DNA of 64,000 nucleotides from a virus, in UHGV virus genome UHGV-1351569. The stretch is one strand, 5' to 3'. The notes under the pieces are model-generated. The model saw only the letters and a list, made by a program, of their open reading frames with translations. It searched no databases and had not been told where the DNA came from. Shown piece after piece: positions 1 through 64,000 of this stretch. Every line of letters begins with the position of its first letter. Within the stretch, counting starts at the first letter, position 1. The translations under genes were made by a program, and so were the position numbers.

Positions 1-123
1 GAAAATATTGATAGGGCGTATAAAGGTTTACCTCCTATTCAACCCAAGAAATCGATTATCGTTGAATTTTTAAAAGCTCGTAAAGCTAAAGTATGTCCTG
101 TTATTGAATATAAGGCTGAATGA
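1..123 (+). CDS. 3' end of an upstream gene running off the window start (partial)
   Basis: Open frame from nt 1 to TGA at 121-123; stop overlaps the next ATG (ATGA junction). Confidence 0.4.
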   Translation, partial: ENIDRAYKGLPPIQPKKSIIVEFLKARKAKVCPVIEYKAE

Positions 124-1133
124 TGAAAACAGTAATGAAAAGCTATTTTGGTAGTCATCTTTATGGAACTTCTACCCCAGAATCTGATGTAGATTTTAAA
201 GAAATCTTTGTTCCTCCTGCTCGCGATATTCTTATCGGAAATGTCAAAGAGCATATGAGTAAAAACACTAACAACACATCATCTAAAAACACTAAAGATG
301 ATATTGACCATGAACTATACAGTCTTAAGTATTTCTTTAAATTAGCAGCAGATGGTGAAACCGTAGCATTGGATATGCTCCACACTCCACCTGAGCTAGT
401 GGTTAAATCTGATTTACCTGATGTATGGAAATTTATCCAAGACAATCGTTCACGGTTTTATACAACTAACATGAAATCCTATTTAGGATATGTCCGCAAG
501 CAAGCTTCTAAATACGGTGTCAAGGGTTCTCGTTTGGCCGCATTACGTGATGTATTGAAAGTAGTTAATCAAATCCCTGAGCAATGGGTTGATTACCAAG
601 AAGACGGCTCCATTAAGCAGCGTCGCACTAAAGTTGAAGATATTAAGCATCGTCTTCCAGAGAACGAATTCTGTGAATGGGTATTCCATAATCATGAGAA
701 AACAGGTCCACAAACGTTCTACACTGTGTTGGGTCGTAAATATCAAACAACGCTTTCTCTTATTGAGCTTAAGCAGTCACTGAATAAATTAGATGCTGAA
801 TACGGCGAACGTGCTCGTAAGGCTGAAGCGAATGAGGGCATCGACTGGAAAGCTCTGAGTCATGCTTGTCGTGGTGGACTCCAACTATTGGAAATTTACA
901 AAACTGGTGACTTAGTCTATCCACTTCAAGACGCTCCATTTATTCTCGACGTGAAGTTGGGTAAACATCCATTTAAAACTGTTCAAGAGTTTTTGGAAGA
1001 TGTGGTCGATCAAGTAGAAGCAGCATCCATTGAAGCTTCTAAGAACGGTATGCAGCAAAAAGTAGACATGGGTTTCTGGGATGACTTCCTTGAGAGGGTT
1101 TATCTTGAAAACCACCGAAGTTATTATAAATGA
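120..1133 (+). CDS. Nucleotidyltransferase-fold protein (Pol-beta superfamily motif), 337 aa, function unknown
   Basis: N-terminal GSHLYGTSTPESDVDF matches the G-S-x(9-13)-D-x-D minimal nucleotidyltransferase signature; hairpin terminator follows. Confidence 0.65.
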   Translation: MMKTVMKSYFGSHLYGTSTPESDVDFKEIFVPPARDILIGNVKEHMSKNTNNTSSKNTKDDIDHELYSLKYFFKLAADGETVALDMLHTPPELVVKSDLPDVWKFIQDNRSRFYTTNMKSYLGYVRKQASKYGVKGSRLAALRDVLKVVNQIPEQWVDYQEDGSIKQRRTKVEDIKHRLPENEFCEWVFHNHEKTGPQTFYTVLGRKYQTTLSLIELKQSLNKLDAEYGERARKAEANEGIDWKALSHACRGGLQLLEIYKTGDLVYPLQDAPFILDVKLGKHPFKTVQEFLEDVVDQVEAASIEASKNGMQQKVDMGFWDDFLERVYLENHRSYYK

Positions 1134-1135
1134 TA

Positions 1136-1159
1136 GGGAGCCTTCGGGCTCCCTTTTTT
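1136..1159 (+). terminator. Intrinsic terminator hairpin (GGGAGCC-TTCG-GGCTCCC) plus T6
   Basis: Perfect 7-bp GC stem, UUCG tetraloop, T-run. Confidence 0.7.
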
Positions 1160-1183
1160 ATTTCAAAATTTTTTCACAAAACG

Positions 1184-1213
1184 GTTTACAAGCATAAAGC
1201 TTTATGGTACTAT
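1184..1213 (+). promoter_or_regulatory. T4-type early promoter (GTTTAC ... TGGTACTAT), cassette copy A
   Basis: GTTTACA -35, about 17 bp spacer, extended -10 TGGTACTAT; preceded by AT-rich TTTTTTCACAAAAC UP-like element. Confidence 0.6.
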
Positions 1214-1247
1214 ACAACTATCAACTGATACGGATTTGGAGAATAAA

Positions 1248-1994
1248 ATGAAAACTGTAACTATCAATAAGGGTATCTACTTCGGTAAAGAAATCTCTGG
1301 AACTTTTGAGCTCTTAGGCGAATGGTTCCCAGATAATGCTCCGGTAGATGCACAAGGAGATGGTAAAGTTTTTGTTGAAATTGACGGTAAACGTCGCGGT
1401 GTTTGGGTTTACAAATCAGATATTTCATATGATGGTGTAAAAGTTGAAGAAGTTAAAGAATCGTATGAAGATATGAAAACCCGCATTAATAAAAGATTTA
1501 ATGTTATGGGAATGATGACGAATGGTATTATTAATGGAAATATTCGTTCATTGATTATCTCTGGTGCAGCAGGTATTGGTAAAACGTATTCTTTAGATAA
1601 AGCTTTAAATAAAGCAAATGATATTGGATACATTGAATATAAAAGCATTAATGGTAAAATCTCTGGTATTGGTCTTTATGAGCAGCTTTGGAATAATCGT
1701 GAAGAGAATTCTGTCCTTTTGATTGATGATGTGGATGTTTTCTCTGATATGGACATTCTTAATCTTCTAAAAGCTGCTCTGGACACTGGAGAGACCCGTA
1801 AAGTCTGCTGGAGCACGGCGTCTTCTTACTTAGAAGAAAAAGGCATTGAGCGTGAGTTTGAATTTAAAGGAACGATTGTTTTTATCACAAACGTTGACAT
1901 TGACCGCGAATTAGACCGTGGTACTAAACTTGCCCCCACACTTACAAGCATTAGTGTCCCGCTCGGTTTATTTGGATTTAGGCGTTCACACTAA
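1248..1994 (+). CDS. P-loop ATPase, N-terminal part (Walker A GAAGIGKT, Walker B LLIDDVD); frame ends shortly after a C5 run
   Basis: ORF track 1236..1994 with ATG at 1248 behind a GGAG RBS; Walker motifs read directly from the translation. Confidence 0.65.
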   Translation: MKTVTINKGIYFGKEISGTFELLGEWFPDNAPVDAQGDGKVFVEIDGKRRGVWVYKSDISYDGVKVEEVKESYEDMKTRINKRFNVMGMMTNGIINGNIRSLIISGAAGIGKTYSLDKALNKANDIGYIEYKSINGKISGIGLYEQLWNNREENSVLLIDDVDVFSDMDILNLLKAALDTGETRKVCWSTASSYLEEKGIEREFEFKGTIVFITNVDIDRELDRGTKLAPTLTSISVPLGLFGFRRSH

Positions 1995-2217
1995 TGAAGA
2001 AATTATGGTCAGGGTTGAAGATGTTATTCTTTCAACTGACATGATGCAAAAGCGCGGTCTTTCTGATGAAGAAACTTATAAAGCATTATCATGGATGAAA
2101 GTTAATGTTAATCGTTTACGCAATGTTTCACTGCGTACTGCTCTTTATCTTGCTGACTTTATTATGACCGACAAAAACGGTTGGGAAGAAATTGCTGAGG
2201 TTACTCTTCTGAAATAA
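1918..2217 (+). CDS. Probable C-terminal continuation of the ATPase in the +1 frame (frameshifted gene or pseudogene)
   Basis: 99-codon open frame overlapping the 3' end of the previous ORF, no separate ATG or RBS; frames switch around CCCCC at about 1933-1937. Confidence 0.45.
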   Translation: MVLNLPPHLQALVSRSVYLDLGVHTNEEIMVRVEDVILSTDMMQKRGLSDEETYKALSWMKVNVNRLRNVSLRTALYLADFIMTDKNGWEEIAEVTLLK

Positions 2218-2306
2218 TTCATAAGAGGACTTCTATGACAAAAAGGCAGTTCAGAAATAGATTATATGGACTGCCATTAAAAAGATGACTAGAATTAAAC
2301 TGGTGA

Positions 2307-2621
2307 ATGGAGGTAATGATGTTATACTCAAAGGCTCGTGAAATTTACGAAACTAAAATTAAAGAAGCAGTATTTCAGTTCGCAACAACGATGCGATGGA
2401 CAAATGATTGGGAGTATTCAAAAAATCATAAGAAGCCCATGGTGACAAGAAAGGCTCATATGTTAGTGTTAATAGACCGTGAGCAGATTAAAGCCCGAGA
2501 AGCCCTCCAGAATCATAAAAAGGCTGCCTTTGAATGGTTTATGGATAACACTGCTCCTGAGACTAAGAAAGCAGTGAGCGCCTGGTTCAGTGGAAAAAAT
2601 TGTGAAAGAAGTTTCTTTTAG
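2307..2621 (+). CDS. Hypothetical early protein (about 101-104 aa)
   Basis: ORF track; GGAGG RBS upstream of in-frame ATGs at 2316/2319. Confidence 0.55.
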   Translation: MEVMMLYSKAREIYETKIKEAVFQFATTMRWTNDWEYSKNHKKPMVTRKAHMLVLIDREQIKAREALQNHKKAAFEWFMDNTAPETKKAVSAWFSGKNCERSFF

Positions 2622-2623
2622 TG

Positions 2624-2653
2624 GTTTACAAGACTGTTCCTCTGTGGTACTAT
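2624..2653 (+). promoter_or_regulatory. T4-type early promoter, cassette copy D
   Basis: GTTTACA, spacer, TGGTACTAT; identical leader ...ATCAACTACGGAGGAACAGAAAATG. Confidence 0.6.
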
Positions 2654-2681
2654 ACAACTATCAACTACGGAGGAACAGAAA

Positions 2682-3209
2682 ATGAACGCTAAAGATATTT
2701 TCAACTTGGTAAATTACAACGATGGTAAATTTAAATCTGAAGCACAAAGCAAGTTCTTTAACGACATCTCAATCGGAGGTGAAATTACTGTTGATGGAGG
2801 ACAAATTTACAAATCCCGTTGGAATTGGATCGTTATTATCGATGAGATTGGTATTGTAGAAATTTACAAGAATACGAATAAAAATCGTACATTACACTGG
2901 TCTCGTGATACTAATGAACAGTACAAAAAGGATAAAGCATCTAAATTATCTCGTGTAACTCAAGAAGATATTGAGTTCATCAAGAAAGATATTTTAATGT
3001 ATGATAACTTAATTGCTGAAGAGCAAGCTGTTATTGATAAATTTGACGAGATTAAAGCTTCTCGTGAAATTCCTGATTTTATGAAAGAATCAGTAAATGA
3101 ACGATACTCTCTCATTTCAGAGCGTATTGAAACTTACAAAAAGCAAAGAGCTGAACGCCAAAATACTCTTCGGAAGTTTGAAGAACGGTTAAAGACGGTA
3201 CTCGCATAA
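2682..3209 (+). CDS. Hypothetical protein, 175 aa
   Basis: ORF track; GGAGG RBS 7 nt upstream of ATG. Confidence 0.65.
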   Translation: MNAKDIFNLVNYNDGKFKSEAQSKFFNDISIGGEITVDGGQIYKSRWNWIVIIDEIGIVEIYKNTNKNRTLHWSRDTNEQYKKDKASKLSRVTQEDIEFIKKDILMYDNLIAEEQAVIDKFDEIKASREIPDFMKESVNERYSLISERIETYKKQRAERQNTLRKFEERLKTVLA

Positions 3210-3264
3210 CCGCTTTATACCAAGGATGGTATAATGGTTCTAAGCCCTTTTAATTGAGATTGTT

Positions 3265-3669
3265 ATGAAACAGTTGATAATTAAAAGATTGAATTTATTG
3301 ATATGTTGTTTATGTATAGTAATTGCATATGGTTATTACGCAATTAATGATTATATGCATTATAAAGATTATGATGTTACTGTAGTTAATACCTTTACAG
3401 GAACTCAAGGAAAGGGGTCTAGTTTATCGTTTATTGCTGTATATGAACTCAAAGACGGTTATAGATTTAGCGAATATATTTCACCAGAGATGTATTCATC
3501 AATAGAAAAAGGCGATAATATTACTGTAAGTTTACGTCCTTTCGACGTAAAACAGACATTGTTTGATAATATTGTTTGGTTCTTTGGAATGGTATTAGTT
3601 CAATCTGTATGCGGTGCTTATATAGTCTTTTCCATCATATTCTGCATATTTAGTAAAATTGAAAATTGA
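3265..3669 (+). CDS. Hypothetical membrane protein, 134 aa (N- and C-terminal hydrophobic segments)
   Basis: ORF track; hydrophobic stretches LLICCLCIVIAYGYYAI and IVWFFGMVLVQSVCGAYIVFSIIFCIF. Confidence 0.6.
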   Translation: MKQLIIKRLNLLICCLCIVIAYGYYAINDYMHYKDYDVTVVNTFTGTQGKGSSLSFIAVYELKDGYRFSEYISPEMYSSIEKGDNITVSLRPFDVKQTLFDNIVWFFGMVLVQSVCGAYIVFSIIFCIFSKIEN

Positions 3670-3680
3670 GTGAGGAAAAT

Positions 3681-4568
3681 ATGTCAGTAGTAATTAATAA
3701 TGTCAATGCAGTAATTAAATCTTTAGTTAATAAAAAATTGAATGAATGGACTGTACTTCGTCGTGGAGAGCCAGATAAATTTTTTCATAGATTTAACCCA
3801 ACTTTGGATTTGAATGTTATTGACAGAGATGTTCATGCTGAAATTTTAGATAAATTTAAAGTTGATATTGGGTTTGGATTAGATAAACATTTACAACGAA
3901 CAAACGGGTCTGGAATGGGTTTATCTAATCGCATCATGAAAGCCCTTAATAAAATTGGAGCGTTGTCTCGTATTAATGCGAGTGAAATCCTTCGTAATTA
4001 TAATAAAGGATATGACCTTTATGGTCGACTAATGCCAAAATTATCATTCGATCAAATGATTGCGGATTTGTGGGAAAATCAACGACGATTATTAGCATTG
4101 GGAGCTCGATTAGCTAAAGGTCTAGATAAACAAATGATTTTTAAGACCAATAATACAGAAGACCTTAAATGCTTTAAATTTAGTATTCGTGGCGATGATT
4201 ATTACATCAGAACTCGCTCCACAGATTATGTCAATATGGGCCATCATCTCTGTTTAGCTTTTGAAGTTTTAAAAGAAGCTGGAACATTAGAATATACGTC
4301 TGGTACTAAATGCCCGATTGGTTCAAATTGTATTTTGATTTATCGCCCGGATGAATCCAGTTCAACTAAATTGCCTACGAAACCTGTACCAGTTCGTAGT
4401 AATGAAAAACATTCTGAACAAATTGATTATTTTAATAAGCAAATTGAAGAGCTGAATATTTCTATTCAACAGTATGACGATGAAATTTTCAGACTATCTG
4501 GATTGAGTAGTAAAGCTAAATCTGAGCGTGAAAAGTTAATTAAAATTGTCGATTTACTTAAATCTTAA
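3681..4568 (+). CDS. Member 1 of a tandem array of proteins with a C-terminal coiled-coil tail (295 aa)
   Basis: ORF track 3666..4568; start moved to ATG 3681 behind TGAGGAAAAT; C-terminal heptad-like segment QIEELNISIQQYDDEIFRL...EREKLIKIVDLLKS. Confidence 0.65.
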   Translation: MSVVINNVNAVIKSLVNKKLNEWTVLRRGEPDKFFHRFNPTLDLNVIDRDVHAEILDKFKVDIGFGLDKHLQRTNGSGMGLSNRIMKALNKIGALSRINASEILRNYNKGYDLYGRLMPKLSFDQMIADLWENQRRLLALGARLAKGLDKQMIFKTNNTEDLKCFKFSIRGDDYYIRTRSTDYVNMGHHLCLAFEVLKEAGTLEYTSGTKCPIGSNCILIYRPDESSSTKLPTKPVPVRSNEKHSEQIDYFNKQIEELNISIQQYDDEIFRLSGLSSKAKSEREKLIKIVDLLKS

Positions 4569-4576
4569 GGAACACC

Positions 4577-5605
4577 ATGAAAACTCGTTCTCAAATTGAA
4601 GATATGGTTCGTAACGCCAGCTATACTCGTGATGTTATGACATTTTTGTGCCAAAATAATTTAGACCCTGATAAAGTTAATCGTGTTATTCATCACTTTA
4701 AGTATACGAATAGCAGTGAATGGGTGCGTAATTTTAGTAAAGCGGGGTATATTACACAAATGACTGCTCGTGAGCAGCTCACCGATTTCTGTAAAACTAT
4801 TGATTATAAAAATCCTCTATTTGTTCAAGGCGTTGGTCAAAGTAAGGTCGATTTATCAACAGGATTTTTTAATCCAAATCATTATCGTATTGAATGGAGA
4901 TTTATTGCTCTATTCCGTAAACAATTAAAGCAAATTTTGTCTACTGCTAGTCGATTAAAAGGTTCTGATATTAACTTAAAGAATCTGAAATTTGATGGTT
5001 ATACTCTTCAGATGGAAGTAAGACCATTAAAAGAAAATAACAGAACTGCACGAATTAGCTTTAAACCTAATACAAAAAATTCTCTTTCAATTTGCGAATG
5101 CCTTAAATCGCAGTTGACAGAAGCATTTAAGTATATGGATGTTGTTGCTGCTGTTCAGTCTAAGATTTCACAACATTTCGAACGATTTAAATTAGACACA
5201 ACAACATATGAACTTGATATGATCGTTTCATTTAAATATGAATTTTTGAGAAAGGACGAAGTTACACAAGAGAAAAAGCAAGAAGTGCAAGATAACTTAA
5301 ATTTAAATTTATCCAATTACTCATCAAACGATCCTAAATTTTGGATGTATAGTTCAGGTAATAAGGATGCATGGAAATTCAATAAAGTGAATTTTCTTCC
5401 TGTTGAAAATCCGAGTCTTAAACCTGTTGAAAAATGGCATGCAGATGCGATTGAGAAGTCTATCAAGGCAGTAGATGATGAACTCGTTAAAGCAACTAAT
5501 GAAGTGCTAGAAGCTGAAAAGATGCTAGAAAAAGCTCAAGAAAAAGTCAAAAATCTCACGAAGCAACGTTCTAAACTGAACAATGCACTAAATGCACTGA
5601 ACTAG
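4577..5605 (+). CDS. Member 2 of the coiled-coil-tailed array (342 aa)
   Basis: ORF track; C-terminal coiled-coil-like tail ...LEAEKMLEKAQEKVKNLTKQRSKLNNALNALN. Confidence 0.65.
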   Translation: MKTRSQIEDMVRNASYTRDVMTFLCQNNLDPDKVNRVIHHFKYTNSSEWVRNFSKAGYITQMTAREQLTDFCKTIDYKNPLFVQGVGQSKVDLSTGFFNPNHYRIEWRFIALFRKQLKQILSTASRLKGSDINLKNLKFDGYTLQMEVRPLKENNRTARISFKPNTKNSLSICECLKSQLTEAFKYMDVVAAVQSKISQHFERFKLDTTTYELDMIVSFKYEFLRKDEVTQEKKQEVQDNLNLNLSNYSSNDPKFWMYSSGNKDAWKFNKVNFLPVENPSLKPVEKWHADAIEKSIKAVDDELVKATNEVLEAEKMLEKAQEKVKNLTKQRSKLNNALNALN

Positions 5606-5634
5606 TTTACTTTACCACAGGGATGTGGTATAAT
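5605..5634 (+). promoter_or_regulatory. T4-type early promoter (GTTTAC ... TGGTATAAT)
   Basis: Consensus -35 GTTTAC and extended -10 TGGTATAAT with 17-bp spacing, starting right after the preceding stop codon. Confidence 0.65.
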
Positions 5635-5662
5635 GTTCTTACTTTCTACTGAGGAGATTAAT

Positions 5663-6664
5663 ATGACTCGTAACGAATATATCAAATCATTCAATAGCGT
5701 TATTGATGATAAAGCTATACCGATGTTTGGCCAAAATAGCGTTCTTTCTATTATCAATCAATGGCTCAATAGTGTTGATGCAAGTATTGTTTCTTCTACT
5801 AAATTTATTCATGAAATTCGTAAAATTTCTAGCCGTGTAGATAAAGATGTTATCAAGAAAACCTTTAAAGAGTCTCGTCTTCTTTCATATTTGGTTAATC
5901 GGGATATTCTTGGTAATTTTGGGAAAGAAATTAAACGAACCAAAGATGTAGTAGGATATAATTGGTTCGGTGATGTTAATTCTTATCATCTTAATAATAA
6001 AGAAGACCCTGAGAATATTTTTACTCGTCGTTGGATTAGTAATTTCAGACTTTTCAAAGGACAGATTCTAAAATCAGCTTCTAAATTATGTTATGGCGAT
6101 TATCGTCAAATTCATCCTTTGGCTTCTGATATGATTATCATAAAAGAATATGAACTTGATAAAAATAAAGTATCTATTTTTGTGAATTATGGATTTTTTA
6201 CACCAGAAACTAACCAAAAGAATATTAATAAATTTTTCTCAATTGCTAGCACTATAACTCGTCAATTAGAGACCGCATTACTTTGTATGGAAACAGTAGA
6301 AAATATTCATACATATCCTTTTAAGAATATATGCGGATGGGAAGGATATAAAATTGTAATTAGTCTTCGTGAAGTGAAATGTGCTTATTCACCTACTGAT
6401 AAAGAAATTTATCAACAAAAATGTGAGGAAATTGTGAATACTCCTAAAGAAGAAACTACCCTTGAGGAACTAATGGAATGTCTTGATGATTCACCTGAAC
6501 CGGTAGAAATTCGTCCAGAAGTTATTGCATTAGAAAAAGCTTATAAAGAAGTTCTAGAAATTTCTAATAAAGCGCAGAAAGAATATGAGCAGGCTAAAAG
6601 GATTTGGGAAGAATCTGTTAATCGTCTTGATCGTCTGGAACAAGCTTTACAGTTAATTAAGTAA
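5663..6664 (+). CDS. Member 3 of the coiled-coil-tailed array (333 aa)
   Basis: ORF track 5633..6664; the 5633 ATG lies inside the promoter -10, so start moved to ATG 5663 behind GAGGAG; C-terminal tail ...QKEYEQAKRIWEESVNRLDRLEQALQLIK. Confidence 0.65.
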   Translation: MTRNEYIKSFNSVIDDKAIPMFGQNSVLSIINQWLNSVDASIVSSTKFIHEIRKISSRVDKDVIKKTFKESRLLSYLVNRDILGNFGKEIKRTKDVVGYNWFGDVNSYHLNNKEDPENIFTRRWISNFRLFKGQILKSASKLCYGDYRQIHPLASDMIIIKEYELDKNKVSIFVNYGFFTPETNQKNINKFFSIASTITRQLETALLCMETVENIHTYPFKNICGWEGYKIVISLREVKCAYSPTDKEIYQQKCEEIVNTPKEETTLEELMECLDDSPEPVEIRPEVIALEKAYKEVLEISNKAQKEYEQAKRIWEESVNRLDRLEQALQLIK

Positions 6665-6716
6665 TTTAAAGCCAAGGATGGCTCGGAGTATAAACTATTA
6701 ACCAAGTGAGAAGAAC

Positions 6717-7643
6717 ATGAAAACTCGTAAACATTATATTGATTATTTTGACAGTCTTATTACTAAACATCGTAATTATCAGATAGGACACAGAGCAGTA
6801 ATCAATAATATTCTTCGTGATTTTTTAGACTATATTGGATGGGAAAACCATATTTGTAAAGATACACAAAATGCGTATTCACATTCTCTTGGTTCTTTGC
6901 TCGAGTGGTTCAAACGTTCCCGATTACTATCTTCTGTGATAGCTGTTAATAATGTTAAAAAATTTATGTATCCAAGCTACATTGAGACTAATGTATCAAA
7001 TGCTAGTGTTGTTACATTTAATATTATTAACGACGTGAAAAGAACTTATTTAGAAGAATGGTTTTCTAAAGATAGTAAAGAAAAATTTGCCAGTGAGTTT
7101 TCACACGAATTTAATAATAATGTGAATATGCTTTTTAAGCATTCTCGTAGACTGTTTTGTCATGGCGATGACCGTACTATTAATGTAAATGTAAAAGATT
7201 GGGTTACGGCTAAATTCATTCCATCATCACAGAATGGACCATTTGAATTGTCAATTATTGTTTGTGCTCCGCATGAAATATATAAAAATATTCCATATAT
7301 GAAACCATGTGAAGCTAATAAACATAATAAAACGATTCGTTCTTTGACTTATAATCTTCGTACGTTATTGTCTAAAATGGACGTAGTTGAATCCTTTGAT
7401 GATAATACGAATTATGGTCTTTCACTATTTGAAACTAAAGTTGTTATTAAGTTAAAGGACCCTAGTAAATTTAAACCTACGCCAAAGCCCAATCGTGGGA
7501 ATGATACTATGAAAGAAGAACGCGAATATCTCAGTGCTCGTTTGATTGAAGTTGAAAAACAGATTGAAGAGCATACTAAAGTTATTAAGGCTTTAACTGC
7601 CAAAGCAAATGGTTTACGTGATGCTATTGAGGTACTGAAATGA
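6717..7643 (+). CDS. Member 4 of the coiled-coil-tailed array (308 aa)
   Basis: ORF track; C-terminal tail ...[42 protein letters not shown]. Confidence 0.65.
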   Translation: MKTRKHYIDYFDSLITKHRNYQIGHRAVINNILRDFLDYIGWENHICKDTQNAYSHSLGSLLEWFKRSRLLSSVIAVNNVKKFMYPSYIETNVSNASVVTFNIINDVKRTYLEEWFSKDSKEKFASEFSHEFNNNVNMLFKHSRRLFCHGDDRTINVNVKDWVTAKFIPSSQNGPFELSIIVCAPHEIYKNIPYMKPCEANKHNKTIRSLTYNLRTLLSKMDVVESFDDNTNYGLSLFETKVVIKLKDPSKFKPTPKPNRGNDTMKEEREYLSARLIEVEKQIEEHTKVIKALTAKANGLRDAIEVLK

Positions 7644-7957
7644 AAAAGCGTTTATTAGAAGATATTGCAGCTTCAAGTAATTCCAGTCTAATTAAAATTA
7701 TTATGGCTGGTGAAGAAGACGATCTGGAAATGCGTGGAAAGATTCATGGTTGTGACGATTTAGATTTTAAACCTCCAGCTTGGGATGCCATTATGGCTAT
7801 GGTTGAACGTCGCGAAAGGGCTTCTAAAAGCGTTCCTAATTGTCCTGAATGCGGTACTGAACAGGTTCAATTAGTCCATTGGCAGACTAGTAATCTTCGT
7901 TATAAATGCCGTCATTGCAAACACCGATTTAACCGAGAAGAAAATGACCAAGCGTAA
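7640..7957 (+). CDS. Hypothetical protein with C-terminal zinc-ribbon (CPECG...CRHCKH), 105 aa
   Basis: ORF track; ATGA overlap with upstream stop; two CxxC pairs. Confidence 0.6.
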
Positions 7958-8171
7958 AGAATATATGGAGATTGCTGAAAAGGCAGTACGTGAATTAGCA
8001 ATAGCATATTATAATGAACATGGTAAATTTCCTGATAGATACAGCGTGCTTAAATCTGCTTTAACTCGTTCATATAAAAATATGCTATCAGAAGTAAGTG
8101 ATATTATTACAAACATAAAGAACAAACGGGCCAAAGTCTTGATTACGACGAGACTTTTAAACAAGTACTAG
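7944..8171 (+). CDS. Hypothetical protein, 75 aa
   Basis: ORF track; overlaps upstream gene end. Confidence 0.5.
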
Positions 8172-8186
8172 GAATTAAGGAATAAT

Positions 8187-8450
8187 ATGTTTAAAGTATA
8201 TGGTTATGATAGCAACATCCATAAATGTGTGTATTGCGATAATGCAAAACGTCTTTTGACTGTGAAGAAACAGCCGTTTGAATTTATCAATATTATGCCG
8301 GAAAAAGGTGTTTTTGATGATGAGAAAATCGCTGAGCTTCTGACGAAACTAGGTCGTGATACTCAAATTGGTTTGACAATGCCACAAGTATTTGCTCCTG
8401 ATGGAAGTCATATTGGCGGATTTGACCAATTGCGGGAATACTTTAAATGA
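8187..8450 (+). CDS. nrdC: Glutaredoxin/thioredoxin NrdC (87 aa)
   Basis: Sequence MFKVYGYDSNIHKCVYCDNAKRLL... with CVYC active site matches recalled T4 NrdC; length 87 aa. Confidence 0.9.
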   Translation: MFKVYGYDSNIHKCVYCDNAKRLLTVKKQPFEFINIMPEKGVFDDEKIAELLTKLGRDTQIGLTMPQVFAPDGSHIGGFDQLREYFK

Positions 8451-8662
8451 TGCTCGAAGGAACTGATTATATCCATGACTACCGCGGAAGCGCGGTATAT
8501 GTAGGTGATGAGGTTGCAGTTTATTACGGGTATGGAACTTTGATGACAGCAAAGGTTATTCAAATTAAAAATAACCGTGCTAAACTCGAAGTTTATTATT
8601 CTAATGGTGAAAAGTCTATTTCTAAGTGGAAATACGGCGATTGCATGGTCAAACTGGGGTAA
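8447..8662 (+). CDS. Hypothetical protein, 71 aa
   Basis: ORF track; ATGA overlap with nrdC stop. Confidence 0.5.
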   Translation: MMLEGTDYIHDYRGSAVYVGDEVAVYYGYGTLMTAKVIQIKNNRAKLEVYYSNGEKSISKWKYGDCMVKLG

Positions 8663-8664
8663 AT

Positions 8665-8835
8665 ATGATTTACGATATTAATGTAGCAAGAGCTCCGTCA
8701 ATGGTTACTATTCCAGCTGAAGAATTAGATCGTCTTCAGAAAATTGAAGAGCTTCTTTGGGAAATTGAATCTGATTTGCCATCAGGACTAGAATCCTGGA
8801 TTGATTATGAAGAACTTAATAAATTGCGAAATTAA
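8665..8835 (+). CDS. Hypothetical small protein (about 56 aa)
   Basis: ORF track 8626..8835; in-frame ATG at 8665 right after the upstream stop. Confidence 0.4.
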   Translation: MIYDINVARAPSMVTIPAEELDRLQKIEELLWEIESDLPSGLESWIDYEELNKLRN

Positions 8836-8845
8836 TTGGTGAAAA

Positions 8846-9166
8846 ATGAATATTGAAAATAAATTAGATGTTGATGCAGTTCTGAGCGAAATCATCGAAG
8901 ACCATGATGCATTTTCAGAAAATTATGATTTCGATTTTTCGGATTATCTTAAACCTGTCGAAATAGAAGACTGGGTGCAAGATGGTAAATGCCAATATCG
9001 TCAGTGTGTTTATTTTAGTCCAAAACATAACGTTCATGTGTCTGTAAATGAATCTCGTTCAGGTTCTTACCATTCTGACTGGTATTATGCAGTTCCGACT
9101 GTTGAACTAGTCGAGCCCCGTGAACGTGTAGTAACTCAGACAGTACGAGAATGGATTACGCTATAA
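8846..9166 (+). CDS. Hypothetical acidic protein, 106 aa
   Basis: ORF track. Confidence 0.55.
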   Translation: MNIENKLDVDAVLSEIIEDHDAFSENYDFDFSDYLKPVEIEDWVQDGKCQYRQCVYFSPKHNVHVSVNESRSGSYHSDWYYAVPTVELVEPRERVVTQTVREWITL

Positions 9167-9219
9167 AACCTTGGTGGGCGGCTAGATGGGAAACAGTAGA
9201 GCCAGAGCCGGAAGAACCG

Positions 9220-9249
9220 GTTTACACTGATGAAGAAACAGTATATAAT
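9220..9249 (+). promoter_or_regulatory. T4-type early promoter (GTTTAC ... TATATAAT)
   Basis: GTTTACA and TATAAT 17 bp apart in a non-coding gap. Confidence 0.5.
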
Positions 9250-9289
9250 GAACCAACAATAAATGACTTAATTGATATGGAGATGGGAC

Positions 9290-9736
9290 ATGATTACAGT
9301 AGATAAGTGGTTTAGAATTAATCGTGCTGATAAAGGGCTGTGTAATTACTGGCCGGAACTTAGTGCAGGTACTGTCTTTAAAGTTCGTGAACTTGCAAAA
9401 GAATGCGAAGATGATATAGAACCTGATACTGGAATTATTGAAATTGAACTTTCTGATGGAAAGATTATTAACATCTATGATAAGCCAATTACATATTGGT
9501 GCTTGTGGAATACCGAATCAGTAGAAAATGGCGAAATTGAAGAAGTTGTAGAACGAGTTGATCAAGCTATTCATAAACCTAAAGCCGCTTTTCAAGGTGA
9601 ACGCATTTCATATGCATTATCTAAATCGGCGTTGAAAAAAGATATTGATGATTACGAAGGAAATTTAATGCAAGCCGCGGCAGAATATATTGAATGGCTT
9701 GAAACTCAAATTTCTTTTTCTGACCGAGCGTTTTAA
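9290..9736 (+). CDS. Hypothetical protein (about 148 aa); by position possibly the pin homolog
   Basis: ORF track 9272..9736 (TTG); in-frame ATG 9290 behind a GGAG RBS; the name is a positional guess only. Confidence 0.5.
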   Translation: MITVDKWFRINRADKGLCNYWPELSAGTVFKVRELAKECEDDIEPDTGIIEIELSDGKIINIYDKPITYWCLWNTESVENGEIEEVVERVDQAIHKPKAAFQGERISYALSKSALKKDIDDYEGNLMQAAAEYIEWLETQISFSDRAF

Positions 9737-9912
9737 TGAAAACCGAATTAATTTATACTGAAAAGTTAAATGGTGGTAAGGTTTGGAAACTTTTTATTAA
9801 AGGAAGTCCTACTGACCCTAATATGACCACTTGTATAGGAACTTATTCTCGTCCTACTAAAAAGATGATTCGACAATATAAGCGATTGCATCGAATGTTT
9901 TACAATACTTGA
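9736..9912 (+). CDS. Hypothetical small protein, 58 aa
   Basis: ATG overlapping upstream TAA (TAATG); open frame to TGA at 9910-9912; not in ORF track (below 60 aa). Confidence 0.35.
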   Translation: MKTELIYTEKLNGGKVWKLFIKGSPTDPNMTTCIGTYSRPTKKMIRQYKRLHRMFYNT

Positions 9913-9916
9913 AAAT

Positions 9917-9948
9917 AATAAATACCCTTATCTATTCAAGGTAAGGGT
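9917..9948 (+). promoter_or_regulatory. Late-promoter-like AATAAATA box plus hairpin (ACCCTTA/TAAGGGT) that sequesters the gene 49 RBS
   Basis: Perfect 7-bp inverted repeat at 9924-9930 and 9942-9948 whose 3' arm holds the SD (TAAGGG) 6 nt before the ATG at 9954. Confidence 0.45.
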
Positions 9949-9953
9949 TTATT

Positions 9954-10427
9954 ATGTTATTGACTGGCAAATTATATAAAGAAGAAAAACAGAAATTTTA
10001 TGATGCGCAAAACGGTAAATGCTTAATTTGCCAACGAGAACTAAATCCTGATGTTCAAGCTAATCACCTTGACCATGACCATGAATTAAATGGACCAAAA
10101 GCAGGAAAGGTACGTGGATTGCTCTGTAATCTCTGTAATGCTGCAGAAGGTCAAATGAAGCATAAATTCAATCGTTCTGGCTTAAAGGGACAAGGTGTTG
10201 ATTATCTTGAATGGCTAGAAAATTTACTTACTTATTTAAAATCCGATTACACCCAAAATAATATTCACCCTAACTTCGTTGGAGATAAATCAAAGGAATT
10301 TTCTCGTTTAGGAAAAGAGGAAATGATGGCTGAGATGCTTCAAAGAGGATTTGAATATAATGAATCTGACACTAAAACACAATTAATAGCTTCATTTAAG
10401 AAGCAGCTTAGAAAGAGTTTAAAATGA
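9954..10427 (+). CDS. 49: Recombination endonuclease VII (Holliday junction resolvase), 157 aa
   Basis: MLLTGKLYKEEKQKFYDAQNGKCLICQ...HLDHDHELNG matches recalled T4 gp49; length identical. Confidence 0.9.
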   Translation: MLLTGKLYKEEKQKFYDAQNGKCLICQRELNPDVQANHLDHDHELNGPKAGKVRGLLCNLCNAAEGQMKHKFNRSGLKGQGVDYLEWLENLLTYLKSDYTQNNIHPNFVGDKSKEFSRLGKEEMMAEMLQRGFEYNESDTKTQLIASFKKQLRKSLK

Positions 10428-13286
10428 CAATTGAAAAAGAAATTGAAGGATTGATTCATAAAACTAATAAAGACCTTTTAAACGAGAATGCTAATAAAGA
10501 TTCTCGTGTTTTTCCAACTCAACGGGACCTTATGGCTGGTATTGTGTCTAAACACATTGCCAAAAATATGGTCCCGTCTTTTATTATGAAAGCGCATGAA
10601 AGCGGAATTATCCATTTCCATGATATTGATTATTCCCCTGCTCTTCCATTTACTAATTGCTGTTTAGTAGATTTAAAAGGAATGCTTGAAAACGGATTTA
10701 AGCTCGGTAATGCACAGATTGAAACTCCTAAATCAATCGGCGTTGCTACTGCAATTATGGCACAAATTACTGCACAGGTTGCTTCCCACCAATATGGCGG
10801 AACGACTTTTGCGAATGTAGATAAAGTACTTTCTCCTTATGTTAAACGCACCTATGCAAAACATATTGAGGATGCAGAAAAATGGCAAATCGCTGATGCG
10901 TTGAATTATGCTCAATCCAAAACAGAAAAAGATGTCTATGATGCATTCCAGGCGTATGAGTTAATTTAATTCAGGCTCATGTAAAACCGGTCTAAACGGG
11001 GAACCTCTCTAGTAGACAATCCCGTGCTAAATGTTCTTTTGAACTAAATGCCTAACGACTAACCGTGATGAATGTAGCGGTGTAGAATAGAAGCTAATGC
11101 TATTCGAAACGGCCGGCATCGAAAGATGAAGATATAGTCTAATCTGCATGGCGACATGCAGCAGTCATCTTGTATAAATAAGATTATCTTATGAATACGA
11201 GGTGAAACAATGAAATGGATAAAAAGACGTTGTACTAAAATAAAAGATAAAGACGCATTTACATACTTAGTTAAGTTTTCTAATGGCGACATTTATATCG
11301 GTTATAAAAAAGTTAGAACAATTAAAAACAAGCCCACAAACTGGAAAACTTACACAACGTCATCTAAGTATATAAATGAACGCTTAAAAACTGATACACC
11401 TACTAAATGGATAATTTTAAAAACATTTGATAGTTATAAAGACGCATTAAAACATGAAGAAGAGGTCATACGTAAATATTTTTATAGCAAAAAATGTTTA
11501 AATAAATCCATAGGCGGTAAAAAGTTTTATAAGCATCCGGATACTGAAGAACATATTCAAAAATTAAGAGATGCTCATAAGGGTAAAGTGTTATCCGAAT
11601 CTCATAAAAACAATATAAAATCTTCTGTAGCTGAATATTATGCTAAAAACGGAAGATCTAAGGAACATGTGCAAAATAATATCAATAGTCGAAAAAGTAA
11701 AAAACAAGTATCGATAAAGCTTAAAAATAAAACTTTTAGAAGTTTTAAAAAAGCGGCGGAATATTTAAATTGCACTGAAAGTGAAGTCGAAACTCATCCT
11801 CTTGTTTTGAGTATTAAGACTACTATTCATAAAGTTCCTGAATATGTGGTTGTTGACGGTATTAAGTATACGTCTTATATAGAAGCAGCTAAAGCGCTAA
11901 ATTTTCATCCTAGCACTATAAAAGAACGTTGCGTATCTATGGACTATCCAAATTTTGTTGTTTCATATAAACGGGCATGAATTTGCGACTCATGCCGAAT
12001 ATAATGATGAAGTAAATACACTTTTCAGCTCTAATGGACAAACGCCTTTTGTAACAATTACGTTTGGTACGGGAACTGACTGGACTGAACGAATGATTCA
12101 GAAAGCAATTCTGAAAAATCGTATTAAAGGTCTTGGTCGCGATGGGATAACTCCTATTTTCCCTAAGCTTGTTATGTTCGTTGAAGAAGGTGTTAATCTT
12201 TATAAAGATGACCCGAACTATGATATTAAACAGCTTGCTCTAGAGTGCGCAAGCAAAAGAATGTATCCTGACATCATTTCGGCTAAGAACAATAAAGCTA
12301 TCACCGGTTCATCTATTCCTGTTTCTCCAATGGGTTGCCGCAGTTTCTTGAGCGTATGGAAAGATTCGACTGGTAATGAAATTCTTGATGGACGTAATAA
12401 TCTTGGCGTTGTAACACTGAATCTTCCTCGCATCGCGTTAGATTCTTATATTGGAACACAGTTCAATGAACAGAAATTTGCCGAATTGTTCAATGAACGA
12501 ATGGATTTATGTTTTGAAGCTTTGATGTGTAGAATTAGTTCCTTAAAAGGAGTTAAAGCGACTGTTGCTCCTATTCTTTATCAAGAAGGTGCATTCGGGG
12601 TTCGTCTTAAACCAGATGACGACATAATTGAGTTATTTAAAAACGGTAGAAGTTCAGTGTCTTTGGGATACATTGGTATTCACGAATTGAATATTCTTGT
12701 CGGTCGTGATATTGGGCAGGAAATTTTGACTAAAATGAATGCTCATCTTAAGCAGTGGACTGAAAGAACCGGTTTTGCTTTTAGTTTGTATTCTACACCT
12801 GCTGAAAACCTGTGCTATCGCTTCTGTAAACTTGATACCGAAAAATATGGAAGTGTAAAGGATGTTACTGATAAAGGCTGGTACACTAACAGTTTCCATG
12901 TTTCAGTAGAAGAAAATATCACTCCGTTTGAAAAGATTTCTCGTGAAGCGCCATATCATTTCATTGCGACAGGTGGTCACATTTCTTATGTTGAACTTCC
13001 TGATATGAAAAATAACTTAAAAGGTCTTGAGGCTGTATGGGATTATGCTGCACAACATTTAGATTATTTTGGCGTTAACATGCCAGTAGATAAATGTTTT
13101 ACGTGTGGAAGTACCCATGAAATGACTCCTACTGAAAACGGGTTTGTTTGTTCTATTTGTGGAGAAACTGATCCTAAAAAGATGAACACAATAAGAAGAA
13201 CTTGTGGTTATTTGGGAAATCCGAACGAACGTGGATTTAATCTTGGCAAAAATAAAGAAATCATGCATAGGGTTAAACACCAATGA
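10424..13286 (+). CDS. nrdD: Anaerobic ribonucleotide reductase NrdD, interrupted by a group I intron (exon 1 10424..about 10961, exon 2 about 11995..13286)
   Basis: Exon 1 (181 codons) and exon 2 (C-terminal about 430 codons) match recalled T4 NrdD; frame breaks with TAA at 10967; splice points are inferred from the recalled 1033-nt T4 intron length. Confidence 0.8.
11173..11180 (+). promoter_or_regulatory. Late promoter box TATAAATA upstream of the intron ORF
   Basis: Exact TATAAATA about 30 nt upstream of the endonuclease ATG. Confidence 0.45.
11210..11980 (+). CDS. Intron-encoded GIY-YIG homing endonuclease (I-TevII-like), 256 aa
   Basis: N-terminal YLVKFSNGDIYIGYKK (GIY...YIG motif); sits inside the nrdD intron as I-TevII does in T4. 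Confidence 0.8.
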   Translation: MKWIKRRCTKIKDKDAFTYLVKFSNGDIYIGYKKVRTIKNKPTNWKTYTTSSKYINERLKTDTPTKWIILKTFDSYKDALKHEEEVIRKYFYSKKCLNKSIGGKKFYKHPDTEEHIQKLRDAHKGKVLSESHKNNIKSSVAEYYAKNGRSKEHVQNNINSRKSKKQVSIKLKNKTFRSFKKAAEYLNCTESEVETHPLVLSIKTTIHKVPEYVVVDGIKYTSYIEAAKALNFHPSTIKERCVSMDYPNFVVSYKRA

Positions 13287-13753
13287 ATTATGATAGATTT
13301 TATCCTTGCGATTTTGTGAATGGCCCTGGATGCAGGGTCGTTCTTTTCGTTACAGGTTGTTTGCATAAATGTGAAGGGTGTTATAATAAATCAACATGGA
13401 ATGCTAGAAATGGCGTTCCATTCACTGGTGAAACACTAGAACAATTAATTGAATGTTTGAATAATGATTATATAGAAGGATTAACTATAACTGGAGGTGA
13501 CCCTCTTTATCCTGATAACCGAGATGTTATTCATTGCATTGTTCAAACAGTAAAAAATCTTTATCCGAATAAAAGCATTTGGTTGTGGACCGGATATAAG
13601 TTTGAGGATATTAAACAACTAGAAATGCTTAAATATGTTGATGTTATTATTGATGGGAAGTATGAGAAAAATCTTCCGACCAAAAAGCTGTGGCGAGGAT
13701 CAGATAATCAGCGACTTTGGTCAAATACCGATGGGGTGTGGAAACATGATTAA
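13283..13753 (+). CDS. nrdG: Anaerobic RNR activating protein NrdG (radical SAM), 156 aa
   Basis: CDFVNGPGCRVVLFVTGCLHKCEGC cysteine cluster; length and position match T4 NrdG. Confidence 0.85.
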   Translation: MNYDRFYPCDFVNGPGCRVVLFVTGCLHKCEGCYNKSTWNARNGVPFTGETLEQLIECLNNDYIEGLTITGGDPLYPDNRDVIHCIVQTVKNLYPNKSIWLWTGYKFEDIKQLEMLKYVDVIIDGKYEKNLPTKKLWRGSDNQRLWSNTDGVWKHD

Positions 13754-13867
13754 ATTGAATTATATTATGGACACTATAAATGATATGATTTTTCATTTTG
13801 GTCCAGAATTTTATTCGCAATATAGTTTAGTGCTTATCAATGCTTGGTTAATCAATTAAGGGTAAAT

Positions 13868-14080
13868 ATGTATAAATTTCGTAAAGGTTTAGCTGATTTT
13901 CTTACAACCGTAACGTTCTTTTTGTTTATGGCAGTTGGTGCTATTTTTCTTATTCCTTTTATTGCTATATTTTTCGTGATTAGCTTAATTTCTCCAGAAA
14001 AAGGCTTATCTTCTAGCGAATTCAATGAGCGTCTGGATAAAATTACTAACAAGCTTAATGCTGCTCTTAGTAAGGAATAG
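13868..14080 (+). CDS. Hypothetical small membrane protein (about 70 aa)
   Basis: ORF track 13844..14080; ATG 13868 behind AAGGG; hydrophobic core FFLFMAVGAIFLIPFIAIFFVISLI. Confidence 0.5.
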   Translation: MYKFRKGLADFLTTVTFFLFMAVGAIFLIPFIAIFFVISLISPEKGLSSSEFNERLDKITNKLNAALSKE

Positions 14081-14082
14081 TT

Positions 14083-14391
14083 GTGAAACAAAACAAGATT
14101 GAAGTCTATGGAATTCCAGATGAAGTAGGTCGTTGTCCTGGATGTCAATCAGTTACAAAACTTTTAAAGGAGCTCAATGCTCCTTTTACTTTCTATAAAG
14201 TTCTTACAAATAATGGTAAGATTGAGTATGATCGTCCACTGATTGTATCTCTTGCTAAACGAGCTGGATTCGCATCTCTTAGCATTCGTTATCCAGTCAT
14301 TTTCATCAATGATTCTAGACAAAAGAACATTAAACACTTCAAAGAAACTCTCATTTCACTTGGATATGATAGAGATATCATAGAAGACTAA
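14083..14391 (+). CDS. nrdH: Glutaredoxin-like protein NrdH, 102 aa
   Basis: CPGC redox motif; position between nrdG and gene 55 as in T4; apparent GTG start behind AAGGA. Confidence 0.7.
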   Translation: MKQNKIEVYGIPDEVGRCPGCQSVTKLLKELNAPFTFYKVLTNNGKIEYDRPLIVSLAKRAGFASLSIRYPVIFINDSRQKNIKHFKETLISLGYDRDIIED

Positions 14392-14394
14392 GAC

Positions 14395-14415
14395 GGGCCC
14401 TCTGGGCCTTTCTTT
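14395..14415 (+). terminator. Hairpin (GGCCC-tct-GGGCC) followed by a T-rich run
   Basis: Inverted repeat directly after the nrdH stop. Confidence 0.45.
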
Positions 14416-14489
14416 CTCACATTCTGTATATTACCATTCTAAGCTATCGTTCCCTTCTTATCGTTCCCTAAAATAATTTTCACAAAGTT

Positions 14490-14519
14490 GTTTACAAGAA
14501 GTTCAAACTGTGGTATTAT
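14490..14519 (+). promoter_or_regulatory. T4-type early promoter (GTTTAC ... TGGTATTAT)
   Basis: Consensus elements with UP-like AATAATTTTCACAAAG upstream. Confidence 0.6.
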
Positions 14520-14549
14520 TAACATATGAATTGCCTTTGAGGAATTGAT

Positions 14550-14726
14550 ATGGTTGATAAAGAGATTAAAAGGGATCAGTATTATCGTGTTAACGGACAT
14601 ATTGTTATTGTTACAGCAGTAGATGATCTAGATGTTCATTATACTGTACTTAAATGGAACAAACGCATGATTTGTGATCGTGCTGTATTTAGTTCAGTTG
14701 CTAAGGAAATTAAACTCCATGGGTAA
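14550..14726 (+). CDS. Hypothetical small protein, 58 aa
   Basis: ATG to TAA open frame read from sequence; below the ORF-track size cutoff. Confidence 0.35.
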   Translation: MVDKEIKRDQYYRVNGHIVIVTAVDDLDVHYTVLKWNKRMICDRAVFSSVAKEIKLHG

Positions 14727-14940
14727 AACGTATCGTCGTAAAGATTTAAAAGTACGTGATTATGACTATTTCGGAAAGCGTAAAGCTCCTGATGGTGTAA
14801 GTCATAAAGATATGGTTGAAAACATTTTTCGCTCTGATAAATGGCGTAGAATGAAAGGCATTGATTCAGAAGTTAAAGATGAGTTAAATCGTCAATTGCG
14901 TGGTGAAGTAAGAAAGTTGAAAAAAATCAGTTTACATTGA
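14719..14940 (+). CDS. Hypothetical basic protein (about 73 aa)
   Basis: ORF track 14674..14940; in-frame ATG at 14719. Confidence 0.5.
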   Translation: MGKTYRRKDLKVRDYDYFGKRKAPDGVSHKDMVENIFRSDKWRRMKGIDSEVKDELNRQLRGEVRKLKKISLH

Positions 14941-15152
14941 CGATGATTTTGATTACAATACTTCTCAACGAGTTGCTAAGCGTAAATCAAACGAGTGCTA
15001 TCGTTACAGCTGAGGAAAATATGAATATCAAACGCATGCTTTTTAAACAAGGATTATACACTTTAAATATTGCTCCAAAAGGCGATACGACCAAGTGGTC
15101 AGTAAATGACTGGATTAAATTCATTGATGAAAACGGTAACTGGAAAATTTAA
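14937..15152 (+). CDS. Hypothetical small protein (start may be ATG 15021 behind TGAGGAAAAT)
   Basis: ORF track; strong RBS before the internal ATG at 15021. Confidence 0.4.
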   Translation: MTMILITILLNELLSVNQTSAIVTAEENMNIKRMLFKQGLYTLNIAPKGDTTKWSVNDWIKFIDENGNWKI

Positions 15153-15353
15153 ATGAATCCTGAATCTAAATTATCACAACGAATTGCCGAAGCTCGTCGT
15201 CAGTTCTTTGAAAATATGATAGCCCAAGGTATTGATGACGAAGTTTTTCTGAACTGGTTTTGGAATCACAAATATTCAAAATGCGCAGGAGCAATATTAA
15301 TATCAGCTGCAATGATGTACGAAGGCTGGAAGGGTGCCAAACGGTTTAGCTAA
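15153..15353 (+). CDS. Hypothetical protein, 66 aa
   Basis: ORF track; followed by terminator hairpin. Confidence 0.5.
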   Translation: MNPESKLSQRIAEARRQFFENMIAQGIDDEVFLNWFWNHKYSKCAGAILISAAMMYEGWKGAKRFS

Positions 15354-15370
15354 GGGCTTCGGCCCTTTTT
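15353..15370 (+). terminator. Terminator hairpin AGGGC-TTCG-GCCCT plus T5
   Basis: GC stem, UUCG loop, T-run. Confidence 0.65.
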
Positions 15371-15405
15371 GGATAATAAAATTTTAACGTAATTGAGGAT
15401 AATGT

Positions 15406-15732
15406 ATGACTATTCAAATTAAAAACGCCATCAATTCTTATGCATATGATAAAGTAGTTTCTTTGCTAGAAAAAGGCGATATTGTAACTCCTCAAATTTT
15501 GGATAAATGGGAAAAAGAGCTTCATCAGACGATGAAACAGAATGATCAGAAAATTGGACGCAATACTGTCCGTGAATTGTTGGTTCAATATATCTTGTCA
15601 GAATTTGATGTTAAAGCTTTTGGCGTAGAATCTAAAGCTTATCAAAAGCATGAAATTTCTGATAAAACTATTCGTCGTATGAAAAATCAACGCAAGAAAA
15701 AATTTGCTGATCTGAAAATTACTAAGGCATAA
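15406..15732 (+). CDS. Hypothetical protein, 108 aa
   Basis: ORF track; GAGGATAATGTATG RBS. Confidence 0.55.
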   Translation: MTIQIKNAINSYAYDKVVSLLEKGDIVTPQILDKWEKELHQTMKQNDQKIGRNTVRELLVQYILSEFDVKAFGVESKAYQKHEISDKTIRRMKNQRKKKFADLKITKA

Positions 15733-15734
15733 TT

Positions 15735-15950
15735 ATGAATGAAGCTCTTATTAACGATTTACGTCTTGCTGGGTATGAAGTAAATACAAATGGCATTGGT
15801 TTAACTCAAATTGAAGGAAACGGATTCATCCTTGAGTATGAATTTAGCCAATGGTGGTTATACGCTAATTACGGCGAATTGATTGAATACGTTGACCAAT
15901 TTGATTCACTAGATGCAGCTCTCGAAGCGGCTAAGTTGATGAATGTATGA
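15735..15950 (+). CDS. Hypothetical protein, 71 aa
   Basis: ORF track. Confidence 0.5.
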   Translation: MNEALINDLRLAGYEVNTNGIGLTQIEGNGFILEYEFSQWWLYANYGELIEYVDQFDSLDAALEAAKLMNV

Positions 15951-16216
15951 AATTTATTAATATTTCTATTACTATTGAAAATTATGGAATTTTCTATGTT
16001 GATCAATACATGAAAATTTCATTTTTCCCAAATAAGACTGGTGTTGGATATTGGGAAAGCCATGTTTCTGAATTAAATGAAAGCGAATATGTTAGCACAC
16101 ATGAAAAGTTTTTAGACTTTTTATATCATGCTGATTTAACTAGTCATTATATAGATATTCATGAATTTAAAAAGATGATGGAGAAAGTATTCCAAGCATA
16201 CTGTTTACTTAGATAA
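15947..16216 (+). CDS. Hypothetical protein, 89 aa
   Basis: ORF track; ATGA overlap. Confidence 0.5.
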   Translation: MKFINISITIENYGIFYVDQYMKISFFPNKTGVGYWESHVSELNESEYVSTHEKFLDFLYHADLTSHYIDIHEFKKMMEKVFQAYCLLR

Positions 16217-16227
16217 CTGATATCCTC

Positions 16228-16257
16228 TATGCTTTAAGATAGATCTTCAAATATTAT
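16228..16257 (+). promoter_or_regulatory. Putative middle promoter (MotA box TATGCTTTA about 12 bp upstream of TATTAT)
   Basis: MotA-box-like TGCTTTA centred near -30 relative to a -10-like hexamer. Confidence 0.4.
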
Positions 16258-16294
16258 GATATAATAGATCTATGAATTGAGCTAAGAGGTGAAA

Positions 16295-16852
16295 ATGTCA
16301 GAAACTAAGCCTAAATATAATTACGTAAACAATAAAGAGCTTTTACAAGCTATTATTGATTGGAAAACAGAATTAGCAAATAATAAAGACCCAAATAAAG
16401 TAGTTCGTCAGAATGATACTATCGGATTAGCCATTATGCTTATTGCAGAAGGCTTATCTAAACGTTTCAACTTTTCAGGATACACCCAATCCTGGAAACA
16501 AGAAATGATTGCAGATGGTATAGAAGCTTCTATTAAGGGGCTTCATAATTTTGATGAAACGAAATATAAAAACCCACATGCGTATATAACTCAAGCTTGT
16601 TTTAATGCATTCGTCCAACGTATTAAAAAAGAACGTAAGGAAGTTGCAAAGAAATATAGTTACTTCGTTCACAATGTCTATGACAGTCGTGACGACGATA
16701 TGGTTGCGTTAGTAGATGAAACTTTTATTCAAGACATCTACGATAAAATGACGCATTACGAAGAATCAACCTATAGAACACCGGGGGCTGAAAAGAAAAG
16801 TGTTGTAGACGATTCTCCTAGTTTGGATTTTTTATATGAGGCTAACGATTAA
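16295..16852 (+). CDS. 55: Late-transcription sigma factor gp55, 185 aa
   Basis: [24 protein letters not shown]... matches recalled T4 gp55; start moved from GTG 16289 to ATG 16295. Confidence 0.9.
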
Positions 16853-17054
16853 CCTCTCCGGATTCTTGGAAGAAATACCCGAAGTTGAAGCTATTCCCTA
16901 TTTACTTAAAATGTATCTCAGGGAAGTTTTAGCTCTTGACATTGATATTGATCCAGAAAATCCGTATGATACCGCTTTTAAATCTAATGGTGTAGAATTA
17001 AACTATCGGTATCATTTAACAGATGATGATTTTTATTTTATATTAGAGAAATAA
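16836..17054 (+). CDS. Hypothetical protein, 72 aa
   Basis: ORF track; overlaps gp55 3' end. Confidence 0.45.
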
Positions 17055-17055
17055 T

Positions 17056-17373
17056 ATGACTGATAAACCCGAAATTAATGATGAAGTGGAAAAGCTTATT
17101 TCTTCTATTGAAGAAAAGAACCGTCTTGAAGCAGAAAGAAAAGCAAATAAGTTATTGTCTAAAAACAAACGCGAACTGAACCGTCTCTATAAGCACGCTC
17201 AGATTGCAGCTGAAAACAATAATTTTGCTCAATACGAATATGCTATCAAGAAAAGTCGGGATATTCTAAAACAGCCATATAACGATGAACTCATTAGTAT
17301 TCTTTGGAAGACTACTAGATCGCAGATTGAGGATATGATTGATGCTTACACGCGTAAAATTCAAGCGTCTTAA
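17056..17373 (+). CDS. Hypothetical protein, 105 aa
   Basis: ORF track. Confidence 0.55.
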   Translation: MTDKPEINDEVEKLISSIEEKNRLEAERKANKLLSKNKRELNRLYKHAQIAAENNNFAQYEYAIKKSRDILKQPYNDELISILWKTTRSQIEDMIDAYTRKIQAS

Positions 17374-17545
17374 AATTAATGCAGGATTTACTGAATCTTT
17401 GAATGGTCATCTTTGCGTGAAAATTTCTGAAAAGGAATACCATGATAGTTCAATTAAAGAAGTTAATCCTCCTATTGTAAGAGCAGACCCTAATATGAAA
17501 GTGTGGGTTGATTCCTATCAAGTCAAAAAATGGTGGCAACTGTGA
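17339..17545 (+). CDS. Hypothetical protein, 68 aa
   Basis: ORF track. Confidence 0.4.
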   Translation: MMLTRVKFKRLKINAGFTESLNGHLCVKISEKEYHDSSIKEVNPPIVRADPNMKVWVDSYQVKKWWQL

Positions 17546-17548
17546 AAG

Positions 17549-17722
17549 ATGAACACCCAGACTTCTGAAATAGATTATAATAAAATTCGTTCCTCTAAAG
17601 TAGAAATGATGAGACGCTTTAAAGAGTCTCATGATAAAGCTAAAGCAGAAGGAACTATAACATATAAGCGTATAAAATTTAGAAGCTCTAATGAGCCTCT
17701 GTATGGTGTATTATGCGGATAG
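17549..17722 (+). CDS. Hypothetical small protein, 57 aa
   Basis: ATG to TAG open frame read from sequence; below the ORF-track cutoff. Confidence 0.4.
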   Translation: MNTQTSEIDYNKIRSSKVEMMRRFKESHDKAKAEGTITYKRIKFRSSNEPLYGVLCG

Positions 17723-17735
17723 GAGCTTCGGCTCC
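17722..17735 (+). terminator. Hairpin GGAGC-TTCG-GCTCC
   Basis: GC stem with UUCG loop; weak T-run. Confidence 0.45.
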
Positions 17736-17740
17736 TATAT

Positions 17741-17764
17741 TGCTTTACAAATTTTTGGTAAAAT
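17741..17764 (+). promoter_or_regulatory. Putative middle promoter (MotA box TTGCTTTA, -10 TAAAAT)
   Basis: TGCTTTA 11 bp upstream of a -10-like hexamer before alpha-gt. Confidence 0.4.
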
Positions 17765-17788
17765 AAACCAAAACAATGAGGATATTAA

Positions 17789-18991
17789 ATGAAAGTATGC
17801 ATTTTTATGGCTCGAGGTCTTGAAGGTTGCGGTGTAACTAAATTTTCTCTTGAGCAACGTGATTGGTTTATTAAAAACGGTCATGAAGTAACTTTAGTTT
17901 ATGCTAAAGATAAATCATTTACCCGTAATTGCGCGCATGATTATAAATCATTTTCAATTCCGGTTTTATTGGCAAAAGAATACGATAAAACACTTAAGCT
18001 GGTAAATGATTGTGATATTCTAATTATCAATTCAGTTCCTGCTACTTCAGTCGAAGAAGACACTATTAATAACTATAAAAAAATTATTGATAACATTAAA
18101 CCTTCGGTTCGTGTTGTAGTTTATCAACATGACCATTCTTCTCTTTCTTTGCGTCGAAATTTGGGATTAGAAGAAACTGTTCGCCGAGCTGATGTTATTT
18201 TTAGTCATTCTGATAATGGTGATTTTAATAAAGTTCTGATGAAAGAATGGTATCCAGAAACTGTTTCACTGTTTGATGATATTGAAGAAGCACCGACCGT
18301 ATACAACTTTCAGCCTCCTATGGATATTGCGAAGGTTCGATCAACCTACTGGAAAGATGTTTCTGAAATTAACATGAATATCAACCGTTGGATTGGTCGT
18401 ACGACTACATGGAAAGGTTTTTATCAGATGTTTGATTTTCACGAAAAACATCTTAAACCTGCAGGACTAAGTACTATTATGGAAGGTCTGGAACGTTCTC
18501 CAGCGTTCATTCCTATTAAAGAAAAAGGAATTCCATACGAGTATTATCGTCTTCATCAAGTAGACCAAATTAAAATTGCTCCTAATTTGCCAACGCAAAT
18601 TCTTGACCGTTATGTAAATAGCGAAATGCTTGAACGCATGAGTAAATCCGGATTTGGTTATCAGCTGAGTAAATTAGATAAAAAATATCTACAACGTTCT
18701 TTAGAATATACTCATCTCGAGCTTGGTGCATGTGGAACAATTCCAGTATTTTGGAAATCTACTGGCGAAAATTTAAAATTCCGTGTTGATAATACTCCGT
18801 TAATTTCTCATGATAGCGGTATCGTTTGGTTTGATGAAAATGACATGGAATCAACATTTGAGCGTATTAAAGAACTGTCATCTGACCGAGCTCTTTATGA
18901 CCGTGAACGCGAAAAAGCTTATGAATTTTTGTATCAGCATCAAGATTCAAGCTTCTGCTTTAAAGAACAGTTTGACATTATTACAAAATAA
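17789..18991 (+). CDS. agt: DNA alpha-glucosyltransferase, 400 aa
   Basis: Length and position (between 55 and 47) match T4 alpha-gt; GAGGA RBS. Confidence 0.85.
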   Translation: MKVCIFMARGLEGCGVTKFSLEQRDWFIKNGHEVTLVYAKDKSFTRNCAHDYKSFSIPVLLAKEYDKTLKLVNDCDILIINSVPATSVEEDTINNYKKIIDNIKPSVRVVVYQHDHSSLSLRRNLGLEETVRRADVIFSHSDNGDFNKVLMKEWYPETVSLFDDIEEAPTVYNFQPPMDIAKVRSTYWKDVSEINMNINRWIGRTTTWKGFYQMFDFHEKHLKPAGLSTIMEGLERSPAFIPIKEKGIPYEYYRLHQVDQIKIAPNLPTQILDRYVNSEMLERMSKSGFGYQLSKLDKKYLQRSLEYTHLELGACGTIPVFWKSTGENLKFRVDNTPLISHDSGIVWFDENDMESTFERIKELSSDRALYDREREKAYEFLYQHQDSSFCFKEQFDIITK

Positions 18992-19007
18992 AGGGCTTCG
19001 GCCCTTT
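18992..19007 (+). terminator. Terminator hairpin AGGGC-TTCG-GCCCT
   Basis: Directly after the alpha-gt stop. Confidence 0.6.
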
Positions 19008-19030
19008 AGCTTTATACGGAGTTTGATATA

Positions 19031-19171
19031 ATGATATTTCTTGGATATGTGATACTTTTTCTCGCATTTTATCTATTCACTAGAGCATGTTGGATTGGGT
19101 TCTTTAGCACTCCAGATGGATTTATTTCAATAATTTTATTTTGCATTTCAATGACGGTTCTTGATATATGA
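19031..19171 (+). CDS. Hypothetical small membrane protein, 46 aa
   Basis: ATG to TGA frame; hydrophobic; TGA overlaps gene 47 ATG. Confidence 0.35.
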   Translation: MIFLGYVILFLAFYLFTRACWIGFFSTPDGFISIILFCISMTVLDI

Positions 19172-20187
19172 AAATTTTAAATTTAGGTGATTGGCATTTA
19201 GGCGTTAAAGCTGATGATGAATGGATTCGCGGTATTCAAATTGATGGAATTAAGCAAGCGATAGAATATTCTAAGAAAAATGGAATTACTGTATGGATTC
19301 AATACGGTGATATTTTTGATGTACGAAAAGCGATCACGCATAAAACTATGGAGTTTGCTCGTGAGATAGTTCAAATGCTTGATGACGCTGGAATCACATT
19401 ACATACTATTGTAGGAAATCACGATCTCCACTATAAAAATGTAATGCATCCAAATGCTTCTACTGAGCTTTTGGCTAAATATCCTAATGTTAAAGTATAT
19501 GATAAGCCTACTACAGTAGATTTTGACGGATGTTTGATTGATTTAATTCCTTGGATGTGCGAAGAAAATACTGGTGAAATTCTTGAACACATCAAAACTT
19601 CATCTGCTTCTTTTTGTGTTGGTCACTGGGAACTGAATGGATTTTATTTTTATAAAGGAATGAAATCTCACGGTCTTGAACCTGATTTCCTTAAGACTTA
19701 TAAAGAGGTGTGGTCTGGTCACTTCCATACTATCTCTGAGGCTGCTAACGTCAGATATATTGGGACACCATGGACACTAACTGCAGGTGACGAGAATGAC
19801 CCTCGTGGGTTCTGGATGTTTGATACAGAAACAGAACGAATGGAATTTATTCCAAACAACACCACCTGGCATCGTCGAATTCAATATCCATTTAAGGGAA
19901 AAATTGACTATAAAGATTTTACAAATTTATCAGTACGTGTTATAGTAACTGAGGTAGACAAAAATCTAACGAAGTTCGAATCTGAACTAGAAAAAGTTGT
20001 GCATTCATTACGAGTTGTGTCAAAGATTGATAACTCTGTCGAGTCAGATGATAGTGAAGAAGTTGAAGTTCAATCTCTTCAGACGTTGATGGAAGAATAC
20101 ATTAATGCAATTCCAGACATCACTGATTCTGACCGCGAAGCACTTATTCAATATGCAAATCAGTTATATGTAGAGGCAACACAATGA
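19168..20187 (+). CDS. 47: Recombination nuclease subunit gp47 (Mre11-like phosphoesterase), 339 aa
   Basis: Phosphoesterase motifs (LGDWHLG, GNHD, GHWE/GHFH); length and position as T4 gp47. Confidence 0.9.
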   Translation: MKILNLGDWHLGVKADDEWIRGIQIDGIKQAIEYSKKNGITVWIQYGDIFDVRKAITHKTMEFAREIVQMLDDAGITLHTIVGNHDLHYKNVMHPNASTELLAKYPNVKVYDKPTTVDFDGCLIDLIPWMCEENTGEILEHIKTSSASFCVGHWELNGFYFYKGMKSHGLEPDFLKTYKEVWSGHFHTISEAANVRYIGTPWTLTAGDENDPRGFWMFDTETERMEFIPNNTTWHRRIQYPFKGKIDYKDFTNLSVRVIVTEVDKNLTKFESELEKVVHSLRVVSKIDNSVESDDSEEVEVQSLQTLMEEYINAIPDITDSDREALIQYANQLYVEATQ

Positions 20188-20447
20188 CTTTTGATGAATT
20201 TAAAAATGTTATGATGAGTCAGCATTTTGAATGTGAAGTAAAAGATGATATTGGGCATAAAGAAATTATTGAATATTGGTTTGAACCGCTAGAGGTTGAA
20301 GATAATTGTATTAAAAAGGTCACGGTCTGCACTGACTGGGCTGTATCTTTTAACTTCAACATTTTAGATAATGACACACCTAAATCATTACAAGATATGG
20401 CTGTATCTTGTATTAAGGATGCATACTGTGAAGTTTTCGACATTTGA
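20184..20447 (+). CDS. Hypothetical protein, 87 aa
   Basis: ORF track; ATGA overlap with the gene 47 stop. Confidence 0.5.
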   Translation: MTFDEFKNVMMSQHFECEVKDDIGHKEIIEYWFEPLEVEDNCIKKVTVCTDWAVSFNFNILDNDTPKSLQDMAVSCIKDAYCEVFDI

Positions 20448-20634
20448 CATTAACGATGAATTCATAGCAAATATTGATTACACCGAAGAAGATTCTAGAT
20501 ATGTTGGAATAATTTATATCACATCAAAAGCAGCACAAGGTGTTGTTTGCATGGCTGAATTTGATGAATACTTTTTAGATTATGATGATATGATAGAATG
20601 GTCTAAAAGATACATTAAAAGGAATCTTTTGTGA
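20371..20634 (+). CDS. Hypothetical protein (start uncertain; likely ATG 20419 or GTG 20428)
   Basis: ORF track; overlaps the previous ORF in another frame. Confidence 0.4.
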   Translation: MTHLNHYKIWLYLVLRMHTVKFSTFDINDEFIANIDYTEEDSRYVGIIYITSKAAQGVVCMAEFDEYFLDYDDMIEWSKRYIKRNLL

Positions 20635-22313
20635 AGAATTTTAAACTAAACCGAGTTAGGTATCAAAATATAATGTCAGTAGGTGGAAATCCTATTGACA
20701 TTCAATTAGATAAGGTTCAAAAAACTCTTATTACTGGACGAAATGGCGGTGGTAAGTCTACTATGTTAGAAGCCATCACATTTGGGCTTTTTGGCAAGCC
20801 ATTTCGTGATGTAAAGAAAGGTCAATTAATAAACAGCACAAATAAGAAAGAACTTTTAGTTGAACTGTGGATGGAATATGATGAGAAAAAGTACTATATC
20901 AAAAGAGGACAAAAACCAAACGTTTTCGAAATCACCGTTAACGGTACACGTCTTAATGAATCTGCCAGCAGTAAAGATTTCCAAGCAGAATTTGAACAGC
21001 TTATCGGAATGTCATATGCCAGTTTCAAGCAGATTGTTGTTCTTGGTACAGCAGGGTATACCCCTTTCATGGGTTTGTCGACCCCTGCACGAAGAAAGCT
21101 TGTGGAAGACCTGCTTGAGGTAGGAACATTAGCTGAAATGGATAAGCTTAATAAAGCACTAATACGTGAATTAAATTCACAAAACCAAGTGCTTGATGTT
21201 AAAAAAGATAGTATTATCCAACAAATTAAAATATATAATGATAACGTTGAACGCCAGAAAAAATTAACTGGTGATAACCTTACTCGTCTGCAGAATATGT
21301 ATGATGATTTGGCAAAAGAAGCTAGAACGTTAAAATCGGAAATAGAAGAAGCTAATGAAAGATTAGTTAATATTGTTTTGGATGAAGACCCGACTGATGC
21401 ATTTAATAAAATCGGTCAAGAAGCATTTTTGATTAAATCAAAAATTGACTCGTATAATAAAGTCATTAATATGTATCACGAAGGTGGATTATGTCCAACC
21501 TGTTTGTCACAATTAAGTTCCGGCGATAAAGTTGTTTCTAAAATTAAAGATAAAGTTTCTGAATGCACGCATTCGTTTGAACAGCTTTCAACACATCGTG
21601 ATAATTTAAAAGTTCTTGTTGATGAATACCGAGATAATATTAAAACCCAACAGTCGTTGGCGAATGATATTCGCAATAAAAAGCAATCTCTAATCACGAC
21701 TGTAGATAAAGCTAAAAAAGTTAAAGCGGCTATAGAAAAAGCATCTTCTGAGTTTATTGACCATGCTGATGAAATAGCACTGCTTCAAGAAGAACTTGAT
21801 AAAATTGTTAAGACAAAAACTAATTTAGTAATGGAAAAATACCATAGAGGAATTTTGACTGATATGCTCAAAGATTCTGGTATTAAAGGTGCTATTATTA
21901 AAAAGTACATTCCATTATTTAATAAGCAAATTAACCATTATCTTAAAATAATGGAAGCGGATTATGTGTTTACATTAGATGAAGAATTTAATGAGACAAT
22001 TAAATCCCGTGGTCGTGAAGATTTTAGTTATGCTTCATTTAGTCAAGGTGAAAAAGCACGAATTGATATTGCTCTTTTATTTACTTGGCGTGATATTGCT
22101 GAAAAAGTTTCAGGTGTTAAAATAAACACACTAATTCTTGATGAAGTTTTTGATTCAGCAACCGATGTTGAAGGTGTAAAAGCTATTTCAACTATTTTAG
22201 ATAGTTTAAAAAATACTAATGTTTTTGTTATTTCACATAGAGACCATGACCCACAGGCATATGGTCAGCATCTCCAAATGAAGAAAGTTGGTCGATTTAC
22301 TGTAATGGTTTAA
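20631..22313 (+). CDS. 46: Recombination ATPase gp46 (Rad50/SbcC-like), 560 aa
   Basis: N-terminal Walker A GRNGGGKST, central coiled-coil with CPTC zinc hook, C-terminal signature/Walker B (LILDEVFD); length as T4 gp46. Confidence 0.9.
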   Translation: MKNFKLNRVRYQNIMSVGGNPIDIQLDKVQKTLITGRNGGGKSTMLEAITFGLFGKPFRDVKKGQLINSTNKKELLVELWMEYDEKKYYIKRGQKPNVFEITVNGTRLNESASSKDFQAEFEQLIGMSYASFKQIVVLGTAGYTPFMGLSTPARRKLVEDLLEVGTLAEMDKLNKALIRELNSQNQVLDVKKDSIIQQIKIYNDNVERQKKLTGDNLTRLQNMYDDLAKEARTLKSEIEEANERLVNIVLDEDPTDAFNKIGQEAFLIKSKIDSYNKVINMYHEGGLCPTCLSQLSSGDKVVSKIKDKVSECTHSFEQLSTHRDNLKVLVDEYRDNIKTQQSLANDIRNKKQSLITTVDKAKKVKAAIEKASSEFIDHADEIALLQEELDKIVKTKTNLVMEKYHRGILTDMLKDSGIKGAIIKKYIPLFNKQINHYLKIMEADYVFTLDEEFNETIKSRGREDFSYASFSQGEKARIDIALLFTWRDIAEKVSGVKINTLILDEVFDSATDVEGVKAISTILDSLKNTNVFVISHRDHDPQAYGQHLQMKKVGRFTVMV

Positions 22314-22345
22314 TTTATTAGAGATTATGCTTTAATTTATTAGAG
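22309..22345 (+). repeat. Two 15-bp direct repeats (TTTAATTTATTAGAG) flanking a MotA box
   Basis: Identical 15-mers at 22309-22323 and 22331-22345. Confidence 0.6.
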
Positions 22346-22351
22346 TATAAT
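22328..22351 (+). promoter_or_regulatory. Putative middle promoter (MotA box TGCTTTA, 11 bp, TATAAT)
   Basis: Consensus MotA box centred near -30 of an exact TATAAT. Confidence 0.5.
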
Positions 22352-22368
22352 CTCTATGGAGGAAAAAC

Positions 22369-22557
22369 ATGGAATATTCAACTGGACAGCATCTATTAAC
22401 TATTCCTGAAATAAAACGATATATTCTGAGAAATAATTTTTCTAATGAAGAGCATATAGTTACTGAATCTATGCTTAAGAATGCATTTAAATCAGAATAT
22501 ACGAAAATAATGTCCAACAGGAATGAAGCTTGGACTGTTACTGATTATTATGACTAA
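22369..22557 (+). CDS. Hypothetical protein, 62 aa
   Basis: ORF track; GGAGG RBS. Confidence 0.55.
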   Translation: MEYSTGQHLLTIPEIKRYILRNNFSNEEHIVTESMLKNAFKSEYTKIMSNRNEAWTVTDYYD

Positions 22558-22566
22558 AGGTGTATT

Positions 22567-22956
22567 ATGACTAAAATTACTGTGAATTATACTGTTGATG
22601 TAAAAGATATTCAGCCAAAACACGTGCGTTCTGAATCAAATCCACAAAACCAAAATAAAATTCGTCGAGCATGGGTTTTGTCTCTTTCTGATAATGCAAT
22701 GGAAGTTATTCAGAACAAAATTAAATCTGCACCTGCTCGTCATGCGTATTATGAAGCTATTGATCGTGAAGTGAGTGATAAATGGATTGAACTGATGCGC
22801 AAACATACGGCAGAATCTCTAAACGCTGGTGCCAAATTTATTATGACTTCATGTGGTGAACGCCTTGAAGATGATTACTGCGGTAATGCAGATGAACGTC
22901 TAATTGTTGCTGCTCAAATTGTTGCTGAAACAATTGCTGCTGATTTTAATCGTTAA
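22567..22956 (+). CDS. rpbA: RNA polymerase binding protein RpbA, 129 aa
   Basis: Length and position (between 46 and 45) as in T4. Confidence 0.7.
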
Positions 22957-23011
22957 TTGCTTTATTAAATTAGTTATAAAATTAAATCTCATTTGAATTG
23001 AAGGAAATTAC

Positions 23012-23698
23012 ATGAAACTGTCTAAAGATACTACTGCTCTGCTTAAAAATTTCGCTACTATTAACTCTGGTATTATGCTTAAATCCGGTCAATTTATTAT
23101 GACTCGCGCAGTTAATGGTACAACTTATGCGGAAGCAAATATTTCTGACACTATTGATTTTGATGTAGCGATTTACGATTTGAACGGTTTTCTCGGTATT
23201 CTGTCTCTAGTTAATGACGATGCAGAAATTTCCCAGTCAGAAGATGGAAATATTAAAATTGCTGATGCCCGTTCAACAATTTTTTGGCCAGCAGCTGATC
23301 CGAGTACAGTAGTTGCTCCTAATAAACCAATTCCATTCCCGGTAGCATCTGTTGTTACCGAAATTAAAGCTGAAGACCTTCAACAGCTGTTGCGTGTATC
23401 TCGCGGTCTGCAGATTGATACAATTGCTATCACAGTAAAAGAAGGTAAAATTGTAATTAACGGTTTTAACAAAGTAGAAGATTCTGCTTTGACCCGTGTT
23501 AAATATTCTTTGACTCTTGGTGATTATGATGGTGAAAATACATTTAATTTCATTATCAATATGGCAAATATGAAAATGCAACCAGGAAATTATAAACTTC
23601 TTCTCTGGGCAAAAGGTAAACAAGGCGCTGCTAAATTTGAAGGTGAACATGCGAATTATGTAGTAGCTCTTGAAGCTGATTCTACCCACGATTTTTAA
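23012..23698 (+). CDS. 45: Sliding clamp gp45, 228 aa
   Basis: MKLSKDTTALLKNFATINSGIMLKSG... matches recalled T4 gp45. Confidence 0.95.
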   Translation: MKLSKDTTALLKNFATINSGIMLKSGQFIMTRAVNGTTYAEANISDTIDFDVAIYDLNGFLGILSLVNDDAEISQSEDGNIKIADARSTIFWPAADPSTVVAPNKPIPFPVASVVTEIKAEDLQQLLRVSRGLQIDTIAITVKEGKIVINGFNKVEDSALTRVKYSLTLGDYDGENTFNFIINMANMKMQPGNYKLLLWAKGKQGAAKFEGEHANYVVALEADSTHDF

Positions 23699-23701
23699 TA
23701 A

Positions 23702-23715
23702 AGGGCTTCGGCCCT
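23702..23715 (+). terminator. Hairpin AGGGC-TTCG-GCCCT
   Basis: Directly after the gene 45 stop. Confidence 0.55.
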
Positions 23716-23749
23716 TTATAATTTACACTAAAACTTGAATGAGGAAATT

Positions 23750-24709
23750 ATGATTACTGTAAATGAAAAAGAACACATTCTTGAACAGAAATATCGTCCA
23801 TCTACTATCGATGAATGTATTCTTCCCGCCTTTGATAAAGAAACCTTTAAATCTATTACAAGTAAAGGTAAAATTCCACATATTATTCTTCATTCTCCTT
23901 CTCCAGGAACAGGTAAAACAACCGTAGCAAAAGCATTGTGTCATGATGTAAATGCTGATATGATGTTTGTGAATGGATCAGACTGTAAAATTGATTTCGT
24001 TCGTGGTCCTTTGACTAATTTTGCTAGTGCAGCTTCATTTGATGGTCGTCAAAAAGTAATCGTTATTGATGAATTTGACCGTTCAGGGTTAGCAGAGTCT
24101 CAGCGACATCTTCGTTCCTTTATGGAAGCTTATAGTTCAAACTGTAGTATTATTATTACTGCTAACAATATTGATGGTATTATTAAACCGCTTCAGTCAC
24201 GCTGTCGAGTTATTACATTCGGTCAACCGACCGATGAAGATAAAATTGAAATGATGAAGCAGATGATTCGTCGATTGACTGAAATCTGCAAGCATGAAGG
24301 AATTGCTATAGCTGATATGAAAGTTGTAGCAGCTTTGGTTAAAAAGAATTTTCCTGATTTTCGTAAAACTATTGGCGAGCTCGATAGTTATTCATCTAAA
24401 GGTGTTTTGGATGCTGGTATTTTATCACTGGTTACTAACGATCGTGGTGCTATTGATGATGTTCTTGAGTCTCTCAAAAATAAAGATGTTAAACAACTCA
24501 GAGCTTTAGCACCAAAATATGCAGCTGATTATTCGTGGTTCGTAGGTAAACTTGCCGAAGAAATCTATACACGCGTAACTCCGCAAAGTATTATTCGTAT
24601 GTATGAAATTGTTGGTGAAAATAACCAGTATCATGGAATTGCGGCTAATACTGAATTACATTTAGCATATCTTTTCATTCAATTGGCATGTGAAATGCAG
24701 TGGAAGTGA
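23750..24709 (+). CDS. 44: Clamp loader large subunit gp44 (AAA+), 319 aa
   Basis: [22 protein letters not shown]...[10 protein letters not shown] matches recalled T4 gp44; start moved to ATG 23750 behind TGAGGAAATT. Confidence 0.95.
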
Positions 24710-24710
24710 T

Positions 24711-25274
24711 ATGAGCTTATTTCAAGATGATATTCAATTAAACGAGCATCAAGTTGCTTGGTATTCAAAAGATTGGACAGCTGTCCAATCCGCTGCTGAT
24801 TCTTTTAAAGAAAAAGCTGAAAATGAATTTTTTGAAATAATTGGAGCTATTAATAATAAAACTAAATGCTCTATTGCTCAAAAAGATTATTCAAAATACA
24901 TGGTTGAGAATGCATTATCACAATTTCCTGAATGCATGCCAGCTGTATATGCTATGAATTTAATTGGATCAGGTTTAAGCGATGAAGCCCATTTTAATTA
25001 CCTGATGGCTGCTGTTCCTCGGGGTAAAAGATATGGTAAATGGGCAAAACTGGTCGAAGATTCTACTGAAGTATTGATTATTAAGTTACTTGCTAGGCGG
25101 TATCAAGTTAATACAAATGATGCAATTAACTATAAATCAATTCTTACTAAAAATGGAAAACTTCCTTTAGTATTAAAAGAACTAAAAGGTTTAGTCACGG
25201 ATGATTTTTTAAAAGAAGTGACTAAGAATGTAAAAGAACAGAAACAACTCAAAAAACTAGCATTGGAATGGTAA
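24711..25274 (+). CDS. 62: Clamp loader small subunit gp62, 187 aa
   Basis: [22 protein letters not shown]... matches recalled T4 gp62; ATG 1 nt after the gene 44 TGA. Confidence 0.9.
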
Positions 25275-25275
25275 A

Positions 25276-25644
25276 ATGATTGAAATTACTCTTAAAAAAC
25301 CTGAAGATTTTCTGAAAGTAAAAGAAACTTTGACTCGTATGGGAATTGCTAATAATAAAGATAAAGTTCTGTATCAGTCCTGTCATATTCTTCAGAAAAA
25401 AGGACTATACTATATCGTTCATTTTAAAGAAATGCTTCGTATGGATGGTCGTCAAGTTGAAATGACAGAAGAAGATGAAGTTCGTCGTGATTCGATTGCA
25501 TGGTTGTTAGAAGATTGGGGACTGATTGAAATCGTTCCTGGTCAAAGAACTTTTATGAAAGATTTAACTAATAACTTCCGAGTTATTTCTTTTAAACAAA
25601 AACATGAATGGAAACTCGTTCCTAAATATACGATTGGTAATTAA
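25276..25644 (+). CDS. regA: Translational repressor RegA, 122 aa
   Basis: Length and position as T4 RegA. Confidence 0.9.
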   Translation: MIEITLKKPEDFLKVKETLTRMGIANNKDKVLYQSCHILQKKGLYYIVHFKEMLRMDGRQVEMTEEDEVRRDSIAWLLEDWGLIEIVPGQRTFMKDLTNNFRVISFKQKHEWKLVPKYTIGN

Positions 25645-25645
25645 T

Positions 25646-25867
25646 ATGACTGCTATAACTCCACAAGAATACATGGCGTCTCTTAAAGAAAAATATAATC
25701 TTTCTGCAACAGAAACACTTTTCGATTTACCAGAAAACCTTCAACTAAAATTTCAGGTAGAATTTCAAAAATTAATTCACCCAGAACAAAAACACTTTAC
25801 TGCGGTCGTTAAGTCAATTAATGCAGATGGAATGACAATTTTTCACCGACAAATAGTACTAATTTAA
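25646..25867 (+). CDS. Hypothetical protein (about 73 aa)
   Basis: ORF track 25604..25867; ATG 25646 right after the regA stop. Confidence 0.5.
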   Translation: MTAITPQEYMASLKEKYNLSATETLFDLPENLQLKFQVEFQKLIHPEQKHFTAVVKSINADGMTIFHRQIVLI

Positions 25868-25870
25868 GCA

Positions 25871-25888
25871 AGGGGCTTCGGCCCCTTA
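25871..25888 (+). terminator. Hairpin GGGGC-TTCG-GCCCC
   Basis: GC-rich stem, UUCG loop, T-rich tail. Confidence 0.6.
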
Positions 25889-25909
25889 TTTGGAGTATAA
25901 TATATCAAG

Positions 25910-25927
25910 AGCCTAATAACTCGGGCT
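25910..25927 (+). promoter_or_regulatory. gp43 translational operator hairpin (AGCCU-AAUAACUC-GGGCU) just upstream of the gene 43 RBS
   Basis: 5-bp stem with 8-nt loop AAUAACUC 8-10 nt before SD AAGGA, matching the classic T4 DNA polymerase autoregulatory RNA site. Confidence 0.65.
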
Positions 25928-25945
25928 ATAAACTAAGGAATATCT

Positions 25946-28642
25946 ATGAAAGAATTTTATATCTCTATCGAAACAGTCGGAAATAACATTGTTGAACGTT
26001 ATATTGATGAAAACGGAAAGGAACGTACTCGTGAAGTAGAATATCTTCCGACTATGTTTAGACATTGTAAGGAAGAGTCAAAATACAAAGACATCTATGG
26101 TAAAAATTGTGCTCCTCAAAAATTTCCATCAATGAAAGATGCACGAGATTGGATGAAGCGGATGGAAGACATCGGTCTCGAAGCTCTCGGTATGAACGAT
26201 TTTAAACTCGCTTATATCAGTGATACATATGGTTCAGAAATTGTTTATGACCGAAAATTTGTTCGTGTAGCTAACTGTGACATTGAGGTTACTGGTGATA
26301 AATTTCCTGACCCAATGAAAGCAGAATATGAAATTGATGCTATCACTCATTATGATTCAATTGACGATCGTTTTTATGTTTTCGACCTTTTGAATTCAAT
26401 GTACGGTTCAGTATCAAAATGGGATGCAAAGTTAGCTGCTAAGCTTGACTGTGAAGGTGGTGATGAAGTTCCTCAAGAAATTCTTGACCGAGTAATTTAT
26501 ATGCCATTTGATAATGAGCGTGATATGCTCATGGAATATATTAATCTCTGGGAACAGAAACGACCTGCTATTTTTACTGGTTGGAATATTGAGGGATTTG
26601 ACGTTCCGTATATCATGAATCGTGTTAAAATGATTCTAGGCGAACGCAGTATGAAACGTTTCTCTCCAATCGGTCGAGTAAAATCTAAACTAATTCAAAA
26701 TATGTACGGCAGCAAAGAAATTTATTCTATTGATGGCGTATCTATTCTTGATTATTTAGATTTGTACAAGAAATTCGCTTTTACTAATTTGCCGTCATTC
26801 TCTTTGGAATCAGTTGCTCAACATGAAACCAAAAAAGGTAAATTGCCGTACGATGGTCCTATTAATAAACTTCGTGAGACTAATCATCAACGATACATTA
26901 GTTATAACATCATTGACGTAGAATCAGTTCAAGCAATTGATAAAATTCGTGGGTTTATCGATCTAGTTTTAAGTATGTCTTATTACGCTAAAATGCCTTT
27001 TTCTGGTGTAATGAGTCCTATTAAAACTTGGGATGCTATTATTTTTAACTCGTTGAAAGGTGAACATAAGGTTATTCCTCAACAAGGTTCGCACGTTAAG
27101 CAGAGTTTTCCAGGCGCATTTGTGTTTGAACCTAAACCGATTGCTCGTCGATACATTATGAGTTTTGACTTGACGTCTCTGTATCCTAGCATTATTCGTC
27201 AGGTTAACATTAGTCCTGAGACTATTCGTGGACAGTTCAAAGTTCATCCAATTCATGAATATATCGCAGGAACAGCTCCTAAGCCAAGTGATGAATATTC
27301 TTGTTCTCCGAATGGATGGATGTATGATAAGCACCAAGAAGGTATTATTCCAAAGGAAATCGCTAAAGTATTTTTCCAGCGTAAAGACTGGAAAAAGAAA
27401 ATGTTCGCGGAAGAAATGAATGCCGAAGCTATTAAAAAGATTATTATGAAAGGTGCAGGGTCTTGCTCAACTAAACCAGAAGTTGAACGATATGTTAAGT
27501 TCAATGATGATTTCTTAAACGAATTATCGAATTACACCGAATCTGTTCTTAATAGTCTGATCGAAGAATGTGAAAAAGCAGCTACACTTGCTAACACAAA
27601 TCAGCTGAACCGTAAAATTCTTATCAACAGTCTTTATGGTGCTCTTGGTAATATTCATTTCCGTTACTATGATTTGCGAAATGCTACTGCTATCACAATT
27701 TTTGGTCAAGTCGGTATTCAGTGGATTGCTCGTAAAATTAATGAATATCTGAATAAAGTATGCGGAACTAATGGTGAAGATTTCATCGCAGCAGGTGATA
27801 CTGATTCAGTATATGTTTGTGTAGATAAAGTTATTGAAAAAGTAGGTCTTGACCGCTTTAAAGAACAAAATGATTTAGTTGAATTCATGAATCAGTTTGG
27901 TAAGAAAAAGATGGAACCTATGATTGATGTTGCATATCGTGAGTTATGTGATTATATGAATAACCGCGAGCATCTGATGCATATGGACCGTGAAGCTATT
28001 TCTTGCCCTCCGCTTGGTTCAAAGGGTGTTGGTGGATTTTGGAAAGCGAAAAAACGTTATGCTCTGAACGTTTATGATATGGAAGATAAGCGATTTGCTG
28101 AACCGCATCTAAAAATCATGGGTATGGAAACTCAGCAGAGTTCAACGCCAAAAGCAGTACAAGAAGCTCTCGAAGAAAGTATTCGTCGCATTCTTCAGGA
28201 AGGCGAAGAGTCTGTCCAAGAATACTATAAGAACTTTGAGAAAGAATATCGTCAACTTGATTATAAAGTTATTGCTGAAGTAAAAACTGCGAACGATATA
28301 GCGAAATATGATGATAAAGGTTGGCCAGGGTTTAAATGCCCGTTCCATATTCGTGGTGTACTAACTTATCGTCGAGCTGTTAGTGGTTTAGGTGTAGCTC
28401 CAATTTTGGATGGAAATAAGGTAATGGTTCTTCCGTTACGTGAGGGAAATCCATTTGGTGACAAGTGCATTGCTTGGCCATCGGGTACGGAACTTCCAAA
28501 AGAAATTCGTTCTGACGTACTGTCTTGGATTGACTACTCAACTTTGTTCCAAAAATCGTTTGTTAAACCACTTGCGGGCATGTGTGAATCGGCAGGTATG
28601 GACTATGAGGAAAAAGCTTCGTTAGACTTCCTGTTTAGCTGA
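25946..28642 (+). CDS. 43: DNA polymerase gp43 (family B), 898 aa
   Basis: MKEFYISIETVGNNIVERYIDENGKER... matches recalled T4 gp43 along its length; exonuclease and polymerase motifs (DTDS) present. Confidence 0.97.
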   Translation: MKEFYISIETVGNNIVERYIDENGKERTREVEYLPTMFRHCKEESKYKDIYGKNCAPQKFPSMKDARDWMKRMEDIGLEALGMNDFKLAYISDTYGSEIVYDRKFVRVANCDIEVTGDKFPDPMKAEYEIDAITHYDSIDDRFYVFDLLNSMYGSVSKWDAKLAAKLDCEGGDEVPQEILDRVIYMPFDNERDMLMEYINLWEQKRPAIFTGWNIEGFDVPYIMNRVKMILGERSMKRFSPIGRVKSKLIQNMYGSKEIYSIDGVSILDYLDLYKKFAFTNLPSFSLESVAQHETKKGKLPYDGPINKLRETNHQRYISYNIIDVESVQAIDKIRGFIDLVLSMSYYAKMPFSGVMSPIKTWDAIIFNSLKGEHKVIPQQGSHVKQSFPGAFVFEPKPIARRYIMSFDLTSLYPSIIRQVNISPETIRGQFKVHPIHEYIAGTAPKPSDEYSCSPNGWMYDKHQEGIIPKEIAKVFFQRKDWKKKMFAEEMNAEAIKKIIMKGAGSCSTKPEVERYVKFNDDFLNELSNYTESVLNSLIEECEKAATLANTNQLNRKILINSLYGALGNIHFRYYDLRNATAITIFGQVGIQWIARKINEYLNKVCGTNGEDFIAAGDTDSVYVCVDKVIEKVGLDRFKEQNDLVEFMNQFGKKKMEPMIDVAYRELCDYMNNREHLMHMDREAISCPPLGSKGVGGFWKAKKRYALNVYDMEDKRFAEPHLKIMGMETQQSSTPKAVQEALEESIRRILQEGEESVQEYYKNFEKEYRQLDYKVIAEVKTANDIAKYDDKGWPGFKCPFHIRGVLTYRRAVSGLGVAPILDGNKVMVLPLREGNPFGDKCIAWPSGTELPKEIRSDVLSWIDYSTLFQKSFVKPLAGMCESAGMDYEEKASLDFLFS

Positions 28643-28655
28643 TAGAATAAATCTA

Positions 28656-28676
28656 GGGACCTCCGGGTCCCTTTTT
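28656..28676 (+). terminator. Terminator hairpin GGGACC-TCCG-GGTCCC plus T5
   Basis: Directly after the gene 43 stop. Confidence 0.65.
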
Positions 28677-28759
28677 CATATAAGTAATATAAATCTATAC
28701 TTATGAAAAAGAGATGATTCTGGACCTTTTGGATTCATTAAAAATTTTTTCACAAAACT

Positions 28760-28789
28760 GTTTACATCTCTGTTCTTCCATGGTACTAT
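28760..28789 (+). promoter_or_regulatory. T4-type early promoter, cassette copy C
   Basis: GTTTACA ... TGGTACTAT with the same leader as copy D. Confidence 0.6.
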
Positions 28790-28817
28790 ACAACTATCAA
28801 CTACGGAGGAACAGAAA

Positions 28818-29069
28818 ATGAAAAATATTCAAACTAATTTTATTCAAAATTTAAAAGTTGTTAACGCAGAAAAAGCGAATAAACTTTTTAAAGTTAAAGA
28901 ATTTGAAAATGAAGGTAACACTTACGGTATTATAGAACAAAATGGAATGGTGACTGGATTAGAAATTTATAATGGTAAAGGAAAATTTCAGTCACAGCCA
29001 ATTTCTGTTATGGGTGTAAGAAAAGGAATTAAAACTGAAGATGCTTTAAAGTTATTTGTTAAGTTTTAA
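28818..29069 (+). CDS. Hypothetical protein, 83 aa
   Basis: ORF track; GGAGG RBS. Confidence 0.6.
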   Translation: MKNIQTNFIQNLKVVNAEKANKLFKVKEFENEGNTYGIIEQNGMVTGLEIYNGKGKFQSQPISVMGVRKGIKTEDALKLFVKF

Positions 29070-29081
29070 GAGGAAATTATT

Positions 29082-29462
29082 ATGAAAATCGCTATTTTGG
29101 TTATTGCATTAGGTCTTACTGGTTGTGTAGCTCAAGGACCGGTAGTAAATCAGTCTGATGTAGGAAAAATTGTAAACTGTTCAAGCAAGTTTTATAATCC
29201 TAATGTCAAGTGTTATAAAGAAGCTCCAAAACAGACAGTAGAACAAATGCAGGCGAATTTTGACGAAGCTATTCGTCCAGATGAATCTGCTCAAGCATAT
29301 CGTAATTCGGATGTAATTACACGCGAAGAAAAAATTGAAAACTACTGCGCAGAACTTTGGGCAAATTGGGCTAATAATTACCAATGGCGTACTGGTAAAA
29401 ATGCTCCGATGGAGTATGTAGTGAATTCTTATAATTCATGTGTAAAAAATTTGACTAAGTGA
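29082..29462 (+). CDS. Putative lipoprotein, 126 aa (signal MKIAILVIALGLTGC)
   Basis: Lipobox-like LTGC after a hydrophobic signal peptide. Confidence 0.6.
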   Translation: MKIAILVIALGLTGCVAQGPVVNQSDVGKIVNCSSKFYNPNVKCYKEAPKQTVEQMQANFDEAIRPDESAQAYRNSDVITREEKIENYCAELWANWANNYQWRTGKNAPMEYVVNSYNSCVKNLTK

Positions 29463-29469
29463 GGAAAAC

Positions 29470-29721
29470 ATGGAAACTTTAGTAGCAGGTTCAATTTTTA
29501 TGGTTTTAGTTTCAGGTGTGTTGGCTATTATTATATACATGCTTCCATGGTTTATCGCCTTGATGCGTGGGTCAAAATCGACAGTAGGAATCTTTTTCAC
29601 ATCTTTACTGTTTAACTGGTCAATTATTGGTTGGTTTATTACATTTATTTGGTCAATTGCAGGTGAAACTAAAAAGTCTGCACAGCCAAATCAGGTAATT
29701 ATCATCAGAGAGAAGGAATGA
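29470..29721 (+). CDS. imm: Immunity to superinfection membrane protein Imm, 83 aa
   Basis: Two hydrophobic helices; length and position (between 43 and 42) as T4 Imm. Confidence 0.8.
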   Translation: METLVAGSIFMVLVSGVLAIIIYMLPWFIALMRGSKSTVGIFFTSLLFNWSIIGWFITFIWSIAGETKKSAQPNQVIIIREKE

Positions 29722-29867
29722 AAAGCAAAATTATAACAGTGTTGCTTTTAATCTTGATGATTATAATAAGTATATACTATAGTGTAACGGTTCCTCTTAT
29801 GATTCCAACTATTATTTTAGGTTGGGGTTTATTACTGTTACAAGTTAAATATGAATGTATCAATTGA
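29718..29867 (+). CDS. Hypothetical small membrane protein, 49 aa
   Basis: ATG overlapping the imm TGA; hydrophobic; below the ORF-track cutoff. Confidence 0.35.
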   Translation: MKSKIITVLLLILMIIISIYYSVTVPLMIPTIILGWGLLLLQVKYECIN

Positions 29868-29874
29868 GGTTTAA

Positions 29875-30615
29875 ATGATTAGTGACTCTATGACAGTTGA
29901 AGAAATCCGTCTTCATTTGGGACTTGCATTAAAAGAAAAAGATTTCGTAGTTGATAAAACTGGCGTTAAAACTATTGAAATTATTGGCGCATCATTTGTA
30001 GCAGATGAACCGTTTATTTTTGGCGCTCTTAATGATGAATACATTCAGCGTGAACTTGAATGGTATAAATCTAAAAGCTTGTTCGTTAAAGATATTCCAG
30101 GTGAAACACCGAAGATTTGGCAACAAGTAGCATCTTCTAAAGGTGAAATTAACTCGAATTATGGTTGGGCTATCTGGTCAGAAGATAACTATGCCCAGTA
30201 TGATATGTGTTTAGCTGAACTTGGTCAAAATCCTGATTCTCGACGTGGTATCATGATTTATACTCGTCCATCCATGCAATTTGACTACAATAAAGATGGC
30301 ATGTCAGATTTCATGTGTACTAATACAGTACAGTACCTGATTCGTGATAAGAAAGTCAATGCAGTAGTAAGCATGCGCTCAAATGATGTGGTCTTCGGAT
30401 TCCGTAATGATTATGCATGGCAAAAATACGTATTAGATAAATTAGTATCTGATTTGAATGCAGGCGATTCAACTCGTCAGTATAAAGCAGGTTCTATTAT
30501 ATGGAATGTTGGAAGTCTTCATGTATATTCTCGTCATTTTTACTTGGTTGATCATTGGTGGAATACTGGCGAAACTCATATTGTGAAAAAAGATTATAAC
30601 GGTGAGTGGAAATGA
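29875..30615 (+). CDS. 42: dCMP hydroxymethylase gp42, 246 aa
   Basis: Thymidylate-synthase-like fold sequence matching recalled T4 gp42. Confidence 0.9.
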   Translation: MISDSMTVEEIRLHLGLALKEKDFVVDKTGVKTIEIIGASFVADEPFIFGALNDEYIQRELEWYKSKSLFVKDIPGETPKIWQQVASSKGEINSNYGWAIWSEDNYAQYDMCLAELGQNPDSRRGIMIYTRPSMQFDYNKDGMSDFMCTNTVQYLIRDKKVNAVVSMRSNDVVFGFRNDYAWQKYVLDKLVSDLNAGDSTRQYKAGSIIWNVGSLHVYSRHFYLVDHWWNTGETHIVKKDYNGEWK

Positions 30616-31454
30616 TTCAATTCGTAATTCCAAGCTATCAACGCGTAGGGGCAGTTTCTGCCCTTGATATGTTTCCGACTGATTATGAACCTCATATTGT
30701 AGTACGTGAACACGAAGAAAAAGCTTATTATGACGCTTACGGGTCTAGGGCTAAAATTATAACTATTCCTGATGATGTAAACGGAATTGCCGGTACTCGT
30801 AAAGCAATTACTGATATGTATGCAGGTCAACGAATCTGGATGATTGACGATGATACTACTATTCGTATGAGTTCAATGCGAAAAAGAGATGATCGTCGTT
30901 GTGTAGATAAAGTCAATCAATTGACTCGTGAACAGTTCTATGAATTGATTCAATATGTTGAGGATGCCATGGATTGTGGGTATTATCATGGCCATGCTCG
31001 TCTACCTATTTTTAAAATTACTTCATCTTGGGGTAATTATCGTGAAAATTCATATGGATTCACGAATACATGGTATGACCTCGGAAAACTTACTACAGAA
31101 CAAATTGGGTATGGAAAAATTGATTTATGCGAAGATATGTATGCATTTCTCAATTTAATTAATCAAGGTTATCCGCATTTGGCCTTGTTCAAATATCTGG
31201 TTGTATCTGGAAAAGCACAAGCTCCTGGCGGGTGTAGTTCAATTCGTAGTAATTCTAAACATAATAGAGCGCTTGAGCAAATCAATAGAGAGTTTCCAGA
31301 GCAAGCTCGTTGGAAAACTTCTAATATTGAAAAACGAAAATCGTTGGGTGAAGAAGACGAGCCATTAAAGGTTCTTCGTATGTGTGTTTCGCGTAAAGAA
31401 AAATCAGAAGCATTTCATAAGTTTAATGCTATTCATCCAATAGCAGTTGATTAA
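30612..31454 (+). CDS. GT-A-fold glycosyltransferase (DxD motif) in the beta-gt slot; probably a T2/T6-type beta-alpha-glucosyltransferase
   Basis: VIPSYQR and WMIDDDTT (DxD) motifs typical of GT-A; unlike the recalled T4 beta-gt sequence (MKIAIINMGNN...); ATG overlaps the gene 42 TGA. Confidence 0.6.
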   Translation: MIQFVIPSYQRVGAVSALDMFPTDYEPHIVVREHEEKAYYDAYGSRAKIITIPDDVNGIAGTRKAITDMYAGQRIWMIDDDTTIRMSSMRKRDDRRCVDKVNQLTREQFYELIQYVEDAMDCGYYHGHARLPIFKITSSWGNYRENSYGFTNTWYDLGKLTTEQIGYGKIDLCEDMYAFLNLINQGYPHLALFKYLVVSGKAQAPGGCSSIRSNSKHNRALEQINREFPEQARWKTSNIEKRKSLGEEDEPLKVLRMCVSRKEKSEAFHKFNAIHPIAVD

Positions 31455-31479
31455 TGCCTAAATTTATTGTGTTATAATT
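31453..31479 (+). promoter_or_regulatory. Putative middle promoter upstream of uvsX (MotA-box-like ATGCCTAAA, TATAAT)
   Basis: Imperfect MotA box 12 bp upstream of an exact TATAAT. Confidence 0.3.
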
Positions 31480-31531
31480 ACCCTATCTTTAACCAGTGAG
31501 GAAAATATAATGATGCCTATGGAAAAAATGA

Positions 31532-32713
31532 ATGTCTATTGCAGATTTAAAATCCCGTTTGATTAAAGCTTCCACTTCTAAAATGACTGCTGAACTGACT
31601 ACATCTAAATTCTTTAATGAAAAGGATGTAATCCGTACAAAAATCCCAATGCTTAATATCGCTATTTCAGGTGCGATTGACGGTGGTATGCAGTCTGGTT
31701 TAACCATTTTTGCAGGTCCTTCTAAACACTTTAAATCAAATATGTCTTTGACTATGGTTGCGGCGTATTTGAACAAATATCCTGACGCGGTATGTCTATT
31801 CTATGATAGCGAATTTGGTATTACACCAGCTTATTTGCGATCCATGGGAGTTGACCCGGAACGAGTAATTCATACACCAATTCAGTCAGTTGAACAGCTG
31901 AAAATTGATATGGTGAATCAGCTTGAAGCTATTGAGCGTGGTGAAAAAGTTATTGTATTCATCGACTCAATCGGTAATATGGCTTCTAAGAAAGAAACGG
32001 AAGATGCCTTGAATGAAAAATCTGTGGCAGATATGACTCGTGCTAAATCACTGAAGTCATTATTCCGTATTGTTACTCCTTATTTTAGTATTAAAAACAT
32101 TCCATGTGTTGCGGTTAACCATACAATTGAAACAATTGAAATGTTTAGTAAAACCGTGATGACAGGTGGTACAGGCGTAATGTATTCGGCTGATACTGTA
32201 TTCATTATCGGTAAGCGCCAGATTAAAGATGGTTCTGATCTTCAGGGGTATCAATTTGTTCTAAATGTAGAAAAATCTCGTACCGTTAAAGAAAAAAGTA
32301 AATTCTTTATTGATGTTAAATTTGATGGTGGTATCGATCCTTATTCTGGATTGCTAGATATGGCTCTAGAATTAGGATTTGTAGTAAAACCTAAGAATGG
32401 TTGGTATGCTCGTGAATTTCTTGATGAAGAAACCGGCGAGATGATTCGCGAAGAAAAATCTTGGCGTGCAAAAGATACCAACTGCACTACATTCTGGGGT
32501 CCTTTATTTAAGCATCAACCATTCCGAGATGCTATTAAACGTGCTTATCAGTTAGGTGCTATTGATAGTAATGAAATTGTTGAAGCTGAAGTTGACGAAT
32601 TGATTAACTCAAAGGTTGAAAAATTTAAATCTCCAGAAAGTAAAAGTAAATCAGCAGCTGATTTAGAAACTGACCTAGAACAGTTAAGTGATATGGAAGA
32701 ATTTAATGAATAA
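31532..32713 (+). CDS. uvsX: Recombinase UvsX (RecA/Rad51 family), 393 aa
   Basis: ...DLKSRLIKASTSK...GPSKHFKSN... matches recalled T4 UvsX. Confidence 0.92.
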   Translation: MSIADLKSRLIKASTSKMTAELTTSKFFNEKDVIRTKIPMLNIAISGAIDGGMQSGLTIFAGPSKHFKSNMSLTMVAAYLNKYPDAVCLFYDSEFGITPAYLRSMGVDPERVIHTPIQSVEQLKIDMVNQLEAIERGEKVIVFIDSIGNMASKKETEDALNEKSVADMTRAKSLKSLFRIVTPYFSIKNIPCVAVNHTIETIEMFSKTVMTGGTGVMYSADTVFIIGKRQIKDGSDLQGYQFVLNVEKSRTVKEKSKFFIDVKFDGGIDPYSGLLDMALELGFVVKPKNGWYAREFLDEETGEMIREEKSWRAKDTNCTTFWGPLFKHQPFRDAIKRAYQLGAIDSNEIVEAEVDELINSKVEKFKSPESKSKSAADLETDLEQLSDMEEFNE

Positions 32714-33050
32714 AGATGATTTAGATTTAGATCTAGAAATTATCGATGAATCCCCCTCTTCGGAGGGGGAAGAAGAAAGAAAAGAACGTCTTTTTAATGA
32801 ATCTCTTAAGATAATTAAATCTGCCATGGAAAATGTTATCCAGGAGATTGTCATTAAACTAGAAGATGGTTCTACACATATAGTGTATGTAACTAAACTG
32901 GATTGGGTTGATGGAAAGGTTGTAATGGACTTTGCTGTTCTTGACCAAGAAAGAAAAGCTGAGTTAGCTCCTCATGTAGAAAAATGTATTACAATGCAAC
33001 TACAAGATGCATTTAATAAAAGGTCAAAGAAAAAATTTAAATTCTTTTAA
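32688..33050 (+). CDS. 40: gp40-position protein (head vertex assembly chaperone in T4), 120 aa
   Basis: Position between uvsX and 41; acidic N-terminus; name by synteny only. Confidence 0.55.
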   Translation: MIWKNLMNKDDLDLDLEIIDESPSSEGEEERKERLFNESLKIIKSAMENVIQEIVIKLEDGSTHIVYVTKLDWVDGKVVMDFAVLDQERKAELAPHVEKCITMQLQDAFNKRSKKKFKFF

Positions 33051-33059
33051 GGAGTAAGT

Positions 33060-34487
33060 GTGGTAGAAATTATTCTTTCTCATCTCATATTTGATCAAGC
33101 TTATTTTTCAAAAGTTTGGCCATATATGGATTCAGAATATTTTGAAAGTGGTCCAGCTAAAAATACATTCAAATTAATTAAATCTCATGTCAATGAGTAT
33201 CATAGCGTTCCATCTATTAATGCGTTAAATGTTGCATTAGAAAATAGTTCATTTACTGAAACAGAATATTCTGGTGTAAAAACACTTATTTCAAAACTGG
33301 CTGATTCTCCGGAAGACCACAGCTGGTTAGTAAAAGAAACAGAAAAATATGTTCAGCAAAGGGCGATGTTTAATGCTACGTCTAAAATAATCGAAATTCA
33401 AACTAATGCTGAGCTTCCTCCGGAAAAACGAAATAAGAAAATGCCAGATGTAGGTGCTATTCCTGACATCATGCGCCAAGCATTATCAATTTCATTTGAT
33501 AGCTACGTTGGTCATGATTGGATGGATGACTACGAAGCACGTTGGCTATCTTATATGAATAAAGCTCGTAAGGTTCCATTTAAACTCAAAATTCTAAATA
33601 AAATTACTAAAGGCGGAGCTGAAACTGGAACACTGAACGTTTTAATGGCTGGTGTTAACGTTGGTAAGTCATTAGGATTGTGTTCATTGGCAGCAGATTA
33701 TTTGCAGCTCGGACACAATGTTCTTTACATTTCCATGGAAATGGCAGAAGAAGTCTGTGCTAAGCGTATTGACGCTAATATGCTCGATGTTTCTCTTGAT
33801 GACATTGATGATGGGCATATTTCTTACGCTGAATATAAAGGAAAAATGGAAAAATGGCGTGAGAAATCTACTCTCGGTCGTTTAATCGTTAAACAGTATC
33901 CTACTGGTGGAGCAGACGCTAATACATTTCGTTCTCTTTTGAACGAATTGAAGCTCAAGAAGAATTTTGTTCCAACAATCATTATTGTTGACTATCTGGG
34001 TATTTGTAAATCTTGCCGCATCAGAGTTTATTCAGAAAATAGTTACACAACTGTTAAAGCTATCGCAGAAGAATTACGTGCTCTGGCTGTTGAAACCGAA
34101 ACTGTTCTTTGGACCGCAGCACAGGTTGGTAAACAAGCTTGGGATTCTTCTGATGTTAACATGAGCGATATTGCAGAATCTGCCGGTCTTCCAGCAACAG
34201 CCGATTTTATGCTTGCGGTCATTGAAACCGAGGAGCTAGCAGCTGCTGAACAACAACTAATTAAGCAAATCAAATCACGATATGGCGATAAGAATAAGTG
34301 GAATAAGTTTTTGATGGGTGTTCAAAAAGGAAATCAGAAATGGGTAGAAATTGAACAAGATTCTACTCCAACTGAAGTGAACGAAGTAGCAGGTTCACAA
34401 CAGATTCAGGCTGAGCAGAATCGCTATCAAAGAAATGAATCTACTCGAGCCCAGTTAGATGCTTTGGCGAATGAATTAAAATTTTAG
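33060..34487 (+). CDS. 41: Replicative DNA helicase gp41 (DnaB-like), 475 aa
   Basis: MVEIILSHLIFDQAYFSKVWPYMD... matches recalled T4 gp41; GTG start. Confidence 0.92.
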   Translation: MVEIILSHLIFDQAYFSKVWPYMDSEYFESGPAKNTFKLIKSHVNEYHSVPSINALNVALENSSFTETEYSGVKTLISKLADSPEDHSWLVKETEKYVQQRAMFNATSKIIEIQTNAELPPEKRNKKMPDVGAIPDIMRQALSISFDSYVGHDWMDDYEARWLSYMNKARKVPFKLKILNKITKGGAETGTLNVLMAGVNVGKSLGLCSLAADYLQLGHNVLYISMEMAEEVCAKRIDANMLDVSLDDIDDGHISYAEYKGKMEKWREKSTLGRLIVKQYPTGGADANTFRSLLNELKLKKNFVPTIIIVDYLGICKSCRIRVYSENSYTTVKAIAEELRALAVETETVLWTAAQVGKQAWDSSDVNMSDIAESAGLPATADFMLAVIETEELAAAEQQLIKQIKSRYGDKNKWNKFLMGVQKGNQKWVEIEQDSTPTEVNEVAGSQQIQAEQNRYQRNESTRAQLDALANELKF

Positions 34488-34516
34488 TTTACAAGCTGAC
34501 GAGACTATGGTATAGT
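34487..34516 (+). promoter_or_regulatory. T4-type early promoter (GTTTAC ... TGGTATAGT)
   Basis: Starts at the gene 41 stop codon. Confidence 0.55.
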
Positions 34517-34545
34517 AGTCTTGTTGGTTAAATGAGGAGATTGTT

Positions 34546-34728
34546 ATGGAATTGGTAAAGGTAGTTTTTATGGGGTGGTTTAAGAATGAAAGCATGTTTA
34601 CTAAAGAAACCACAATGATGAAAGATGACGTTCAATGGGCTACTACTCAGTATGCTGAAGTTAATAAAGCGCTAGTTAAAGCTTTCATTGATGACAAAAA
34701 AGTATGCGAAGTGGATTGCCGAGGATAA
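34546..34728 (+). CDS. dmd: Dmd antitoxin (inhibitor of the host RnlA/LsoA RNase toxins), 60 aa
   Basis: MELVKVVFMGWFKNESMFTKE...KKVCEVDCRG matches recalled T4 Dmd. Confidence 0.85.
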   Translation: MELVKVVFMGWFKNESMFTKETTMMKDDVQWATTQYAEVNKALVKAFIDDKKVCEVDCRG

Positions 34729-34729
34729 T

Positions 34730-34987
34730 ATGCATATCGTTTTATTTAAACCTACTCCGTATAACGTCAGGAAAAATACTCAATTCAAAGCACTTATTGC
34801 AGATACGTGGGAATTGGTGTTAGATATTCCAGCAGAAGAAAGTCCTCCATTTGGTCGAGTGGAATTTATTAAGTTTGCTGTGCGCCCTACGAAGCGACAG
34901 ATTCGCCAATGCAAAAGATACTTTCGTAAAATCGTCAAGTTAGAGAAACAGTTTGTAACATGTGATTACGCAGAAGTTTTAAAATAA
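34730..34987 (+). CDS. Hypothetical protein (about 85 aa)
   Basis: ORF track 34688..34987; ATG 34730 behind GAGGA. Confidence 0.5.
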   Translation: MHIVLFKPTPYNVRKNTQFKALIADTWELVLDIPAEESPPFGRVEFIKFAVRPTKRQIRQCKRYFRKIVKLEKQFVTCDYAEVLK

Positions 34988-35045
34988 CTGTTTACTTTTG
35001 TTGAAAATTGAGATACTATAAACATAAACTACTGAGGAGATTATC

Positions 35046-35339
35046 ATGAAAAAATTTATCTTTGCTGCAATTTTTGCTTTATCTTCTTGCGCTGCTCAGC
35101 CTGCTATGGCGGGTTATGACAAAGATTTGTGTGAATGGTCTATGACCGCAGATCAGACTGAAGTTGAAACTCAAATTGAAGCGGATATTATGAATATCGT
35201 TGAGCGTGATCGTCCTGAAATGAAAGCTGAAGTGCAAAAACAGCTTAAGTCTGGTGGTGTAATGCAGTATAATTACGTTCTGTATTGTGATAAAAACTTC
35301 AATAATAAAAATATCATCGCTGAAGTGGTAGGTGAGTAA
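35046..35339 (+). CDS. sp: Spackle periplasmic protein Sp, 97 aa
   Basis: Signal peptide MKKFIFAAIFALSSCAAQPAMA; length and position as T4 sp. Confidence 0.75.
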   Translation: MKKFIFAAIFALSSCAAQPAMAGYDKDLCEWSMTADQTEVETQIEADIMNIVERDRPEMKAEVQKQLKSGGVMQYNYVLYCDKNFNNKNIIAEVVGE

Positions 35340-35351
35340 ATAGAGGTTAGT

Positions 35352-35708
35352 ATGTATAGTTCTGAATTTTCATATTTAAAAATGGAAAAAATTTCATACG
35401 ATTTTATAGATGAAAAGGTTTATTATAGTTTCCATGAACCACGTTTTAACAGTGAAGTCGGTTTTATTGTAGTAAAAGATAATTTCATTTTAAAAATATA
35501 TTCGGCATTAAAGGATTTTCACTACGAAAATATTAACCTAAAATTTGATAAAGAAAACGTTCATAATTGTGCAGTAACAATTACAGGAAATAAAGGTACA
35601 TGTGTTATGCTATCTGATGAAATTAATGATTTGTTAAATGATGTAGAAAAGGTTGCTGTTCCATCAATTGATGACCAAATTTTTAACGCTTTTATGAATA
35701 GAGGTTAA
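35352..35708 (+). CDS. Hypothetical protein, 118 aa
   Basis: ORF track. Confidence 0.5.
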   Translation: MYSSEFSYLKMEKISYDFIDEKVYYSFHEPRFNSEVGFIVVKDNFILKIYSALKDFHYENINLKFDKENVHNCAVTITGNKGTCVMLSDEINDLLNDVEKVAVPSIDDQIFNAFMNRG

Positions 35709-35709
35709 T

Positions 35710-35874
35710 ATGAAAACATATAAAGAATTTATTAAAGAAGATGTGGTAGCTGGAGATTCAGGTGGTAATCCTGAAAATATCTCTACTGGAACAACAACAG
35801 GTGCTGTAGTAAATAAAGGTCCTGAACAGATTCCTAAAAAGAAAAAAGAGGAATCTAAAGAAAAAGAAGAGTAA
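35710..35874 (+). CDS. Hypothetical small protein, 54 aa (Lys/Glu-rich tail)
   Basis: ATG to TAA frame between the previous ORF and gene 61. Confidence 0.4.
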   Translation: MKTYKEFIKEDVVAGDSGGNPENISTGTTTGAVVNKGPEQIPKKKKEESKEKEE

Positions 35875-35876
35875 AA

Positions 35877-36905
35877 ATGTCATCAATACCTTGGATTGAT
35901 AATGAGTTTGCATACCGTGCATTGGCTCATTTACCTAAATTCACACAAGTAAATAATAGTTCAACTTTTAAATTGCGGTTTAGATGCCCTGTTTGTGGAG
36001 ATTCAAAAACCGACCAAAATAAAGCTCGTGGATGGTATTACGGTGATAATAATGAAGGAAATATTCATTGTTATAACTGTAACTATCATGCACCAATCGG
36101 AATATATTTAAAGGAGTTTGAACCTGATTTATATCGTGAGTATATCTTTGAAATAAGAAAAGAAAAAGGTAAAAGTCGTCCAGTAGAAAAACCTAAAGAA
36201 CTTCCTAAGCGACCTGAGAAGAAAATAATTAAATCTCTTCCGTCATGTGTTAGATTAGATAAACTGGCGGAAGACCATCCAATTATAAAATATGTAAAAG
36301 CTCGTTGTATTCCAAAGGATAAATGGAAATATCTTTGGTTTACAACCGAATGGCCTAAATTAGTTAATAGTATAGCACCGGGAACATACAAAAAGGAAAT
36401 ACCTGAGCCTCGTCTTGTTATTCCAATTTATAATGCTAATGGAAAAGCTGAGTCTTTTCAAGGCCGTGCGTTAAAGAAAGATGCTCCTCAAAAATATATC
36501 ACCATCAAAGCTTATCCTGAGGCAACAAAAATCTATGGAGTCGAACGAGTCAAAGATGGTGATGTATATGTTCTAGAAGGACCTATAGATTCACTTTTTA
36601 TTGAAAATGGTATAGCTATTACAGGTGGTCAATTAGACCTAGAAATTGTTCCATTTAAAGATAGACGTGTATGGGTTTTAGATAATGAACCTCGTCATCC
36701 TGACACTATTAAACGAATGACTAAATTAGTTGATGCAGGAGAAAGGGTTATGTTTTGGGATAAATCTCCCTGGAAATCAAAAGATGTTAATGATATGATT
36801 AGAAAGGAAGGTGCAACCCCTGAACAAATTATGGAATATATGAAAAATAATATTGCCCAGGGGTTAATGGCTAAAATGCGGCTATCTAAATATGCCAAGA
36901 TTTAA
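35877..36905 (+). CDS. 61: DNA primase gp61, 342 aa
   Basis: N-terminal zinc ribbon CPVCGDS...CYNC and TOPRIM-like core; length as T4 gp61. Confidence 0.9.
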   Translation: MSSIPWIDNEFAYRALAHLPKFTQVNNSSTFKLRFRCPVCGDSKTDQNKARGWYYGDNNEGNIHCYNCNYHAPIGIYLKEFEPDLYREYIFEIRKEKGKSRPVEKPKELPKRPEKKIIKSLPSCVRLDKLAEDHPIIKYVKARCIPKDKWKYLWFTTEWPKLVNSIAPGTYKKEIPEPRLVIPIYNANGKAESFQGRALKKDAPQKYITIKAYPEATKIYGVERVKDGDVYVLEGPIDSLFIENGIAITGGQLDLEIVPFKDRRVWVLDNEPRHPDTIKRMTKLVDAGERVMFWDKSPWKSKDVNDMIRKEGATPEQIMEYMKNNIAQGLMAKMRLSKYAKI

Positions 36906-37102
36906 ATTAACCCAACCAAAGCAAATGCTAAATCTACGAATGTATCAAGAGTAACTACTGGAATATTAATACCATGCGCAATAGCTACTGGCGATAAAAC
37001 AAAATTCCAAAGTAAAATTCCTATCATAGCAGAAATAGTAAAAGCTATACGTTTTTTATTACCTTTGATGGCATTAACAAGTGCCATTAATTTTTGTACC
37101 AT
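36902..37102 (-). CDS. Antisense-oriented small hydrophobic protein, 66 aa
   Basis: Complement-strand ORF with a near-perfect SD (AAGGAGG) 4 nt upstream of the ATG; predicted membrane helices; sits in the 61-56 intergenic gap. Confidence 0.5.
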   Translation of the reverse strand: MVQKLMALVNAIKGNKKRIAFTISAMIGILLWNFVLSPVAIAHGINIPVVTLDTFVDLAFALVGLI

Positions 37103-37115
37103 ATGTCCTCCTTAT

Positions 37116-37139
37116 TGCTTTATATATTTATTGTATAAT
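37116..37139 (+). promoter_or_regulatory. Putative middle promoter for gene 56 (MotA box TGCTTTA, 11 bp, TATAAT)
   Basis: Consensus MotA box and exact -10. Confidence 0.5.
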
Positions 37140-37173
37140 TAATCTACTAACCCATGAATTGAAAGGAAAAATA

Positions 37174-37692
37174 ATGGCTTACTTTAACGAATGTTCACAA
37201 CTGATTGAAGGCGCTGATAAAGCTCAAAATGAATATTGGGATATTCTCGGCGATGAAAAAGACCCACTACAGGTTATGCTTGATATGCAGAAATCTCTGC
37301 AGGTTCGTTTAGCTAAAGATAAACCTGAATATAACCGTCATCCTGATGATTTGGCTACCGCAGGTGAAGTTGTTGATTGGCTGCGCAATCAGAAAGATTA
37401 TATTGACGATGAATTCCGTGAACTTCTGACTTCTCTTGGTGGTATGAGTAATGGTGAAAAAGACGCATCTGCTGTATGGAAACCTTGGAAGTCGCAGCAT
37501 GGTGAACGTCGTGAAACTCTGATTACTGATTTGTCTCCGCAAGACCAGTTAGAAATTAAATTTGAAATGATTGATATTCTTCATTTCGTTCTGAACATGT
37601 TCCAAGGTCTCGGTCTTACGGCTGAAGAAATCTTTAAACTTTATTATCTAAAAAATGCTGAAAACTTCGCTCGTCAAGACAGAGGTTATTAA
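37174..37692 (+). CDS. 56: dCTPase/dCDPase gp56, 172 aa
   Basis: MAYFNECSQLIEGADKAQNEYWDILGDEKDPLQVMLDMQ... matches recalled T4 gp56; the ORF track extends upstream but the RBS supports ATG 37174. Confidence 0.9.
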   Translation: MAYFNECSQLIEGADKAQNEYWDILGDEKDPLQVMLDMQKSLQVRLAKDKPEYNRHPDDLATAGEVVDWLRNQKDYIDDEFRELLTSLGGMSNGEKDASAVWKPWKSQHGERRETLITDLSPQDQLEIKFEMIDILHFVLNMFQGLGLTAEEIFKLYYLKNAENFARQDRGY

Positions 37693-37736
37693 TGGCTCGT
37701 TTATTTAAACGACGACTTAAAAGCCGCGAGAATTAT

Positions 37737-37744
37737 TATAAATA
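37737..37744 (+). promoter_or_regulatory. Late promoter TATAAATA for soc
   Basis: Exact late-promoter octamer about 30 nt upstream of the soc ATG. Confidence 0.6.
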
Positions 37745-37774
37745 ATCATGTAATTTAAATAAAAGGAGAATTAC

Positions 37775-38020
37775 ATGGCTAGTACTCGCGGTTATGTTAA
37801 TATCAAAACGTTTGAGCAGAAATTAGATGGAAATAAGAAAATTGAAGGAAAGGAAATTTCTGTAGCTTTCCCTCTTTATTCTGACGTTCACAAAATTTCT
37901 GGCGCTCATTACCAGACATTCCCTTCAGAAAAAGCAGCATATACTACTGTATATGAAGAAAATCAACGCGCTGCGTGGATTGCTGCAAACGAAGATTTGT
38001 GGAAAGTAACTGGTGAATAA
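37775..38020 (+). CDS. soc: Small outer capsid protein Soc, 81 aa
   Basis: MASTRGYVNIKTFEQKLDGNKKIEGKEISVAFPLYSDVHKISGAHYQTFPSEKAAYTT... matches recalled T4 Soc. Confidence 0.92.
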   Translation: MASTRGYVNIKTFEQKLDGNKKIEGKEISVAFPLYSDVHKISGAHYQTFPSEKAAYTTVYEENQRAAWIAANEDLWKVTGE

Positions 38021-38026
38021 ATTCAG

Positions 38027-38050
38027 GGACTCCTTCGGGAGTCCTTTTTT
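38027..38050 (+). terminator. Terminator hairpin GGACTCC-TTCG-GGAGTCC plus T6
   Basis: Strong intrinsic terminator after soc. Confidence 0.7.
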
Positions 38051-38060
38051 CATTTTACCG

Positions 38061-38090
38061 GTTTACTTTCCACAATGAGTATGGTATAAT
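38061..38090 (+). promoter_or_regulatory. T4-type early promoter (GTTTAC ... TGGTATAAT)
   Basis: Consensus elements. Confidence 0.6.
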
Positions 38091-38116
38091 AGAATTATCT
38101 TATAGAGGAGAGCACT

Positions 38117-38329
38117 ATGTTAAATCGTTGGATTAAACCAAATGAAGACCTCCAGAAGGTTCTTGATAAAGCTATCTCTGATAAATGGGGTATGAAAAGC
38201 TGGGATTGTGATGTCGTCACGCATTCATTCATGATGCATGCAGATGGTTCAGTCGAGTTCAATGCTGAAATGCGATACACTGACTGGGGTGGATTTCAAA
38301 GAGTCGAATTTCAAAGAGGCTTTTTGTAA
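38117..38329 (+). CDS. Hypothetical protein, 70 aa
   Basis: ORF track; GAGGAG RBS. Confidence 0.55.
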   Translation: MLNRWIKPNEDLQKVLDKAISDKWGMKSWDCDVVTHSFMMHADGSVEFNAEMRYTDWGGFQRVEFQRGFL

Positions 38330-38670
38330 TGTTTATCTTTAATTGGTTTAAAAGTTTCTTTACGGATTTTTTCTCTACAGCTCCTGGAGAAGGTGTAGTT
38401 CCTATTTCAAACGACTACCTTCCTTTAACTGTAGTTGAATATGTTTATATGGGAGATGGAACAGTAGAAGCAGTTACTATGACTTATGAAGAAGCCCAGG
38501 AATATTATAAAAATCCTTGGCGCTGGTCAACACCTACTACATCATCTAATGCACAGAATACACAGTCTAGTTCTGATTCATATGACACTAATGTTCCTGT
38601 TCATGTATGGACGGGCGATTCGTGTGGAAGTTCTTGTGATTCTAGTTGTTCATCTACATCTTGCGATTGA
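38329..38670 (+). CDS. Hypothetical protein with Ser/Cys-rich C-terminus ([17 protein letters not shown]), 113 aa
   Basis: ORF track; low-complexity Cys/Ser tail. Confidence 0.5.
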
Positions 38671-38678
38671 GGAAAATT

Positions 38679-39164
38679 ATGGAAGCGATTTTGTTTGAAA
38701 TGTATATTAGCAGTAATAGTATGTCGTTTGCTAAAGATGTTCCAATTACAGTAGCAGTAATGATTGATAAGGGTTATTGTGACCCAATGTATCTCGTAGA
38801 AAATTTCGTTTCAATGCCAGTTCCAGAAGATGCTGAAATAAAACTTAAAAAGATTGGTATCATTGAAACTGTACCAAATATTCCGTTTAGAGCAATTGAA
38901 GCATTTACTAAATCCGAATACATTAATGTTAGCGCAGAACAATATAATGATAAGCCTTTATCTTTTTATTCGTACGATTCACTATATAGTTGGAAAATAG
39001 ATAAAGGAAATAAATTTATAATTGCAAGTGAAGATGCTTTATCATACTTTATTTCTTCTGTATGGAATAGTTTACATCCAAATTTGCTAAAAATTCATGA
39101 ATTTGATGATGCTCCTACTGTTGTTTTAGGTAAAACAAATGAAAGTTCTGAAGAAAATGTTTGA
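38679..39164 (+). CDS. Hypothetical protein (about 161 aa)
   Basis: ORF track 38646..39164; ATG 38679 behind GAGGAAAATT. Confidence 0.55.
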
Positions 39165-39342
39165 ATGGTTCAATAGACCAAACTCAATGTATATTGATGA
39201 TGGTTGGGTTGAACAAGCAAATAAAGAAATGCAGAACGAATCAGAAGAATGGATGAAATCAATGATTAGTGCTGAGAAAGAAAAGAAATTAGAGCGCTCA
39301 GCGCTTAAATTGATGAGAGACATCTATGGGGATAAATCATGA
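39139..39342 (+). CDS. Hypothetical protein, 67 aa
   Basis: ORF track. Confidence 0.45.
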
Positions 39343-39503
39343 ACAAAGATATGACGTTAGAAGAGGCAAAGGCTAAAGCAAATGAAGCATTGGATTTGCT
39401 TCTTAAAATCGGTAGTAAAATGATGGAAGAAAATGAGAAATACATTCAGGAAAACAAAATTCCTGACGGTCCATTAGTAGGCAAAAGGAAATCACATGAT
39501 TGA
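39339..39503 (+). CDS. Hypothetical small protein, 54 aa
   Basis: ATGA overlap with the upstream stop; open to TGA; below the ORF-track cutoff. Confidence 0.35.
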
Positions 39504-39966
39504 AGTAGCAAAACATTATTCAATAGAATTTATGTCCAAAGAAGGTAAATCAGTAAATACACTTGATAAAAAATGCTCATTAATTATTCCTTTAGCAGAA
39601 AATCCGGATTTTTTAATTAAAGATATAAAAGAAAGAAAATATCCAGAAAATGTTATTCTAATTATAAAGCATACTGAAGATATTTTGCAGAATACAGATT
39701 CACCATTTTCTTCTTCTGAAGCTTTAACTATTAAAGGCTATAAAAGAGCTCACGAATATGGTCTTTTTGACATGTTTGAAGACGATAAAGTTAAATTAGC
39801 GAGTCAACCTTCTAAAAGTAAAACATTCATTATTGAAGATATTAAAGATATAAATGCATTTGTTAGGATGGTCTGGGCTCATTTTGATGTTGGACTACGC
39901 TGGAGAATGTCCGAAGAAGAAAGAAAGATTATTGAAGCTAATCGTCACTTTGGTTTTTATCGCTAG
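39496..39966 (+). CDS. Hypothetical protein, 156 aa
   Basis: ORF track. Confidence 0.55.
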
Positions 39967-39974
39967 GAATTAAT

Positions 39975-40157
39975 ATGGATTTATTTGAGATGTTAGAAGA
40001 TAATCATTCTACGAATATCCAGAATGATTCTAGTGATTATAAGAAAGAGTACCGTATAGTATTACAGAATTATGGAATTGAAGCCCCAGATGCTCTTCTA
40101 GAAGAACTAGCTTCATACCATCTTGACCCTCCGCCCTGGGCTCCCTGGGCAAAATAA
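39975..40157 (+). CDS. Hypothetical protein, 60 aa
   Basis: ORF track. Confidence 0.45.
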   Translation: MDLFEMLEDNHSTNIQNDSSDYKKEYRIVLQNYGIEAPDALLEELASYHLDPPPWAPWAK

Positions 40158-40167
40158 TTCAAAAAGT

Positions 40168-40198
40168 TGTTTACTTTCCTTCCTAACAATGATATGAT
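40168..40198 (+). promoter_or_regulatory. T4-type early promoter (GTTTAC ... TATGAT)
   Basis: GTTTACT with a -10-like hexamer 18 bp downstream. Confidence 0.45.
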
Positions 40199-40224
40199 AG
40201 CTTCTGAAGTATACGGAGGCTATC

Positions 40225-40848
40225 ATGATTATTAATCCTGCAGATGTTGAACAGTTATCTATAAAAGCTGAAAGCGTTGATTTTCAATATGATATGTATA
40301 AAAAAGTCTGTGAAAAATTTACTGACTTTGAGCAGTCTGTTCTTTGGCAATGTATGGAAGCCAAAAAGAATGAAGCTCTCCATCGGCAGTTGAATAAAAT
40401 CGTTAAAAAGCATTTAACTAAATCACCTTATCAGCTATATCGTGGTATATCAAAATCGACAAAAGAACTCATTAAAGATTTACAAGTTGGAGAAGTGTTT
40501 TCAACGAACAGAGTAGATTCATTTACTACTAGTTTGCATACAGCGTGTTCTTTTTCTTATGCTGAATATTTCACTGAAATAGTACTTCGCTTAAAAACTG
40601 ATAAAGCTTTTAATTACTCTGACCATATCAGCGATATTATACTTTCTTCTCCTAATACTGAGTTTAAGTATACATATGAAGATACTGATGGATTAGATTC
40701 AGAGCGTACTGATAACTTAATGATGATTGTACGTGAACAAGAATGGATGATTCCAATTGGAAAGTATAAAATAACTTCTATTTCAAAAGAAAAATTACAC
40801 GATTCATTTGGAACATTTAAAGTGTATGATATTGAGGTAGTTGAATGA
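40225..40848 (+). CDS. modB: ADP-ribosyltransferase ModB-like, 207 aa
   Basis: ART motifs (LYRG arginine, STS-like FSTNRVDSFTTS, EQEWMIP catalytic Glu); length as T4 ModB. Confidence 0.7.
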   Translation: MIINPADVEQLSIKAESVDFQYDMYKKVCEKFTDFEQSVLWQCMEAKKNEALHRQLNKIVKKHLTKSPYQLYRGISKSTKELIKDLQVGEVFSTNRVDSFTTSLHTACSFSYAEYFTEIVLRLKTDKAFNYSDHISDIILSSPNTEFKYTYEDTDGLDSERTDNLMMIVREQEWMIPIGKYKITSISKEKLHDSFGTFKVYDIEVVE

Positions 40849-41447
40849 AATATTCAGCAATGCAATTAAAAGATTTTAAAATCAAATCAATGGATGCATC
40901 GGTGCGTGCTTCTATTCGTGAAGAATTACTTTCTGAAGGATTTAATTTATCTGAAATTGAACTTTTAATTCATTGTATTACTAATAAGCCAGACGACCAC
41001 TCTTGGTTAAATGAAATAATCAAATCTCGTTTGGTTCCAAACGATAAACCTCTTTGGAGAGGTGTTCCAGTTGAGACTAAGCAGGTGTTAAATCAAGGAA
41101 TTGATATTATTACATTTGATAAAGTAGTATCAGCTTCATATGATAAAAATATAGCTCTACATTTTGCTTCTGGTTTAGAGTATAACACACAAGTTATTTT
41201 TGAATTCAAAGCTCCTATGGTATTTAATTTCCAGGAGTATGCTATAAAAGCTCTACGTTGTAAAGAATATAGTCCGAGTTTTAAGTTTCCGGATAGCCAT
41301 CGCTATCGTAATATGGAATTAGTTTCAGATGAACAAGAAGTAATGATACCAGCTGGAAGTGTATTTAGAATTGCAGATAGATATGAGTATAAAAAGTATT
41401 CAACATACACTATCTATACTCTTGATTTTGAAGGATTTAATCTATAA
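40845..41447 (+). CDS. modA: ADP-ribosyltransferase ModA-like, 200 aa
   Basis: Paralog of the previous gene (LWRG, EQEVMIP); length as T4 ModA. Confidence 0.7.
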   Translation: MKYSAMQLKDFKIKSMDASVRASIREELLSEGFNLSEIELLIHCITNKPDDHSWLNEIIKSRLVPNDKPLWRGVPVETKQVLNQGIDIITFDKVVSASYDKNIALHFASGLEYNTQVIFEFKAPMVFNFQEYAIKALRCKEYSPSFKFPDSHRYRNMELVSDEQEVMIPAGSVFRIADRYEYKKYSTYTIYTLDFEGFNL

Positions 41448-41504
41448 TGGAAGGACTTAGATTCATTATACCATGAAATTTTTAAAGCATTTTTACATAA
41501 AGTT

Positions 41505-41534
41505 GTTTACAAGTTAAGGTAAAAATGTTATAGT
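41505..41534 (+). promoter_or_regulatory. T4-type early promoter (GTTTAC ... TGTTATAGT)
   Basis: 17-bp spacing. Confidence 0.5.
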
Positions 41535-41563
41535 ATAAGTAGTTAACCGTTCGTGAGAAAAAT

Positions 41564-42310
41564 ATGAAACTGTCTAATAATCAAATTCGTAAAATTACAC
41601 GTCGTCTAGAGCATACTCAGGCATCAGCTAAAAGACGTTCTAAAGATTTTAACTTAGACTTCAATTACATTAAGAACATTTTAGATCAGAAAGTTTGCGC
41701 TTACTCAGGAGAACCTTTTGATAATCGTATTGAAGGAGAGAAATTATCGTTAGAACGTTTTGATAATAACGTTGGATATATTAAAGGGAATGTTATTGCA
41801 GTAAAGAAAAAGTATAATACATTTCGTTCTGATTATACTTTAGAAGAGTTGATTGAAAAGCGTGATTTATTTGCTTTGCGAATTGGTCGTTCATCTGCGA
41901 AAAAAGTTCATAAACTAAATTTAGATGAAAAGAAATGGGCTAAAATCAAAAAGACTTATAATCAAATTAAATCTATACAGAAAAAACGTGAAAACCGAAT
42001 TGAGCACATTTCTCAGCTTTCTAAATCAAAACAAACTTCTGACGTTAAGCTAACGATTATAGCACTTAAAGCTCGTATTGATGGTTCTCGTATAGCAGAA
42101 GGCGCTGAAGTTGTTAAATTGAACGTTCTTCTTAAAGGCTCGGATTGGAAAACCGTGAAAAAGTTGTCAGAAGCAGAAATGCAATATGATATGTGTGATA
42201 AAATTATTCAAGGTGTAGAGCGGTATCAAAACTTGTCTTTTATTGATAAACTTAAACTGAAAAGAGGATACCCGCTAAATTGTTCAATTTTTAAACTTAT
42301 CCGAGGATAA
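41564..42310 (+). CDS. Hypothetical protein, 248 aa (by position possibly Srd)
   Basis: ORF track; basic N-terminus; the name is a positional guess only. Confidence 0.55.
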   Translation: MKLSNNQIRKITRRLEHTQASAKRRSKDFNLDFNYIKNILDQKVCAYSGEPFDNRIEGEKLSLERFDNNVGYIKGNVIAVKKKYNTFRSDYTLEELIEKRDLFALRIGRSSAKKVHKLNLDEKKWAKIKKTYNQIKSIQKKRENRIEHISQLSKSKQTSDVKLTIIALKARIDGSRIAEGAEVVKLNVLLKGSDWKTVKKLSEAEMQYDMCDKIIQGVERYQNLSFIDKLKLKRGYPLNCSIFKLIRG

Positions 42311-42311
42311 T

Positions 42312-42623
42312 ATGTTTTATGTATATGCGATAGTGTATAGAGATAAAGATGGATTTGCGGTGCCTGTTCCTCTTGATGAACATCGTCCTGCTGTATTTTT
42401 TGAAAGGGAGATTGCTGATAAAGTATTTACAACTCTTAAAGAGCAGTATCGACTAGCTTTAGGTATGGGAATTCCGAGATTAGTTGAGACTCCACGCAAG
42501 TTTTGGTTTAATAAAATAGAAGTTAAACACGTTAAGCCTGATGTAGACACACAAAGATTATATCGGCGAATTTTAGATACTGGGCGTATTGTTAGTATAC
42601 CAATTGCAGGGAATTTACGATGA
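42312..42623 (+). CDS. Hypothetical protein, 103 aa
   Basis: ORF track; ATGA overlap with dda. Confidence 0.5.
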   Translation: MFYVYAIVYRDKDGFAVPVPLDEHRPAVFFEREIADKVFTTLKEQYRLALGMGIPRLVETPRKFWFNKIEVKHVKPDVDTQRLYRRILDTGRIVSIPIAGNLR

Positions 42624-43939
42624 CATTTGATGATTTGACCGAAGGCCAGAAAAATGCCTTTAACATCGTTATGAGGGCTATCAAAGAAAAGAAACATCAT
42701 GTAACTATTAATGGACCTGCTGGTACTGGTAAGACTACTCTTACTAAGTTCATCATTGAAGCTTTAATATCTACGGGCGAAACTGGAATTATTTTAGCAG
42801 CTCCTACACATGCAGCTAAAAAGATTCTTTCAAAACTATCAGGGAAAGAAGCGAGTACTATTCACAGTATTCTTAAAATTAACCCAGTAACATACGAAGA
42901 AAACGTTCTTTTTGAACAAAAAGAAGTACCAGATTTAGCTAAATGCAGGGTATTAATTTGCGACGAAGTGTCAATGTATGATAGAAAGCTATTTAAAATT
43001 CTGCTTTCAACTATCCCGCCGTGGTGTACTATAATTGGAATAGGTGATAATAAGCAAATTAGACCTGTTGACCCAGGAGAAAATACTGCTTATATCAGTC
43101 CATTCTTTACACACAAAGATTTTTATCAGTGTGAACTTACTGAAGTTAAACGTAGTAATGCTCCTATTATTGATGTAGCTACTGATGTTCGCAACGGTAA
43201 GTGGATTTATGATAAAATTGTTGACGGGCATGGAGTACGTGGATTTACTGGTGATACCGCTTTACGCGATTTTATGGTAAATTATTTTTCAATCGTCAAA
43301 TCGCTAGATGATTTGTTTGAAAATCGTGTAATGGCATTTACGAATAAATCCGTTGACAAGTTAAATAGCATTATTCGCAAAAAGATTTTTGAAACTGATA
43401 AAGATTTTATCGTTGGTGAAATTATTGTAATGCAGGAACCATTAATTAAAACATATAAAATTGATGGAAAGCCTGTGTCAGAAATTATTTTTAATAACGG
43501 ACAATTAGTTCGTATTATAGAAGCAGAGTATACATCAACGTTTGTTAAAGCTCGTGGTGTTCCTGGAGAATATCTAATTCGTCATTGGGATTTAACAGTA
43601 GAAACTTACGGCGATGATGAATATTATCGTGAAAAGATTAAAATAATTTCGTCTGATGAAGAGCTGTATAAGTTTAACTTATTTTTAGGTAAAACGGCAG
43701 AAACTTATAAAAATTGGAATAAAGGTGGAAAAGCTCCGTGGAGTGATTTTTGGGATGCTAAATCACAGTTTAGTAAAGTGAAAGCACTTCCTGCATCAAC
43801 ATTCCATAAAGCTCAGGGTATGTCTGTAGACCGTGCTTTCATTTATACGCCTTGTATTCATTATGCAGATGCTGAATTGGCCCAACAACTTCTTTATGTT
43901 GGTGTTACCCGTGGTCGTTATGATGTGTTTTATGTGTGA
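42620..43939 (+). CDS. dda: DNA helicase Dda (SF1B), 439 aa
   Basis: MTFDDLTEGQKNAFNIVM...INGPAGTGKTT... near-identical to recalled T4 Dda. Confidence 0.97.
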   Translation: MTFDDLTEGQKNAFNIVMRAIKEKKHHVTINGPAGTGKTTLTKFIIEALISTGETGIILAAPTHAAKKILSKLSGKEASTIHSILKINPVTYEENVLFEQKEVPDLAKCRVLICDEVSMYDRKLFKILLSTIPPWCTIIGIGDNKQIRPVDPGENTAYISPFFTHKDFYQCELTEVKRSNAPIIDVATDVRNGKWIYDKIVDGHGVRGFTGDTALRDFMVNYFSIVKSLDDLFENRVMAFTNKSVDKLNSIIRKKIFETDKDFIVGEIIVMQEPLIKTYKIDGKPVSEIIFNNGQLVRIIEAEYTSTFVKARGVPGEYLIRHWDLTVETYGDDEYYREKIKIISSDEELYKFNLFLGKTAETYKNWNKGGKAPWSDFWDAKSQFSKVKALPASTFHKAQGMSVDRAFIYTPCIHYADAELAQQLLYVGVTRGRYDVFYV

Positions 43940-43945
43940 GGCTAT

Positions 43946-44206
43946 ATGATTAACATCAATTCAAAATATTTAAATCGTCTAATAGATGGTATAAAGAAGC
44001 ATACTGATAAGCAAGATAATCTCAGTGTTATGGTAACAGGAGCTGAGCTCCTTTATAAGCTTAATCTTATAAGTGATACTATACTAGCAATTAAACGAAT
44101 TGAAAAACAATCATATCATAGTAATACAGACACTGTAATTGCATTAGATGAAAGTGTCTGTAAATTACTAATTAAATTTGAGGAAGCTATTCGTGGAAAT
44201 AACTAA
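43946..44206 (+). CDS. Hypothetical small protein, 86 aa (first of three tandem small ORFs)
   Basis: ORF track; GAGG RBS. Confidence 0.5.
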   Translation: MININSKYLNRLIDGIKKHTDKQDNLSVMVTGAELLYKLNLISDTILAIKRIEKQSYHSNTDTVIALDESVCKLLIKFEEAIRGNN

Positions 44207-44438
44207 AGACCAGTTTTATCTGCTTCAAGATAAAGTGAGCGAAATTTATGAAATAGCTTATAGTAAAAATCGCAAAAACGTGAAAATTGAATCGGGCAAA
44301 TTAATGCTTCAATTGGAAGAAATTGAACGAGATTTGATTGCATTAGAATTCTTTTGCGGTGAAGTGAAAACTGTTACAATCAGTGATTATGTTTTAGGTG
44401 AAATTAGCCATCTTTATAAGGCGGTTATTAATGATTGA
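44178..44438 (+). CDS. Hypothetical small protein (second of three; start likely GTG 44193)
   Basis: ORF track; shares C-terminal pattern (LEEIxxDI...I.DY.LG.I) with the next ORF. Confidence 0.45.
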   Translation: MRKLFVEITKDQFYLLQDKVSEIYEIAYSKNRKNVKIESGKLMLQLEEIERDLIALEFFCGEVKTVTISDYVLGEISHLYKAVIND

Positions 44439-44673
44439 ATTAAGTTTGCAGCAGTTTAAATCTCTTATGACAAATGTTAAAGCTGTCATTCAAGAAAATT
44501 CGGGACCTGATAATGTTACTATTCGCGAAAAAGCTTTAAAGATAGTATACAGTCTTGAAGAGATACAAAAAGATATTGAATCTATGGCAAAATTTATTGA
44601 TGAGCCCATTAATAAAGTTTATATCCAAGATTATACTGTAGGTCAAATTCGCGATTTAGCGAGGAAAATTTAA
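44431..44673 (+). CDS. Hypothetical small protein (about 80 aa), third of three
   Basis: ORF track 44398..44673; ATG 44431 behind AAGGCGG. Confidence 0.5.
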   Translation: MIELSLQQFKSLMTNVKAVIQENSGPDNVTIREKALKIVYSLEEIQKDIESMAKFIDEPINKVYIQDYTVGQIRDLARKI

Positions 44674-45356
44674 TGTTTGATTTTATTATAGATTTTGAAA
44701 CAATGGGAAACGGTGAAAAGGCAGCTGTTATTGATTTGGCTGTTATTGCCTTTGACCCTAATCCAGAAGTAGTTGAAACATTTGATGAATTAGTTTCACG
44801 CGGCATTAAAATCAAGTTTGATTTAAAAAGCCAAAAAGGACATCGTCTTTTTACTAAAAGCACTATCGAATGGTGGAAAAATCAGTCTCCTGAAGCTCGA
44901 AAAAATATTGCACCATCAGATGAAGATGTAAGCACTATCGATGGTATTGCAAAATTTAATGATTACATCAATGCACATAACATTGATCCTTGGAAATCTC
45001 AAGGCTGGTGTCGTGGAATGTCGTTTGATTTTCCAATTTTAGTCGATCTCATTCGCGATATTCAACGTCTTAATGGCGTTTCTGAGAATGAGCTTGACAC
45101 ATTTAAGTTAGAACCATGTAAATTCTGGAATCAGCGTGATATTCGTACCAGAATTGAAGCACTTTTGCTTGTTCGTGATATGACCACATGTCCTCTTCCA
45201 AAGGGAACTTTAGATGGATTCGTTGCACATGATTCTATTCATGACTGTGCGAAAGACATTCTGATGATGAAGTATGCTTTGCGATATGCTATGGGTCTTG
45301 AAGATGCTCCATCAGAGGAAGAGTGCGATCCTCTGTCTCTTCCAACAAAACGATAA
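44673..45356 (+). CDS. dexA: Exonuclease A (DnaQ-like 3'-5' exonuclease) DexA, 227 aa
   Basis: DEDD-type motif FDFIIDFETMG; length and position as T4 DexA. Confidence 0.9.
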   Translation: MFDFIIDFETMGNGEKAAVIDLAVIAFDPNPEVVETFDELVSRGIKIKFDLKSQKGHRLFTKSTIEWWKNQSPEARKNIAPSDEDVSTIDGIAKFNDYINAHNIDPWKSQGWCRGMSFDFPILVDLIRDIQRLNGVSENELDTFKLEPCKFWNQRDIRTRIEALLLVRDMTTCPLPKGTLDGFVAHDSIHDCAKDILMMKYALRYAMGLEDAPSEEECDPLSLPTKR

Positions 45357-45362
45357 AAAGTT

Positions 45363-45392
45363 GTTTACTTCCTCGGTTAGTTGTGGTATTAT
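45363..45392 (+). promoter_or_regulatory. T4-type early promoter (GTTTAC ... TGGTATTAT)
   Basis: Consensus elements right after the dexA stop. Confidence 0.55.
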
Positions 45393-45419
45393 AATACCAT
45401 AGCTACTGAGGATAATAAA

Positions 45420-45917
45420 ATGAAAATTTATCGTGTTGAATCATCGTTTAGTATTCTTGATTATGAAGATGCTATAACAATACGTCGAAATCTTTGTGTT
45501 CAAATAACACCGTACAGGAGTATAATAGATTCATGGAGCGAAGAGTGGCTATTACACGTAGGTTATGACAGACCTAATTTTATGCATCATAACGATAATA
45601 AAAGAATTCCTTTACCACACGAAGATAAACTATTAGTTAAAAACGCTAATATAGTAATTAATACTAAGTTCAAGAAAGATTATGTTGGAGTAGAATATCA
45701 TATTCCAGGATGGTTTATAGCTCTTTATCATTTTGCTTTCGCTAGTGAATATGATATGATGAGATGGTTCACACGAGAAGAGCGGGAAGAATTATCTTCT
45801 AAAGGATTTTATCTCGCTGTATACGAAGTTCCTGAAGATGAAGTTATCATTGGCGGGCACCAAGTAATGTTCCGCAAATCGCATGCTGAACTCATAGATT
45901 TTATTGAAATGAGATAA
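45420..45917 (+). CDS. Hypothetical protein (about 165 aa)
   Basis: ORF track 45381..45917; ATG 45420 behind GAGGATAATAAA. Confidence 0.55.
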   Translation: MKIYRVESSFSILDYEDAITIRRNLCVQITPYRSIIDSWSEEWLLHVGYDRPNFMHHNDNKRIPLPHEDKLLVKNANIVINTKFKKDYVGVEYHIPGWFIALYHFAFASEYDMMRWFTREEREELSSKGFYLAVYEVPEDEVIIGGHQVMFRKSHAELIDFIEMR

Positions 45918-45919
45918 TT

Positions 45920-46459
45920 ATGAAATTTAATTATAATCCTGAATACACACCAAATCCGGTAGCTAAACTGATTGATTTTGATGTTGTAAGCACTTATGTA
46001 TGCCCTGTTAAACCACTGGAAATTAAGGAACCTACTATGACTACCGCTATTGAAATCGGCAAAATCTACAAACTGGCTGAAACTGAAATTAAAACTACTG
46101 AACTAAATTTGGGTTATAAAGCATTGACTAATGTTTTTGGTGAAGGCGAGTTTGTGGTTAAAAGCTTTTCAAAAAGTAACTGGCATGATAAGAATAAAGC
46201 TTACGTGATTCGAGTGCACCGTTTAGATAATGATGAAGTAATTAAAACTATAGTTTTTGAAGCAGAGTTCATCCTCTTTCAAGAATGCGATCCTACTGAC
46301 CTTCTAACTCGTGCGGTAGCTATCAAGACTCCATTTATTTCGGTCTGTGGTTGGGTAACAGACCAATGGATTGAAGATGGTGTTGAACTTCTGAACGTTG
46401 TTCATGCAGGTGATTTTAGTGTAGTACCTCGTAGTGCGGTGGTAGCTATTTTAAATTAA
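45920..46459 (+). CDS. Hypothetical protein, 179 aa; paralog of the next gene
   Basis: Shares C-terminal block CGW(V)TDQW(I)EDGVEL(L)NVV with 46536..47024. Confidence 0.6.
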   Translation: MKFNYNPEYTPNPVAKLIDFDVVSTYVCPVKPLEIKEPTMTTAIEIGKIYKLAETEIKTTELNLGYKALTNVFGEGEFVVKSFSKSNWHDKNKAYVIRVHRLDNDEVIKTIVFEAEFILFQECDPTDLLTRAVAIKTPFISVCGWVTDQWIEDGVELLNVVHAGDFSVVPRSAVVAILN

Positions 46460-46462
46460 TAG

Positions 46463-46497
46463 TTTACAAACTCTTGGGACCAGAGTATAATGGTCCC
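46463..46497 (+). promoter_or_regulatory. T4-type early promoter (GTTTAC ... TATAAT) with the -10 embedded in an inverted repeat GGGACC/GGTCCC
   Basis: GTTTACA, 17-bp spacer, TATAAT; 6-bp inverted repeat flanks the -10. Confidence 0.5.
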
Positions 46498-46535
46498 GTG
46501 GAGTATAAAATCTTTTTAACAAGTGAGAGATAACT

Positions 46536-47024
46536 ATGATTATTAATATTGGTGAAATTGCTCGTGTATCTGATAAATCCCGTTCTAAAGCAGCAGGAAA
46601 ATTGGTTGAAATTGTAAGCATTCAGCTTAAACACGGTGTTAAAGATGAAGATTCTGAAGTAAAAGTGCGTATCATTCCTAAAGATGGAAAGTCTAAACCT
46701 CAGTTTGGCTATGTTCGTGCGAAATTTCTTGAGTCTGCGTTTTTGAAAGCTGTTCCTGCTAAAGGAATTAAAACGATTGATACTTCGCATGTAGGTGTAG
46801 ACTTTAAGTGGAAACTCGGTCAATCTATTAAGTTCATTGCTCCTTGTGAATTTAAATTCATCCCAGATGATGGAAAGGCTGTTTATACTCGTGCTATGTG
46901 TGGATACATTACCGATCAATGGGTAGAAGACGGTGTTAAGTTGTACAACGTGGTATTTTTAGGAACATACAAAGTCATTCCTGAAAGTTGGATTAAACAC
47001 TATAGAAATGCGCTCTATGCATAA
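46536..47024 (+). CDS. Hypothetical protein, 162 aa (by length/position possibly MotB-like)
   Basis: ORF track; paralogous C-terminal block CGYITDQWVEDGVKLYNVV. Confidence 0.6.
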   Translation: MIINIGEIARVSDKSRSKAAGKLVEIVSIQLKHGVKDEDSEVKVRIIPKDGKSKPQFGYVRAKFLESAFLKAVPAKGIKTIDTSHVGVDFKWKLGQSIKFIAPCEFKFIPDDGKAVYTRAMCGYITDQWVEDGVKLYNVVFLGTYKVIPESWIKHYRNALYA

Positions 47025-47048
47025 AATTTAAAATTTTTTCATAAAACT

Positions 47049-47078
47049 ATATACATCAGTAGTTGATTATGGTACTAT
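47049..47078 (+). promoter_or_regulatory. Early promoter, cassette copy G (degenerate -35, TGGTACTAT)
   Basis: Same -10/leader module as copies A and F. Confidence 0.45.
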
Positions 47079-47121
47079 ATCAATATCAACTACTGATACA
47101 GAAAACAACTTGGAGAATAAA

Positions 47122-47391
47122 ATGGAAAACTTAATTATCATCGAACAATCTTTCAACGATTATGGTATGGCTTACGGTTATCGTGCGATAATGGAAGATT
47201 CTCGTGGATGTGTTATCGATATTGCTGAATGTAAAGATTTACTGCAGCTTTTGAAGATTGTTCGCAAAAATTGGGATTGTGAAAACATTAAAGTTCGTGT
47301 TGTAACGGAAGAAGAAACTATTTTTCATGATGTAAAATTTGCCAAAGGTGCTGCTACTCTTCTGAAACGCATCGCTCCACTGTTCAATTAA
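47122..47391 (+). CDS. Hypothetical protein (about 89 aa)
   Basis: ORF track 47110..47391; ATG 47122 behind the shared TGGAGAATAAA leader. Confidence 0.55.
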   Translation: MENLIIIEQSFNDYGMAYGYRAIMEDSRGCVIDIAECKDLLQLLKIVRKNWDCENIKVRVVTEEETIFHDVKFAKGAATLLKRIAPLFN

Positions 47392-47404
47392 TGAGGAAAT
47401 TGTA

Positions 47405-47620
47405 ATGAAACGTAAAATTGTTCAGAATTGCACTAATGACGAATTTGAAGATGTATTATTCGATCCAGATTTGGTAGTAGTTCAAAAGGAACACACTGCT
47501 AAGTTTACTCACTTGACTTCGGTTTATGTGTATGAAAAGGTTGGTGATAAACAACCAATTTACGGTGTATTCCGTGAAATCACCGAAGACGGTACAACTT
47601 ACTGGAAGGAAATTTATTAA
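47405..47620 (+). CDS. Hypothetical protein, 71 aa
   Basis: ORF track; TGAGGAAATTGTA RBS. Confidence 0.5.
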
Positions 47621-48039
47621 TGGCTATTAAATTTGAAGTTAATAAATGGTATCAATTTAAAAATAAACAAGCTCAAGAAAATTTTATTAAAGACCATACT
47701 GATAACGGAATCTATGCGCGGCGTTTAGGTATGGAACCTTTTAAAATTTTAGATGTTGACTATTACGGGCGTCCTACTAAAATTGTGACATCTACTGGCA
47801 TAGTTGGATATTCATCACGAGGTACAGTCATTGACGAAAACTTTATCTGGCTTTGTACTAACGAAGCTGGGTTCTTTGATGAAGTGGAAAATCCATACCA
47901 AGCAGCTGAAGAGCAAGAGCAGGAAGAGCAAGAACAAATAGAAGATTTCACAGAATTTCCTGCCATGAAAGTTACTATTGAAAATAATGAACAGGCATGG
48001 TCCTTGTATCAGATGTTGAAAGCACACTTTAAGGAATAA
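47620..48039 (+). CDS. Hypothetical protein, 139 aa, with acidic [10 protein letters not shown] stretch
   Basis: ORF track; ATG overlaps the upstream TAA. Confidence 0.55.
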
Positions 48040-48041
48040 TT

Positions 48042-48218
48042 ATGCCAATGTATGATTATAAATGCCAATCCGAAGATTGCGGGCATGAATATGAAAAAAT
48101 TAAAAAGATTTCTGAACGAGAAAATGATGTTTGCCCTAAATGTCATCGTCTGTCTATTCGTCGGCCTTCTGCTCCTAAGCATGTGAATGGTGGATTTTAC
48201 GACTTACTTAAAGGGTAA
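48042..48218 (+). CDS. Small zinc-ribbon protein, 58 aa (CxxC...CxxC)
   Basis: MPMYDYKCQSEDCGH...CPKCHRLS; AAGGA RBS; below the ORF-track cutoff. Confidence 0.45.
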   Translation: MPMYDYKCQSEDCGHEYEKIKKISERENDVCPKCHRLSIRRPSAPKHVNGGFYDLLKG

Positions 48219-48220
48219 TT

Positions 48221-48505
48221 ATGTTTAAAATCGGTAAGAAATATCGCATTCGCGAAGGTGAAGAAAAGAAATATCTATCTTCTGCTATTTATAGGAATGG
48301 TTCTATTAATGCCGTAATATCTACAAGCGAATTTATCGTTGAAGATATGAAAGGTCATAACGTTACAATGATTAGTACAGCAACTAGCAGAAATGCTGGA
48401 AAAATTCTTCACAGTCTTCGGAGTGAAGTTTTAATTTATGATGAAGAATTTGACTTCTTCGAAGAAGTTCCCGAAGATTTTGATTTGAATGTACTATCAC
48501 TATGA
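48221..48505 (+). CDS. Hypothetical protein, 94 aa
   Basis: ORF track. Confidence 0.5.
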   Translation: MFKIGKKYRIREGEEKKYLSSAIYRNGSINAVISTSEFIVEDMKGHNVTMISTATSRNAGKILHSLRSEVLIYDEEFDFFEEVPEDFDLNVLSL

Positions 48506-48598
48506 AATCTGGTGACCCTCTTTCTTTTACAGTTAAAGATGAAAGAAGTCGTTTAAGAATTATTAGTCTCCTTCAAGCCATTAAATTTGAGTGAAATT

Positions 48599-48859
48599 AT
48601 GAAATATGTTAATCGTTCTATCGCGGCATTAGTATTAGCAGTGTCTTTAGCAGGATGTACTGATGCTGATAATGCAACCAAAGTTTTGTCTTCAAGTGGT
48701 TTTACTAATATTGAAATCACTGGATATAATTGGTTCGGTTGCTCTGAAAATGATTTCCAGCATACTGGATTTCGTGCTATTGGACCTACCGGACAGAAAG
48801 TAGAAGGAACAGTATGTTCTGGTCTATTCTTCAAGGATTCGACTATCCGTTTTAAATAA
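48599..48859 (+). CDS. Putative lipoprotein (about 86 aa), signal MKYVNRSIAALVLAVSLAGC
   Basis: ORF track 48587..48859; lipobox LAGC. Confidence 0.55.
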   Translation: MKYVNRSIAALVLAVSLAGCTDADNATKVLSSSGFTNIEITGYNWFGCSENDFQHTGFRAIGPTGQKVEGTVCSGLFFKDSTIRFK

Positions 48860-48876
48860 AAGGCCTTCGGGCCTTT
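48860..48876 (+). terminator. Hairpin AGGCC-TTCG-GGCCT
   Basis: Directly after the lipoprotein stop. Confidence 0.55.
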
Positions 48877-48928
48877 AGCTTTATGATTACCGGAGTATAA
48901 TATTCCCGAAACCAAACGAGGATAAGTG

Positions 48929-50746
48929 ATGATTAAGAATGAAATTAAAATTCTGAGCGATATTGAACATATCAAAAAGCGTAGCGGCATGTACATTGGT
49001 TCTTCTGCTAATGAAATGCATGAGCGCTTTCTGTTTGGTAAATGGGAAAGTGTTCAGTATGTACCTGGTCTTGTTAAGCTTATTGATGAAATTATCGATA
49101 ACTCAGTAGATGAAGGTATTCGTACTAAGTTTAAATTCGCGAATAAAATTAATGTTACTATTAAAAACAATCAAGTAACAGTTGAAGATAACGGTCGTGG
49201 TATTCCACAAGCGATGGTTAAAACACCTACTGGTGAAGAAATTCCTGGTCCTGTTGCCGCCTGGACTATTCCAAAAGCAGGTGGTAACTTTGGTGATGAT
49301 AAAGAACGCGTCACTGGCGGTATGAACGGTGTTGGTTCTAGTTTAACTAACATTTTTTCTGTGATGTTTGTCGGTGAAACTGGTGATGGTCAAAATAATA
49401 TTGTAGTTCGTTGTTCAAATGGCATGGAAAATAAATCGTGGGAAGATATTCCTGGAAAATGGAAAGGAACTCGCGTTACTTTCATTCCTGATTTTATGTC
49501 ATTTGAAACTAATGAGCTATCTCAGGTTTATCTTGACATTACACTAGATCGTCTCCAGACACTTGCAGTAGTTTATCCTGATATTCAATTTACCTTTAAT
49601 GGTAAAAAGGTTCAGGGTAATTTTAAGAAATATGCACGTCAATATGATGAGCATGCTATCGTTCAAGAACAAGAAAACTGTTCTATTGCGGTCGGTCGTT
49701 CACCTGATGGTTTTCGTCAATTAACGTACGTCAATAACATTCATACTAAGAATGGTGGCCATCATATTGACTGTGTTATGGATGATATTTGTGAAGACCT
49801 TATTCCACAAATCAAACGCAAGTTCAAAATTGATGTAACTAAAGCACGTGTTAAAGAATGTTTGACTATCGTTATGTTTGTTCGTGATATGAAAAACATG
49901 CGATTTGATTCTCAAACTAAAGAGCGTTTGACTTCTCCATTTGGTGAAATTCGCAGTCATATTCAGCTTGATGCTAAAAAGATTTCACGTGCTATTCTAA
50001 ATAATGAAGCAATTTTAATGCCAATTATTGAAGCTGCCTTGGCTCGTAAATTGGCGGCAGAAAAAGCAGCAGAAACTAAAGCAGCTAAAAAGGCTTCTAA
50101 AGCTAAGGTTCATAAACATATTAAAGCGAATCTTTGTGGTAAAGATGCTGACACTACTCTTTTCTTGACTGAGGGTGATTCTGCTATCGGATATCTTATT
50201 GATGTTCGTGATAAAGAACTTCATGGTGGTTATCCATTACGTGGTAAAGTTCTCAACAGTTGGGGTATGTCATATGCTGATATGCTTAAAAACAAAGAAC
50301 TGTTTGATATTTGCGCAATCACTGGATTAGTTCTTGGTGAAAAAGCCGAAAACTTGAATTATCATAATATCGCAATTATGACCGATGCTGACCACGATGG
50401 TCTAGGAAGCATTTATCCTTCTCTGCTCGGATTTTTTAGTAATTGGCCAGAATTGTTTGAACAAGGAAGAATTCGCTTTGTCAAAACTCCTGTAATCATC
50501 GCTCAGGTCGGTAAAAAACAAGAATGGTTTTATACAGTCGCTGAATATGAGAGTGCCAAAGATGCTCTACCTAAACATAGCATCCGTTATATTAAAGGAC
50601 TTGGCTCTTTGGAAAAATCTGAATATCGTGAGATGATTCAAAACCCAGTATATGATGTTGTTAAACTTCCTGAGAACTGGAAAGAGCTTTTTGAAATGCT
50701 CATGGGAGATAATGCTGACCTTCGTAAAGAATGGATGAGCCAGTAG
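48929..50746 (+). CDS. 39: DNA topoisomerase II large subunit (GyrB-like ATPase plus TOPRIM), unsplit, about 605 aa
   Basis: MIKNEIKILSDIEHIKKRSGMYIGS... matches recalled T4 gp39 N-terminus; a single continuous frame includes the C-terminal part that T4 encodes separately as gene 60. Confidence 0.9.
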   Translation: MIKNEIKILSDIEHIKKRSGMYIGSSANEMHERFLFGKWESVQYVPGLVKLIDEIIDNSVDEGIRTKFKFANKINVTIKNNQVTVEDNGRGIPQAMVKTPTGEEIPGPVAAWTIPKAGGNFGDDKERVTGGMNGVGSSLTNIFSVMFVGETGDGQNNIVVRCSNGMENKSWEDIPGKWKGTRVTFIPDFMSFETNELSQVYLDITLDRLQTLAVVYPDIQFTFNGKKVQGNFKKYARQYDEHAIVQEQENCSIAVGRSPDGFRQLTYVNNIHTKNGGHHIDCVMDDICEDLIPQIKRKFKIDVTKARVKECLTIVMFVRDMKNMRFDSQTKERLTSPFGEIRSHIQLDAKKISRAILNNEAILMPIIEAALARKLAAEKAAETKAAKKASKAKVHKHIKANLCGKDADTTLFLTEGDSAIGYLIDVRDKELHGGYPLRGKVLNSWGMSYADMLKNKELFDICAITGLVLGEKAENLNYHNIAIMTDADHDGLGSIYPSLLGFFSNWPELFEQGRIRFVKTPVIIAQVGKKQEWFYTVAEYESAKDALPKHSIRYIKGLGSLEKSEYREMIQNPVYDVVKLPENWKELFEMLMGDNADLRKEWMSQ

Positions 50747-50775
50747 TTTACTTTACCACAAGGATGTGGTATAAT
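50746..50775 (+). promoter_or_regulatory. T4-type early promoter (GTTTAC ... TGGTATAAT)
   Basis: Near-identical to the promoter at 5605. Confidence 0.6.
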
Positions 50776-50800
50776 TAATTGGGCAAATGAGGATATTGAA

Positions 50801-51004
50801 ATGAAATCATATAAAGTAAATTTAGAACTTTTTGATAAAGCAGTTCATCGAGAATATAGAATCATTCAACGCTTTTTCGATATGGGAGAAGCCGAAGAGT
50901 TTAAAAACCGCTTTAAGGATATTAGAGATAAAATTCAATCCGACACTGCAACTAAAGATGAACTACTAGAAGTTGCTGAAGTTATTAAACGCAATATGAA
51001 TTAA
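50801..51004 (+). CDS. Hypothetical protein, 67 aa
   Basis: ORF track; GAGGA RBS. Confidence 0.55.
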
Positions 51005-51014
51005 TGAGGAAATT

Positions 51015-53192
51015 ATGATTATCACCACTGAAAAAGAAACAATTCTTGGTAATGGTTCTAAATCAAAAGCATTTAGCATCACAGCATCTCCTAAAGTATT
51101 TAAAATTCTGTCATCTGATTTGTATACAAACAAGATTCGCGCAGTAGTCCGCGAATTGATTACCAACATGATTGATGCCCATGCTCTCAATGGAAATCCT
51201 GAAAAATTTATCATTCAAGTTCCAGGACGATTAGATCCGCGATTTGTTTGCCGAGATTTTGGTCCGGGTATGAGCGATTTTGATATTCAAGGTGATGATA
51301 ATTCTCCTGGGTTGTATAATTCATACTTTAGTTCATCTAAAGCCGAATCTAACGATTTCATTGGTGGATTTGGTTTAGGTTCTAAATCTCCGTTTAGTTA
51401 TACTGATACGTTTAGTATTACTTCGTACCATAAAGGTGAAATTCGTGGTTATGTAGCTTACATGGATGGTGATGGTCCACAGATTAAACCTACATTCGTA
51501 AAAGAAATGGGTCCAGACGATAAAACTGGTATTGAAATCGTAGTTCCAGTTGAAGAAAAAGACTTTAGAAACTTTGCTTATGAAGTTTCTTATATCATGC
51601 GACCATTCAAAGATTTGGCTATCATTAATGGTCTTGACCGTGAAATTGATTATTTTCCGGATTTTGATGACTATTACGGTGTAAATCCAGAAAGATACTG
51701 GCCAGATCGTGGTGGATTGTATGCTATCTATGGCGGTATTGTTTATCCTATTGATGGTGTTATTAGAGACCGTAACTGGTTAAGCATCCGCAATGAAGTG
51801 AATTATATTAAGTTTCCAATGGGTTCACTTGATATTGCTCCATCGCGTGAGGCTCTTTCACTGGACGATCGTACTCGTAAAAATATTATTGAGCGCGTTA
51901 AAGAGCTTAGTGAGCGGGCATTCAATGAAGATGTAAAACGATTTAAAGAATCTACATCTCCTCGTCATACATATCGTGAATTGATGAAAATGGGATATTC
52001 TGCTCGAGATTATATGATTAGCAATTCAGTCAAATTCACGACTAAAAATCTGTCATATAAAAAGATGCAGAGCATGTTTGAACCTGACAGTAAGTTATGC
52101 AATGCAGGGGTTGTGTATGAAGTAAATCTTGACCCTCGACTGAAACGCATTAAACAAAGTCATGAAACTTCAGCCGTTGCGTCAAGCTATCGTCTGTTTG
52201 GTATTAATACGACAAAAATTAATATTGTTATTGATAATACTAAAAATCGTGTTAATATTGTCCGTGGATTAGCACGTGCATTAGATGATAGTGAATTTAA
52301 TAACACCTTAAATATTCATCACAATGAGCGGCTTCTGTTTATTAATCCAGAAGTAGAATCGCAGATTGATTTGCTTCCTGATATTATGGCAATGTTTGAA
52401 AGTGATGAAGTTAACATTCATTATTTGTCAGAAATTGAAGCTTTAGTTAAAAGTTATATTCCAAAGGCAGTAAAAAGTACAGCTCCTCGTCCTAAAGCTG
52501 CTACTGCATTTAAGTTTGAAATTAAAGACGGGCGCTGGGAAAAAGAGGAATTGTTTACACTTACGTCAGAAGCAGATGAAATTACTGGTTATGTAGCATA
52601 CATGCATCGTTCTGATATTTTCTCTATGGATGGTACTACATCGCTTTGTCATCCATCTATGAATATTTTGATTCGTATGGCTAATCTTATTGGCATTAAT
52701 GAATTTTATGTTATTCGTCCGCTTTTACAGAAAAAGGTAAAAGAACTTGGTCAGTGCCAATGTATTTTTGAAACTTTGCGTGATTTATATGTAGATGCTT
52801 TTGATGATGTAGATTATGATAAGTATGTAGGTTATTCAAGTTCAGCTAAACGATATATTGATAAAATTATCAAGTATCCTGAGTTAGATTTTATGATGAA
52901 GTACTTCAGTGTAGATGAAGTTTCTGAAGAATATACACGACTCGCTAATATGGTTAGTTCATTACAGGGTGTATATTTCAACGGTGGAAAAGATACCATC
53001 GGTCATGACATCTGGACAGTAACTAATCTTTTTGATGTATTATCAAATAATGCTTCAAAAAATAGTGATAAAATGGTTGCTGAGTTTACCAAGAAATTCC
53101 GTATTGTTTCCGACTTCATCGGTTATCGCAGCTCTTTAAGTGATGATGAAGTTTCTCAAATCGCTAAAACTATGAAGGCCCTTGCGGCCTAA
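51015..53192 (+). CDS. rIIA: rIIA protein, 725 aa
   Basis: Exact T4 rIIA length; N-terminal ATPase-like region; followed by rIIB. Confidence 0.9.
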
Positions 53193-53203
53193 TAAGGAAA
53201 ATT

Positions 53204-54142
53204 ATGTACAATATTAAATGCCTGACCAAAAACGAACAAGCTGAAATTGTCAAACTGTATTCAAGTGGTAATTATACCCAGCAGGAATTGGCTGATTGGC
53301 AAGGTGTATCGGTGGACACAATCCGTCGTGTTTTGAAAAATGCTGAAGAAGCTGAGCGTTCCAAAGTTACCATTAGCGGTGACATTACAGTTGAAGTTAA
53401 GAGTGATGTAGCCATTGCTCCAGTTGCTAAATCTGACATTATTTGGAATGCATCTAAAAAATTCATTTCAATTACTGTTGATGGCGTAACTTATAACGCA
53501 ACTCCTAATACTCATTCAAACTTCCAGGAAATTCTTAATCTGCTTGTTGCAGATAAATTGGAAGAAGCAGCGCAAAAAATTAATGTTCGCCGCGCTGTTG
53601 AAAAATATATTTCTGGTGATGTTCGAATTGAAGGTGGAAGCTTGTTCTATCAAAACATTGAATTACGGTCTGGTTTAGTTGATCGTATTCTCGATTCGAT
53701 GGAAAAAGGCGAAAACTTTGAATTTTATTTTCCGTTCTTGGAAAATCTGTTGGAAAACCCGAGCCAAAAAGCGGTATCTCGACTCTTTGATTTCTTGGTA
53801 GCAAACGATATTGAAATTACAGAAGACGGTTACTTCTATGCTTGGAAAGTAGTTCGCAGTAATTACTTTGACTGCCATTCAAATACTTTTGATAACAGTC
53901 CTGGTAAAGTAGTTAAAATGCCACGTACTCGTGTGAATGACGATGATACACAAACTTGTTCTCGTGGTCTGCATGTGTGTTCTAAATCTTATATTCGTCA
54001 CTTTGGCAGTTCAACCAGTCGAGTTGTAAAAGTTAAAGTACATCCTCGCGATGTAGTATCAATTCCGATTGATTACAACGATGCTAAAATGCGTACTTGC
54101 CAATACGAAGTAGTTGAAGACGTTACTGAACAATTTAAATAA
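53204..54142 (+). CDS. rIIB: rIIB protein, 312 aa
   Basis: Exact T4 rIIB length; adjacent to rIIA. Confidence 0.85.
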   Translation: MYNIKCLTKNEQAEIVKLYSSGNYTQQELADWQGVSVDTIRRVLKNAEEAERSKVTISGDITVEVKSDVAIAPVAKSDIIWNASKKFISITVDGVTYNATPNTHSNFQEILNLLVADKLEEAAQKINVRRAVEKYISGDVRIEGGSLFYQNIELRSGLVDRILDSMEKGENFEFYFPFLENLLENPSQKAVSRLFDFLVANDIEITEDGYFYAWKVVRSNYFDCHSNTFDNSPGKVVKMPRTRVNDDDTQTCSRGLHVCSKSYIRHFGSSTSRVVKVKVHPRDVVSIPIDYNDAKMRTCQYEVVEDVTEQFK

Positions 54143-54157
54143 GGGCTTCGGCCCTTA
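54142..54157 (+). terminator. Hairpin AGGGC-TTCG-GCCCT
   Basis: Directly after rIIB. Confidence 0.55.
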
Positions 54158-54170
54158 ACTAAGGAAAATT

Positions 54171-54365
54171 ATGTTAGGTTATCAAGCACGAGTAAAAGAA
54201 GAATACGATCAATTAATGCTCAAAATTAATGCACTGAGCAAATTTTTAGAAAGCACAAAGTTTCTAACGATTAATGAAGTTGAGCAAGAATTGCTGCTTT
54301 CACAATTCATCTCAATGAAATCTTACGCAGATTGTTTAGAAAAAAGAATTGCACAATTCAAATAA
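54171..54365 (+). CDS. Hypothetical protein, 64 aa
   Basis: ORF track; AAGGA RBS. Confidence 0.5.
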   Translation: MLGYQARVKEEYDQLMLKINALSKFLESTKFLTINEVEQELLLSQFISMKSYADCLEKRIAQFK

Positions 54366-54369
54366 AATA

Positions 54370-54388
54370 AGGGGCTTCGGCCCTTTTG
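54370..54388 (+). terminator. Hairpin GGGGC-TTCG-GCCC plus T4
   Basis: GC stem, UUCG loop. Confidence 0.55.
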
Positions 54389-54452
54389 TTTTAAGGAAAA
54401 ATTATGATTTATTGTATGAATATCAGTGATTCCGACGTAAAAGGAAAGTTTA

Positions 54453-55010
54453 ATGCAGAAAACGAATCCGGGTTTACAGAGACTATTTCAGATTCCGACA
54501 TTTACCCTATCGAACAGTGACTTGACTAGTGAAATGAAGGTCAAAATTGCTGATACAGCAAGATACTCTTTAAAACAAAACCCGAACCAGGATAAAGCAG
54601 AAGTTATTGAAAGATGTCGTATCGCGGTGTACGCAGAGTTTTTTGTAGCAGATTGGCTAAGCGGGTATGTTAACAAAGGCCAAGAGGATGTTAATGACCC
54701 GTATACATACGCATGGGATGTATTGGCGCATCCAAGATATTGCGGGCTTCGTGTAGAAGTTAAGACACACCAAACTGACTCACGTTGGATTTCGGTAACA
54801 ACCGGATGCAGCGGAGAGTATCCATACGGTTCTGGAATAAATCTAGGGCCCATTCTGAATCACCAAGTCGCTGACTGTATAATTATATTCAACACTAAAG
54901 AAATTCATCCAGGTGTCATCCAGTACACTCCGAAGTTCATCGGTGATAGAGAAGACCTTCGTAAAGTTGTAAGAAAAAGCAACTACAACGGATGGTATCT
55001 TTCCATTTAA
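54453..55010 (+). CDS. denB: Endonuclease IV DenB-position protein, 185 aa
   Basis: Length and position (between rIIB and ndd) as T4 denB; name by synteny. Confidence 0.65.
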   Translation: MQKTNPGLQRLFQIPTFTLSNSDLTSEMKVKIADTARYSLKQNPNQDKAEVIERCRIAVYAEFFVADWLSGYVNKGQEDVNDPYTYAWDVLAHPRYCGLRVEVKTHQTDSRWISVTTGCSGEYPYGSGINLGPILNHQVADCIIIFNTKEIHPGVIQYTPKFIGDREDLRKVVRKSNYNGWYLSI

Positions 55011-55027
55011 AAAAATTTCACAAAACA

Positions 55028-55057
55028 GTTTACATACCACAAGGACTGTGGTACTAT
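55028..55057 (+). promoter_or_regulatory. T4-type early promoter, cassette copy F
   Basis: GTTTACA ... TGGTACTAT with the same leader as copy A. Confidence 0.6.
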
Positions 55058-55091
55058 ATAACTATCAACTGATACGGATTTGGAGAATAAA

Positions 55092-55298
55092 ATGTTTACT
55101 ACAGCTGAATTAAAACGAGCAAAAGCTAAGAAAGGGCAAGGAAAATATAAAGCTGAATTAGTTAAAGAACTTCAGTTTGCTGAGGCTGAATTGAATTCAA
55201 TGATTATTCAAAATGCTCCAGAAACTGAAATTGCTCTTAAACGTATTGCGAATAAGTGTCTTCGTGATGCAATCGTCGATCTTTTAGCGGATTATTGA
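55092..55298 (+). CDS. Hypothetical protein (about 68 aa)
   Basis: ORF track 55080..55298; ATG 55092 behind the shared leader. Confidence 0.5.
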   Translation: MFTTAELKRAKAKKGQGKYKAELVKELQFAEAELNSMIIQNAPETEIALKRIANKCLRDAIVDLLADY

Positions 55299-55303
55299 GT
55301 AAA

Positions 55304-55567
55304 ATGAAATTTAAATTTTATTACGCTAAACATAAAATAACTGATGAGTTTGTGTCAGTTGAATATTCTAGCGATGATGAAGGTATGATTTATACTCGCT
55401 TAGGGTTATCGCACTGGGAGTCTGATACGCCTTATTTTTCAACTCCTGAAGAAATTACACGTTTAGTTAATGGTCATATGAATGACCACTGGAATGTAAT
55501 TCTTTCAGATAGTCTTAAAGCGGCTATTAATAGTAATGAAATGAAAATCGCTGAGATTGAACTATGA
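55304..55567 (+). CDS. Hypothetical protein (about 87 aa)
   Basis: ORF track 55295..55567; ATG 55304. Confidence 0.5.
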   Translation: MKFKFYYAKHKITDEFVSVEYSSDDEGMIYTRLGLSHWESDTPYFSTPEEITRLVNGHMNDHWNVILSDSLKAAINSNEMKIAEIEL

Positions 55568-55753
55568 GTTCATTATGGTGGTGTTTTGTTTGGTTAATTA
55601 GTATTCCATTGATTTGTTTAGTATTTACTTTTGTGATGAGGTTATTATGAAAATTTTGAATTCTGTACTTATTGCTTGTGCATGGTGGGTTGCACAGGTT
55701 TCAGCGGTAGTAGTTGGTATTCACATTTATTACGAATATTTTTAAAAAAGTTG

Positions 55754-55782
55754 TTTACAAGACTGTTCTTCCGTGGTACTAT
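55754..55782 (+). promoter_or_regulatory. T4-type early promoter, cassette copy E
   Basis: GTTTACA ... TGGTACTAT with the same leader as copies C and D. Confidence 0.6.
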
Positions 55783-55810
55783 TACCCTATCAACTACGGA
55801 GGAACAGAAA

Positions 55811-55924
55811 ATGAAAAAGATTGTTAAAGCTATATGGAATGTAGTTATAATACTAATAGTTTTGAGTATATTCCCAATCGTTTTAATGATTGATGTATTA
55901 AACGTTTACTTTGGATTTATGTGA
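55811..55924 (+). CDS. Small membrane peptide, 37 aa
   Basis: ATG behind the shared GGAGGAACAGAAA leader; hydrophobic (IWNVVIILIVLSIFPIVLMI); the track ORF 55676..55924 starts inside the promoter. Confidence 0.4.
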   Translation: MKKIVKAIWNVVIILIVLSIFPIVLMIDVLNVYFGFM

Positions 55925-55931
55925 GGAAAAT

Positions 55932-56129
55932 ATGAAGCGTAAACGCAGTGCTTTTACATTTATTGAATGGTTTTTCGATAATATTTTTCCGGCTTTATTC
56001 ATTTTCATGCTGATTTTTGCCTTAGGTTCAGTTGTAGTTGGAATCTATTTGATGGCGGTAGTCGGAATGGATATTCATCAAAATGGTTTAAAATCCGTAG
56101 TTGAAACAATTTGGAATGGTGTAAAATAA
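55932..56129 (+). CDS. Small membrane protein (about 65 aa)
   Basis: ORF track 55911..56129; ATG 55932 behind TGAGGAAAAT; hydrophobic core. Confidence 0.45.
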   Translation: MKRKRSAFTFIEWFFDNIFPALFIFMLIFALGSVVVGIYLMAVVGMDIHQNGLKSVVETIWNGVK

Positions 56130-56244
56130 TGAATTTACTAAACATTTGGTTTTATATTCTCATGTTTTACATTGGCGCAAATTTTCCATATTGGATGGGA
56201 TGGTCAACAACTGCATTTGGATTTTATACTCCTTGAGGTGAATT

Positions 56245-56460
56245 ATGAAAAGTTTTAAAGATGTAAAAGTTGGTGAAATTTTCTGTTTAGATAATGGTGA
56301 TCAGTTAATTCGTATTTCACCTCTTAAGAGCACTAGCGAGAAAATGACAGTTAACGCTACTTTAGCAAATAACAGCAATGAACGTTTCTGTATTGAAAAT
56401 GATACTGAAACTTATACTGTAGAAGAGTTCTGGGAATTGAGCGTCGACTGCGACGATTAA
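56245..56460 (+). CDS. Hypothetical protein, 71 aa
   Basis: ORF track; GAGG RBS. Confidence 0.45.
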   Translation: MKSFKDVKVGEIFCLDNGDQLIRISPLKSTSEKMTVNATLANNSNERFCIENDTETYTVEEFWELSVDCDD

Positions 56461-56520
56461 TTTATCGGCCGTATGTATTCATGCGGCCTTGGAGTAGAAA
56501 ATAATTTAGAGGAAATTAAA

Positions 56521-56979
56521 ATGAAATATATGACTGTTACTGATCTGAATAATGCAGGCGCAACTGTTATTGGTACAATCAAGGGCGGTGAATGGGTTTT
56601 TGGAACTCCGCATAAAGACATTTTGTCTAACCCTGGATTTTACTTTTTAGTGAGTAAATTAGATGGTCGTCCATTTGGTAGTCGATGTGTATCTGCACGA
56701 TTTTATGTAGGTAATCAACGTTCTAAGCAAGGATTCAGCGCAGTTCTAAGTCATATTCGTCAGCGTCGGTCTCAGCTTGCGCGTACTATTGCAAATAACA
56801 ATGTTCCATACACAGTATTTTATTTGCCTGCTTCTAAGATGAAACCTCTGACGACGGGATTTGGAAAAGGTCAGTTAGCTTTGGCGTTTACTCGTAATCA
56901 TCATTCTGAATATCAAACACTTGAAGAAATGAACCGTATGTTGGCTGATAACTTTAAATTTGTTTTGCAGGCATATTAA
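56521..56979 (+). CDS. ndd: Nucleoid disruption protein Ndd, 152 aa
   Basis: [25 protein letters not shown]... matches recalled T4 Ndd; the track ORF starts further upstream. Confidence 0.8.
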
Positions 56980-57059
56980 TGAGTAATTTCCATAACGAAC
57001 ACGTGATGCAGTTCTATCGTAACAATCTTAAAACTAAAGGCATCTTCGGACGCCAGTGA
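56979..57059 (+). CDS. stp: Stp peptide (26 aa)
   Basis: [26 protein letters not shown] matches recalled T4 Stp; ATG overlaps the ndd TAA. Confidence 0.75.
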
Positions 57060-57066
57060 GGAAAAT

Positions 57067-57222
57067 ATGAATATTGCAAAACTATTAGGAGTTATTTCAT
57101 TTATTTGTTGGATAGTAGCATGTGTTTTAACTATCTGTATAGATGCTAGCAGTGTGTTTTCACAAGCTTTAGCCCAGGGTATGTGTGCATATTTAACATT
57201 TGTGCTGTTATCTAATGATTAA
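57067..57222 (+). CDS. ac: Small membrane protein (51 aa), likely Ac (acridine sensitivity)
   Basis: TGAGGAAAATATG start; hydrophobic; size and position as T4 ac. Confidence 0.55.
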   Translation: MNIAKLLGVISFICWIVACVLTICIDASSVFSQALAQGMCAYLTFVLLSND

Positions 57223-57355
57223 GAAAATCTTGGGCTATTCATTAGCCCTTGCTACTTTATTGGTAGCACTATATTATGGAGTAATGTTCGGATTAATTCA
57301 AGTCGTGCTTTTCATTTCTGATGTTATTATGGCACTACATTCACTAGTATGGTAA
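57215..57355 (+). CDS. Small hydrophobic peptide, 46 aa
   Basis: ATG to TAA frame overlapping the ac stop and gene 52 start region. Confidence 0.3.
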   Translation: MIKKILGYSLALATLLVALYYGVMFGLIQVVLFISDVIMALHSLVW

Positions 57356-57359
57356 ATTT

Positions 57360-58688
57360 ATGCAACTGAATAATCGTGATTTAAAAAGTATCATTGATAA
57401 TGAAGCATTGGCTTATGCTATGTACACGGTTGAAAATCGTGCTATTCCAAATATGATTGATGGATTTAAGCCAGTCCAACGATTTGTTATTGCTCGAGCT
57501 CTTGATTTGGCGCGAGGAAATAAAGATAAGTTTCACAAACTCGCTTCTATTGCAGGTGGTGTAGCTGACCTTGGATATCATCATGGTGAAAACTCTGCAC
57601 AAGATGCGGGGGCTTTGATGGCTAACACTTGGAATAATAACTTTCCTTTGTTAGATGGTCAAGGAAACTTTGGTTCTCGTACCGTTCAAAAAGCAGCAGC
57701 AAGTCGTTATATTTTTGCTCGTGTAAGTAAAAATTTCTATAACGTATATAAAGATACTGAATATGCTCCGGTACATCAAGATAAAGAACACATTCCGCCT
57801 GCTTTCTATTTGCCTATTATTCCTACCGTTCTTCTTAATGGTGTTTCCGGTATTGCAACTGGTTATGCAACTTACATTCTTCCTCATAGCGTTTCTTCTG
57901 TTAAGAAAGCTGTACTACAAGCTCTTCAAGGAAAGAAAGTAACTAAACCGAAGGTAGAATTCCCAGAATTTCGCGGTGAAGTCGTTGAAATTGACGGTCA
58001 ATATGAAATTCGTGGAACGTACAAGTTTACTTCACGAACCCAAATGCATATCACTGAGATTCCGTATAAGTATGATCGTGAAACTTACGTGAGTAAAATC
58101 TTAGACCCGCTTGAAGATAAAGGCTTCATTACGTGGGATGATGCTTGTGGTGAGCATGGCTTTGGCTTTAAAGTTAAATTCCGCAAAGAATATTCTTTGA
58201 GTGATAATGAAGAAGAACGCCATGCAAAAATCATGAAAGACTTCGGGTTGATTGAGCGTCGTTCCCAAAATATTACAGTCATCAACGAGAAAGGAAAACT
58301 GCAAGTTTACGATAACGTAGTTGATTTAATCAAAGACTTCGTTGAAGTTCGTAAAACTTATGTTCAAAAACGAATTGATAACAAAATCAAAGAAACTGAA
58401 TCAGCATTTCGTTTAGCCTTTGCCAAGGCACATTTCATTAAGAAAGTAATTTCAGGTGAAATCGTTGTACAGGGTAAAACTCGCAAAGAACTGACCGAAG
58501 AACTTTCTAAAATTGATATGTATTCTTCTTATGTTGATAAACTAGTCGGAATGAATATTTTTCATATGACTTCCGATGAAGCAAAGAAACTTGCTGAAGA
58601 AGCTAAAGCTAAGAAAGAAGAAAACGAATATTGGAAAACTACTGATGTAGTTACAGAATACACCAAAGATTTAGAGGAAATCAAATGA
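57360..58688 (+). CDS. 52: DNA topoisomerase II medium subunit gp52 (GyrA-like), 442 aa
   Basis: GyrA-like N-terminus (NMIDGFKPVQRFV...), active-site Tyr region; exact T4 gp52 length. Confidence 0.9.
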   Translation: MQLNNRDLKSIIDNEALAYAMYTVENRAIPNMIDGFKPVQRFVIARALDLARGNKDKFHKLASIAGGVADLGYHHGENSAQDAGALMANTWNNNFPLLDGQGNFGSRTVQKAAASRYIFARVSKNFYNVYKDTEYAPVHQDKEHIPPAFYLPIIPTVLLNGVSGIATGYATYILPHSVSSVKKAVLQALQGKKVTKPKVEFPEFRGEVVEIDGQYEIRGTYKFTSRTQMHITEIPYKYDRETYVSKILDPLEDKGFITWDDACGEHGFGFKVKFRKEYSLSDNEEERHAKIMKDFGLIERRSQNITVINEKGKLQVYDNVVDLIKDFVEVRKTYVQKRIDNKIKETESAFRLAFAKAHFIKKVISGEIVVQGKTRKELTEELSKIDMYSSYVDKLVGMNIFHMTSDEAKKLAEEAKAKKEENEYWKTTDVVTEYTKDLEEIK

Positions 58689-58834
58689 GTCCATTCATAG
58701 GTATTACAAGCGCTGCATTAGTATCTGGTAGCATTTTACTGGCGGGTTTAGGCGTTGTTCCAGCTGTAGCAGGAGGTCTTCTTGCGTTCGGAATTCAACG
58801 TGTTATCATGACAGTTATCACAGTCATGCAGTAA
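58685..58834 (+). CDS. Small membrane peptide, 49 aa
   Basis: ATGA overlap with the gene 52 stop; Gly/Ala-rich hydrophobic. Confidence 0.4.
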   Translation: MSPFIGITSAALVSGSILLAGLGVVPAVAGGLLAFGIQRVIMTVITVMQ

Positions 58835-58840
58835 TTTTAG

Positions 58841-58866
58841 GGAGAGCTGAGGCTCTCCCTTTTTTA
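58841..58866 (+). terminator. Terminator hairpin GGGAGAGC-TGAG-GCTCTCCC plus T6
   Basis: 8-bp stem; same flanking sequence as the terminator at 1136. Confidence 0.7.
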
Positions 58867-58892
58867 TTTCAAAAAATTTTTTCACAAAACGG

Positions 58893-58922
58893 TTTACAAC
58901 CAAAGCATACTGTGGTACTATA
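58893..58922 (+). promoter_or_regulatory. T4-type early promoter, cassette copy B
   Basis: TTTTTTCACAAAACGGTTTACA ... TGGTACTAT, nearly identical to copy A. Confidence 0.6.
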
Positions 58923-58962
58923 CAACTATCAACTACTGATACAGAATTACGGAGATTAGAAA

Positions 58963-59598
58963 ATGTCTAAAGTAACTTACATCATCAAAGCTTCTAACGA
59001 TGTTCTGAATGAAAAAACTGCTGCGATTTTAATTACCATTGCTAAGAAAGATTTCATTACAGCTGCAGAAGTTCGTGAGGTGCATCCAGATTTAGGTAAT
59101 GCAGTAGTTAATAGTAATATTGGGGTATTGATTAAAAAAGGCCTGGTGGAGAAATCTGGTGATGGATTAATCATTACTGGTGAAGCTCAGGATATTATTT
59201 CAAATGCAGCAACTTTATACGCACAGGAAAACGCTCCGGAACTGCTGAAAAAACGAGCAACCCGTAAAGCTCGCGAGATTACTTCTGATATGGAAGAAGA
59301 TAAAGACTTCATGTTAAAACTTTTAGATGAAAATGGATTTGTTCTTAAAAAGGTTGAAACTTATCGTAGTAACTATCTTGCTATTTTAGAAAAACGCACT
59401 CACGGAATTCGTAATTTTGAAATTAACAACAATGGAAATATGCGAATTTTTGGATACAAAATGATGGAACATCATATTCAGAAATTTACTGATATCGGAA
59501 TGTCATGTAAAATCGCTAAAAACGGTAATGTGTATCTTGACATTAAACGCTCGGCAGAAAACATTGAAGCAGTAATCACCGTAGCATCTGAACTGTGA
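58963..59598 (+). CDS. motA: Middle-transcription activator MotA, 211 aa
   Basis: Exact T4 MotA length; position between 52 and asiA. Confidence 0.85.
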   Translation: MSKVTYIIKASNDVLNEKTAAILITIAKKDFITAAEVREVHPDLGNAVVNSNIGVLIKKGLVEKSGDGLIITGEAQDIISNAATLYAQENAPELLKKRATRKAREITSDMEEDKDFMLKLLDENGFVLKKVETYRSNYLAILEKRTHGIRNFEINNNGNMRIFGYKMMEHHIQKFTDIGMSCKIAKNGNVYLDIKRSAENIEAVITVASEL

Positions 59599-59608
59599 GG
59601 AATAAATA

Positions 59609-59938
59609 ATGAACAAGTTAGAAATTGTTAATGAACTTCGCCGTTGTGCAGAACCTACTCAAGAGGGTTGGGACATCTGGTATCATGGAGCTTATCTTGG
59701 AACTATCGTAAAGATTAAGACTGGTAAATACATGATTATTCGTGAAAGTAAAGATGCTCCAGTAGGTATTCGCAATAATTTTATGGCAGCGATAAGTTCA
59801 TTTACGGATGCAGCTTACGAAATTTACCTTGCTGATTATAAAGAATTCCAGGAATCTCAACCAGTTATTCGCTCAATTGGTGTTAACAAAGCTCAACAGA
59901 AAACTTTGTGGCAGCGTATTAAAGGATGGTTTAAATGA
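59609..59938 (+). CDS. Hypothetical protein, 109 aa
   Basis: ORF track; GAGGAATAAATA RBS. Confidence 0.55.
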
Positions 59939-60396
59939 AAACTTTTAAAGAACGTTTAGCTCTGTTAGATAAAGCTTTGTCACGTGAGACTCCAGAAAGT
60001 CTGGCTGCTAAATTAGCTTCTTACAGTGGTGAATACACAGAACAAAATGTTTTAGATGAAGTTCCTGAAATTTGTTGGCAGACTGCGTACTGGGATGAAA
60101 ACCAAAAGTATCAACGACGGATTGTCTGTGCAGCCAACCGTTTTAAATTAAAAGATGGACGAACTCTTATCATTCCAGGTGCTCGTCATTATTCTAAAGA
60201 TATGGCAGAAGTTTTAGATGTAGTTAAACCTCAATTAGTCACTCAACAAGTTTGTGATGATGACCAAGGGTTTATTGACCAATATAGTAATTATTGGACA
60301 CGTGAAGAAGCAATGATTATTGCAACTTACGCTGGACAAGTACGTATTGAACGTGGTGGTAGTGAAAAAGAACTTTATTCTGAGGACCTTTACTAA
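59935..60396 (+). CDS. Hypothetical protein, 153 aa
   Basis: ORF track; ATGA overlap. Confidence 0.55.
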
Positions 60397-60692
60397 TGAA
60401 TATTAAAAAGTTTCAAATTGATGGAATTATGAATCAAATACAGGCATTGGAATATGCCAATAAAATGATGTCAACTAATTGGGGAATTTATGCCAATGAA
60501 CCGGCATTTCAGTTTTGTGATATGGAATTCGCCAAAAAGCTCGTAGGAAAAGATTATGTATGCCCATTTAGTTCTCCGGTAAATGGAATGCTAAAACCTG
60601 CTTTACGCGATCTTTATATTGCGATGAACGAAGAAATGATAAAAGAATTAAAACGTCAACTGAAGGTGATTCAATTTGGCCAGGGAAATTAA
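60396..60692 (+). CDS. Hypothetical protein, 98 aa
   Basis: ORF track. Confidence 0.5.
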   Translation: MNIKKFQIDGIMNQIQALEYANKMMSTNWGIYANEPAFQFCDMEFAKKLVGKDYVCPFSSPVNGMLKPALRDLYIAMNEEMIKELKRQLKVIQFGQGN

Positions 60693-60894
60693 TTCAAAAT
60701 CCGATTATTTTAATTCTCTCAATGATAAAGATAAAAATCTAATACGGCATTTTATTGTTGAGATGGGATATACTGACACACGTGATTTAAGAGAACATAT
60801 ATTTGAATGTGGTGTAGCTAAAAAGTTTTCATTCACATGCAAATGTTTAAGAGAGGTAATTCAGCACTATGAACAATTTAGTCGCAAAACATAA
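60676..60894 (+). CDS. Hypothetical protein, 72 aa
   Basis: ORF track. Confidence 0.45.
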   Translation: MAREINSKSDYFNSLNDKDKNLIRHFIVEMGYTDTRDLREHIFECGVAKKFSFTCKCLREVIQHYEQFSRKT

Positions 60895-60977
60895 TTTTAA
60901 TAAAGCTTCTGTTCATAAGGATAAGAAGAAAGCGTTTAAAGAATCTAATCGCAAACAGAAACATAAGGGGAAGGTCT

Positions 60978-61256
60978 ATGATTATTGATTCTCAATCTGT
61001 GGTTCAATACACAATTAAAATTGATATTCTAGAAAAGCTATATAAGTTTCTACCAAATTTATACCACTCAATTGTTAATGAATTAGTTGAAGAACTACAT
61101 CTCGAGAATAATGATTTCTTGGTTGGAACTTATAAAGACCTCTCAAAAGCAGGATATTTTTACGTAATTCCAGCTCCAGGAAAAAGTATTGATGATGTAT
61201 TAAAAATTATAATGATTTATGTCCATGATTACGAAATTGAAGATTATTTTGAATGA
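60978..61256 (+). CDS. arn: Probable Arn (anti-restriction nuclease, McrBC inhibitor in T4), 92 aa
   Basis: Length (92 aa) and position just upstream of asiA as in T4; acidic protein. Confidence 0.55.
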   Translation: MIIDSQSVVQYTIKIDILEKLYKFLPNLYHSIVNELVEELHLENNDFLVGTYKDLSKAGYFYVIPAPGKSIDDVLKIIMIYVHDYEIEDYFE

Positions 61257-61405
61257 GTCATAATCTTGAAAAGGTAATCGAGCATAATGTAGCTCAGGAA
61301 CGCGAGTCGTTCAAGGAATTCGTAGAAAAAATTTTTGAAGAAAATAACACAGACCAGTTTACAAATCAAGCGTCTGATGATATTATAACAAAGTCAACTA
61401 ATTGA
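61253..61405 (+). CDS. Hypothetical small protein, 50 aa
   Basis: ATGA overlap with the arn stop; below the ORF-track cutoff. Confidence 0.35.
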   Translation: MSHNLEKVIEHNVAQERESFKEFVEKIFEENNTDQFTNQASDDIITKSTN

Positions 61406-61417
61406 GTGGTATAGTTA

Positions 61418-61690
61418 ATGAATAAAAACATTGATACAGTTCGTGAAATTATTACTGTTGCGTCTATTTTGATTAAATTTTCCAGAGAAGATATTGTTGA
61501 GAATCGTGCTAATTTTATTGCATTTCTGAATGAGATTGGAGTAACACATGAAGGCAGAAAGTTAAACCAGAATTCATTCCGTAAAATTGTTTCTGAATTA
61601 ACTCAAGAAGATAAGAAAACCCTCATCGACGAATTCAACGAGGGTTTTGAGGGTGTATATCGATATCTAGAGATGTATACAAACAAATAA
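61418..61690 (+). CDS. asiA: Anti-sigma-70 factor AsiA, 90 aa
   Basis: MNKNIDTVREIITVASILIKFSREDIVENRANFIAFLNEIGVTHEGRKLNQNSFRKIVSELTQEDKKTLIDEFNEGFEGVYRYLEMYTNK matches recalled T4 AsiA. Confidence 0.92.
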   Translation: MNKNIDTVREIITVASILIKFSREDIVENRANFIAFLNEIGVTHEGRKLNQNSFRKIVSELTQEDKKTLIDEFNEGFEGVYRYLEMYTNK

Positions 61691-62347
61691 TTATTTAGCC
61701 CTTCCTAATATTCTGGCCGCCTGAGCACATATTGATTCAAGGCGGTCATTACTTATATGATCATTTCTATACCAGTACATGGTTATCGTTCCAGCATAGA
61801 TATTATCCAAATTAAAATATGGACAACTGTACATGTAGTTTATTTCGGGAGTAGGCTTTTTAGTTGGTAAAAAAGCAAATTTTGAGTTGGAATAATAATG
61901 ACGTCCATTTAAATGAACTGTATATTCATCCATAGTTTTATCAACAGGATATCCTCCAAGTGATTTTTCACTTATTGTTGAAGGTAATTTTCCTTCGTAT
62001 GCTATAATATCAACAAAATAGTTTAAGTTTTTAGGGCGGAAAGAATATACCGCACTAAAGTCTGCCTCAGATGATATATGAACTATCTGGAGTTGTTCCA
62101 GGGCGACAGATTCAAAGCGTGCATTTCTTTCCTTTTCAATAATTTCACTGTATGTTTCATACTTTGATTGCTTATAGTACTCAAAGAAACTATCTCCCCT
62201 ATACCAAACAATCGCCATCATAAATAAAAGAATTACGACAGCTACCCGGGAAGCAAGAACTTTCCCGGTAGCGTTATCTTTGAACAAGCGATCTAGAACA
62301 CCAAACAGAATATCAGAGGGCGAAAATGATATTCTAGGTGCTGCCAT
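61691..62347 (-). CDS. t: Holin T, 218 aa
   Basis: MAAPRISFSPSDILFGVLDRLFKDNATGKVLASR... matches recalled T4 holin; strong AAGGAGG RBS; single TM segment. Confidence 0.92.
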   Translation of the reverse strand: MAAPRISFSPSDILFGVLDRLFKDNATGKVLASRVAVVILLFMMAIVWYRGDSFFEYYKQSKYETYSEIIEKERNARFESVALEQLQIVHISSEADFSAVYSFRPKNLNYFVDIIAYEGKLPSTISEKSLGGYPVDKTMDEYTVHLNGRHYYSNSKFAFLPTKKPTPEINYMYSCPYFNLDNIYAGTITMYWYRNDHISNDRLESICAQAARILGRAK

Positions 62348-62378
62348 AGACCCTCCTTTTAAGGATATTTATTCAAAA

Positions 62379-63185
62379 TTATACTCTTGGACCATATATT
62401 GCTCCAACATTTTGCCATGTTGGAGCAGACCCTATGACAGCATAACCAGCAGCTCCGCCGGCACCGACTTTGAGTACTTTACCTCCGTCATACCAGGCAT
62501 TTTGCCCATTTGCGCCAGCATCACCACCCTGGCCAGAGTGAGCATTACCATAATTATAACCACCTCCTGGGCCATCATAAGAAGCTGCGCCGCCGGAATA
62601 ACCTCCGCCTCCTCCTGGGCCAAATGGTCTTCCTCCACCACCACCAATATCTTGCCAATTTGCACCAGAGTGAGGACGATAAGCGATACCGCCTCCACCT
62701 CCACCTCCACCGCAAATTACTCCACCGTTATTAATTCTTAATCGTCCACCGATGTCATTTTGAATACAATGACCACCTTGTTGACCATTACCATCTCCGC
62801 CAGAATGAGTCCATCCACCTTGTCCACCTCTACCCCACATATGGACGCCTCCACCAATATTCAATTGAACATATTCATTAGGTGTATCTCCATACATAAA
62901 GAATAAAGGAACGTCTCTAGAATATGATACCAAATTTCCGGTAATATTAAACACTATAGGTGCACTACCTGCCTCAAAACATCTATCTCGGAACCATTGA
63001 CCATTGAAGTTATGGTCCGCTCCAAGGGTGTGAATTACTTCAACAGATCGACCTATCATATTACTCATCCAGAACGGAATGCCCATTCTTAATCGTTGGG
63101 CCGCACCACCCATCCAATTTTGTCCTGTATTAACTACTGCAGACCATCCTACCCACGGTCCTTCAACTGCCATATAAACCTCCAA
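62379..63185 (-). CDS. 38: gp38 tail-fibre adhesin, T2/T6 type with glycine-rich motifs, 268 aa
   Basis: Poly-Gly blocks ([27 protein letters not shown]) separated by variable segments; sits between t and 37. Confidence 0.75.
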
Positions 63186-63200
63186 GGGGCCGAAGCCCCT
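63186..63200 (-). terminator. Hairpin GGGGC-TTCG-GCCCC between gene 37 and gene 38 (function uncertain)
   Basis: Stable hairpin 2 nt upstream of the gene 38 RBS; may stabilise or attenuate the transcript. Confidence 0.35.
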
Positions 63201-63204
63201 CTTA

Positions 63205-64000
63205 TTATTTTAACAATGATTTAACTAATGCTTTAAGTTCTTCAATTTCTGATTTAAGTTCCGCAATTTCTGCAGTATGCTCATTGATTGCAGCTGTATT
63301 TAAACCAATTACACCGTTATAGTTCAAACGAAGTAAAGCTTCGCCATCAGGGTCACCTTCAACTAATTCAGGTAAAATAGCTTGAACTTCTTGAGCTATC
63401 AAACCTGCGTTAGGTTCCCATTTCTGATTGCCTTCTTCATCTAGGCCTCGCTTCTGCATATAAGTGTAACCGTTAATTTTAGAAAGCTTCTGAGAAGCAT
63501 TTTCAAATTTAACAAGGTCTTTTTTAACGCGAATATCAGAACGGACATAAACATCACGGACAAACGTTGAATAACTATCATTTGCCTGAACGAGATGCCC
63601 ATGAGAAACGATAGCTCTTCCAGTTTCTGTCCAAAAAGCACCGGTTGAATCCCAAAGCCCAGGATGAGATTGATAGCCTGCTCCCCAGTTTGCAATATGT
63701 ATACCATTGGCAACCATATTGATTCGGCCGTCACCACCATGAACTAATCCAGTATCATTATCACCAATAACAAGACATGGTCCAGTCCACACCGGGTCAC
63801 CACCGCCAGCTGATAGTCTTGCTCCAGTTTGAACCATATTAGGAGCATACAGAACTCCATTGTGGTGGAATTCATAGATAGCTTGCGGATCGCTAGCATT
63901 TTCCTGGTTACCAACACGGATAATAGCCTGAGCCCATTGGTTAGTGGTACGGCGCATACCAAAATCTACGCCTGATACGTATCCTTCGTTAGTAATGACA
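63205..64000 (-). CDS. 37: Long tail fibre distal subunit gp37, C-terminal part (partial; continues beyond the window)
   Basis: Frame stays open to the window edge upstream of the first Met; C-terminus has an intramolecular-chaperone-like motif ([10 protein letters not shown]...) and terminal coiled coil. Confidence 0.8.

Follow-up and report, generated by a model that had tools for sequence, protein, structure and literature searches.

The orthologue of T4 nrdC.11 in a virus genome as a long-form member of the RlaP nucleotidyltransferase family, with a probable role at RNA 3' ends

The gene at the edge of the window (the whole stretch of 64,000 nucleotides from the virus genome UHGV-1351569 that was analysed here) is the orthologue of nrdC.11 of phage T4, which is widely conserved in the T4-type phages, and its product almost certainly belongs to the RlaP family (Pfam PF10127), of which it represents a "long-form" member. 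The protein is very likely an active nucleotidyltransferase (NTase), as predicted here, and, by analogy with the characterised RlaPs, it probably acts on the 3'-OH of RNA, when repair and other roles at RNA ends are taken together. The gene is already known and does not represent a new kind of enzyme. Given that the idea of a repair role has also been published, the present finding consists of the correct identification of a known, uncharacterised gene, and not of a discovery.

The gene and its transcriptional surroundings

The ORF of 337 amino acids ends at the TGA in positions 1131-1133, and both this ORF and the G-S-x10-D-x-D motif that the sequence-only reading had reported in it are real and were located in the window (Table 1). 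Two start codons may be considered, the ATG at 120, which yields 337 residues, and the ATG at 123, which yields 336 and is the equivalent of the start annotated in T4 and in Shigella phage SF2-1, with an AAGG at 112-115 lying 4 nt from the former and 7 nt from the latter.

Tequatrovirus genomes align with positions 1-2400 of the window at approximately 98% DNA identity, and the protein sequence matches that of SF2-1 at 100% identity and that of T2 at 99%. The T4 counterpart (NP_049709.1, 55435..56445 on the minus strand, product "nucleotidyltransferase") shares with the gene of the window its place just upstream of nrdC.10 and its length of 336 amino acids, whereas the homing-endonuclease gene mobD, which overlaps the start in T4, is replaced in the window by another small gene, as in SF2-1.

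Table 1. Coordinates of the features of the nrdC.11 region in the window.
Feature	Position	Strand	Basis
3' end of the upstream gene, which runs off the window	1..123	+	ORF check
CDS, orthologue of T4 nrdC.11	120..1133	+	ORF, PF10127, PHROG 388, start comparison
Pol-beta NTase signature G11-S12-x10-D23-x-D25, GSHLYGTSTPESDVDF, residues 11-26	150..197	+	Conservation, 138 homologues
D61-H62-D63 on beta-strand 62-68	300..308	+	AF2, conservation, hhalign
D85 in the ALDMLH helix, further conserved acidic residue (96%)	372..374	+	Alignment
Helix pair 119-150 with Y124, Q128, K131, Y132, G136 and R138 (YxxxQxxKYGxKGxR)	474..569	+	AF2, alignment
Beta-rich insert, residues 151-213, within the helical domain	570..758	+	AF2 secondary structure, conservation
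C-terminal-domain motif DWKALSHACR, D242-R251	843..872	+	Alignment
Intrinsic-terminator-like hairpin (8 bp, 6 G-C pairs, loop TTCG) and T-run, directly after the stop	1135..1164	+	Sequence

The stop codon of the upstream ORF (TGA, 121-123) overlaps both of the candidate start codons, an arrangement which, as read from the nucleotides, suggests translational coupling with the upstream gene. At the other end, the terminator-like hairpin is followed by a promoter-like site at 1185-1213 (TTTACA-17-TACTAT, with an upstream TG), just before nrdC.10. Given this overlap with the upstream ORF, and the hairpin and promoter-like site that come after the gene, nrdC.11 ends an upstream unit and is not the first gene of its block, which means that the earlier placement of the gene at the "head of the early block" does not hold, this impression having arisen because the gene sits at the edge of the window.

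The neighbouring ATPase had been described as frameshifted, and the AAA ATPase gene (the orthologue of nrdC.10) is indeed split, by a single additional C within the C-run at 1929-1933 in comparison with T4 and SF2-1. Several of the closest genomes, IME339, KNP5, KNP1 and ECO4 among them, have an aligned length of 2,399 nt where the window has 2,400 nt.

A functional coupling of nrdC.11 to the AAA ATPase NrdC.10 was considered and rejected, on the basis of the terminator and the promoter-like site that lie between the two genes. The more distant Klebsiella phage Miami and Vibrio phages D491s and 11895-B1 have no AAA gene annotated beside their homologues, the genes downstream of the homologue in Aeromonas phage AsFcp_2 encode unannotated hypothetical proteins, and an AAA gene lies two ORFs downstream in Acinetobacter phage PhaR5. 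Among the neighbour clusters of the 80 bacterial and archaeal loci described below, no recurrent cluster of AAA ATPases was seen.

Family assignment, conserved residues and predicted fold

The motif by itself is weak evidence, because its looser form, G[SG]..Dx[DE], recurs four times in the 32,077 residues found in the stop-free stretches of at least 60 amino acids in the six frames of the window (with two of the four in a single open stretch of 901 residues, at approximately 26-28 kb), in which the strict form, GS-x(9-13)-D-x-D, occurs once. The profile of PF10127 ("RNA repair pathway DNA polymerase beta family") is matched with 43.8 bits, above the gathering cut-off of 23 (E 3.3e-11), by residues 7-135 on profile positions 23-142 of 249, and PHROG 388 ("nucleotidyltransferase") is matched over the full length of the protein with an E-value of 7e-137. 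Similar results were obtained for the relatives of the protein, given that 137 of 138 diverse homologues also match PF10127. The profile search had been proposed as the means of exposing a spurious motif, and supports an NTase instead; together with the predicted fold and the structural neighbours, these matches confirm the assignment to the Pol-beta superfamily that had been made from the letters alone.

Searches with the protein gave no match in NCBIfam or among the PADLOC profiles, and no CD-NTase/SMODS profile of Pfam or PADLOC was matched, cGAS/CD-NTase chains also being absent among the top PDB matches. The MNT profile (PF01909) reached 13.9 bits, under its cut-off of 21, and the PolyA_pol head domain of the class II CCA-adding enzymes and poly(A) polymerases (PF01743) was not matched at E <=0.1.

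Homologues were found by tBLASTn in 1,518 phage records, most of them Straboviridae of Escherichia, Klebsiella, Shigella, Aeromonas, Acinetobacter, Vibrio and Enterobacter, with some jumbo phages, and in more than 1,400 phage records the gene is intact along 80% or more of its length. An exhaustive HMMER search of 1.84 billion representatives returned 3,421 clusters at E <=1e-3 and 830 50%-identity clusters at E <=1e-30, most of them with full-length matches at 35-55% identity.

In an alignment of the 138 diverse homologues, residues G11, S12, Y132, H248, R251 and P268 are invariant, while D23, D25 and K244 are conserved in 99% of the sequences, D63 in 97%, D85 in 96% and D61 in 95%, with K131, R138, K279 and others conserved in at least 90%. 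The catalytic residues are unchanged across homologues that range from 30% to 100% identity. The elements of the Pol-beta catalytic signature, i.e., the G-S pair, the D-x-D, and a third conserved carboxylate, are all present, and the third metal-binding carboxylate is probably D63 (or D61), the former of which is aligned by hhalign with the conserved Asp of the "lDinGWD" of the canonical short RlaPs.

Approximately 280 residues had been described as being of unknown fold, a description that is contradicted by the AlphaFold2 (AF2) model, by the full-length structural matches and by the HEPN-type bundle. The model, which was built on the homologue alignment with a pLDDT of 94.8 and a pTM of 0.85, begins with the sheet and helices of the NTase domain (residues ~3-118), which are followed by the helix pair (119-150), the insert, further helices (214-308), and a long terminal helix. 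Structure prediction, which had been recommended for the placement of the C-terminal domain, thus provides a helical domain at 119-308 and a final helix at 317-336, and the C-terminal part is confidently predicted to comprise the remainder of the NTase domain and a KNTase/HEPN-like helical domain with a beta-rich insert.

In the structure search, the C-terminal domain was also matched by HEPN-type helical bundles, and Foldseek returned full-length matches to further NTases of phages, some of them short forms of 234-287 amino acids, with the matches in the PDB being limited to weak ones to NTases (E 0.0076 or worse). The structural neighbours include KNTase/ANT(4'), 3c18, LinB, AAD(9) and MNT/HEPN-related chains, and the first four of these share with the protein the architecture of an NTase domain with a C-terminal helical bundle. 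When the PDB was searched by sequence, with either the protein or the 138-sequence profile as the query, no real match was returned, the two matches of the profile (E 0.35 and 0.86) being noise.

The insert at residues 151-213 is the most variable region of the protein, with a regional conservation of 0.26 versus approximately 0.55 elsewhere, and marks out the long, NrdC.11-like form, the short RlaPs being some 60-70 amino acids shorter than NrdC.11. When the alignments of the long and short RlaPs were compared by local hhalign, only residues 2-91 were covered, and the C-terminal fragment 205-337 had no match of its own in Pfam. A forced global alignment pairs K244-x3-H248-x2-R251 with the K-x3-Y-x2-R of the short forms, with negligible confidence, and is taken here as a hint only. 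As the C-terminal half of the long form is left unmatched by Pfam and hhalign, its substrate specificity could differ from that of the Pseudomonas enzymes.

Bacterial and archaeal relatives in RNA-repair operons

The C-terminal motif, in the form DWKAx[SH]HAxR, led to 156 bacterial and archaeal loci with full-length relatives at 35-55% identity, of which the best 80 were analysed by clustering the neighbours found in a flank of up to 6 kb and confirming the main clusters by Pfam. These clusters include RtcB (PF01139, E 3e-124), RtcA (PF01137), Ro60/TROVE (Rsr), Hen1 (PF12623), and a Pnkp that combines a kinase, a calcineurin-type phosphatase and a ligase domain of the T4-Rnl1 type (PF09511, E 1.4e-44).

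RtcB, RtcA, Ro60/TROVE, Pnkp or Hen1 lies in the flank at 17 of these best 80 of the 156 loci (HMM counts), often at 0-30 nt from the long RlaP and on the same strand. Chance co-location would be expected in about 1 in 80, given no more than one copy of each gene per genome, a value that is an estimate and not a computed statistic. A short RlaP of approximately 250-290 amino acids, which matches PF10127 end to end (175-212 bits), is found directly downstream of the long form at 19 of the same best 80 loci, and at 50 of the 80 the flank contains no RNA-repair gene and no short RlaP in tandem, many of these contigs being short or phage-like. The apparently "fused" NTase ORFs of 400-760 amino acids in some high-GC bacterial loci were rejected as artefacts of ORF calling that result from spurious upstream starts or wrong frames.

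A Nitrosospira contig (L042) has the order Rsr - x - RtcB - RtcA - long RlaP - short RlaP - Hen1 - x - Pnkp, where the short RlaP lay inside the match range and stands outside the count of 19. Given the RNA-repair genes that surround it, the NrdC.11-like long form is itself an RNA-repair-associated clade, for which the neighbourhood of RNA ligase and RNA-repair genes is found in bacteria, with the phage ligase genes being located elsewhere in the genome.

A close comparison is with the Pseudomonas RlaP of the rtcB-rlaP-rtcA operon, with which NrdC.11 shares PF10127, the catalytic Asp motif and, in the bacterial members of its clade, the adjacency to RtcB and RtcA, and which it would also resemble, as judged from the AF2 model, in having an NTase domain, a helical domain and a terminal helix. 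On the other hand, NrdC.11 is longer by 60-70 amino acids, with its insert, has a C-terminal domain that is unalignable by Pfam and local hhalign, and falls in a separate SSN cluster, and its bacterial long form often stands in tandem with a short RlaP.

This frequent tandem pairing suggests that the role of the long form is related to, yet not identical with, that of the canonical RlaP, and the presence of the tandem in approximately a quarter of the bacterial loci examined, in RtcB/RtcA/Rsr or Pnkp/Hen1 operons, indicates that the two forms are probably not redundant. A stronger claim, that the long NrdC.11-type proteins, with their beta-rich insert and divergent helical domain, differ in function from the canonical RlaPs and form a second kind, with another end or nucleotide specificity or working as a pair with the short RlaP, is doubtful.

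A further comparison is with the bacterial Pnkp/Hen1 system, in which, in several genomes, Pnkp is followed after 0-14 nt by an NrdC.11-like gene, and in which the ligase domain is of the Rnl1 type, Pnkp and Rnl1 being separate proteins in T4. Given the T4-Rnl1-type ligase domain of this neighbouring Pnkp, the Pnkp, Rnl1 and NrdC.11 of T4 may be seen as a split equivalent of the bacterial operon, although a Hen1-like methyltransferase is missing beside nrdC.11 in the phage, and the genes of T4 are scattered.

A proposed part in tRNA repair and the alternative readings

The repair of tRNA by Pnkp and Rnl1 of T4 in response to PrrC is the textbook example of the reversal by a phage of host RNA damage. 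[quoted passage not shown] In the jumbo phages, the distribution of RlaP mirrors that of the RNA ligases (Iyer et al. 2021, PMC7824862).

Studies on the RlaPs of the rtcB operons of two Pseudomonas species were reported by Carruthers, Fatma and Huang in a preprint of December 2025 (10.64898/2025.12.29.696909), where PfRlaP and PaRlaP extend RNA at its 3'-OH by one or two NMPs (or dNMPs), with neither DNA nor protein being labelled. These enzymes favour Mn2+ and cleaved-tRNA mimics, require an RNA 3'-OH primer, stop after one or two additions, accept single-stranded RNA, and label full-length species of the size of tRNA and rRNA in total E. coli RNA, and in such a mimic PfRlaP acts preferentially on the 3' end at the break, as compared with the one on the acceptor side (10.64898/2025.12.29.696909). 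Combined with ligation, the RlaPs partly rescue the aminoacylation of a tRNA that lacks one nucleotide of the anticodon loop, with the authors' own caveat that untemplated addition restores the right base in only a fraction of the molecules (10.64898/2025.12.29.696909). The crystal structure of PfRlaP comprises an NTase domain, a helical domain and a terminal helix that packs back on the NTase domain, and the same preprint names T4 NrdC.11 as an RlaP of uncharacterised function, in SSN cluster 5 versus 1a (10.64898/2025.12.29.696909). A literature search found no experiments on T4 NrdC.11 or on any long-form RlaP.

On the model of these enzymes, D23, D25 and D63 of NrdC.11 would hold two divalent metals (with Mn2+ being favoured in the characterised RlaPs) and would activate the 3'-OH of a broken RNA, onto which one or two untemplated NMPs would be moved from an NTP. 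The broken RNA would probably be the 5' half left by cleavage of a tRNA in its anticodon loop, and would lie in the cleft between the NTase and helical domains, which K131, Y132, R138, K244, H248 and R251 would line, and the extended 3'-OH end would be sealed to the 5'-phosphate half by the phage Pnkp (pseT) and Rnl1 (rnlA). In this way, the phage would restore tRNAs that are missing a nucleotide removed by an anticodon nuclease of the RloC type, which Pnkp and Rnl1 alone would not be able to do.

That the phage protein is active, what it acts on in vivo, and its cooperation with Pnkp and Rnl1 are all inferred here, and on balance it appears reasonably likely that NrdC.11 takes part with them in the repair of tRNA breaks. 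The narrower proposal, that NrdC.11 specifically counters the nucleotide-excising anticodon nucleases, is put forward as a tentative one. In a genome-reduction study of T4, the segment nrdC.11-mobD.3 was among the large fragments lost from viable mutants (PMC9825161), and this loss is consistent with an accessory role, because counter-defence genes are expected to be dispensable.

The numbers of NrdC.11, Rnl1 and Pnkp homologues are nearly equal within the phages of each host genus, such as Klebsiella (286/287/286), Shigella (83/83/83), Acinetobacter (69/69/70) and Enterobacter (56/56/56). This co-occurrence fits the repair model, although it may simply reflect shared Straboviridae ancestry, and it was rejected as proof of a joint role, given that the Straboviridae have many genes in common. 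A tBLASTn search of the phage records with a short RlaP returned 80 records, most of which belong to jumbo phages of Pseudomonas, Brevundimonas, Caulobacter and Burkholderia, with Escherichia unrepresented, the T4-like phages being without the short form. The proximity of the homologue to a CCA-adding enzyme gene in Vibrio phage 11895-B1 is also counted in favour of the repair model.

Some of the same observations may also be read as pointing to an NTase that works on RNA 3' ends outside anticodon-loop repair, by rebuilding the CCA ends of tRNAs or by tailing host or phage RNAs and thus altering their stability. The labelling of full-length tRNA- and rRNA-sized species by the RlaPs and their acceptance of single-stranded RNA would be in keeping with this, as would the homologue in Vibrio phage 11895-B1, which has a gene for a CCA-adding enzyme approximately 0.5 kb upstream, and the distance of about 80 kb that separates nrdC.11 from pseT and rnlA in T4. 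Such a role is rather unlikely, however, in view of the absence of similarity to the PolyA_pol/CCA family, of the preference of PfRlaP for the break end over the acceptor-side end, and of the bacterial clade being tied to the ligase-based repair of RtcB and Pnkp/Hen1, and not to CCA enzymes or degradosome genes. The loss of nrdC.11-mobD.3 from viable T4 mutants could similarly be attributed to the gene being a remnant, dispensable or of no catalytic relevance, that linkage alone has kept conserved, a reading that is scarcely credible for a gene that is intact in so many phage records, and whose catalytic residues persist throughout the range of identities and in the 830 clusters noted above.

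The structural neighbours open other readings, given that KNTase/ANT(4'), LinB, AAD(9) and the MNT/HEPN-related chains, the HEPN-like nature of the C-terminal bundle, and the divergence of the C-terminal half from the canonical RlaP would all be compatible with the nucleotidylylation of a protein or a small molecule, either as an MNT-like AMPylation of a HEPN toxin or as a modification of the aminoglycoside type. This is quite improbable, and the protein does not have the make-up of an MNT antitoxin, i.e., an NTase of approximately 100-150 amino acids beside a HEPN toxin gene, being 337 amino acids long and having a small ORF and the AAA ATPase as its neighbours. More improbable still is the synthesis or mimicry of a nucleotide signal to subvert host defence, in the manner of the CD-NTases or of the oligo-dA synthesis of HalB, which is unsupported by the gene context and by the SMODS/CD-NTase and PADLOC profiles, and is at odds with enzymes that depend on an RNA 3'-OH primer and stop after one or two additions. 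The match to Hailong HalB, at 16% identity, is confined to 131 residues in the NTase core, and the two proteins differ in the lack of a correspondence between their helical domains, of a PADLOC match, and of a common gene context. Among the roles suggested in the sequence-only reading, that of an RNA-modifying enzyme is therefore retained, on the strength of the RlaP family and the bacterial RNA-repair operons, and those of an antitoxin, a nucleotide-signal synthase and an agent of interference with defence signalling are set aside, as no PADLOC, CD-NTase or MNT profile is matched; the antitoxin, signal-synthase and protein-modifying readings find no specific support.

Finally, with tRNA-break repair as the preferred reading, the presence of an RlaP in T4 would be a direct and testable answer to RloC, in which the nucleotide is put back before ligation. 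If NrdC.11 is the missing third enzyme of the Pnkp/Rnl1 pathway of T4, it would explain how the T-even phages could escape nucleotide-excising anticodon nucleases such as RloC, and the distinction between the long and short forms, together with their tandem pairing, could guide the choice of the enzymes to be assayed.

Immediate surroundings of nrdC.11 in the phages

The start of nrdC.11 is not flanked in the same manner in all of these phages, given that in T4 it is overlapped by the HNH homing-endonuclease gene mobD, whereas in both the window (1-123) and Shigella phage SF2-1 mobD is absent and a different small gene occupies its place. Between nrdC.11 and nrdC.10, at the point that corresponds to window position 1222, SF2-1 also presents an insertion of 483 bp with a DUF4031 gene. 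Two promoter-like sites in the window, which are identical to each other, resemble the early promoters of T4 (see the table).

The orthologue of nrdC.10 is broken into two ORFs by one surplus C in a run that reads CCCCC in the window and is one base shorter in T4 and SF2-1. Among the genomes closest to the window, several (IME339, KNP5, KNP1, and ECO4, for example) likewise align to positions 1-2400 with one base fewer. The extra base stems either from a sequencing error in the homopolymer or from an inactivating mutation private to this phage.

In Vibrio phage 11895-B1 (locus L088, 1-3421), a gene for a CCA-adding tRNA nucleotidyltransferase lies approximately 0.5 kb upstream of the NrdC.11 homologue, and its annotation joins two pieces, with another ORF nested within, a split which may reflect an intron or a homing element.

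Features of the window and loci with RlaP tandems
Feature	Location	Details
Promoter-like site	window 1185-1213	upstream of nrdC.10; TTTACA, 17-nt spacer, TACTAT, TG before -10
Promoter-like site	window 2625-2653	upstream of ORF at 2682; TTTACA, 17-nt spacer, TACTAT, TG before -10
nrdC.10 orthologue (AAA ATPase)	window 1248-2217	frameshift at 1929-1933; PHROG 1250
Long then short RlaP tandem	L009, L011, L019, L027, L028, L038, L042, L054, L055, L057, L063, L069, L072, L073, L081, and others	
Composite RNA-repair locus	L042, contig CAADGK010000054.1	uncultured Nitrosospira

Names and structural relatives of NrdC.11

Many of the GenBank and UniRef entries for NrdC.11 orthologues are labelled “thioredoxin”, one is labelled “HNH homing endonuclease”, and nearby nrdC.x genes carry similar wrong labels; the mislabelling of NrdC.11 looks like an error that has spread from the locus name nrdC. 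The structural model of NrdC.11 is matched by the baculovirus HE65 and ORF132 proteins (Foldseek against BFVD, E 5e-4 to 2e-3; ranks 33, 35, and 37); these insect-virus proteins may represent modules of the RlaP type.

Tandem RlaP genes and RNA repair in bacteria

Among the loci that encode full-length NrdC.11 relatives (the best 80 of 156), approximately one quarter of those from bacteria have a long, NrdC.11-like RlaP (~320 aa) followed directly by a canonical short RlaP (~250-290 aa), often with overlapping stop and start. No description of this pairing was found in the accessible literature. One such tandem, in L042, is part of an array encoded entirely on one strand and ordered Rsr (TROVE), a small ORF, RtcB, RtcA, long RlaP, short RlaP, Hen1, an ORF, and Pnkp; this array unites the repair system based on a 3'-P ligase with that based on a 5'-P ligase.

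Follow-up and report, generated by a model that had tools for sequence, protein, structure and literature searches.

Catalogues of T4 early promoters date back to the late 1980s, and Liebig and Rueger in 1989, Wilkens and Rueger in 1996, and Miller et al. in 2003 reportedly dealt with this P_E class. They have an UP/-35/TGn/-10 architecture and beat host promoters for the sigma-70 holoenzyme, and some are boosted further by the Alt-mediated ADP-ribosylation of alpha (PMC2988021). The early mRNAs of T4 also carry target sites of the RegB/S1 endoribonuclease (reviewed in PMC3014915). The optimum for T4 RegB is GGAGAAUAAAA, the motA transcript is a good substrate, and GGAGG is present in four well-cleaved T4 transcripts (Durand et al. 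2006; PMC1702504). Modules combining an early promoter with a stem-loop terminator (PeSLs) were defined in RB49/phi1 by Arbiol et al. in 2010, together with mini-circles whose crossovers were sequenced between the -10 and the ATG (PMC2839356). Comeau et al. extended PeSLs to T4/PST in 2014, with the promoter consensus TTTACW-N17-TAYWAT and with the Shine-Dalgarno (SD) sequence and ATG included, and their Fig. 6A presents an ndd.4/.5 exchange between T4 and PST flanked by two PeSL elements (PMC4122927). Copies missing a part are degraded ("1/2") PeSLs in the PeSL paper's own term. Promoter-associated elements were also described by Repoila et al. in 1994 at the T-even internal-protein (IP) locus, as far as this work is cited in PMC2839356.

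An earlier note on the window (the whole stretch of phage DNA analyzed here, 64,000 nt) had described seven near-identical terminator, promoter, and leader cassettes and likened them to PeSLs. All seven + strand copies were recovered at the positions it had given, both by a scan with a 22-nt core and by an unsupervised repeat search, which returned the same seven sites as one 7-copy, 84-nt family. On the + strand, the core (TGGTACTATACAACTATCAACT) matched without mismatches at 1205, 2645, 28781, and 58913, with one at 55049, three at 47070, and four at 55774. It had no match in 100 dinucleotide-preserving shuffles of the window, which rules out chance or low complexity as the origin of the copies. 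The octamer TATCAACT occurs seven times on the + strand of the window, every time inside a copy. The ATG ends listed in the earlier note, which are the last coordinates of the cassettes in Table 1, were all exact. Each module measures 80 to 100 nt and comprises, in this order, an A/T-rich UP element, GTTTACA, a 14-nt spacer specific to each copy, the core (TGG-TACTAT, then ACAACTATCAACT), a leader of 22 to 37 nt with a GGAG SD in all seven copies, and the ATG. GTTTACA, which had been attributed to every copy, was found in six of the seven, but the copy at 47049 reads ATATACA, the same as T4.

Table 1. Cassettes, adjoining terminators, and variable genes in the window
Feature	Coordinates	Strand	-35	-10	Predicted start	Leader, SD, and ATG	Remarks
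nrdC.11 intrinsic terminator	1135..1160	+					AGGGAGCC-TTCG-GGCTCCCT + T-run; adjoins cassette 1
Cassette 1, nrdC.10 early promoter	1161..1250	+	GTTTACA 1184-1190	TGn/-10 1205-1213	A1220	Leader A; SD GGAGAATAAAA 1238-1248; ATG 1248-1250	T4 "early promoter 54.4"; UP 1161-1183
Cassette 2, nrdC.8 early promoter	2606..2684	+	2624-2630	2648-2653	2660	Leader B; ATG 2682	Degenerate UP
Gene 43 terminator	28656..28676	+					GGGACC-TCCG-GGTCCC + T5; ~65 nt upstream of cassette 3
Cassette 3, downstream of gene 43 (T4 imm.1 promoter)	28739..28820	+	28760-28766	28784-28789	28796		
Variable gene behind cassette 3, 83 aa	28818..29069	+					phrog_18567
Cassette 4, early promoter between motB and cef	47027..47124	+	Deviant, ATATACA 47049-47055	47073-47078	47085	Leader C; SD GGAGAATAAAA 47112-47122; ATG 47122	
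Variable gene behind cassette 4, 89 aa	47122..47391	+					phrog_3720
Cassette 5, after denB (T4 ndd.6 promoter)	55006..55094	+	55028-55034	55052-55057	55064	Leader A; SD GGAGAATAAAA 55082-55092; ATG 55092	
Variable two-gene module, 68 aa and 87 aa	55092..55567	+					phrog_4535 (68 aa) and phrog_2390 (87 aa)
Cassette 6, ndd.4 early promoter	55735..55813	+	55753-55759	55777-55782	55789	Leader B; ATG 55811	TACCCTATCAACT variant
motA.1 intrinsic terminator	58839..58865	+					AGGGAGAGC-TGAG-GCTCTCCCT + T-run; adjoins cassette 7
Cassette 7, motA early promoter	58866..58965	+	58892-58898	58916-58921	58928	Leader D; SD GGAGATTAGAA 58951-58961; ATG 58963	

The alignments place the window in the early region of a Tequatrovirus that shares about 95% identity with T4. 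Its first 6 kb matched hundreds of Tequatrovirus genomes at ~97%, and the whole of it aligned in reverse orientation to T4 from 56456 (nrdC.11) via the origin to 160197 (gene t), with identities of 87 to 98% except in one 77% block and with 18 discontinuities. All seven cassettes have an orthologous counterpart in T4 (AF158101), in front of nrdC.10, nrdC.8, imm.1, cef, ndd.6, ndd.4, and motA. For four of these (nrdC.10, nrdC.8, ndd.6, and ndd.4), promoter features are given in GenBank records of T4: U76612 marks a terminator and the -35 and -10 of "early promoter 54.4" before nrdC.10, as well as a -35/-10 pair before nrdC.8, while X75802 has one promoter feature at the ndd.6 site and another at that of ndd.4. 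These annotations and the presence of the same seven copies in T4 support the proposal that the cassettes are early promoters of a T4-type phage with a common 5′ untranslated region and ribosome-binding site. Accordingly, we give a probability of about 0.85 to the reading that the seven repeats are sigma-70 early promoters orthologous to those of T4, each with a leader that is short and unstructured and with a strong ribosome-binding site. A 161-nt query around copy 1 aligned at 3225 places in 609 phage records, with 5 to 7 places per genome among the best hits. The exact-core scan of IMG/VR returned 20 stretches on six contigs, too few for a survey of the downstream genes.

The orthology also bears on whether the cassettes move by themselves. 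The high identity between copies could be expected of an active mobile element, i.e., a transposable or site-specifically recombining unit recently copied to seven places, and Arbiol et al. speculated in 2010 on a helper protein acting at the stem-loop (PMC2839356). This origin is extremely improbable and was rejected, since each of the seven positions has its orthologue in T4 and in hundreds of isolates, which points to ancient and fixed regulatory sites and not to recent insertions. Moreover, the spacers are locus specific and unlike between copies, and we saw no target-site duplications, terminal inverted repeats, or linked recombinase at the seven copies.

The anatomy of the copies agrees with their reading as early promoters. 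The sequence TTTACA-N17-TACTAT is present in six of the seven, and the seventh has TATACA, a single mismatch in the -35. All of them read TGGTACTAT, with TG at -15/-14; a generic promoter scan listed five as TTTACA-17-TACTAT with TG, and the two others were read directly. The UP element AAAATTTTTTCACAAAAC or a near variant was found in five copies, being degenerate at 2606-2623 and different at 55735, and the A+T content of the 25 nt upstream of the -35 was 72 to 88% in the six copies with an exact GTTTACA. The cassettes thus have in common with T4 early promoters the UP element, the GTTTAC(A) -35, the TGn, the -10, and conservation at further positions outside the sigma-70 elements. Transcription was predicted to start at the A of ATCAACT in each copy, from the -10 spacing alone (Table 1); no relevant genome-wide map of T4 start sites emerged from a literature search. 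The window has ~18 early-promoter-like sites, among which the seven cassettes form a tight subfamily defined by the TACTAT -10 followed by ACAACTATCAACT. In contrast, the other sites have a TATAAT, TATAGT, or TATTAT -10 and unrelated start regions.

The different parts of the module did not vary to the same extent. When eight genomes were compared at three orthologous loci, 11 of the 42 spacer columns were variable, against 0 of the 21 columns of the -35 and 4 of the 66 columns of the 22-nt core. In T2, the -10 hexamer is altered (TAATAT, TATTAT), yet CTATCAACT is retained. The Dhakavirus IME08 has a terminator and then GTTTACA...TGATACTATAGACCTATCAACT, and the ...CCTATCAACT box recurs there. 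The near invariance of the -35 and core while the spacer drifts, together with the maintenance of the CTATCAACT box in T2 and IME08, indicates that purifying selection acts on the -10/start-site box. Simple recent duplication does not account for how alike the copies are. A further reading takes the seven cassettes for a discrete, co-regulated immediate-early subclass, defined by the near-invariant CTATCAACT (kept even in Dhakavirus) together with the RegB-optimal SD. The box would then have a function of its own, e.g., in Alt-dependent stimulation, in promoter escape, or as a 5′-end RNA mark, and the leaders would be homogenized by ectopic gene conversion beyond what selection alone would produce. 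We regard the conjunction of these proposals as improbable.

The leaders were more diverse than the earlier note had suggested. Only two variants had been reported, and we found four (A to D). The genes at 2682, 28818, and 55811 do share one leader, B (ACGGAGGAACAGAAAATG), in three exact copies, but the gene at 47122 does not belong, as had been claimed, with those at 1248 and 55092. The latter two have leader A (GATACGGATTTGGAGAATAAAATG), and the former has leader C (ACTGATACAGAAAACAACTTGGAGAATAAAATG), which has in common with A only the last 15 nt, TTGGAGAATAAAATG. The motA gene at 58963 has its own leader D (ACTGATACAGAATTACGGAGATTAGAAAATG). The SD shared by leaders A and C, GGAGAATAAAA, is exactly the published RegB/S1 optimum, and perfect matches to GGAGRAYARAA (11/11) occur in the 64 kb only at 1238, 47112, and 55082; leader D matches this motif at 10 of 11 positions at 58951. 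Leader B (GGAGGAACAGAAA) has GGAGG and fits the 11-nt RegB consensus poorly unless shifted by 1 nt. The predicted sites therefore resemble the RegB/S1 sites of T4 in the exact optimum of leaders A and C, in the identity of the gene behind leader D (motA, a named substrate), and in lying in leaders likely to be single stranded, whereas leader B departs from the 11-nt consensus.

The folding energies of the seven leaders, computed from the start to 30 nt past the ATG, ranged from 0 to -7 kcal/mol and fell within the range of shuffled sequences, so that the leaders are modeled as unstructured. This result was weighed against the possibility that the ATCAACT... leader is a structured RNA, i.e., a riboregulator or an sRNA-binding 5′ untranslated region, and not a promoter and initial transcribed sequence acting at the DNA level. 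Such a role would be in line with a conservation that reaches 13 nt past the -10 hexamer and into another genus. Nevertheless, the four leader variants differ in length and sequence beyond ATCAACT, and a structured leader was rejected because the folds are no better than those of shuffles, which leaves this explanation very unlikely.

The terminator, which had been described as part of the cassette, directly adjoins cassettes 1 and 7, with stem-loops at 1135-1154 and 58839-58860, but not the other five copies; the stem-loop of the gene 43 terminator is at 28656-28671. As the earlier note had indicated, the copies at 1136 and 58841 do share their upstream terminator context, which consists of a common outer stem and a common T-run/UP context. 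The stem of the nrdC.11 terminator has 8 pairs, 6 of them GC, and is annotated as a terminator in the T4 record U76612; that of gene 43 is annotated in the SA21RB record. The remaining four copies (2645, 47070, 55049, and 55774) have no stem-loop and begin 3 to 30 nt past the stop codon of the preceding ORF; in the case of cassette 2, the nrdC.9 stop is at 2621.

The comparison with PeSLs is apt, since the copies fit the T4/PST promoter consensus with SD and ATG. Like PeSLs, they are AT-rich/-35/-10/SD/ATG modules repeated in hyperplastic regions, beside indels and gene replacements of close relatives. Unlike in PeSLs, the stem-loop adjoins only two of the seven copies, with a third ~65 nt away. 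Because the stem-loop is missing from the rest, only two to three of the seven are strict PeSLs, while all seven qualify as T4 early promoters. With regard to the exchange of ndd.4/.5 between T4 and PST, the module that varies here is the adjacent one. As far as the IP locus is described in PMC2839356, the resemblance lies in small accessory genes, highly polymorphic and swapped among T-evens, that are flanked by T4-type early promoters. It is a different locus, outside the window, and it is likened to the cassettes by description only.

The gene content behind the cassettes was compared between this phage, T4, and other isolates, and the promoter-proximal genes differed at three of the seven loci. 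The other four (nrdC.10, nrdC.8, ndd.4, and motA) are stable, their gene content being the same in T4 as in the window. At the three variable loci, homology breaks within the cassette or at or near its ATG. Of the 18 discontinuities between the window and T4, 3 (at 28804, 47129, and 55094) start inside a cassette or no more than 5 nt from its ATG (binomial P of ~7.5e-4), and none of the 18 fell at the window's other early promoters.

Three alleles were found behind the promoter at the gene 43 locus. In T4 and CT01, the promoter and leader A are followed by imm.1, and the 83-aa gene is absent from T4. Most relatives (F1, PYPS2T, IsaacDaniel, Sf22, and SA21RB) have leader A and a 78-aa gene (MKIVYGCL...) before imm.1. 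The window has leader B, where T4 and most relatives have leader A, and the 83-aa gene, which is unrelated to the 78-aa one. Here, homology to T4 stops exactly past the 22-nt core (28804) and returns at the imm.1 ATG. Between motB and cef, ~201 nt of window sequence are missing in T4, starting 5 nt past the cassette ATG according to the blast joints. By the coordinates of these joints, T4 appears to keep only a short remnant ORF after an internal deletion.

The locus following denB was the most variable, with five architectures in eight genomes. The window encodes the 68-aa and 87-aa proteins. In T2, the 68-aa gene is accompanied by just the final 8 codons of the 87-aa gene, and in T4 an 8-codon remnant (MKIAEIEL) is all that is kept. 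In the five other genomes, it is the 87-aa gene that follows the leader, which is A in RB51 and PYPS2T and B in KarlGJung, KMB26, and UPWr_E2. Relative to leader A, leader B shows indels and ~3 substitutions. At this locus, leader B is letter for letter that of the other loci in KarlGJung and KMB26, and a 1-nt variant of it in UPWr_E2. Both leaders occur at the denB site in several independent isolates. The presence of leader B at this orthologous site implies a past exchange between cassette copies.

These observations give partial support to the proposal that the cassettes are recombination handles: three of the seven loci are polymorphic with breaks at cassettes, but clean cassette-to-cassette deletions were not found. 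None of 50,697 phage records matched, in a single piece and over the full length, either of the synthetic junctions predicted for recombination within the two tandem pairs (1205 with 2645 and 55049 with 55774). The deletions of the denB locus in T4 and T2 end in SD/ATG-like microhomologies of 8 to 9 nt (AATAAAATG / AATGAAATG; AAATGAAA) and not in the 22-nt core, and the left edge of the probable T4 deletion before cef lies 5 nt past the ATG, which does not suggest a cassette-by-cassette crossover. The microhomology ends and the lack of clean junctions suggest that the cassettes are passive homology patches and tolerated end-points and not efficient excision sites. Mini-circles have been demonstrated only for RB49/phi1.

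The association of indels with cassettes could partly reflect the presence of dispensable genes just behind early promoters. In its extreme form, this argument makes the cassettes pure expression signals, selected for promoter strength and a RegB-sensitive initiation region and without a causal part in shuffling; dispensable genes would cluster behind early promoters, and the deletions that spare the start signals would be those that survive. The near-invariant -35 and core next to a drifting spacer, the stability of four loci, the absence of deletion products from the 50,697 records, and the use of microhomologies in T4 and T2 are all in agreement with this. However, the break in homology to T4 falls exactly at the core end, with the whole leader and gene substituted, and independent mutation would not recreate at denB a leader B identical to that of other loci. 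Crossovers between the -10 and the ATG were, moreover, sequenced in RB49/phi1 (PMC2839356). On balance, we find it rather unlikely that the cassettes act as expression signals only.

By analogy with T4, the early-promoter reading would imply the following sequence of events. Just after DNA injection, the host RNA polymerase holoenzyme would bind the UP element (through the alpha-CTD), GTTTACA, TGn, and TACTAT, as in T4 early promoters, and transcription would begin at the predicted A of ATCAACT. The leader would expose the GGAG SD, allowing immediate translation of the first gene, and the SD of leaders A, C, and D may double as a RegB/S1 site, allowing a fast shut-off a few minutes later. In the terms of the T4 literature, the module could thereby provide both halves of an immediate-early pulse, i.e., maximal transcription and translation and then inactivation of the initiation region by RegB. 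The near-identity of the copies probably results from common descent, from strong purifying selection that preserves the -35 and the -10/start-site box, and from an occasional exchange of one copy with another. Incidentally, the copies, and chiefly their 3′ SD/ATG part, would offer short patches of homology to the very active T4 recombination system. Small nonessential promoter-proximal genes could thus be gained, lost, and swapped without loss of the expression signals, as in the published PeSL model.

The cassettes are real, were correctly read as such by the earlier note, and were already known: the idea of modular shuffling in T4-like phages through promoter/terminator cassettes appeared in print in 2010 and, for T4/PST, in 2014. 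What goes slightly beyond these papers is the tight -10/start-site subfamily formed by the seven, the exact RegB optimum in three of the leaders, and the independent assortment of leader type and downstream gene, which are refinements and not a new system. A single promoter core serves three to five alternative sets of small genes, depending on the isolate, and the ends of natural deletions tend to fall in the SD/ATG part of the cassette. This may be of use in annotating accessory-gene hot spots and in designing insertion sites in engineered T4-like phages. As for the distribution of one such accessory gene, tblastn identified the 83-aa gene in 31 Tequatrovirus records at 97 to 100% identity, including T2, RB27, RB51, RB68, and Ozark, and homologues in seven Dhakavirus records at 53 to 54%. 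In IME08, the one Dhakavirus checked, the homologue lies at another locus, between rI.-1 and mobD.3, behind its own terminator-promoter.

All that T4 and T2 each keep of the 87-aa gene (phrog_2390, the second gene of the variable module behind the denB promoter) is its last 8 codons (MKIAEIEL / MKIVEIEL), which in both phages are joined to an upstream ATG with the overlap with the ndd.6 start preserved. These remnants stem from two independent deletions, both ending at one internal AATGAAATGAAAATC site. The 18-mer AATGAAATGAAAATCGCT also forms the leader end and the start of T4 imm.1. The 83-aa gene (phrog_18567), found behind the gene 43 promoter in the window, has a homologue (54% identity) in the rI.-1/mobD.3 region of Dhakavirus IME08, preceded by a terminator and GTTTACA-N-TGATACTATAGACCTATCAACT, so that one small gene occupies different loci depending on the genus, in each case behind such a promoter.

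Cassette-like reuse extends beyond the seven copies, since further twin early promoters (TAGTTTACTTTACCACAGGGATGTGGTATAAT) were identical at 31/32 positions and a distinct leader box, CTACTGAGGAGATTA, recurred ahead of three other genes. Near-identical terminator hairpins, AAGGGCTTCGGCCCTT, were found at seven positions (D4 and D7 in the repeat search). This family recalls the GGGC/GCCC motifs linked to T4 deletions by Mosig et al. 1998, as cited in PMC2839356.

The nrdC.10 gene (AAA-like NTPase, phrog_1250), a single 325-aa gene in T4, is split into two ORFs in the window because of one extra base near 1933, within the C-run GCCCCCAC, and is either a pseudogene or the product of a homopolymer sequencing error. 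The window lacks two homing-endonuclease genes of T4, mobC and mobB, and about 950 bp containing a 282-aa ORF stand in place of the T4 b-gt/segA region. A 22-bp tandem duplication (ATGGTTTAATTTATTAGAGATT / ATGCTTTAATTTATTAGAGTAT) lies across the gene 46 stop codon, its first unit overlapping the 3' end of the gene and its second lying downstream.

Coordinates of the features in the window and in other phages
Feature	Window	Other phage
87-aa-gene remnant and 18-mer	55536-55553	T4 ~167025-167017 and ~27013
83-aa-gene homologue		IME08 (stretch L030) 2396-2480
Twin early promoters	5603-5634, 50744-50775	
Leader box	5646, 35029, 45403	
Terminator hairpins	15357, 18991, 23701, 25871, 48860, 54139, 54369	
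nrdC.10	1248-2217 (ORFs 1248-1994, 1918-2217)	
mobC and mobB joints	13283/13297, 17773/17798	
Region replacing b-gt/segA	30597-31544 (ORF 30606-31454)	
Gene 46	20631-22313	
Tandem duplication	22305-22348

Follow-up and report, generated by a model that had tools for sequence, protein, structure and literature searches.

The nrdC.10 gene of the phage genome UHGV-1351569 is split between two reading frames by one extra base in a run of C residues, and we consider this split to be, most probably, a genuine frameshift mutation of recent date, private to one strain, that affects an accessory gene for an AAA+-type ATPase. The window, by which we mean the whole 64,000-nucleotide stretch analyzed, belongs to the genome of a T4-like phage (genus Tequatrovirus). 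Its plus strand, on which all features of the nrdC.10 locus lie, is the minus strand in the T4 record. The break in nrdC.10 is an ordinary gene disruption.

The setting of the gene is conserved among its relatives. Matches to a 1.3-kb segment around the split came from 632 phage records, of which about 500 are 95 to 99% identical, and the window carries nrdC.11 (120 to 1133), nrdC.10, nrdC.9, nrdC.8, nrdC.7, nrdC.6, and nrdC.5 in the same order as T4, which bears out, from nrdC.11 to nrdC.5, an earlier suggestion, made from the sequence alone, that the genes of this region fit the T4 block. As in its relatives and in T4, nrdC.10 is flanked by nrdC.11, which encodes a nucleotidyltransferase, and by nrdC.9. 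Upstream of nrdC.10 lie the intrinsic terminator of nrdC.11 (1135 to 1160; an 8-bp stem, six of whose pairs are GC, and a T run after it) and a T4 early-promoter-like site driving nrdC.10 (1184 to 1213; TTTACA, a 17-nucleotide spacer, and TACTAT, with a TG upstream). In the annotation of phage SA20RB, a terminator is placed at the site matching positions 1135 to 1160 of the window and a T4 early promoter of the GTTTAC type at the position homologous to 1184 to 1213, and T4 NrdC.10 (NP_049708, 325 amino acids [aa]; phrog_1250), an uncharacterized early-gene AAA+-like ATPase, has the same layout of early promoter and terminator. A Shine-Dalgarno (SD) sequence, GGAG (1238 to 1241), stands 6 nucleotides before the ATG at 1248, with an anti-SD duplex energy of −6.4 kcal/mol, and this ATG is the annotated nrdC.10 start in the orthologues.

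The 5′ part of the gene, the part that is translated now, runs from ATG 1248 (or TTG 1236) to a TAA at 1992 to 1994 and encodes 230 native residues, comprising the N-terminal beta domain, Walker A, Walker B, and the sensor-1 strand, followed by 18 out-of-frame residues (TLTSISVPLGLFGFRRSH). The sequence-only reading had recognized GAAGIGKT, LLIDDVD, and TIVFITN in this open reading frame (ORF; 1248 to 1994) and had pointed to a C5 run at 1933 to 1937 with a stop soon after it; every coordinate of the ORF and its motifs is confirmed (nucleotides 1563 to 1586, 1716 to 1736, and 1872 to 1892, respectively), as is the C run, which is followed by 18 sense codons and then the TAA. The 3′ part (1939 to 2217) is out of frame and encodes wild-type residues 231 to 322, which include the invariant block H231...R238...H247, the final strand of the core, and the helical domain at the C terminus. 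The +1-frame ORF, listed from GTG 1918 to 2217, had been described as open without an ATG or ribosome-binding site of its own, and we reach the same result: the anti-SD pairing upstream of GTG 1918 is 0.1 kcal/mol, versus −6.4 kcal/mol at the real ribosome-binding site before ATG 1248, and the first in-frame ATG is at 2005, 10 nucleotides past the premature stop. The ORF beginning there (2005 to 2217; 70 aa) is called as a separate gene, consists of the tail of the helical domain, and has an SD pairing of only −1.0 kcal/mol.

Because the 322-aa orthologue of vB_SsoM_113 aligns across both frames of the window, with 98.3% identity over residues 1 to 235 in one frame and 98.9% over residues 228 to 322 in the next, the two ORFs are halves of one gene, nrdC.10. 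The proposal that a single P-loop ATPase gene is split at the C run is therefore upheld, the gene being the orthologue of T4 nrdC.10 with a one-base change. Deleting one C produces a 969-nucleotide, 322-aa reading frame; the joint protein had been put at about 325 aa, and joining the parts does restore a full frame, but its length here is 322 aa, and 325 aa is that of the T4 copy. The gene is one coding sequence of 969 nucleotides in KNP5, SA20RB, PP01, T4_ev240, and vB_SsoM_113 and of 978 nucleotides in T4, and the alignment with orthologues that the sequence-only reading had proposed as a check returns single-frame genes and not two separate proteins. The window, in which nrdC.10 occupies two frames, accordingly holds a disrupted allele of the family and not a normal member.

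At the C5 run itself, where relatives have GCTCCA or GCCCCA, the alignment pairs GC-TCCAC of the relatives with GCCCCCAC of the window, a difference of one extra base. In T4_ev240 and TB004, the two records nearest to the window, the sequence is GCCCCACAC, that is, C4, so a change from C4 to C5 is the simplest history. The frame entered at C5 reads GCC CCC ACA and continues to the stop at 1992 to 1994. We found C5 in 0 of the 483 phage records matched by a 76-nucleotide probe; none reached 100% identity, and the matches listed pair 75 record bases with the 76 query bases. Among the inspected homologues (1006 were found), none is split at the C-run site, and both haplotype-specific and general C5 patterns retrieved nothing from IMG/VR, the JGI metagenome collection, or GTDB genomes, as collections without the strain itself; the C5 pattern was valid on the window, and an in-frame control pattern matched five IMG/VR contigs. 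One C would have been added to the C4 run, most likely by slippage during replication of the homopolymer. In T4, frameshift mutations at such runs are the classical material of the Streisinger slippage model, and the window allele resembles them in that a short run in a gene of a T-even phage gained one base, which shifted the frame and led to an early stop; it differs in being a natural allele from gut metagenomes rather than a laboratory mutant, with a slippage origin that we infer.

The restored protein (residues 1 to 322) matches positions 1 to 327 of the 327-position phrog_1250 profile (E = 1.3e-166), a family annotated as being of unknown function. Its full-length homologues, among those listed, measure 321 to 340 aa, and the listed matches belong to phages of Escherichia, Serratia, Enterobacter, Klebsiella, Yersinia, Acinetobacter, and Aeromonas. 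Several AAA/P-loop Pfam families matched, every one with a score below its curated cutoff (the best was AAA_14, with 23.5 bits versus a cutoff of 27; PF00004 scored 16.5 versus 21.2). Walker A, GAAGIGKT, occupies residues 106 to 113 and Walker B, LLIDD, residues 157 to 161, and G106, G109, G111, K112, D160, and D161 are invariant in 48 homologues. An AlphaFold model made with the 48 homologues (mean pLDDT of 89.7) shows an N-terminal beta domain, an alpha-beta-alpha P-loop core with strands at 101 to 105, 130 to 135, 155 to 160, 209 to 214, and 240 to 243, and a C-terminal helical bundle (249 to 320). All of its Foldseek neighbors are AAA+ ATPases (ORC/Cdc6, RFC, NSF, RuvB, and dynein modules), with a probability of 1.0 for many AAA+ chains and TM-scores of 0.37 to 0.43. 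With AAA+ proteins of the initiator and clamp-loader type (Cdc6/ORC, RFC, and RuvB), NrdC.10 has in common, on its predicted fold, a P-loop core, a helical lid, and Walker A and B motifs; it differs from them in its extra N-terminal beta domain, in TM-scores of only about 0.4, in Pfam AAA scores below the cutoffs, and in a family-profile match to the PDB that reached only Walker A of Cdc6 (E of about 0.1). A single-sequence search of the PDB with NrdC.10 returned nothing useful.

In the AlphaFold model, the break after P230 falls inside the ATPase core and ahead of the helical domain. The densest invariant block of the family begins at this same P230, where the frame breaks: from there on, P230, H231, A234, L235, S237, R238, S239, Y241, L242, D243, L244, V246, and H247 are invariant in the 48 homologues. 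Also invariant is N215, a candidate sensor-1 polar residue, which follows strand 209 to 214. R238, whose codon lies at 1960 to 1962 in an S-R-S motif and which is invariant in all 48 diverse homologues, sits in the model between helix 229 to 237 and strand 240 to 243; this place between a helix and the last core strand is presumably the arginine-finger site of initiator and clamp-loader AAA+ proteins, and R238 is in this respect a candidate arginine finger. Only a ribosome that changes frame at the C run could make a product containing it. Ribosomes translating the C5 allele would append 18 wrong residues and terminate at the TAA, giving a 248-aa product. Because that product has neither the invariant P-H...S-R-S...D-L block nor the core's final strand, nor any of the C-terminal helical domain, we predict that it is most likely inactive as an ATPase. 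Relative to T4 NrdC.10, the window frame is broken after residue 230, leaving 248 aa and an orphan ORF of 70 to 87 aa.

A one-base change that falls in a homopolymer and is found in no deposited phage genome is also what a sequencing or assembly indel error would look like, in which case the true phage would be C4 with an intact gene, and the other one-base coding indels of the window resemble, at first sight, the product of error-prone assembly. Public assemblies weigh heavily against such an error. An exact-sequence look-up finds 11 contigs that encode precisely the 248-aa truncated product, and C5 was seen directly in nine aligned loci of assembled contigs. These include at least four runs of one project, PRJNA217052 (SRR2191451, SRR2191163, SRR2228257, and SRR2191108; MEGAHIT assemblies), three ENA assemblies made with another assembler (ERZ2661035, ERZ2661042, and ERZ2661055; SPAdes, about 4× coverage), and a 168,202-bp contig, the probable source of the window, present in both JGI (3300045988) and ENA, although these assemblies possibly do not all come from unrelated people or projects. 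We take PRJNA217052 to be the Fiji Community Microbiome Project. The citing papers include one on a Fiji Islands cohort. Every aligned C5 contig shows 100% identity to the window, in stretches of up to 5 kb, so the contigs represent one clonal strain. The same JGI metagenome also contains another T4-like strain, whose assembly has the in-frame version, and this indicates that the C-run site is not systematically misread. An indel error, which the sequence-only reading had listed among its explanations, is largely excluded by the reproduction of C5 in independent Illumina assemblies of several samples, and we put its chance as slight indeed. More generally, when a homopolymer frameshift looks like an error, a search of independent public assemblies for the exact truncated product can serve as a check that needs no reads.

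The other indels lead to the same conclusion. Comparison of the whole window with vB_SsoM_113 for frame-changing indels revealed, besides C5, the loss of one base in nrdC.1 (about 8108), a change from A6 to A7 in gene 55.5 (14926), and the shortening of a T run from four to three bases in the homologue of RB32ORF005c (48487). The window versions of these three sites were found at 100% identity in 0 of 507, 0 of 409, and 0 of 189 phage records, respectively, and all three recur, in independent assemblies, in the same sample sets as C5. We had first suspected error-prone assembly from the four private one-base coding indels and dropped this explanation since all four recur in independent assemblies.

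The restored gene bears on the age of the mutation. Against six relatives, restored nrdC.10 shows 9 to 13 synonymous and 0 nonsynonymous changes, of which the part downstream of the break accounts for 3 to 5 synonymous and, again, no nonsynonymous changes. At the amino acid level, the restored protein equals the copies of KNP5, SA20RB, and vB_SsoM_113 and is 100% identical, over the full query, to the intact representative of its protein cluster. C5 is confined to one lineage of identical contigs, and intact orthologues with an identical amino acid sequence occur in other strains. Judged by these counts, the C5 event appears recent on the scale of nucleotide substitution; the lack of any damaging change in the 3′ part fits a recent event and would also fit continued selection on that frame. 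Recent pseudogenization, the second explanation that had been offered from the sequence, is supported by the restriction of C5 to one lineage and by the intact orthologues elsewhere.

A programmed, or usefully leaky, +1 frameshift is a rival explanation. On this reading, the peptidyl-tRNA-Pro re-pairs from CCC to CCA, and proteins of 248 and 322 aa arise in a set ratio. By codon layout, CCC-A (1935 to 1938) is the sole site at which a +1 slip restores the exact wild-type Ala-Pro-His, with a predicted junction peptide of ...KLAPHLQALVSR, and it permits +1 re-pairing, tRNA-Pro(UGG) pairing better with CCA than with CCC. The complete absence of nonsynonymous changes downstream and the rarity of CCC as a codon in the phage (0.5 per 1000) both agree with a programmed shift. 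So does work in vitro, in which, of the CCC-N contexts, CCC-A was the one most prone to +1 shifts of native tRNA-Pro(UGG), with the fastest shift, and in E. coli, in which CCC-C at the second codon gave about 1% +1 shifting versus <0.003% at typical sites (PMC4519876). It may be observed that a natural single-base change happened here to create a known shift-prone CCC-A site.

The evidence against programming is considerably stronger, however. The arrangement is limited to one clonal strain, with no C5 among the 483 phage records and no inspected homologue split at this site. There is no SD-like stimulator (the site pairs at −2.8 kcal/mol, and 73% of the gene's windows pair at least as well) nor any RNA structure downstream (z = −0.61); ACA, the 0-frame codon in the A site, is frequent (14.3 per 1000) and ranks as the second commonest Thr codon in the long ORFs of the window; and the second ORF is without start signals of its own. 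Without programming, +1 shifts typically occur at rates far below 1%. Three further indels of varied kinds, two one-base deletions among them, also change reading frames in this strain, which favors plain mutation at nrdC.10 as well. Transcriptional slippage, for its part, is unlikely on a run of only five C residues. Compared with programmed +1 shifts of the prfB (RF2) type and with error shifts of tRNA-Pro at CCC-N, the window CCC-A allows P-site re-pairing of tRNA-Pro and has none of the conservation, A-site stop or rare codon, upstream SD element, or downstream structure of the prfB type, and it resembles an error-type tRNA-Pro event, not a programmed one. The programmed shift proposed from the sequence finds no support, as no orthologue shares it and the shift-prone CCC-A is the sole programmed-shift feature present, and we judge a programmed or usefully leaky shift very unlikely.

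Because CCC-A is shift-prone, some full-length protein may still arise. Analysis of the site makes a low-level, nonprogrammed leak possible, with a slight rescue of the wild-type protein; at most a small fraction of ribosomes would slip +1 at CCC-A, and these would produce the exact wild-type 322-aa protein. A bolder suggestion is that C5 might be kept since the slip would yield, in a fixed ratio, a truncated ATPase without arginine finger and lid and a full-length ATPase. This may be likened to the tau and gamma products of dnaX, with the difference that the pair would here stem from a single-base mutation in a natural phage population; to this suggestion we would assign hardly any probability. 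Were leaky frameshifting nonetheless to operate, the locus would be a recoding site caught at birth.

Two further possibilities, which together we rate as improbable, would make the split useful in other ways: the 248-aa protein and a separately initiated 70-aa protein from ATG 2005 could form a functional pair or take on new roles, or the loss could be adaptive, for example, an escape from a defense that senses NrdC.10. The 70-aa ORF is indeed found by gene callers, and the 10-nucleotide gap between stop and ATG is compatible with reinitiation. Against a functional pair, both products lack residues 231 to 252, among which are 11 of the invariant positions (R238 is one), SD pairing at ATG 2005 is all but absent (−1.0 kcal/mol), and the two-gene layout occurs in no other genome, other strains being broken at different positions. 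The wide distribution of the strain among samples agrees with either possibility and implies that the C5 allele is at least not harmful. As for adaptive loss, neighboring T4 accessory genes act in phage-defense conflicts, as does nrdC.5, which counters the Dsr1 defense system (bioRxiv 10.1101/2022.04.14.488369). No link between NrdC.10 and any defense system was found in the literature, however, and the literature on nrdC.10 reports no function and remarks only on an AAA motif. Loss of nrdC.10 could be neutral or helpful on some hosts.

The breaks in other strains are independent of C5 in position. In phage BYEP02, nrdC.10 is broken elsewhere, into 290 and 58 aa; phage Shinka has a 101-aa C-terminal fragment from a break elsewhere in the gene; and NCBI assembly GCA_053218395.1 has an extra C at the position matching 1805 of the window. 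A shared C5 behind these separately called C-terminal fragments was considered and rejected, as the three breaks lie at different positions. Other apparent splits were likewise set aside: two C-terminal fragments (L055 and L059) are on scaffolds with N gaps, a third (L052) is on a chimeric scaffold, and four short homologues (P0006, P0085, P0095, and P0115) turned out to be truncated at the N terminus or partial, with one frame through the site.

The preferred reading, a plain frameshift mutation, agrees with what is known of the region. Weak AAA motif aside, nrdC.10 has been noted for its presence in three of six T4-like phages (PMC1524935), and the accessible part of a report on a viable genome-reduced T4 gives nrdC.1-6 and nrdC.11-mobD.3 as lost, without naming nrdC.10 among the losses (PMC9825161). 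The nrdC-mobD block is accessory. Recovery of the strain from numerous samples makes it evident that the phage tolerates the presumed loss of nrdC.10. The three other private indels of the strain, together with the nrdC.10 breaks in BYEP02, Shinka, and GCA_053218395.1, speak for a broader tolerance of breaks of this kind. For annotation, it follows that 1248 to 1994 and 2005 to 2217 should be recorded as one disrupted nrdC.10 and not as two hypothetical proteins. For the biology of T-even phages, the C5 allele is natural evidence that a widely conserved ATPase is dispensable for spread among human gut samples, and the loss of nrdC.10 in a spreading strain fits an accessory, host-specific role.

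Breaks in nrdC.10 are also found outside the window strain. In a 168.5-kb T4-like contig lying within a bacterial genome assembly (GCA_053218395.1, contig JBRTCF010000011.1), a single base has been inserted independently (C to CC) at the position matching 1805 of the window, which reduces the gene to ORFs of 200 and 70 aa. The annotation of nrdC.10 is likewise split, at positions other than that of the window, in phage BYEP02 (290 and 58 aa) and in phage Shinka, where a 101-aa C-terminal fragment is annotated. In many deposited T4-like genomes, nrdC.10 and its neighbors are labeled "thioredoxin," a label that appears to be inherited from the name prefix nrdC; the nrdC.10 protein is a P-loop ATPase without similarity to thioredoxin.

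Comparison of the whole window with the T4-like relative vB_SsoM_113 shows differences of several kinds. The anaerobic ribonucleotide reductase gene nrdD (10424 to 13286), which is uninterrupted in vB_SsoM_113, contains a group I intron in the window (10930 to 11161; Rfam RF00028, 75.4 bits), followed by an ORF for a 256-aa GIY-YIG/NUMOD1 homing endonuclease (11210 to 11980). After dexA, a stretch of approximately 1.1 kb does not align to vB_SsoM_113 and holds two ORFs (45381 to 46459), the first of 178 aa with no Pfam match and the second of 179 aa with a weak match to the C-terminal part of the MotB family. Gene 39.2 (48042 to 48218, compared with 47969 to 48112 of vB_SsoM_113) encodes an intact 58-aa zinc-ribbon protein in the window (CPKC motif; Pfam Zn_ribbon_8), whereas the deposited vB_SsoM_113 genome is one base short in this gene and its annotated 47-aa product has a garbled tail. 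It is apparently the database record, rather than the window, that holds the broken copy.

The window strain has three further frame-changing indels. In nrdC.1 (7944 to 8191), the loss of one base in a TATATA context at about 8108 replaces the last ~20 residues and yields a product of 75 aa instead of 83; none of 507 phage records has this version, and many assemblies of the same strain reproduce it. Similarly, a T4-to-T3 change at about 48487 splits the RB32ORF005c homologue (48221 to 48594) into ORFs of 94 and 30 aa; this version is present in 0 of 189 phage records and recurs in assemblies of the same strain that were made independently.

In gene 55.5 (DUF5499; 14719 to 15152), an A6-to-A7 change at about 14926 shifts the frame and shortens the product from 97 to 73 aa. 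In contrast to the situation at nrdC.10, precisely this truncated product is shared with clearly different strains, occurring on contigs from ERR15315964, SRR29747663, ERR14020261, and ERR1302796, whose flanks are 93.5 to 96% identical. Phage sutha, in which the match at this site covers 76 bases beneath two annotated coding sequences, probably carries the A7 version as well. Because the exact product is present in clearly different strains, the A7 version of gene 55.5 is an allele of the A run that is older, recombining, or recurrent.

Follow-up and report, generated by a model that had tools for sequence, protein, structure and literature searches.

Four tandem early genes of a T4-like phage appear to encode one diverged protein design, with an orthologue of the anti-Dsr1 factor NrdC.5 among them

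The window analysed here, a 64,000-nucleotide stretch of the virus genome UHGV-1351569, comes from a T4-like phage (Straboviridae) and carries four adjacent early genes, designated A to D. The evidence supports the view that their products are divergent versions of a single protein design, in which a variable body is followed by a conserved C-terminal helix. On our preferred reading, to which we assign a probability of about 0.6, A to D are early, dispensable tandem paralogues that inhibit host immune proteins stoichiometrically, each with a target of its own. Databases hold A, B and C/D as separate families of unknown function; the present analysis joins them into one superfamily.

Results

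An earlier note, made from the sequence alone, had described four consecutive genes of similar size, and the reading frames bore this out. All four were present on the plus strand, each with a Shine-Dalgarno-like sequence upstream of its ATG: gene A (3681..4568, 295 aa; phrog_2257, and PF26899 in the precomputed annotation), gene B (4577..5605, 342 aa; phrog_2351 and DUF7235/PF23882), gene C (5663..6664, 333 aa; PF26897) and gene D (6717..7643, 308 aa), the last two belonging to the same group, phrog_1435. Order, length and sequence match identified them as the orthologues of T4 nrdC.6, nrdC.5, nrdC.4 and nrdC.3, respectively, with amino acid identities of 97%, 95%, 98% and 95%. The gene order was that of T4, between nrdC.7/nrdC.8 and nrdC.2/nrdC.1/nrdC. 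The T4 counterparts of A, C and D are annotated as hypothetical, and C and D are already grouped together in PHROGs. Gene B matched the DUF7235 profile over its full length, from position 1 to 307, with 422 bits (gathering score 30; E=1.8e-126), D reached 11 bits over its tail only, and no match to this profile was found for A or C. The MKTR start that had been noted in two of the proteins was located in B and D; C begins with MTR.

The function of all four genes had been taken as unknown, a statement that is outdated for gene B, the orthologue of a published anti-Dsr1 factor. Srikant, Guegler and Laub (2022, eLife) reported that T4 nrdC.5 overcomes the SIR2 defence Dsr1; the result came from a complementation assay in which the gene restored the plating of a deletion phage on Dsr1 cells, and nrdC.5 was treated as a single uncharacterised gene (PMC9391042). 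The B allele, which is like T4 NrdC.5 in its 95% identity, its neighbours and its full-length Pfam match, is very probably an anti-Dsr1 factor, as judged from its sequence. An experimental phenotype thus exists for one of the four genes. Literature searches for follow-up of nrdC.3 to nrdC.6 or for the anti-Dsr1 mechanism returned the 2022 paper alone, with no published phenotype for nrdC.3, nrdC.4 or nrdC.6 and no paper on the kinship of nrdC.5 to these genes, on a three-part architecture or on a conserved tail. The text of the EVADES preprint did not mention NrdC.5.

Two further context genes on the plus strand have orthologues or positional counterparts with reported anti-defence activity. 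The nrdC.1 orthologue (7944..8171, 75 aa) corresponds to a T4 gene reported as a Septu inhibitor, and bas37_0203 of phage Bas37 was reported to inhibit Druantia type III (10.1101/2025.11.20.689424). The latter gene agrees in position and in length (528 nt) with the nrdC.8 orthologue of the window (2682..3209, 175 aa), and gene order and length suggest that the two are orthologous. With nrdC.5 acting against Dsr1, nrdC.1 against Septu and nrdC.8 against Druantia III, the region can be regarded as an anti-defence island. All of nrdC.3 to nrdC.6 are non-essential in T4 and Bas37 in the laboratory, and none of the four was among the new anti-defence factors from the HIDEN-SEQ screens, which covered limited hosts and defence systems (10.1101/2025.11.20.689424). 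A weak match between the C structure model and a 175-aa protein of Klebsiella phage KPV15 had raised the idea that nrdC.8 is a short member of the family; it was rejected, with hhalign probabilities of at most 1% against every family and no nrdC.8 homologue in KPV15.

Genes C and D are each preceded by their own early-type promoter-like site on the plus strand. The site between B and C (5606..5634) consists of TTTACT, a 17 nt spacer and TATAAT with an upstream TG, and its spacer contains the hairpin TACCACAGGGATGTGGTA. The site between C and D (6665..6694), read from the sequence as TTTAAA followed by TATAAA, likewise holds a hairpin, AGCCAAGGATGGCT, within its spacer. The promoter-hairpin cassettes that flank the array genes are conserved. 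By description they resemble the promoter/stem-loop cassettes (PeSLs) of T4-type phages, with the difference that the array hairpins are located inside the promoter spacer.

The primary sequence identity among the four proteins was low, as had been stated: in BLASTP comparisons only C and D were significantly similar (24% identity, E=1e-4). Profile-profile alignment with hhalign joined C to D at 98.1% probability (98.2% with the bodies alone) and B to the C+D profile at 92.4% (local) and 96.9% (global), end to end and in the same order. PM2_092, the relative present in single copy in Pectobacterium phage PM2, provided a bridge between A and B, with probabilities of 90% against the A profile and 92.7% (global) against that of B. 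When it was added to B, the match to C+D rose to 95.8% and 98.0%, and A matched the merged B+PM2_092+C+D profile at 93.8% (local) and 96.6% (global; E=1.8e-7). The link to A is made by profile-profile probabilities of 90-97% and by Foldseek values, without strong pairwise similarity.

A rival explanation is a superficial likeness, in which unrelated proteins share low-complexity, charged helical ends, or the 3' ends are recombination or regulatory cassettes that act at the DNA level. The single significant BLASTP pair is in keeping with this explanation, as are the three separate Pfam families, the conserved promoter-hairpin cassettes and the tendency of coiled-coil sequences to draw spurious matches, for example to designed helical repeats. 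A HMMER search of 1.84 billion representatives with the C+D profile also points that way, as it recovered nine proteins, every one of the C or D type and none of the A or B type; to unite the families, more than sequence search is needed. Against it, the profile-profile alignments were colinear through the bodies and not confined to the tails, for the B and A links as for C-D, and PM2_092 bridges A and B. Structure models and codon-level counts, given below, add to this, and the explanation is largely refuted here; we consider it very improbable.

Other database searches gave little. Searches of PDB sequences, run with B and with the profiles of C/D and A, yielded no meaningful match; caspase matches had an E of about 0.5, and matches to designed helical repeats were dismissed as low-complexity artefacts. 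No informative family for A to D was found in Pfam at a permissive threshold, in NCBIfam or in PADLOC; in the last two there was no match below E=0.001, and the weak ones fell on tails or far under the curated cut-offs.

The four proteins appear to have a common design, in which a helical part at the N terminus and an alpha/beta part are followed by a disordered linker and an amphipathic C-terminal helix of 45-55 residues. The globular bodies, of approximately 230-260 residues, are fast-evolving and basic (pI 9.0-9.4, net charge +6 to +11), and the linker opens with a P-V motif in A, B and C. An Ocr-like, DNA-mimicking anti-defence protein was ruled out, as this would need a strongly acidic surface whereas the bodies are basic.

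AlphaFold2 models of A and C, the two paralogues modelled (mean pLDDT of 79.7 and 83.9), showed secondary-structure elements in identical order. Gene A encodes a body (residues 1-226), a disordered linker (227-241) and two tail helices (242-271 and 277-294); gene C encodes a helical N-terminal part (3-84), an alpha/beta part (88-235), a linker with pLDDT below 50 (274-284) and a single tail helix (285-332). In Foldseek searches the C model matched NrdC.6 of JS10 (E=1.8e-5) and an NrdC.3 (E=2.4e-8), and both models had neighbours in IME523, PM2 and Acj9; the E values that support the A link were 1e-4 to 1e-6, with low TM-scores of 0.37-0.49. A motif common to all four proteins, read from the sequences as GARLAKGLDKQM, ASRLKGSDINL, ASKLCYGDYRQI and SRRLFCHGDDRTI, fell on an equivalent helix pair in the two models. 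This common topology and the shared neighbours speak against a superficial likeness. At the fold level the superfamily appears to reach Mosugukvirus (PM2_092), Acinetobacter phages (Acj9p122), Karamvirus-type phages and others.

The C-terminal tails are all encoded on the plus strand. The tail of A (4404..4565) has an invariant DDEIFRL, a break at G-L-S/N and the ending ER.KL..[IV]..LLK[SDE]; that of B (5426..5602, approximately residues 284-342) ends in KQRSKLNNALNALN; that of C (6515..6661) contains an almost invariant WEES.NRLDRLEQAL.L[IL]K, a segment kept even in P0227, a relative with only 30% overall identity; and that of D (7503..7640) covers approximately residues 263-308. The helices share the ending L-x-x-[AIV]-[LIV]-x-[LAV]-[LI]-[KN].

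Heptad-patterned tails had been claimed for all four proteins, and this was confirmed with a home-made periodicity score (not COILS or MARCOIL), on which the C termini of A to D took ranks 1-4. The ranking covered the 60 plus-strand ORFs of the window with 100 aa or more. In descending order the four scores were 0.75, 0.60, 0.58 and 0.55, the fifth ORF scoring 0.42, and the chance of the four taking these ranks is 1/C(60,4) = 2e-6. Within the tails the scores were 0.55-0.85, B being the strongest of the window (0.75-0.85). The best 28-residue window of the entire protein was in the tail for A, B and C; for D it was at 197-224, yet the D tail also exceeded 0.55. The best window of each protein was equalled by no more than 2.5% of shuffles. 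Consistent with these scores, the AlphaFold2 tail helices, a single one of 48 residues in C and two of 30 and 18 residues in A, each followed a low-confidence linker.

Tail conservation extended beyond heptad positions a and d, and each paralogue had its own tail sequence. This makes a single docking motif, identical in all four proteins, less likely and points to a more specific arrangement than a generic coiled coil. Such conservation goes beyond what a simple homo-oligomer of that type would need, and other binding modes are compatible with it. Synonymous sites in the tails were saturated (pS 0.61-0.89) except in one comparison (D against L005, 0.36), and pN was lower in tails than in bodies, indicating that the conservation acts on the protein through purifying selection. 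A DNA-level effect was thereby ruled out, which removes the cassette form of the superficial-likeness explanation. The earlier proposal of an old, fast-diverging paralogue family is supported by the profile links of all four proteins, the A/C topology and shared structural neighbours, and the tail periodicity.

Across genera, A to D were 23-54% identical, compared with 67-89% for the flanking NrdC.11, NrdC.8, NrdC and gp49. Alleles of D in Tequatroviruses fell into two classes, with roughly 90-99% and 55-63% identity. The array contained four, three or one copies, depending on the genus, with a single copy in PM2 and Acj9; in the corresponding slot of KPV15 and of RB16 it was absent, and natural fusion and duplication variants occurred. 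Rapid divergence, diverged D alleles, copy-number change and the fusion and duplication variants are arms-race signatures.

These data bear on the proposition that NrdC.5 is the sole counter-defence protein and that the other three have accessory roles in host take-over unrelated to immunity; the roles considered were the modulation of host or phage proteins and the exclusion of competing phages. Paralogues frequently switch function, all four genes are dispensable on laboratory hosts, and nrdC.3, nrdC.4 and nrdC.6 are without a published phenotype. The rapid divergence, the allele dimorphism and the copy-number variation fit host-specific conflict better than housekeeping take-over, as does the position between three experimentally supported anti-defence genes, and we regard the proposition as possible but doubtful.

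Discussion

In our preferred reading, each paralogue would inhibit its own immune protein by direct binding. Target specificity would come from the variable body. The tail may oligomerise, joining the proteins into dimers or larger assemblies and so conferring avidity, or it may add a second contact. In T4, one copy has been reported to disarm Dsr1, which makes the other three good candidates against other defences; A, C and D may thus be counter-defence proteins directed at other systems.

The targets might also be met by imitation. It is unlikely, in our judgement, that the proteins are decoys whose bodies mimic virion structural proteins and fill TPR/solenoid sensors (Dsr1, Avs) without activating them, each paralogue serving one sensor class, with its C-terminal helix inserted into or clamping the sensor. 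We give slightly less credence still to a structural-protein look-alike toolkit, in which the bodies of NrdC.3 to NrdC.6 would plug the repeat-type sensors of different pattern-recognition immune proteins: a Dsr1/Avs7-type sensor for B and Avs-type sensors for A, C and D. Each body would then imitate a conserved virion fold, that of C resembling tail terminators, and the C-terminal helix, shared by all, would lock onto the sensors or oligomerise around them. If true, the array would serve as a set of decoys with several targets, shielding the conserved phage proteome from being sensed. Assignment to the tail terminators themselves (lambda gpU-like fold), which would call for a structural match strong enough to imply one fold family along with late expression and a virion role, was not supported.

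The stoichiometric inhibition proposed for B has a parallel in DSAD1, the inhibitor of DSR2. DSAD1 is likewise described as a phage protein that neutralises a defence-associated sirtuin sensing a virion protein, the tail tube for DSR2 and the capsid protein for Dsr1. Host, phage and target differ, and the likeness is one of described mechanism; common membership is not claimed. The array also resembles T4-type anti-defence islands or hyperplastic regions: it lies in a variable region, from gene 49/nrdC to nrdC.11, with a content that differs by genus, and is flanked by anti-defence genes and promoter-hairpin elements. In contrast to a collection of unrelated small genes, several of its members are paralogous to each other.

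The SIR2 defence Dsr1 has been little characterised, and our literature searches found a single inhibitor of it, NrdC.5. The three tandem paralogues of NrdC.5, together with structural relatives across T4-like phages, offer a body, linker and tail architecture to dissect. These three candidates and their allelic variants, including the two nrdC.3 classes, can be screened against defences without a known phage inhibitor. The nrdC.1-nrdC.8 anti-defence island also gains four linked genes, which helps to explain why therapeutic T4-like phages differ in host range. Within the proteins, the tail is nearly invariant but the stretch around residues 175-275 is hypervariable, natural variation that can be used to map the specificity surface.

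Identity of the gene array

The DNA was identified as a segment of a Tequatrovirus (T4-like) phage genome, oriented so that the early genes read forward. A 5.5 kb stretch with the array in it was 95-97% identical to hundreds of T-even phages of Escherichia, Shigella and Yersinia. By comparison with the T4 reference annotation, the four tandem genes, all on the + strand, are nrdC.6 (A, 3681-4568), nrdC.5 (B, 4577-5605), nrdC.4 (C, 5663-6664) and nrdC.3 (D, 6717-7643). Their products are 95-98% identical to those of T4, in which all four are labelled hypothetical proteins. The start codons chosen in the earlier note were preceded by GAGG-type ribosome-binding sites and gave the T4 gene lengths; the resultant proteins are 295-342 aa in size, with an MKTR start in B and D and an MTR start in C. 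The array is flanked by orthologues of nrdC.8 (2682-3209) and nrdC.1 (7944-8171), and its neighbours include endonuclease VII, the NrdC thioredoxin and a split nrdD gene.

The A gene lies directly downstream of nrdC.7, and the gap between A and B is 8 nt. Matches to sigma-70/T4-early-type promoters, both with a spacer hairpin, were located at 5606-5634, preceding C, and at 6665-6694, preceding D. Similar elements precede nrdC.10, nrdC.8 and nrdC.7. Intergenic early-promoter-like sites with a short spacer hairpin also lie at 1183-1226, 2623-2666 and 3210-3240; the first two of these were 82% identical over 44 nt. All five intergenic sites had a GTTTAC-type -35 and a TATAAT-type -10 sequence. 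By description, rather than by application of the published consensus, these elements resemble PeSLs, promoter/stem-loop cassettes through which T4-type genomes have been proposed to shuffle their modules (PMC2839356, PMC4122927).

The four proteins form a family

BLASTP comparison of the four proteins detected C and D alone (24% identity over 270 residues, E=1e-4), and these two share one PHROGs family. Profiles were constructed from database relatives and from orthologues in Mosigvirus, Dhakavirus and Gaprivervirus genomes. With hhalign, C matched D at 98.1%, and B matched the merged C+D profile at 92.4% (local) and 96.9% (global, E=5e-7) in an alignment that was colinear from the MKTR/MTR start through to the final L..AL.LLK. 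No direct profile-profile link was obtained between A and the other families. The bridge from A to B was PM2_092, a 309 aa protein of Pectobacterium phage PM2 that adjoins nrdC.2 in the same genomic slot; its matches were 90% to the profile of A and 92.7% (global) to that of B. When B, PM2_092, C and D were merged into one profile, A aligned to it at 93.8% local and 96.6% global (E=1.8e-7, 204 columns). On this sequence-profile evidence, A to D are paralogues, in keeping with the old, low-identity family that had been proposed.

Predicted structures were obtained for A and C (mean pLDDT 79.7 and 83.9, respectively). In both, N-terminal helices were followed in turn by short strands, a helix pair, a hairpin, a long helix and another hairpin, after which a disordered linker led to the tail helix. 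A motif common to all four proteins (GARLAKGLDKQM / ASRLKGSDINL / ASKLCYGDYRQI / SRRLFCHGDDRTI) was positioned at the end of the helix pair (A 123-132, 134-144 and 147-150; C 119-130, 132-142 and 145-148). In BFVD the C model matched an NrdC.3 protein (E=2.4e-8) and NrdC.6 of phage JS10 (1.8e-5), and proteins of 309-335 aa from phages IME523, PM2 and Acj9 were matched by both models. The TM-scores of these matches were modest (0.37-0.49), which was attributed in part to the free orientation of the tail. The two models make a shared fold within the family likely, short of proof.

The tails are heptad-patterned and conserved as protein

The heptad score was calculated as the hydrophobic fraction at positions a and d minus that at the other positions, in the best register. 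In A, B and C, the highest-scoring of all 28-residue windows along the protein fell in the C-terminal tail; in D it was at 197-224, although the D tail nonetheless scored >0.55. Each best-window score was matched by at most 2.5% of composition-matched shuffles. The 64 kb window has 60 + strand ORFs that are 100 aa or longer; when these were ranked by the score of their last 42 residues, A to D took ranks 1 to 4, for which the probability by chance is 1/C(60,4) = 2e-6. AlphaFold2 predicted a single long tail helix in C (285-332) and two in A (242-271 and 277-294), each preceded by a low-confidence linker. These results bore out the patterned tails described in the earlier note.

The tail was better conserved than the body in all four families; in P0227, a relative of C with 30% overall identity, it was almost unaltered. 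A final L-x-x-[AIV]-[LIV]-x-[LAV]-[LI]-[KN], in some cases with one residue after it, was present in all four families in every sampled genus, an ending that was found post hoc and is purely descriptive. Of ten comparisons between genera or between alleles, nine showed saturation of the synonymous sites in tail codons (pS 0.61-0.89); in the remaining one, D against locus L005, pS was 0.36. Non-synonymous divergence was lower in the tail than in the body for A (0.17-0.28 vs 0.40-0.50), B (0.36-0.49 vs 0.48-0.53), C (0.25-0.28 vs 0.32-0.39) and D (0.14-0.19 vs 0.24-0.28). Tail conservation is therefore at the protein rather than the DNA level. Since it extends beyond heptad positions a and d, the helix probably has a role beyond that of a generic coiled coil.

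Distribution, divergence and rearrangement

A search of 1.84 billion proteins with the C+D HMM recovered only 9 representatives; the family is tiny by sequence and wider by fold and position. Two of the "relatives" from this search, P0228 (of D) and P0232 (of C), often had Phe, Leu, Ile, Tyr, Cys or Val in place of Ser, Pro, Thr, His, Arg or Ala, a pattern more suggestive of C-to-T damage or conversion in the reads behind them than of true variants. PM2_092 (Mosugukvirus) and Acj9p122 (from an Acinetobacter phage, Twarogvirinae) are both encoded in the corresponding interval, from gene 49 to nrdC.10/11; they are of the size of A to D and likewise have a heptad tail and a linker, which is Ser/Pro-rich or of the P-V type. 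Four copies were present in Tequatrovirus, three each in Gaprivervirus and Dhakavirus (A, B, C) and in Mosigvirus (A, B, D), and one recognisable copy each in the examined stretches of PM2 and Acj9; no family member was found in that slot in Klebsiella phage KPV15 or in RB16.

Cross-genus identity was 23-54% for A to D compared to 67-89% for the flanking NrdC.11, NrdC.8, NrdC and gp49, NrdC.8 being unusually conserved relative to the array (67-86%). Within Tequatrovirus, nrdC.3 fell into allele classes of approximately 90-99% and 55-63% identity. Strongly diverged alleles, about 95% and about 60% identical to the copy studied here, were observed amid flanking genes that were 98-100% identical (loci L002, L005 and L006), which suggests allele replacement through recombination.

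Two database relatives show that the array tolerates rearrangement. In P0119, on record from 3 contigs (the longest 167 kb), a natural fusion at an FN[KN]VN microhomology joins B residues 146-274 in frame with D residues 134-308 (related to 5012-5398 and 7116-7643). The deletion takes out the tail of NrdC.5, the whole of nrdC.4 and the nrdC.3 start, and the phage that carries the fusion appears to be viable without an intact array. P0121, from Shigella phage Sf25, is a 378 aa NrdC.6 variant with an internal tandem duplication of residues 176-258 (4206-4454), a stretch that runs from the second half of the body across the linker and into the first part of the tail. The evolutionary behaviour of A to D fits a role in host conflict.

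A candidate role in counter-defence

The earlier note had listed the function as unknown. For B this no longer applies, as it is the orthologue of the anti-Dsr1 gene nrdC.5 of T4: an evolved T4 deletion mutant could not plate on E. coli ECOR17 owing to the SIR2 defence gene dsr1, and expression of nrdC.5 restored plating on dsr1 cells (Srikant, Guegler and Laub, eLife 2022, PMC9391042). Nothing published was found on nrdC.3, nrdC.4 or nrdC.6, or on the kinship of the four. Dsr1 has a TPR sensor in common with Avs7 and is triggered by a phage major capsid protein (2026 preprint, PMC12803255). A 2025 preprint (10.1101/2025.11.20.689424) reported that T4 nrdC.1 inhibits Septu and that bas37_0203 inhibits Druantia type III; in its data, nrdC.3 to nrdC.6 were classed as non-essential, as were the corresponding Bas37 genes. 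From gene order and 528-nt length alone, we infer that bas37_0203 is the nrdC.8 orthologue. The C-terminal half of NrdC.8 had a weak heptad score (0.42 over the last 42 residues).

The homology, architecture and selection pattern of A to D were established in this analysis. The reading that we favour, at a probability of roughly 60%, is that the array encodes paralogous inhibitors of host immune proteins. B would act on Dsr1, and A, C and D may inhibit other host immune proteins, presumably by direct binding; the variable basic body would carry target specificity, and the tail would serve for self-association or provide a second contact. A body acting as a DNA mimic was ruled out by its basic pI (9.0-9.4). 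The overall reading of the array in the earlier note was essentially right. As the genes have long been annotated in T4 and a counter-defence role has been published for one of them, the array is not a new kind of system. The apparent novelty lies in placing the anti-Dsr1 factor among four tandem paralogues that share a conserved C-terminal helix and have relatives, at the level of fold, across T4-like phages. Its membership of this family provides three more candidate counter-defence genes that are directly testable.

Other features of the region

The nrdC.10 orthologue (1236-2217), which in related phages encodes an AAA-type protein of about 328 aa, was broken into ORFs of 254 and 100 aa. 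The break results from one additional C within a C-run near 1933 (GCCCCCAC, where two related contigs have G-CTCCAC), which reflects either a sequencing error in the homopolymer or a true pseudogene. The nrdC.2 orthologue (7640-7957, 105 aa) had a CxxC...CxxC zinc-ribbon signature at its C-terminus and weak NCBIfam matches, including one below the cut-off to the Lar restriction-alleviation family (E=0.02). The nrdD gene (10424-13286) was interrupted, with exon-like ORFs at 10424-10969 and 11955-13286 around a 256-aa ORF at 11210-11980. This layout matches that of T4 nrdD, which holds a group I intron encoding the homing endonuclease I-TevII. Finally, at 62001-64000 the G+C content was 0.43, compared to approximately 0.34 elsewhere, and the GC skew changed sign (-0.22), which suggests that the coding strand switches there or that the window ends with a different kind of gene.
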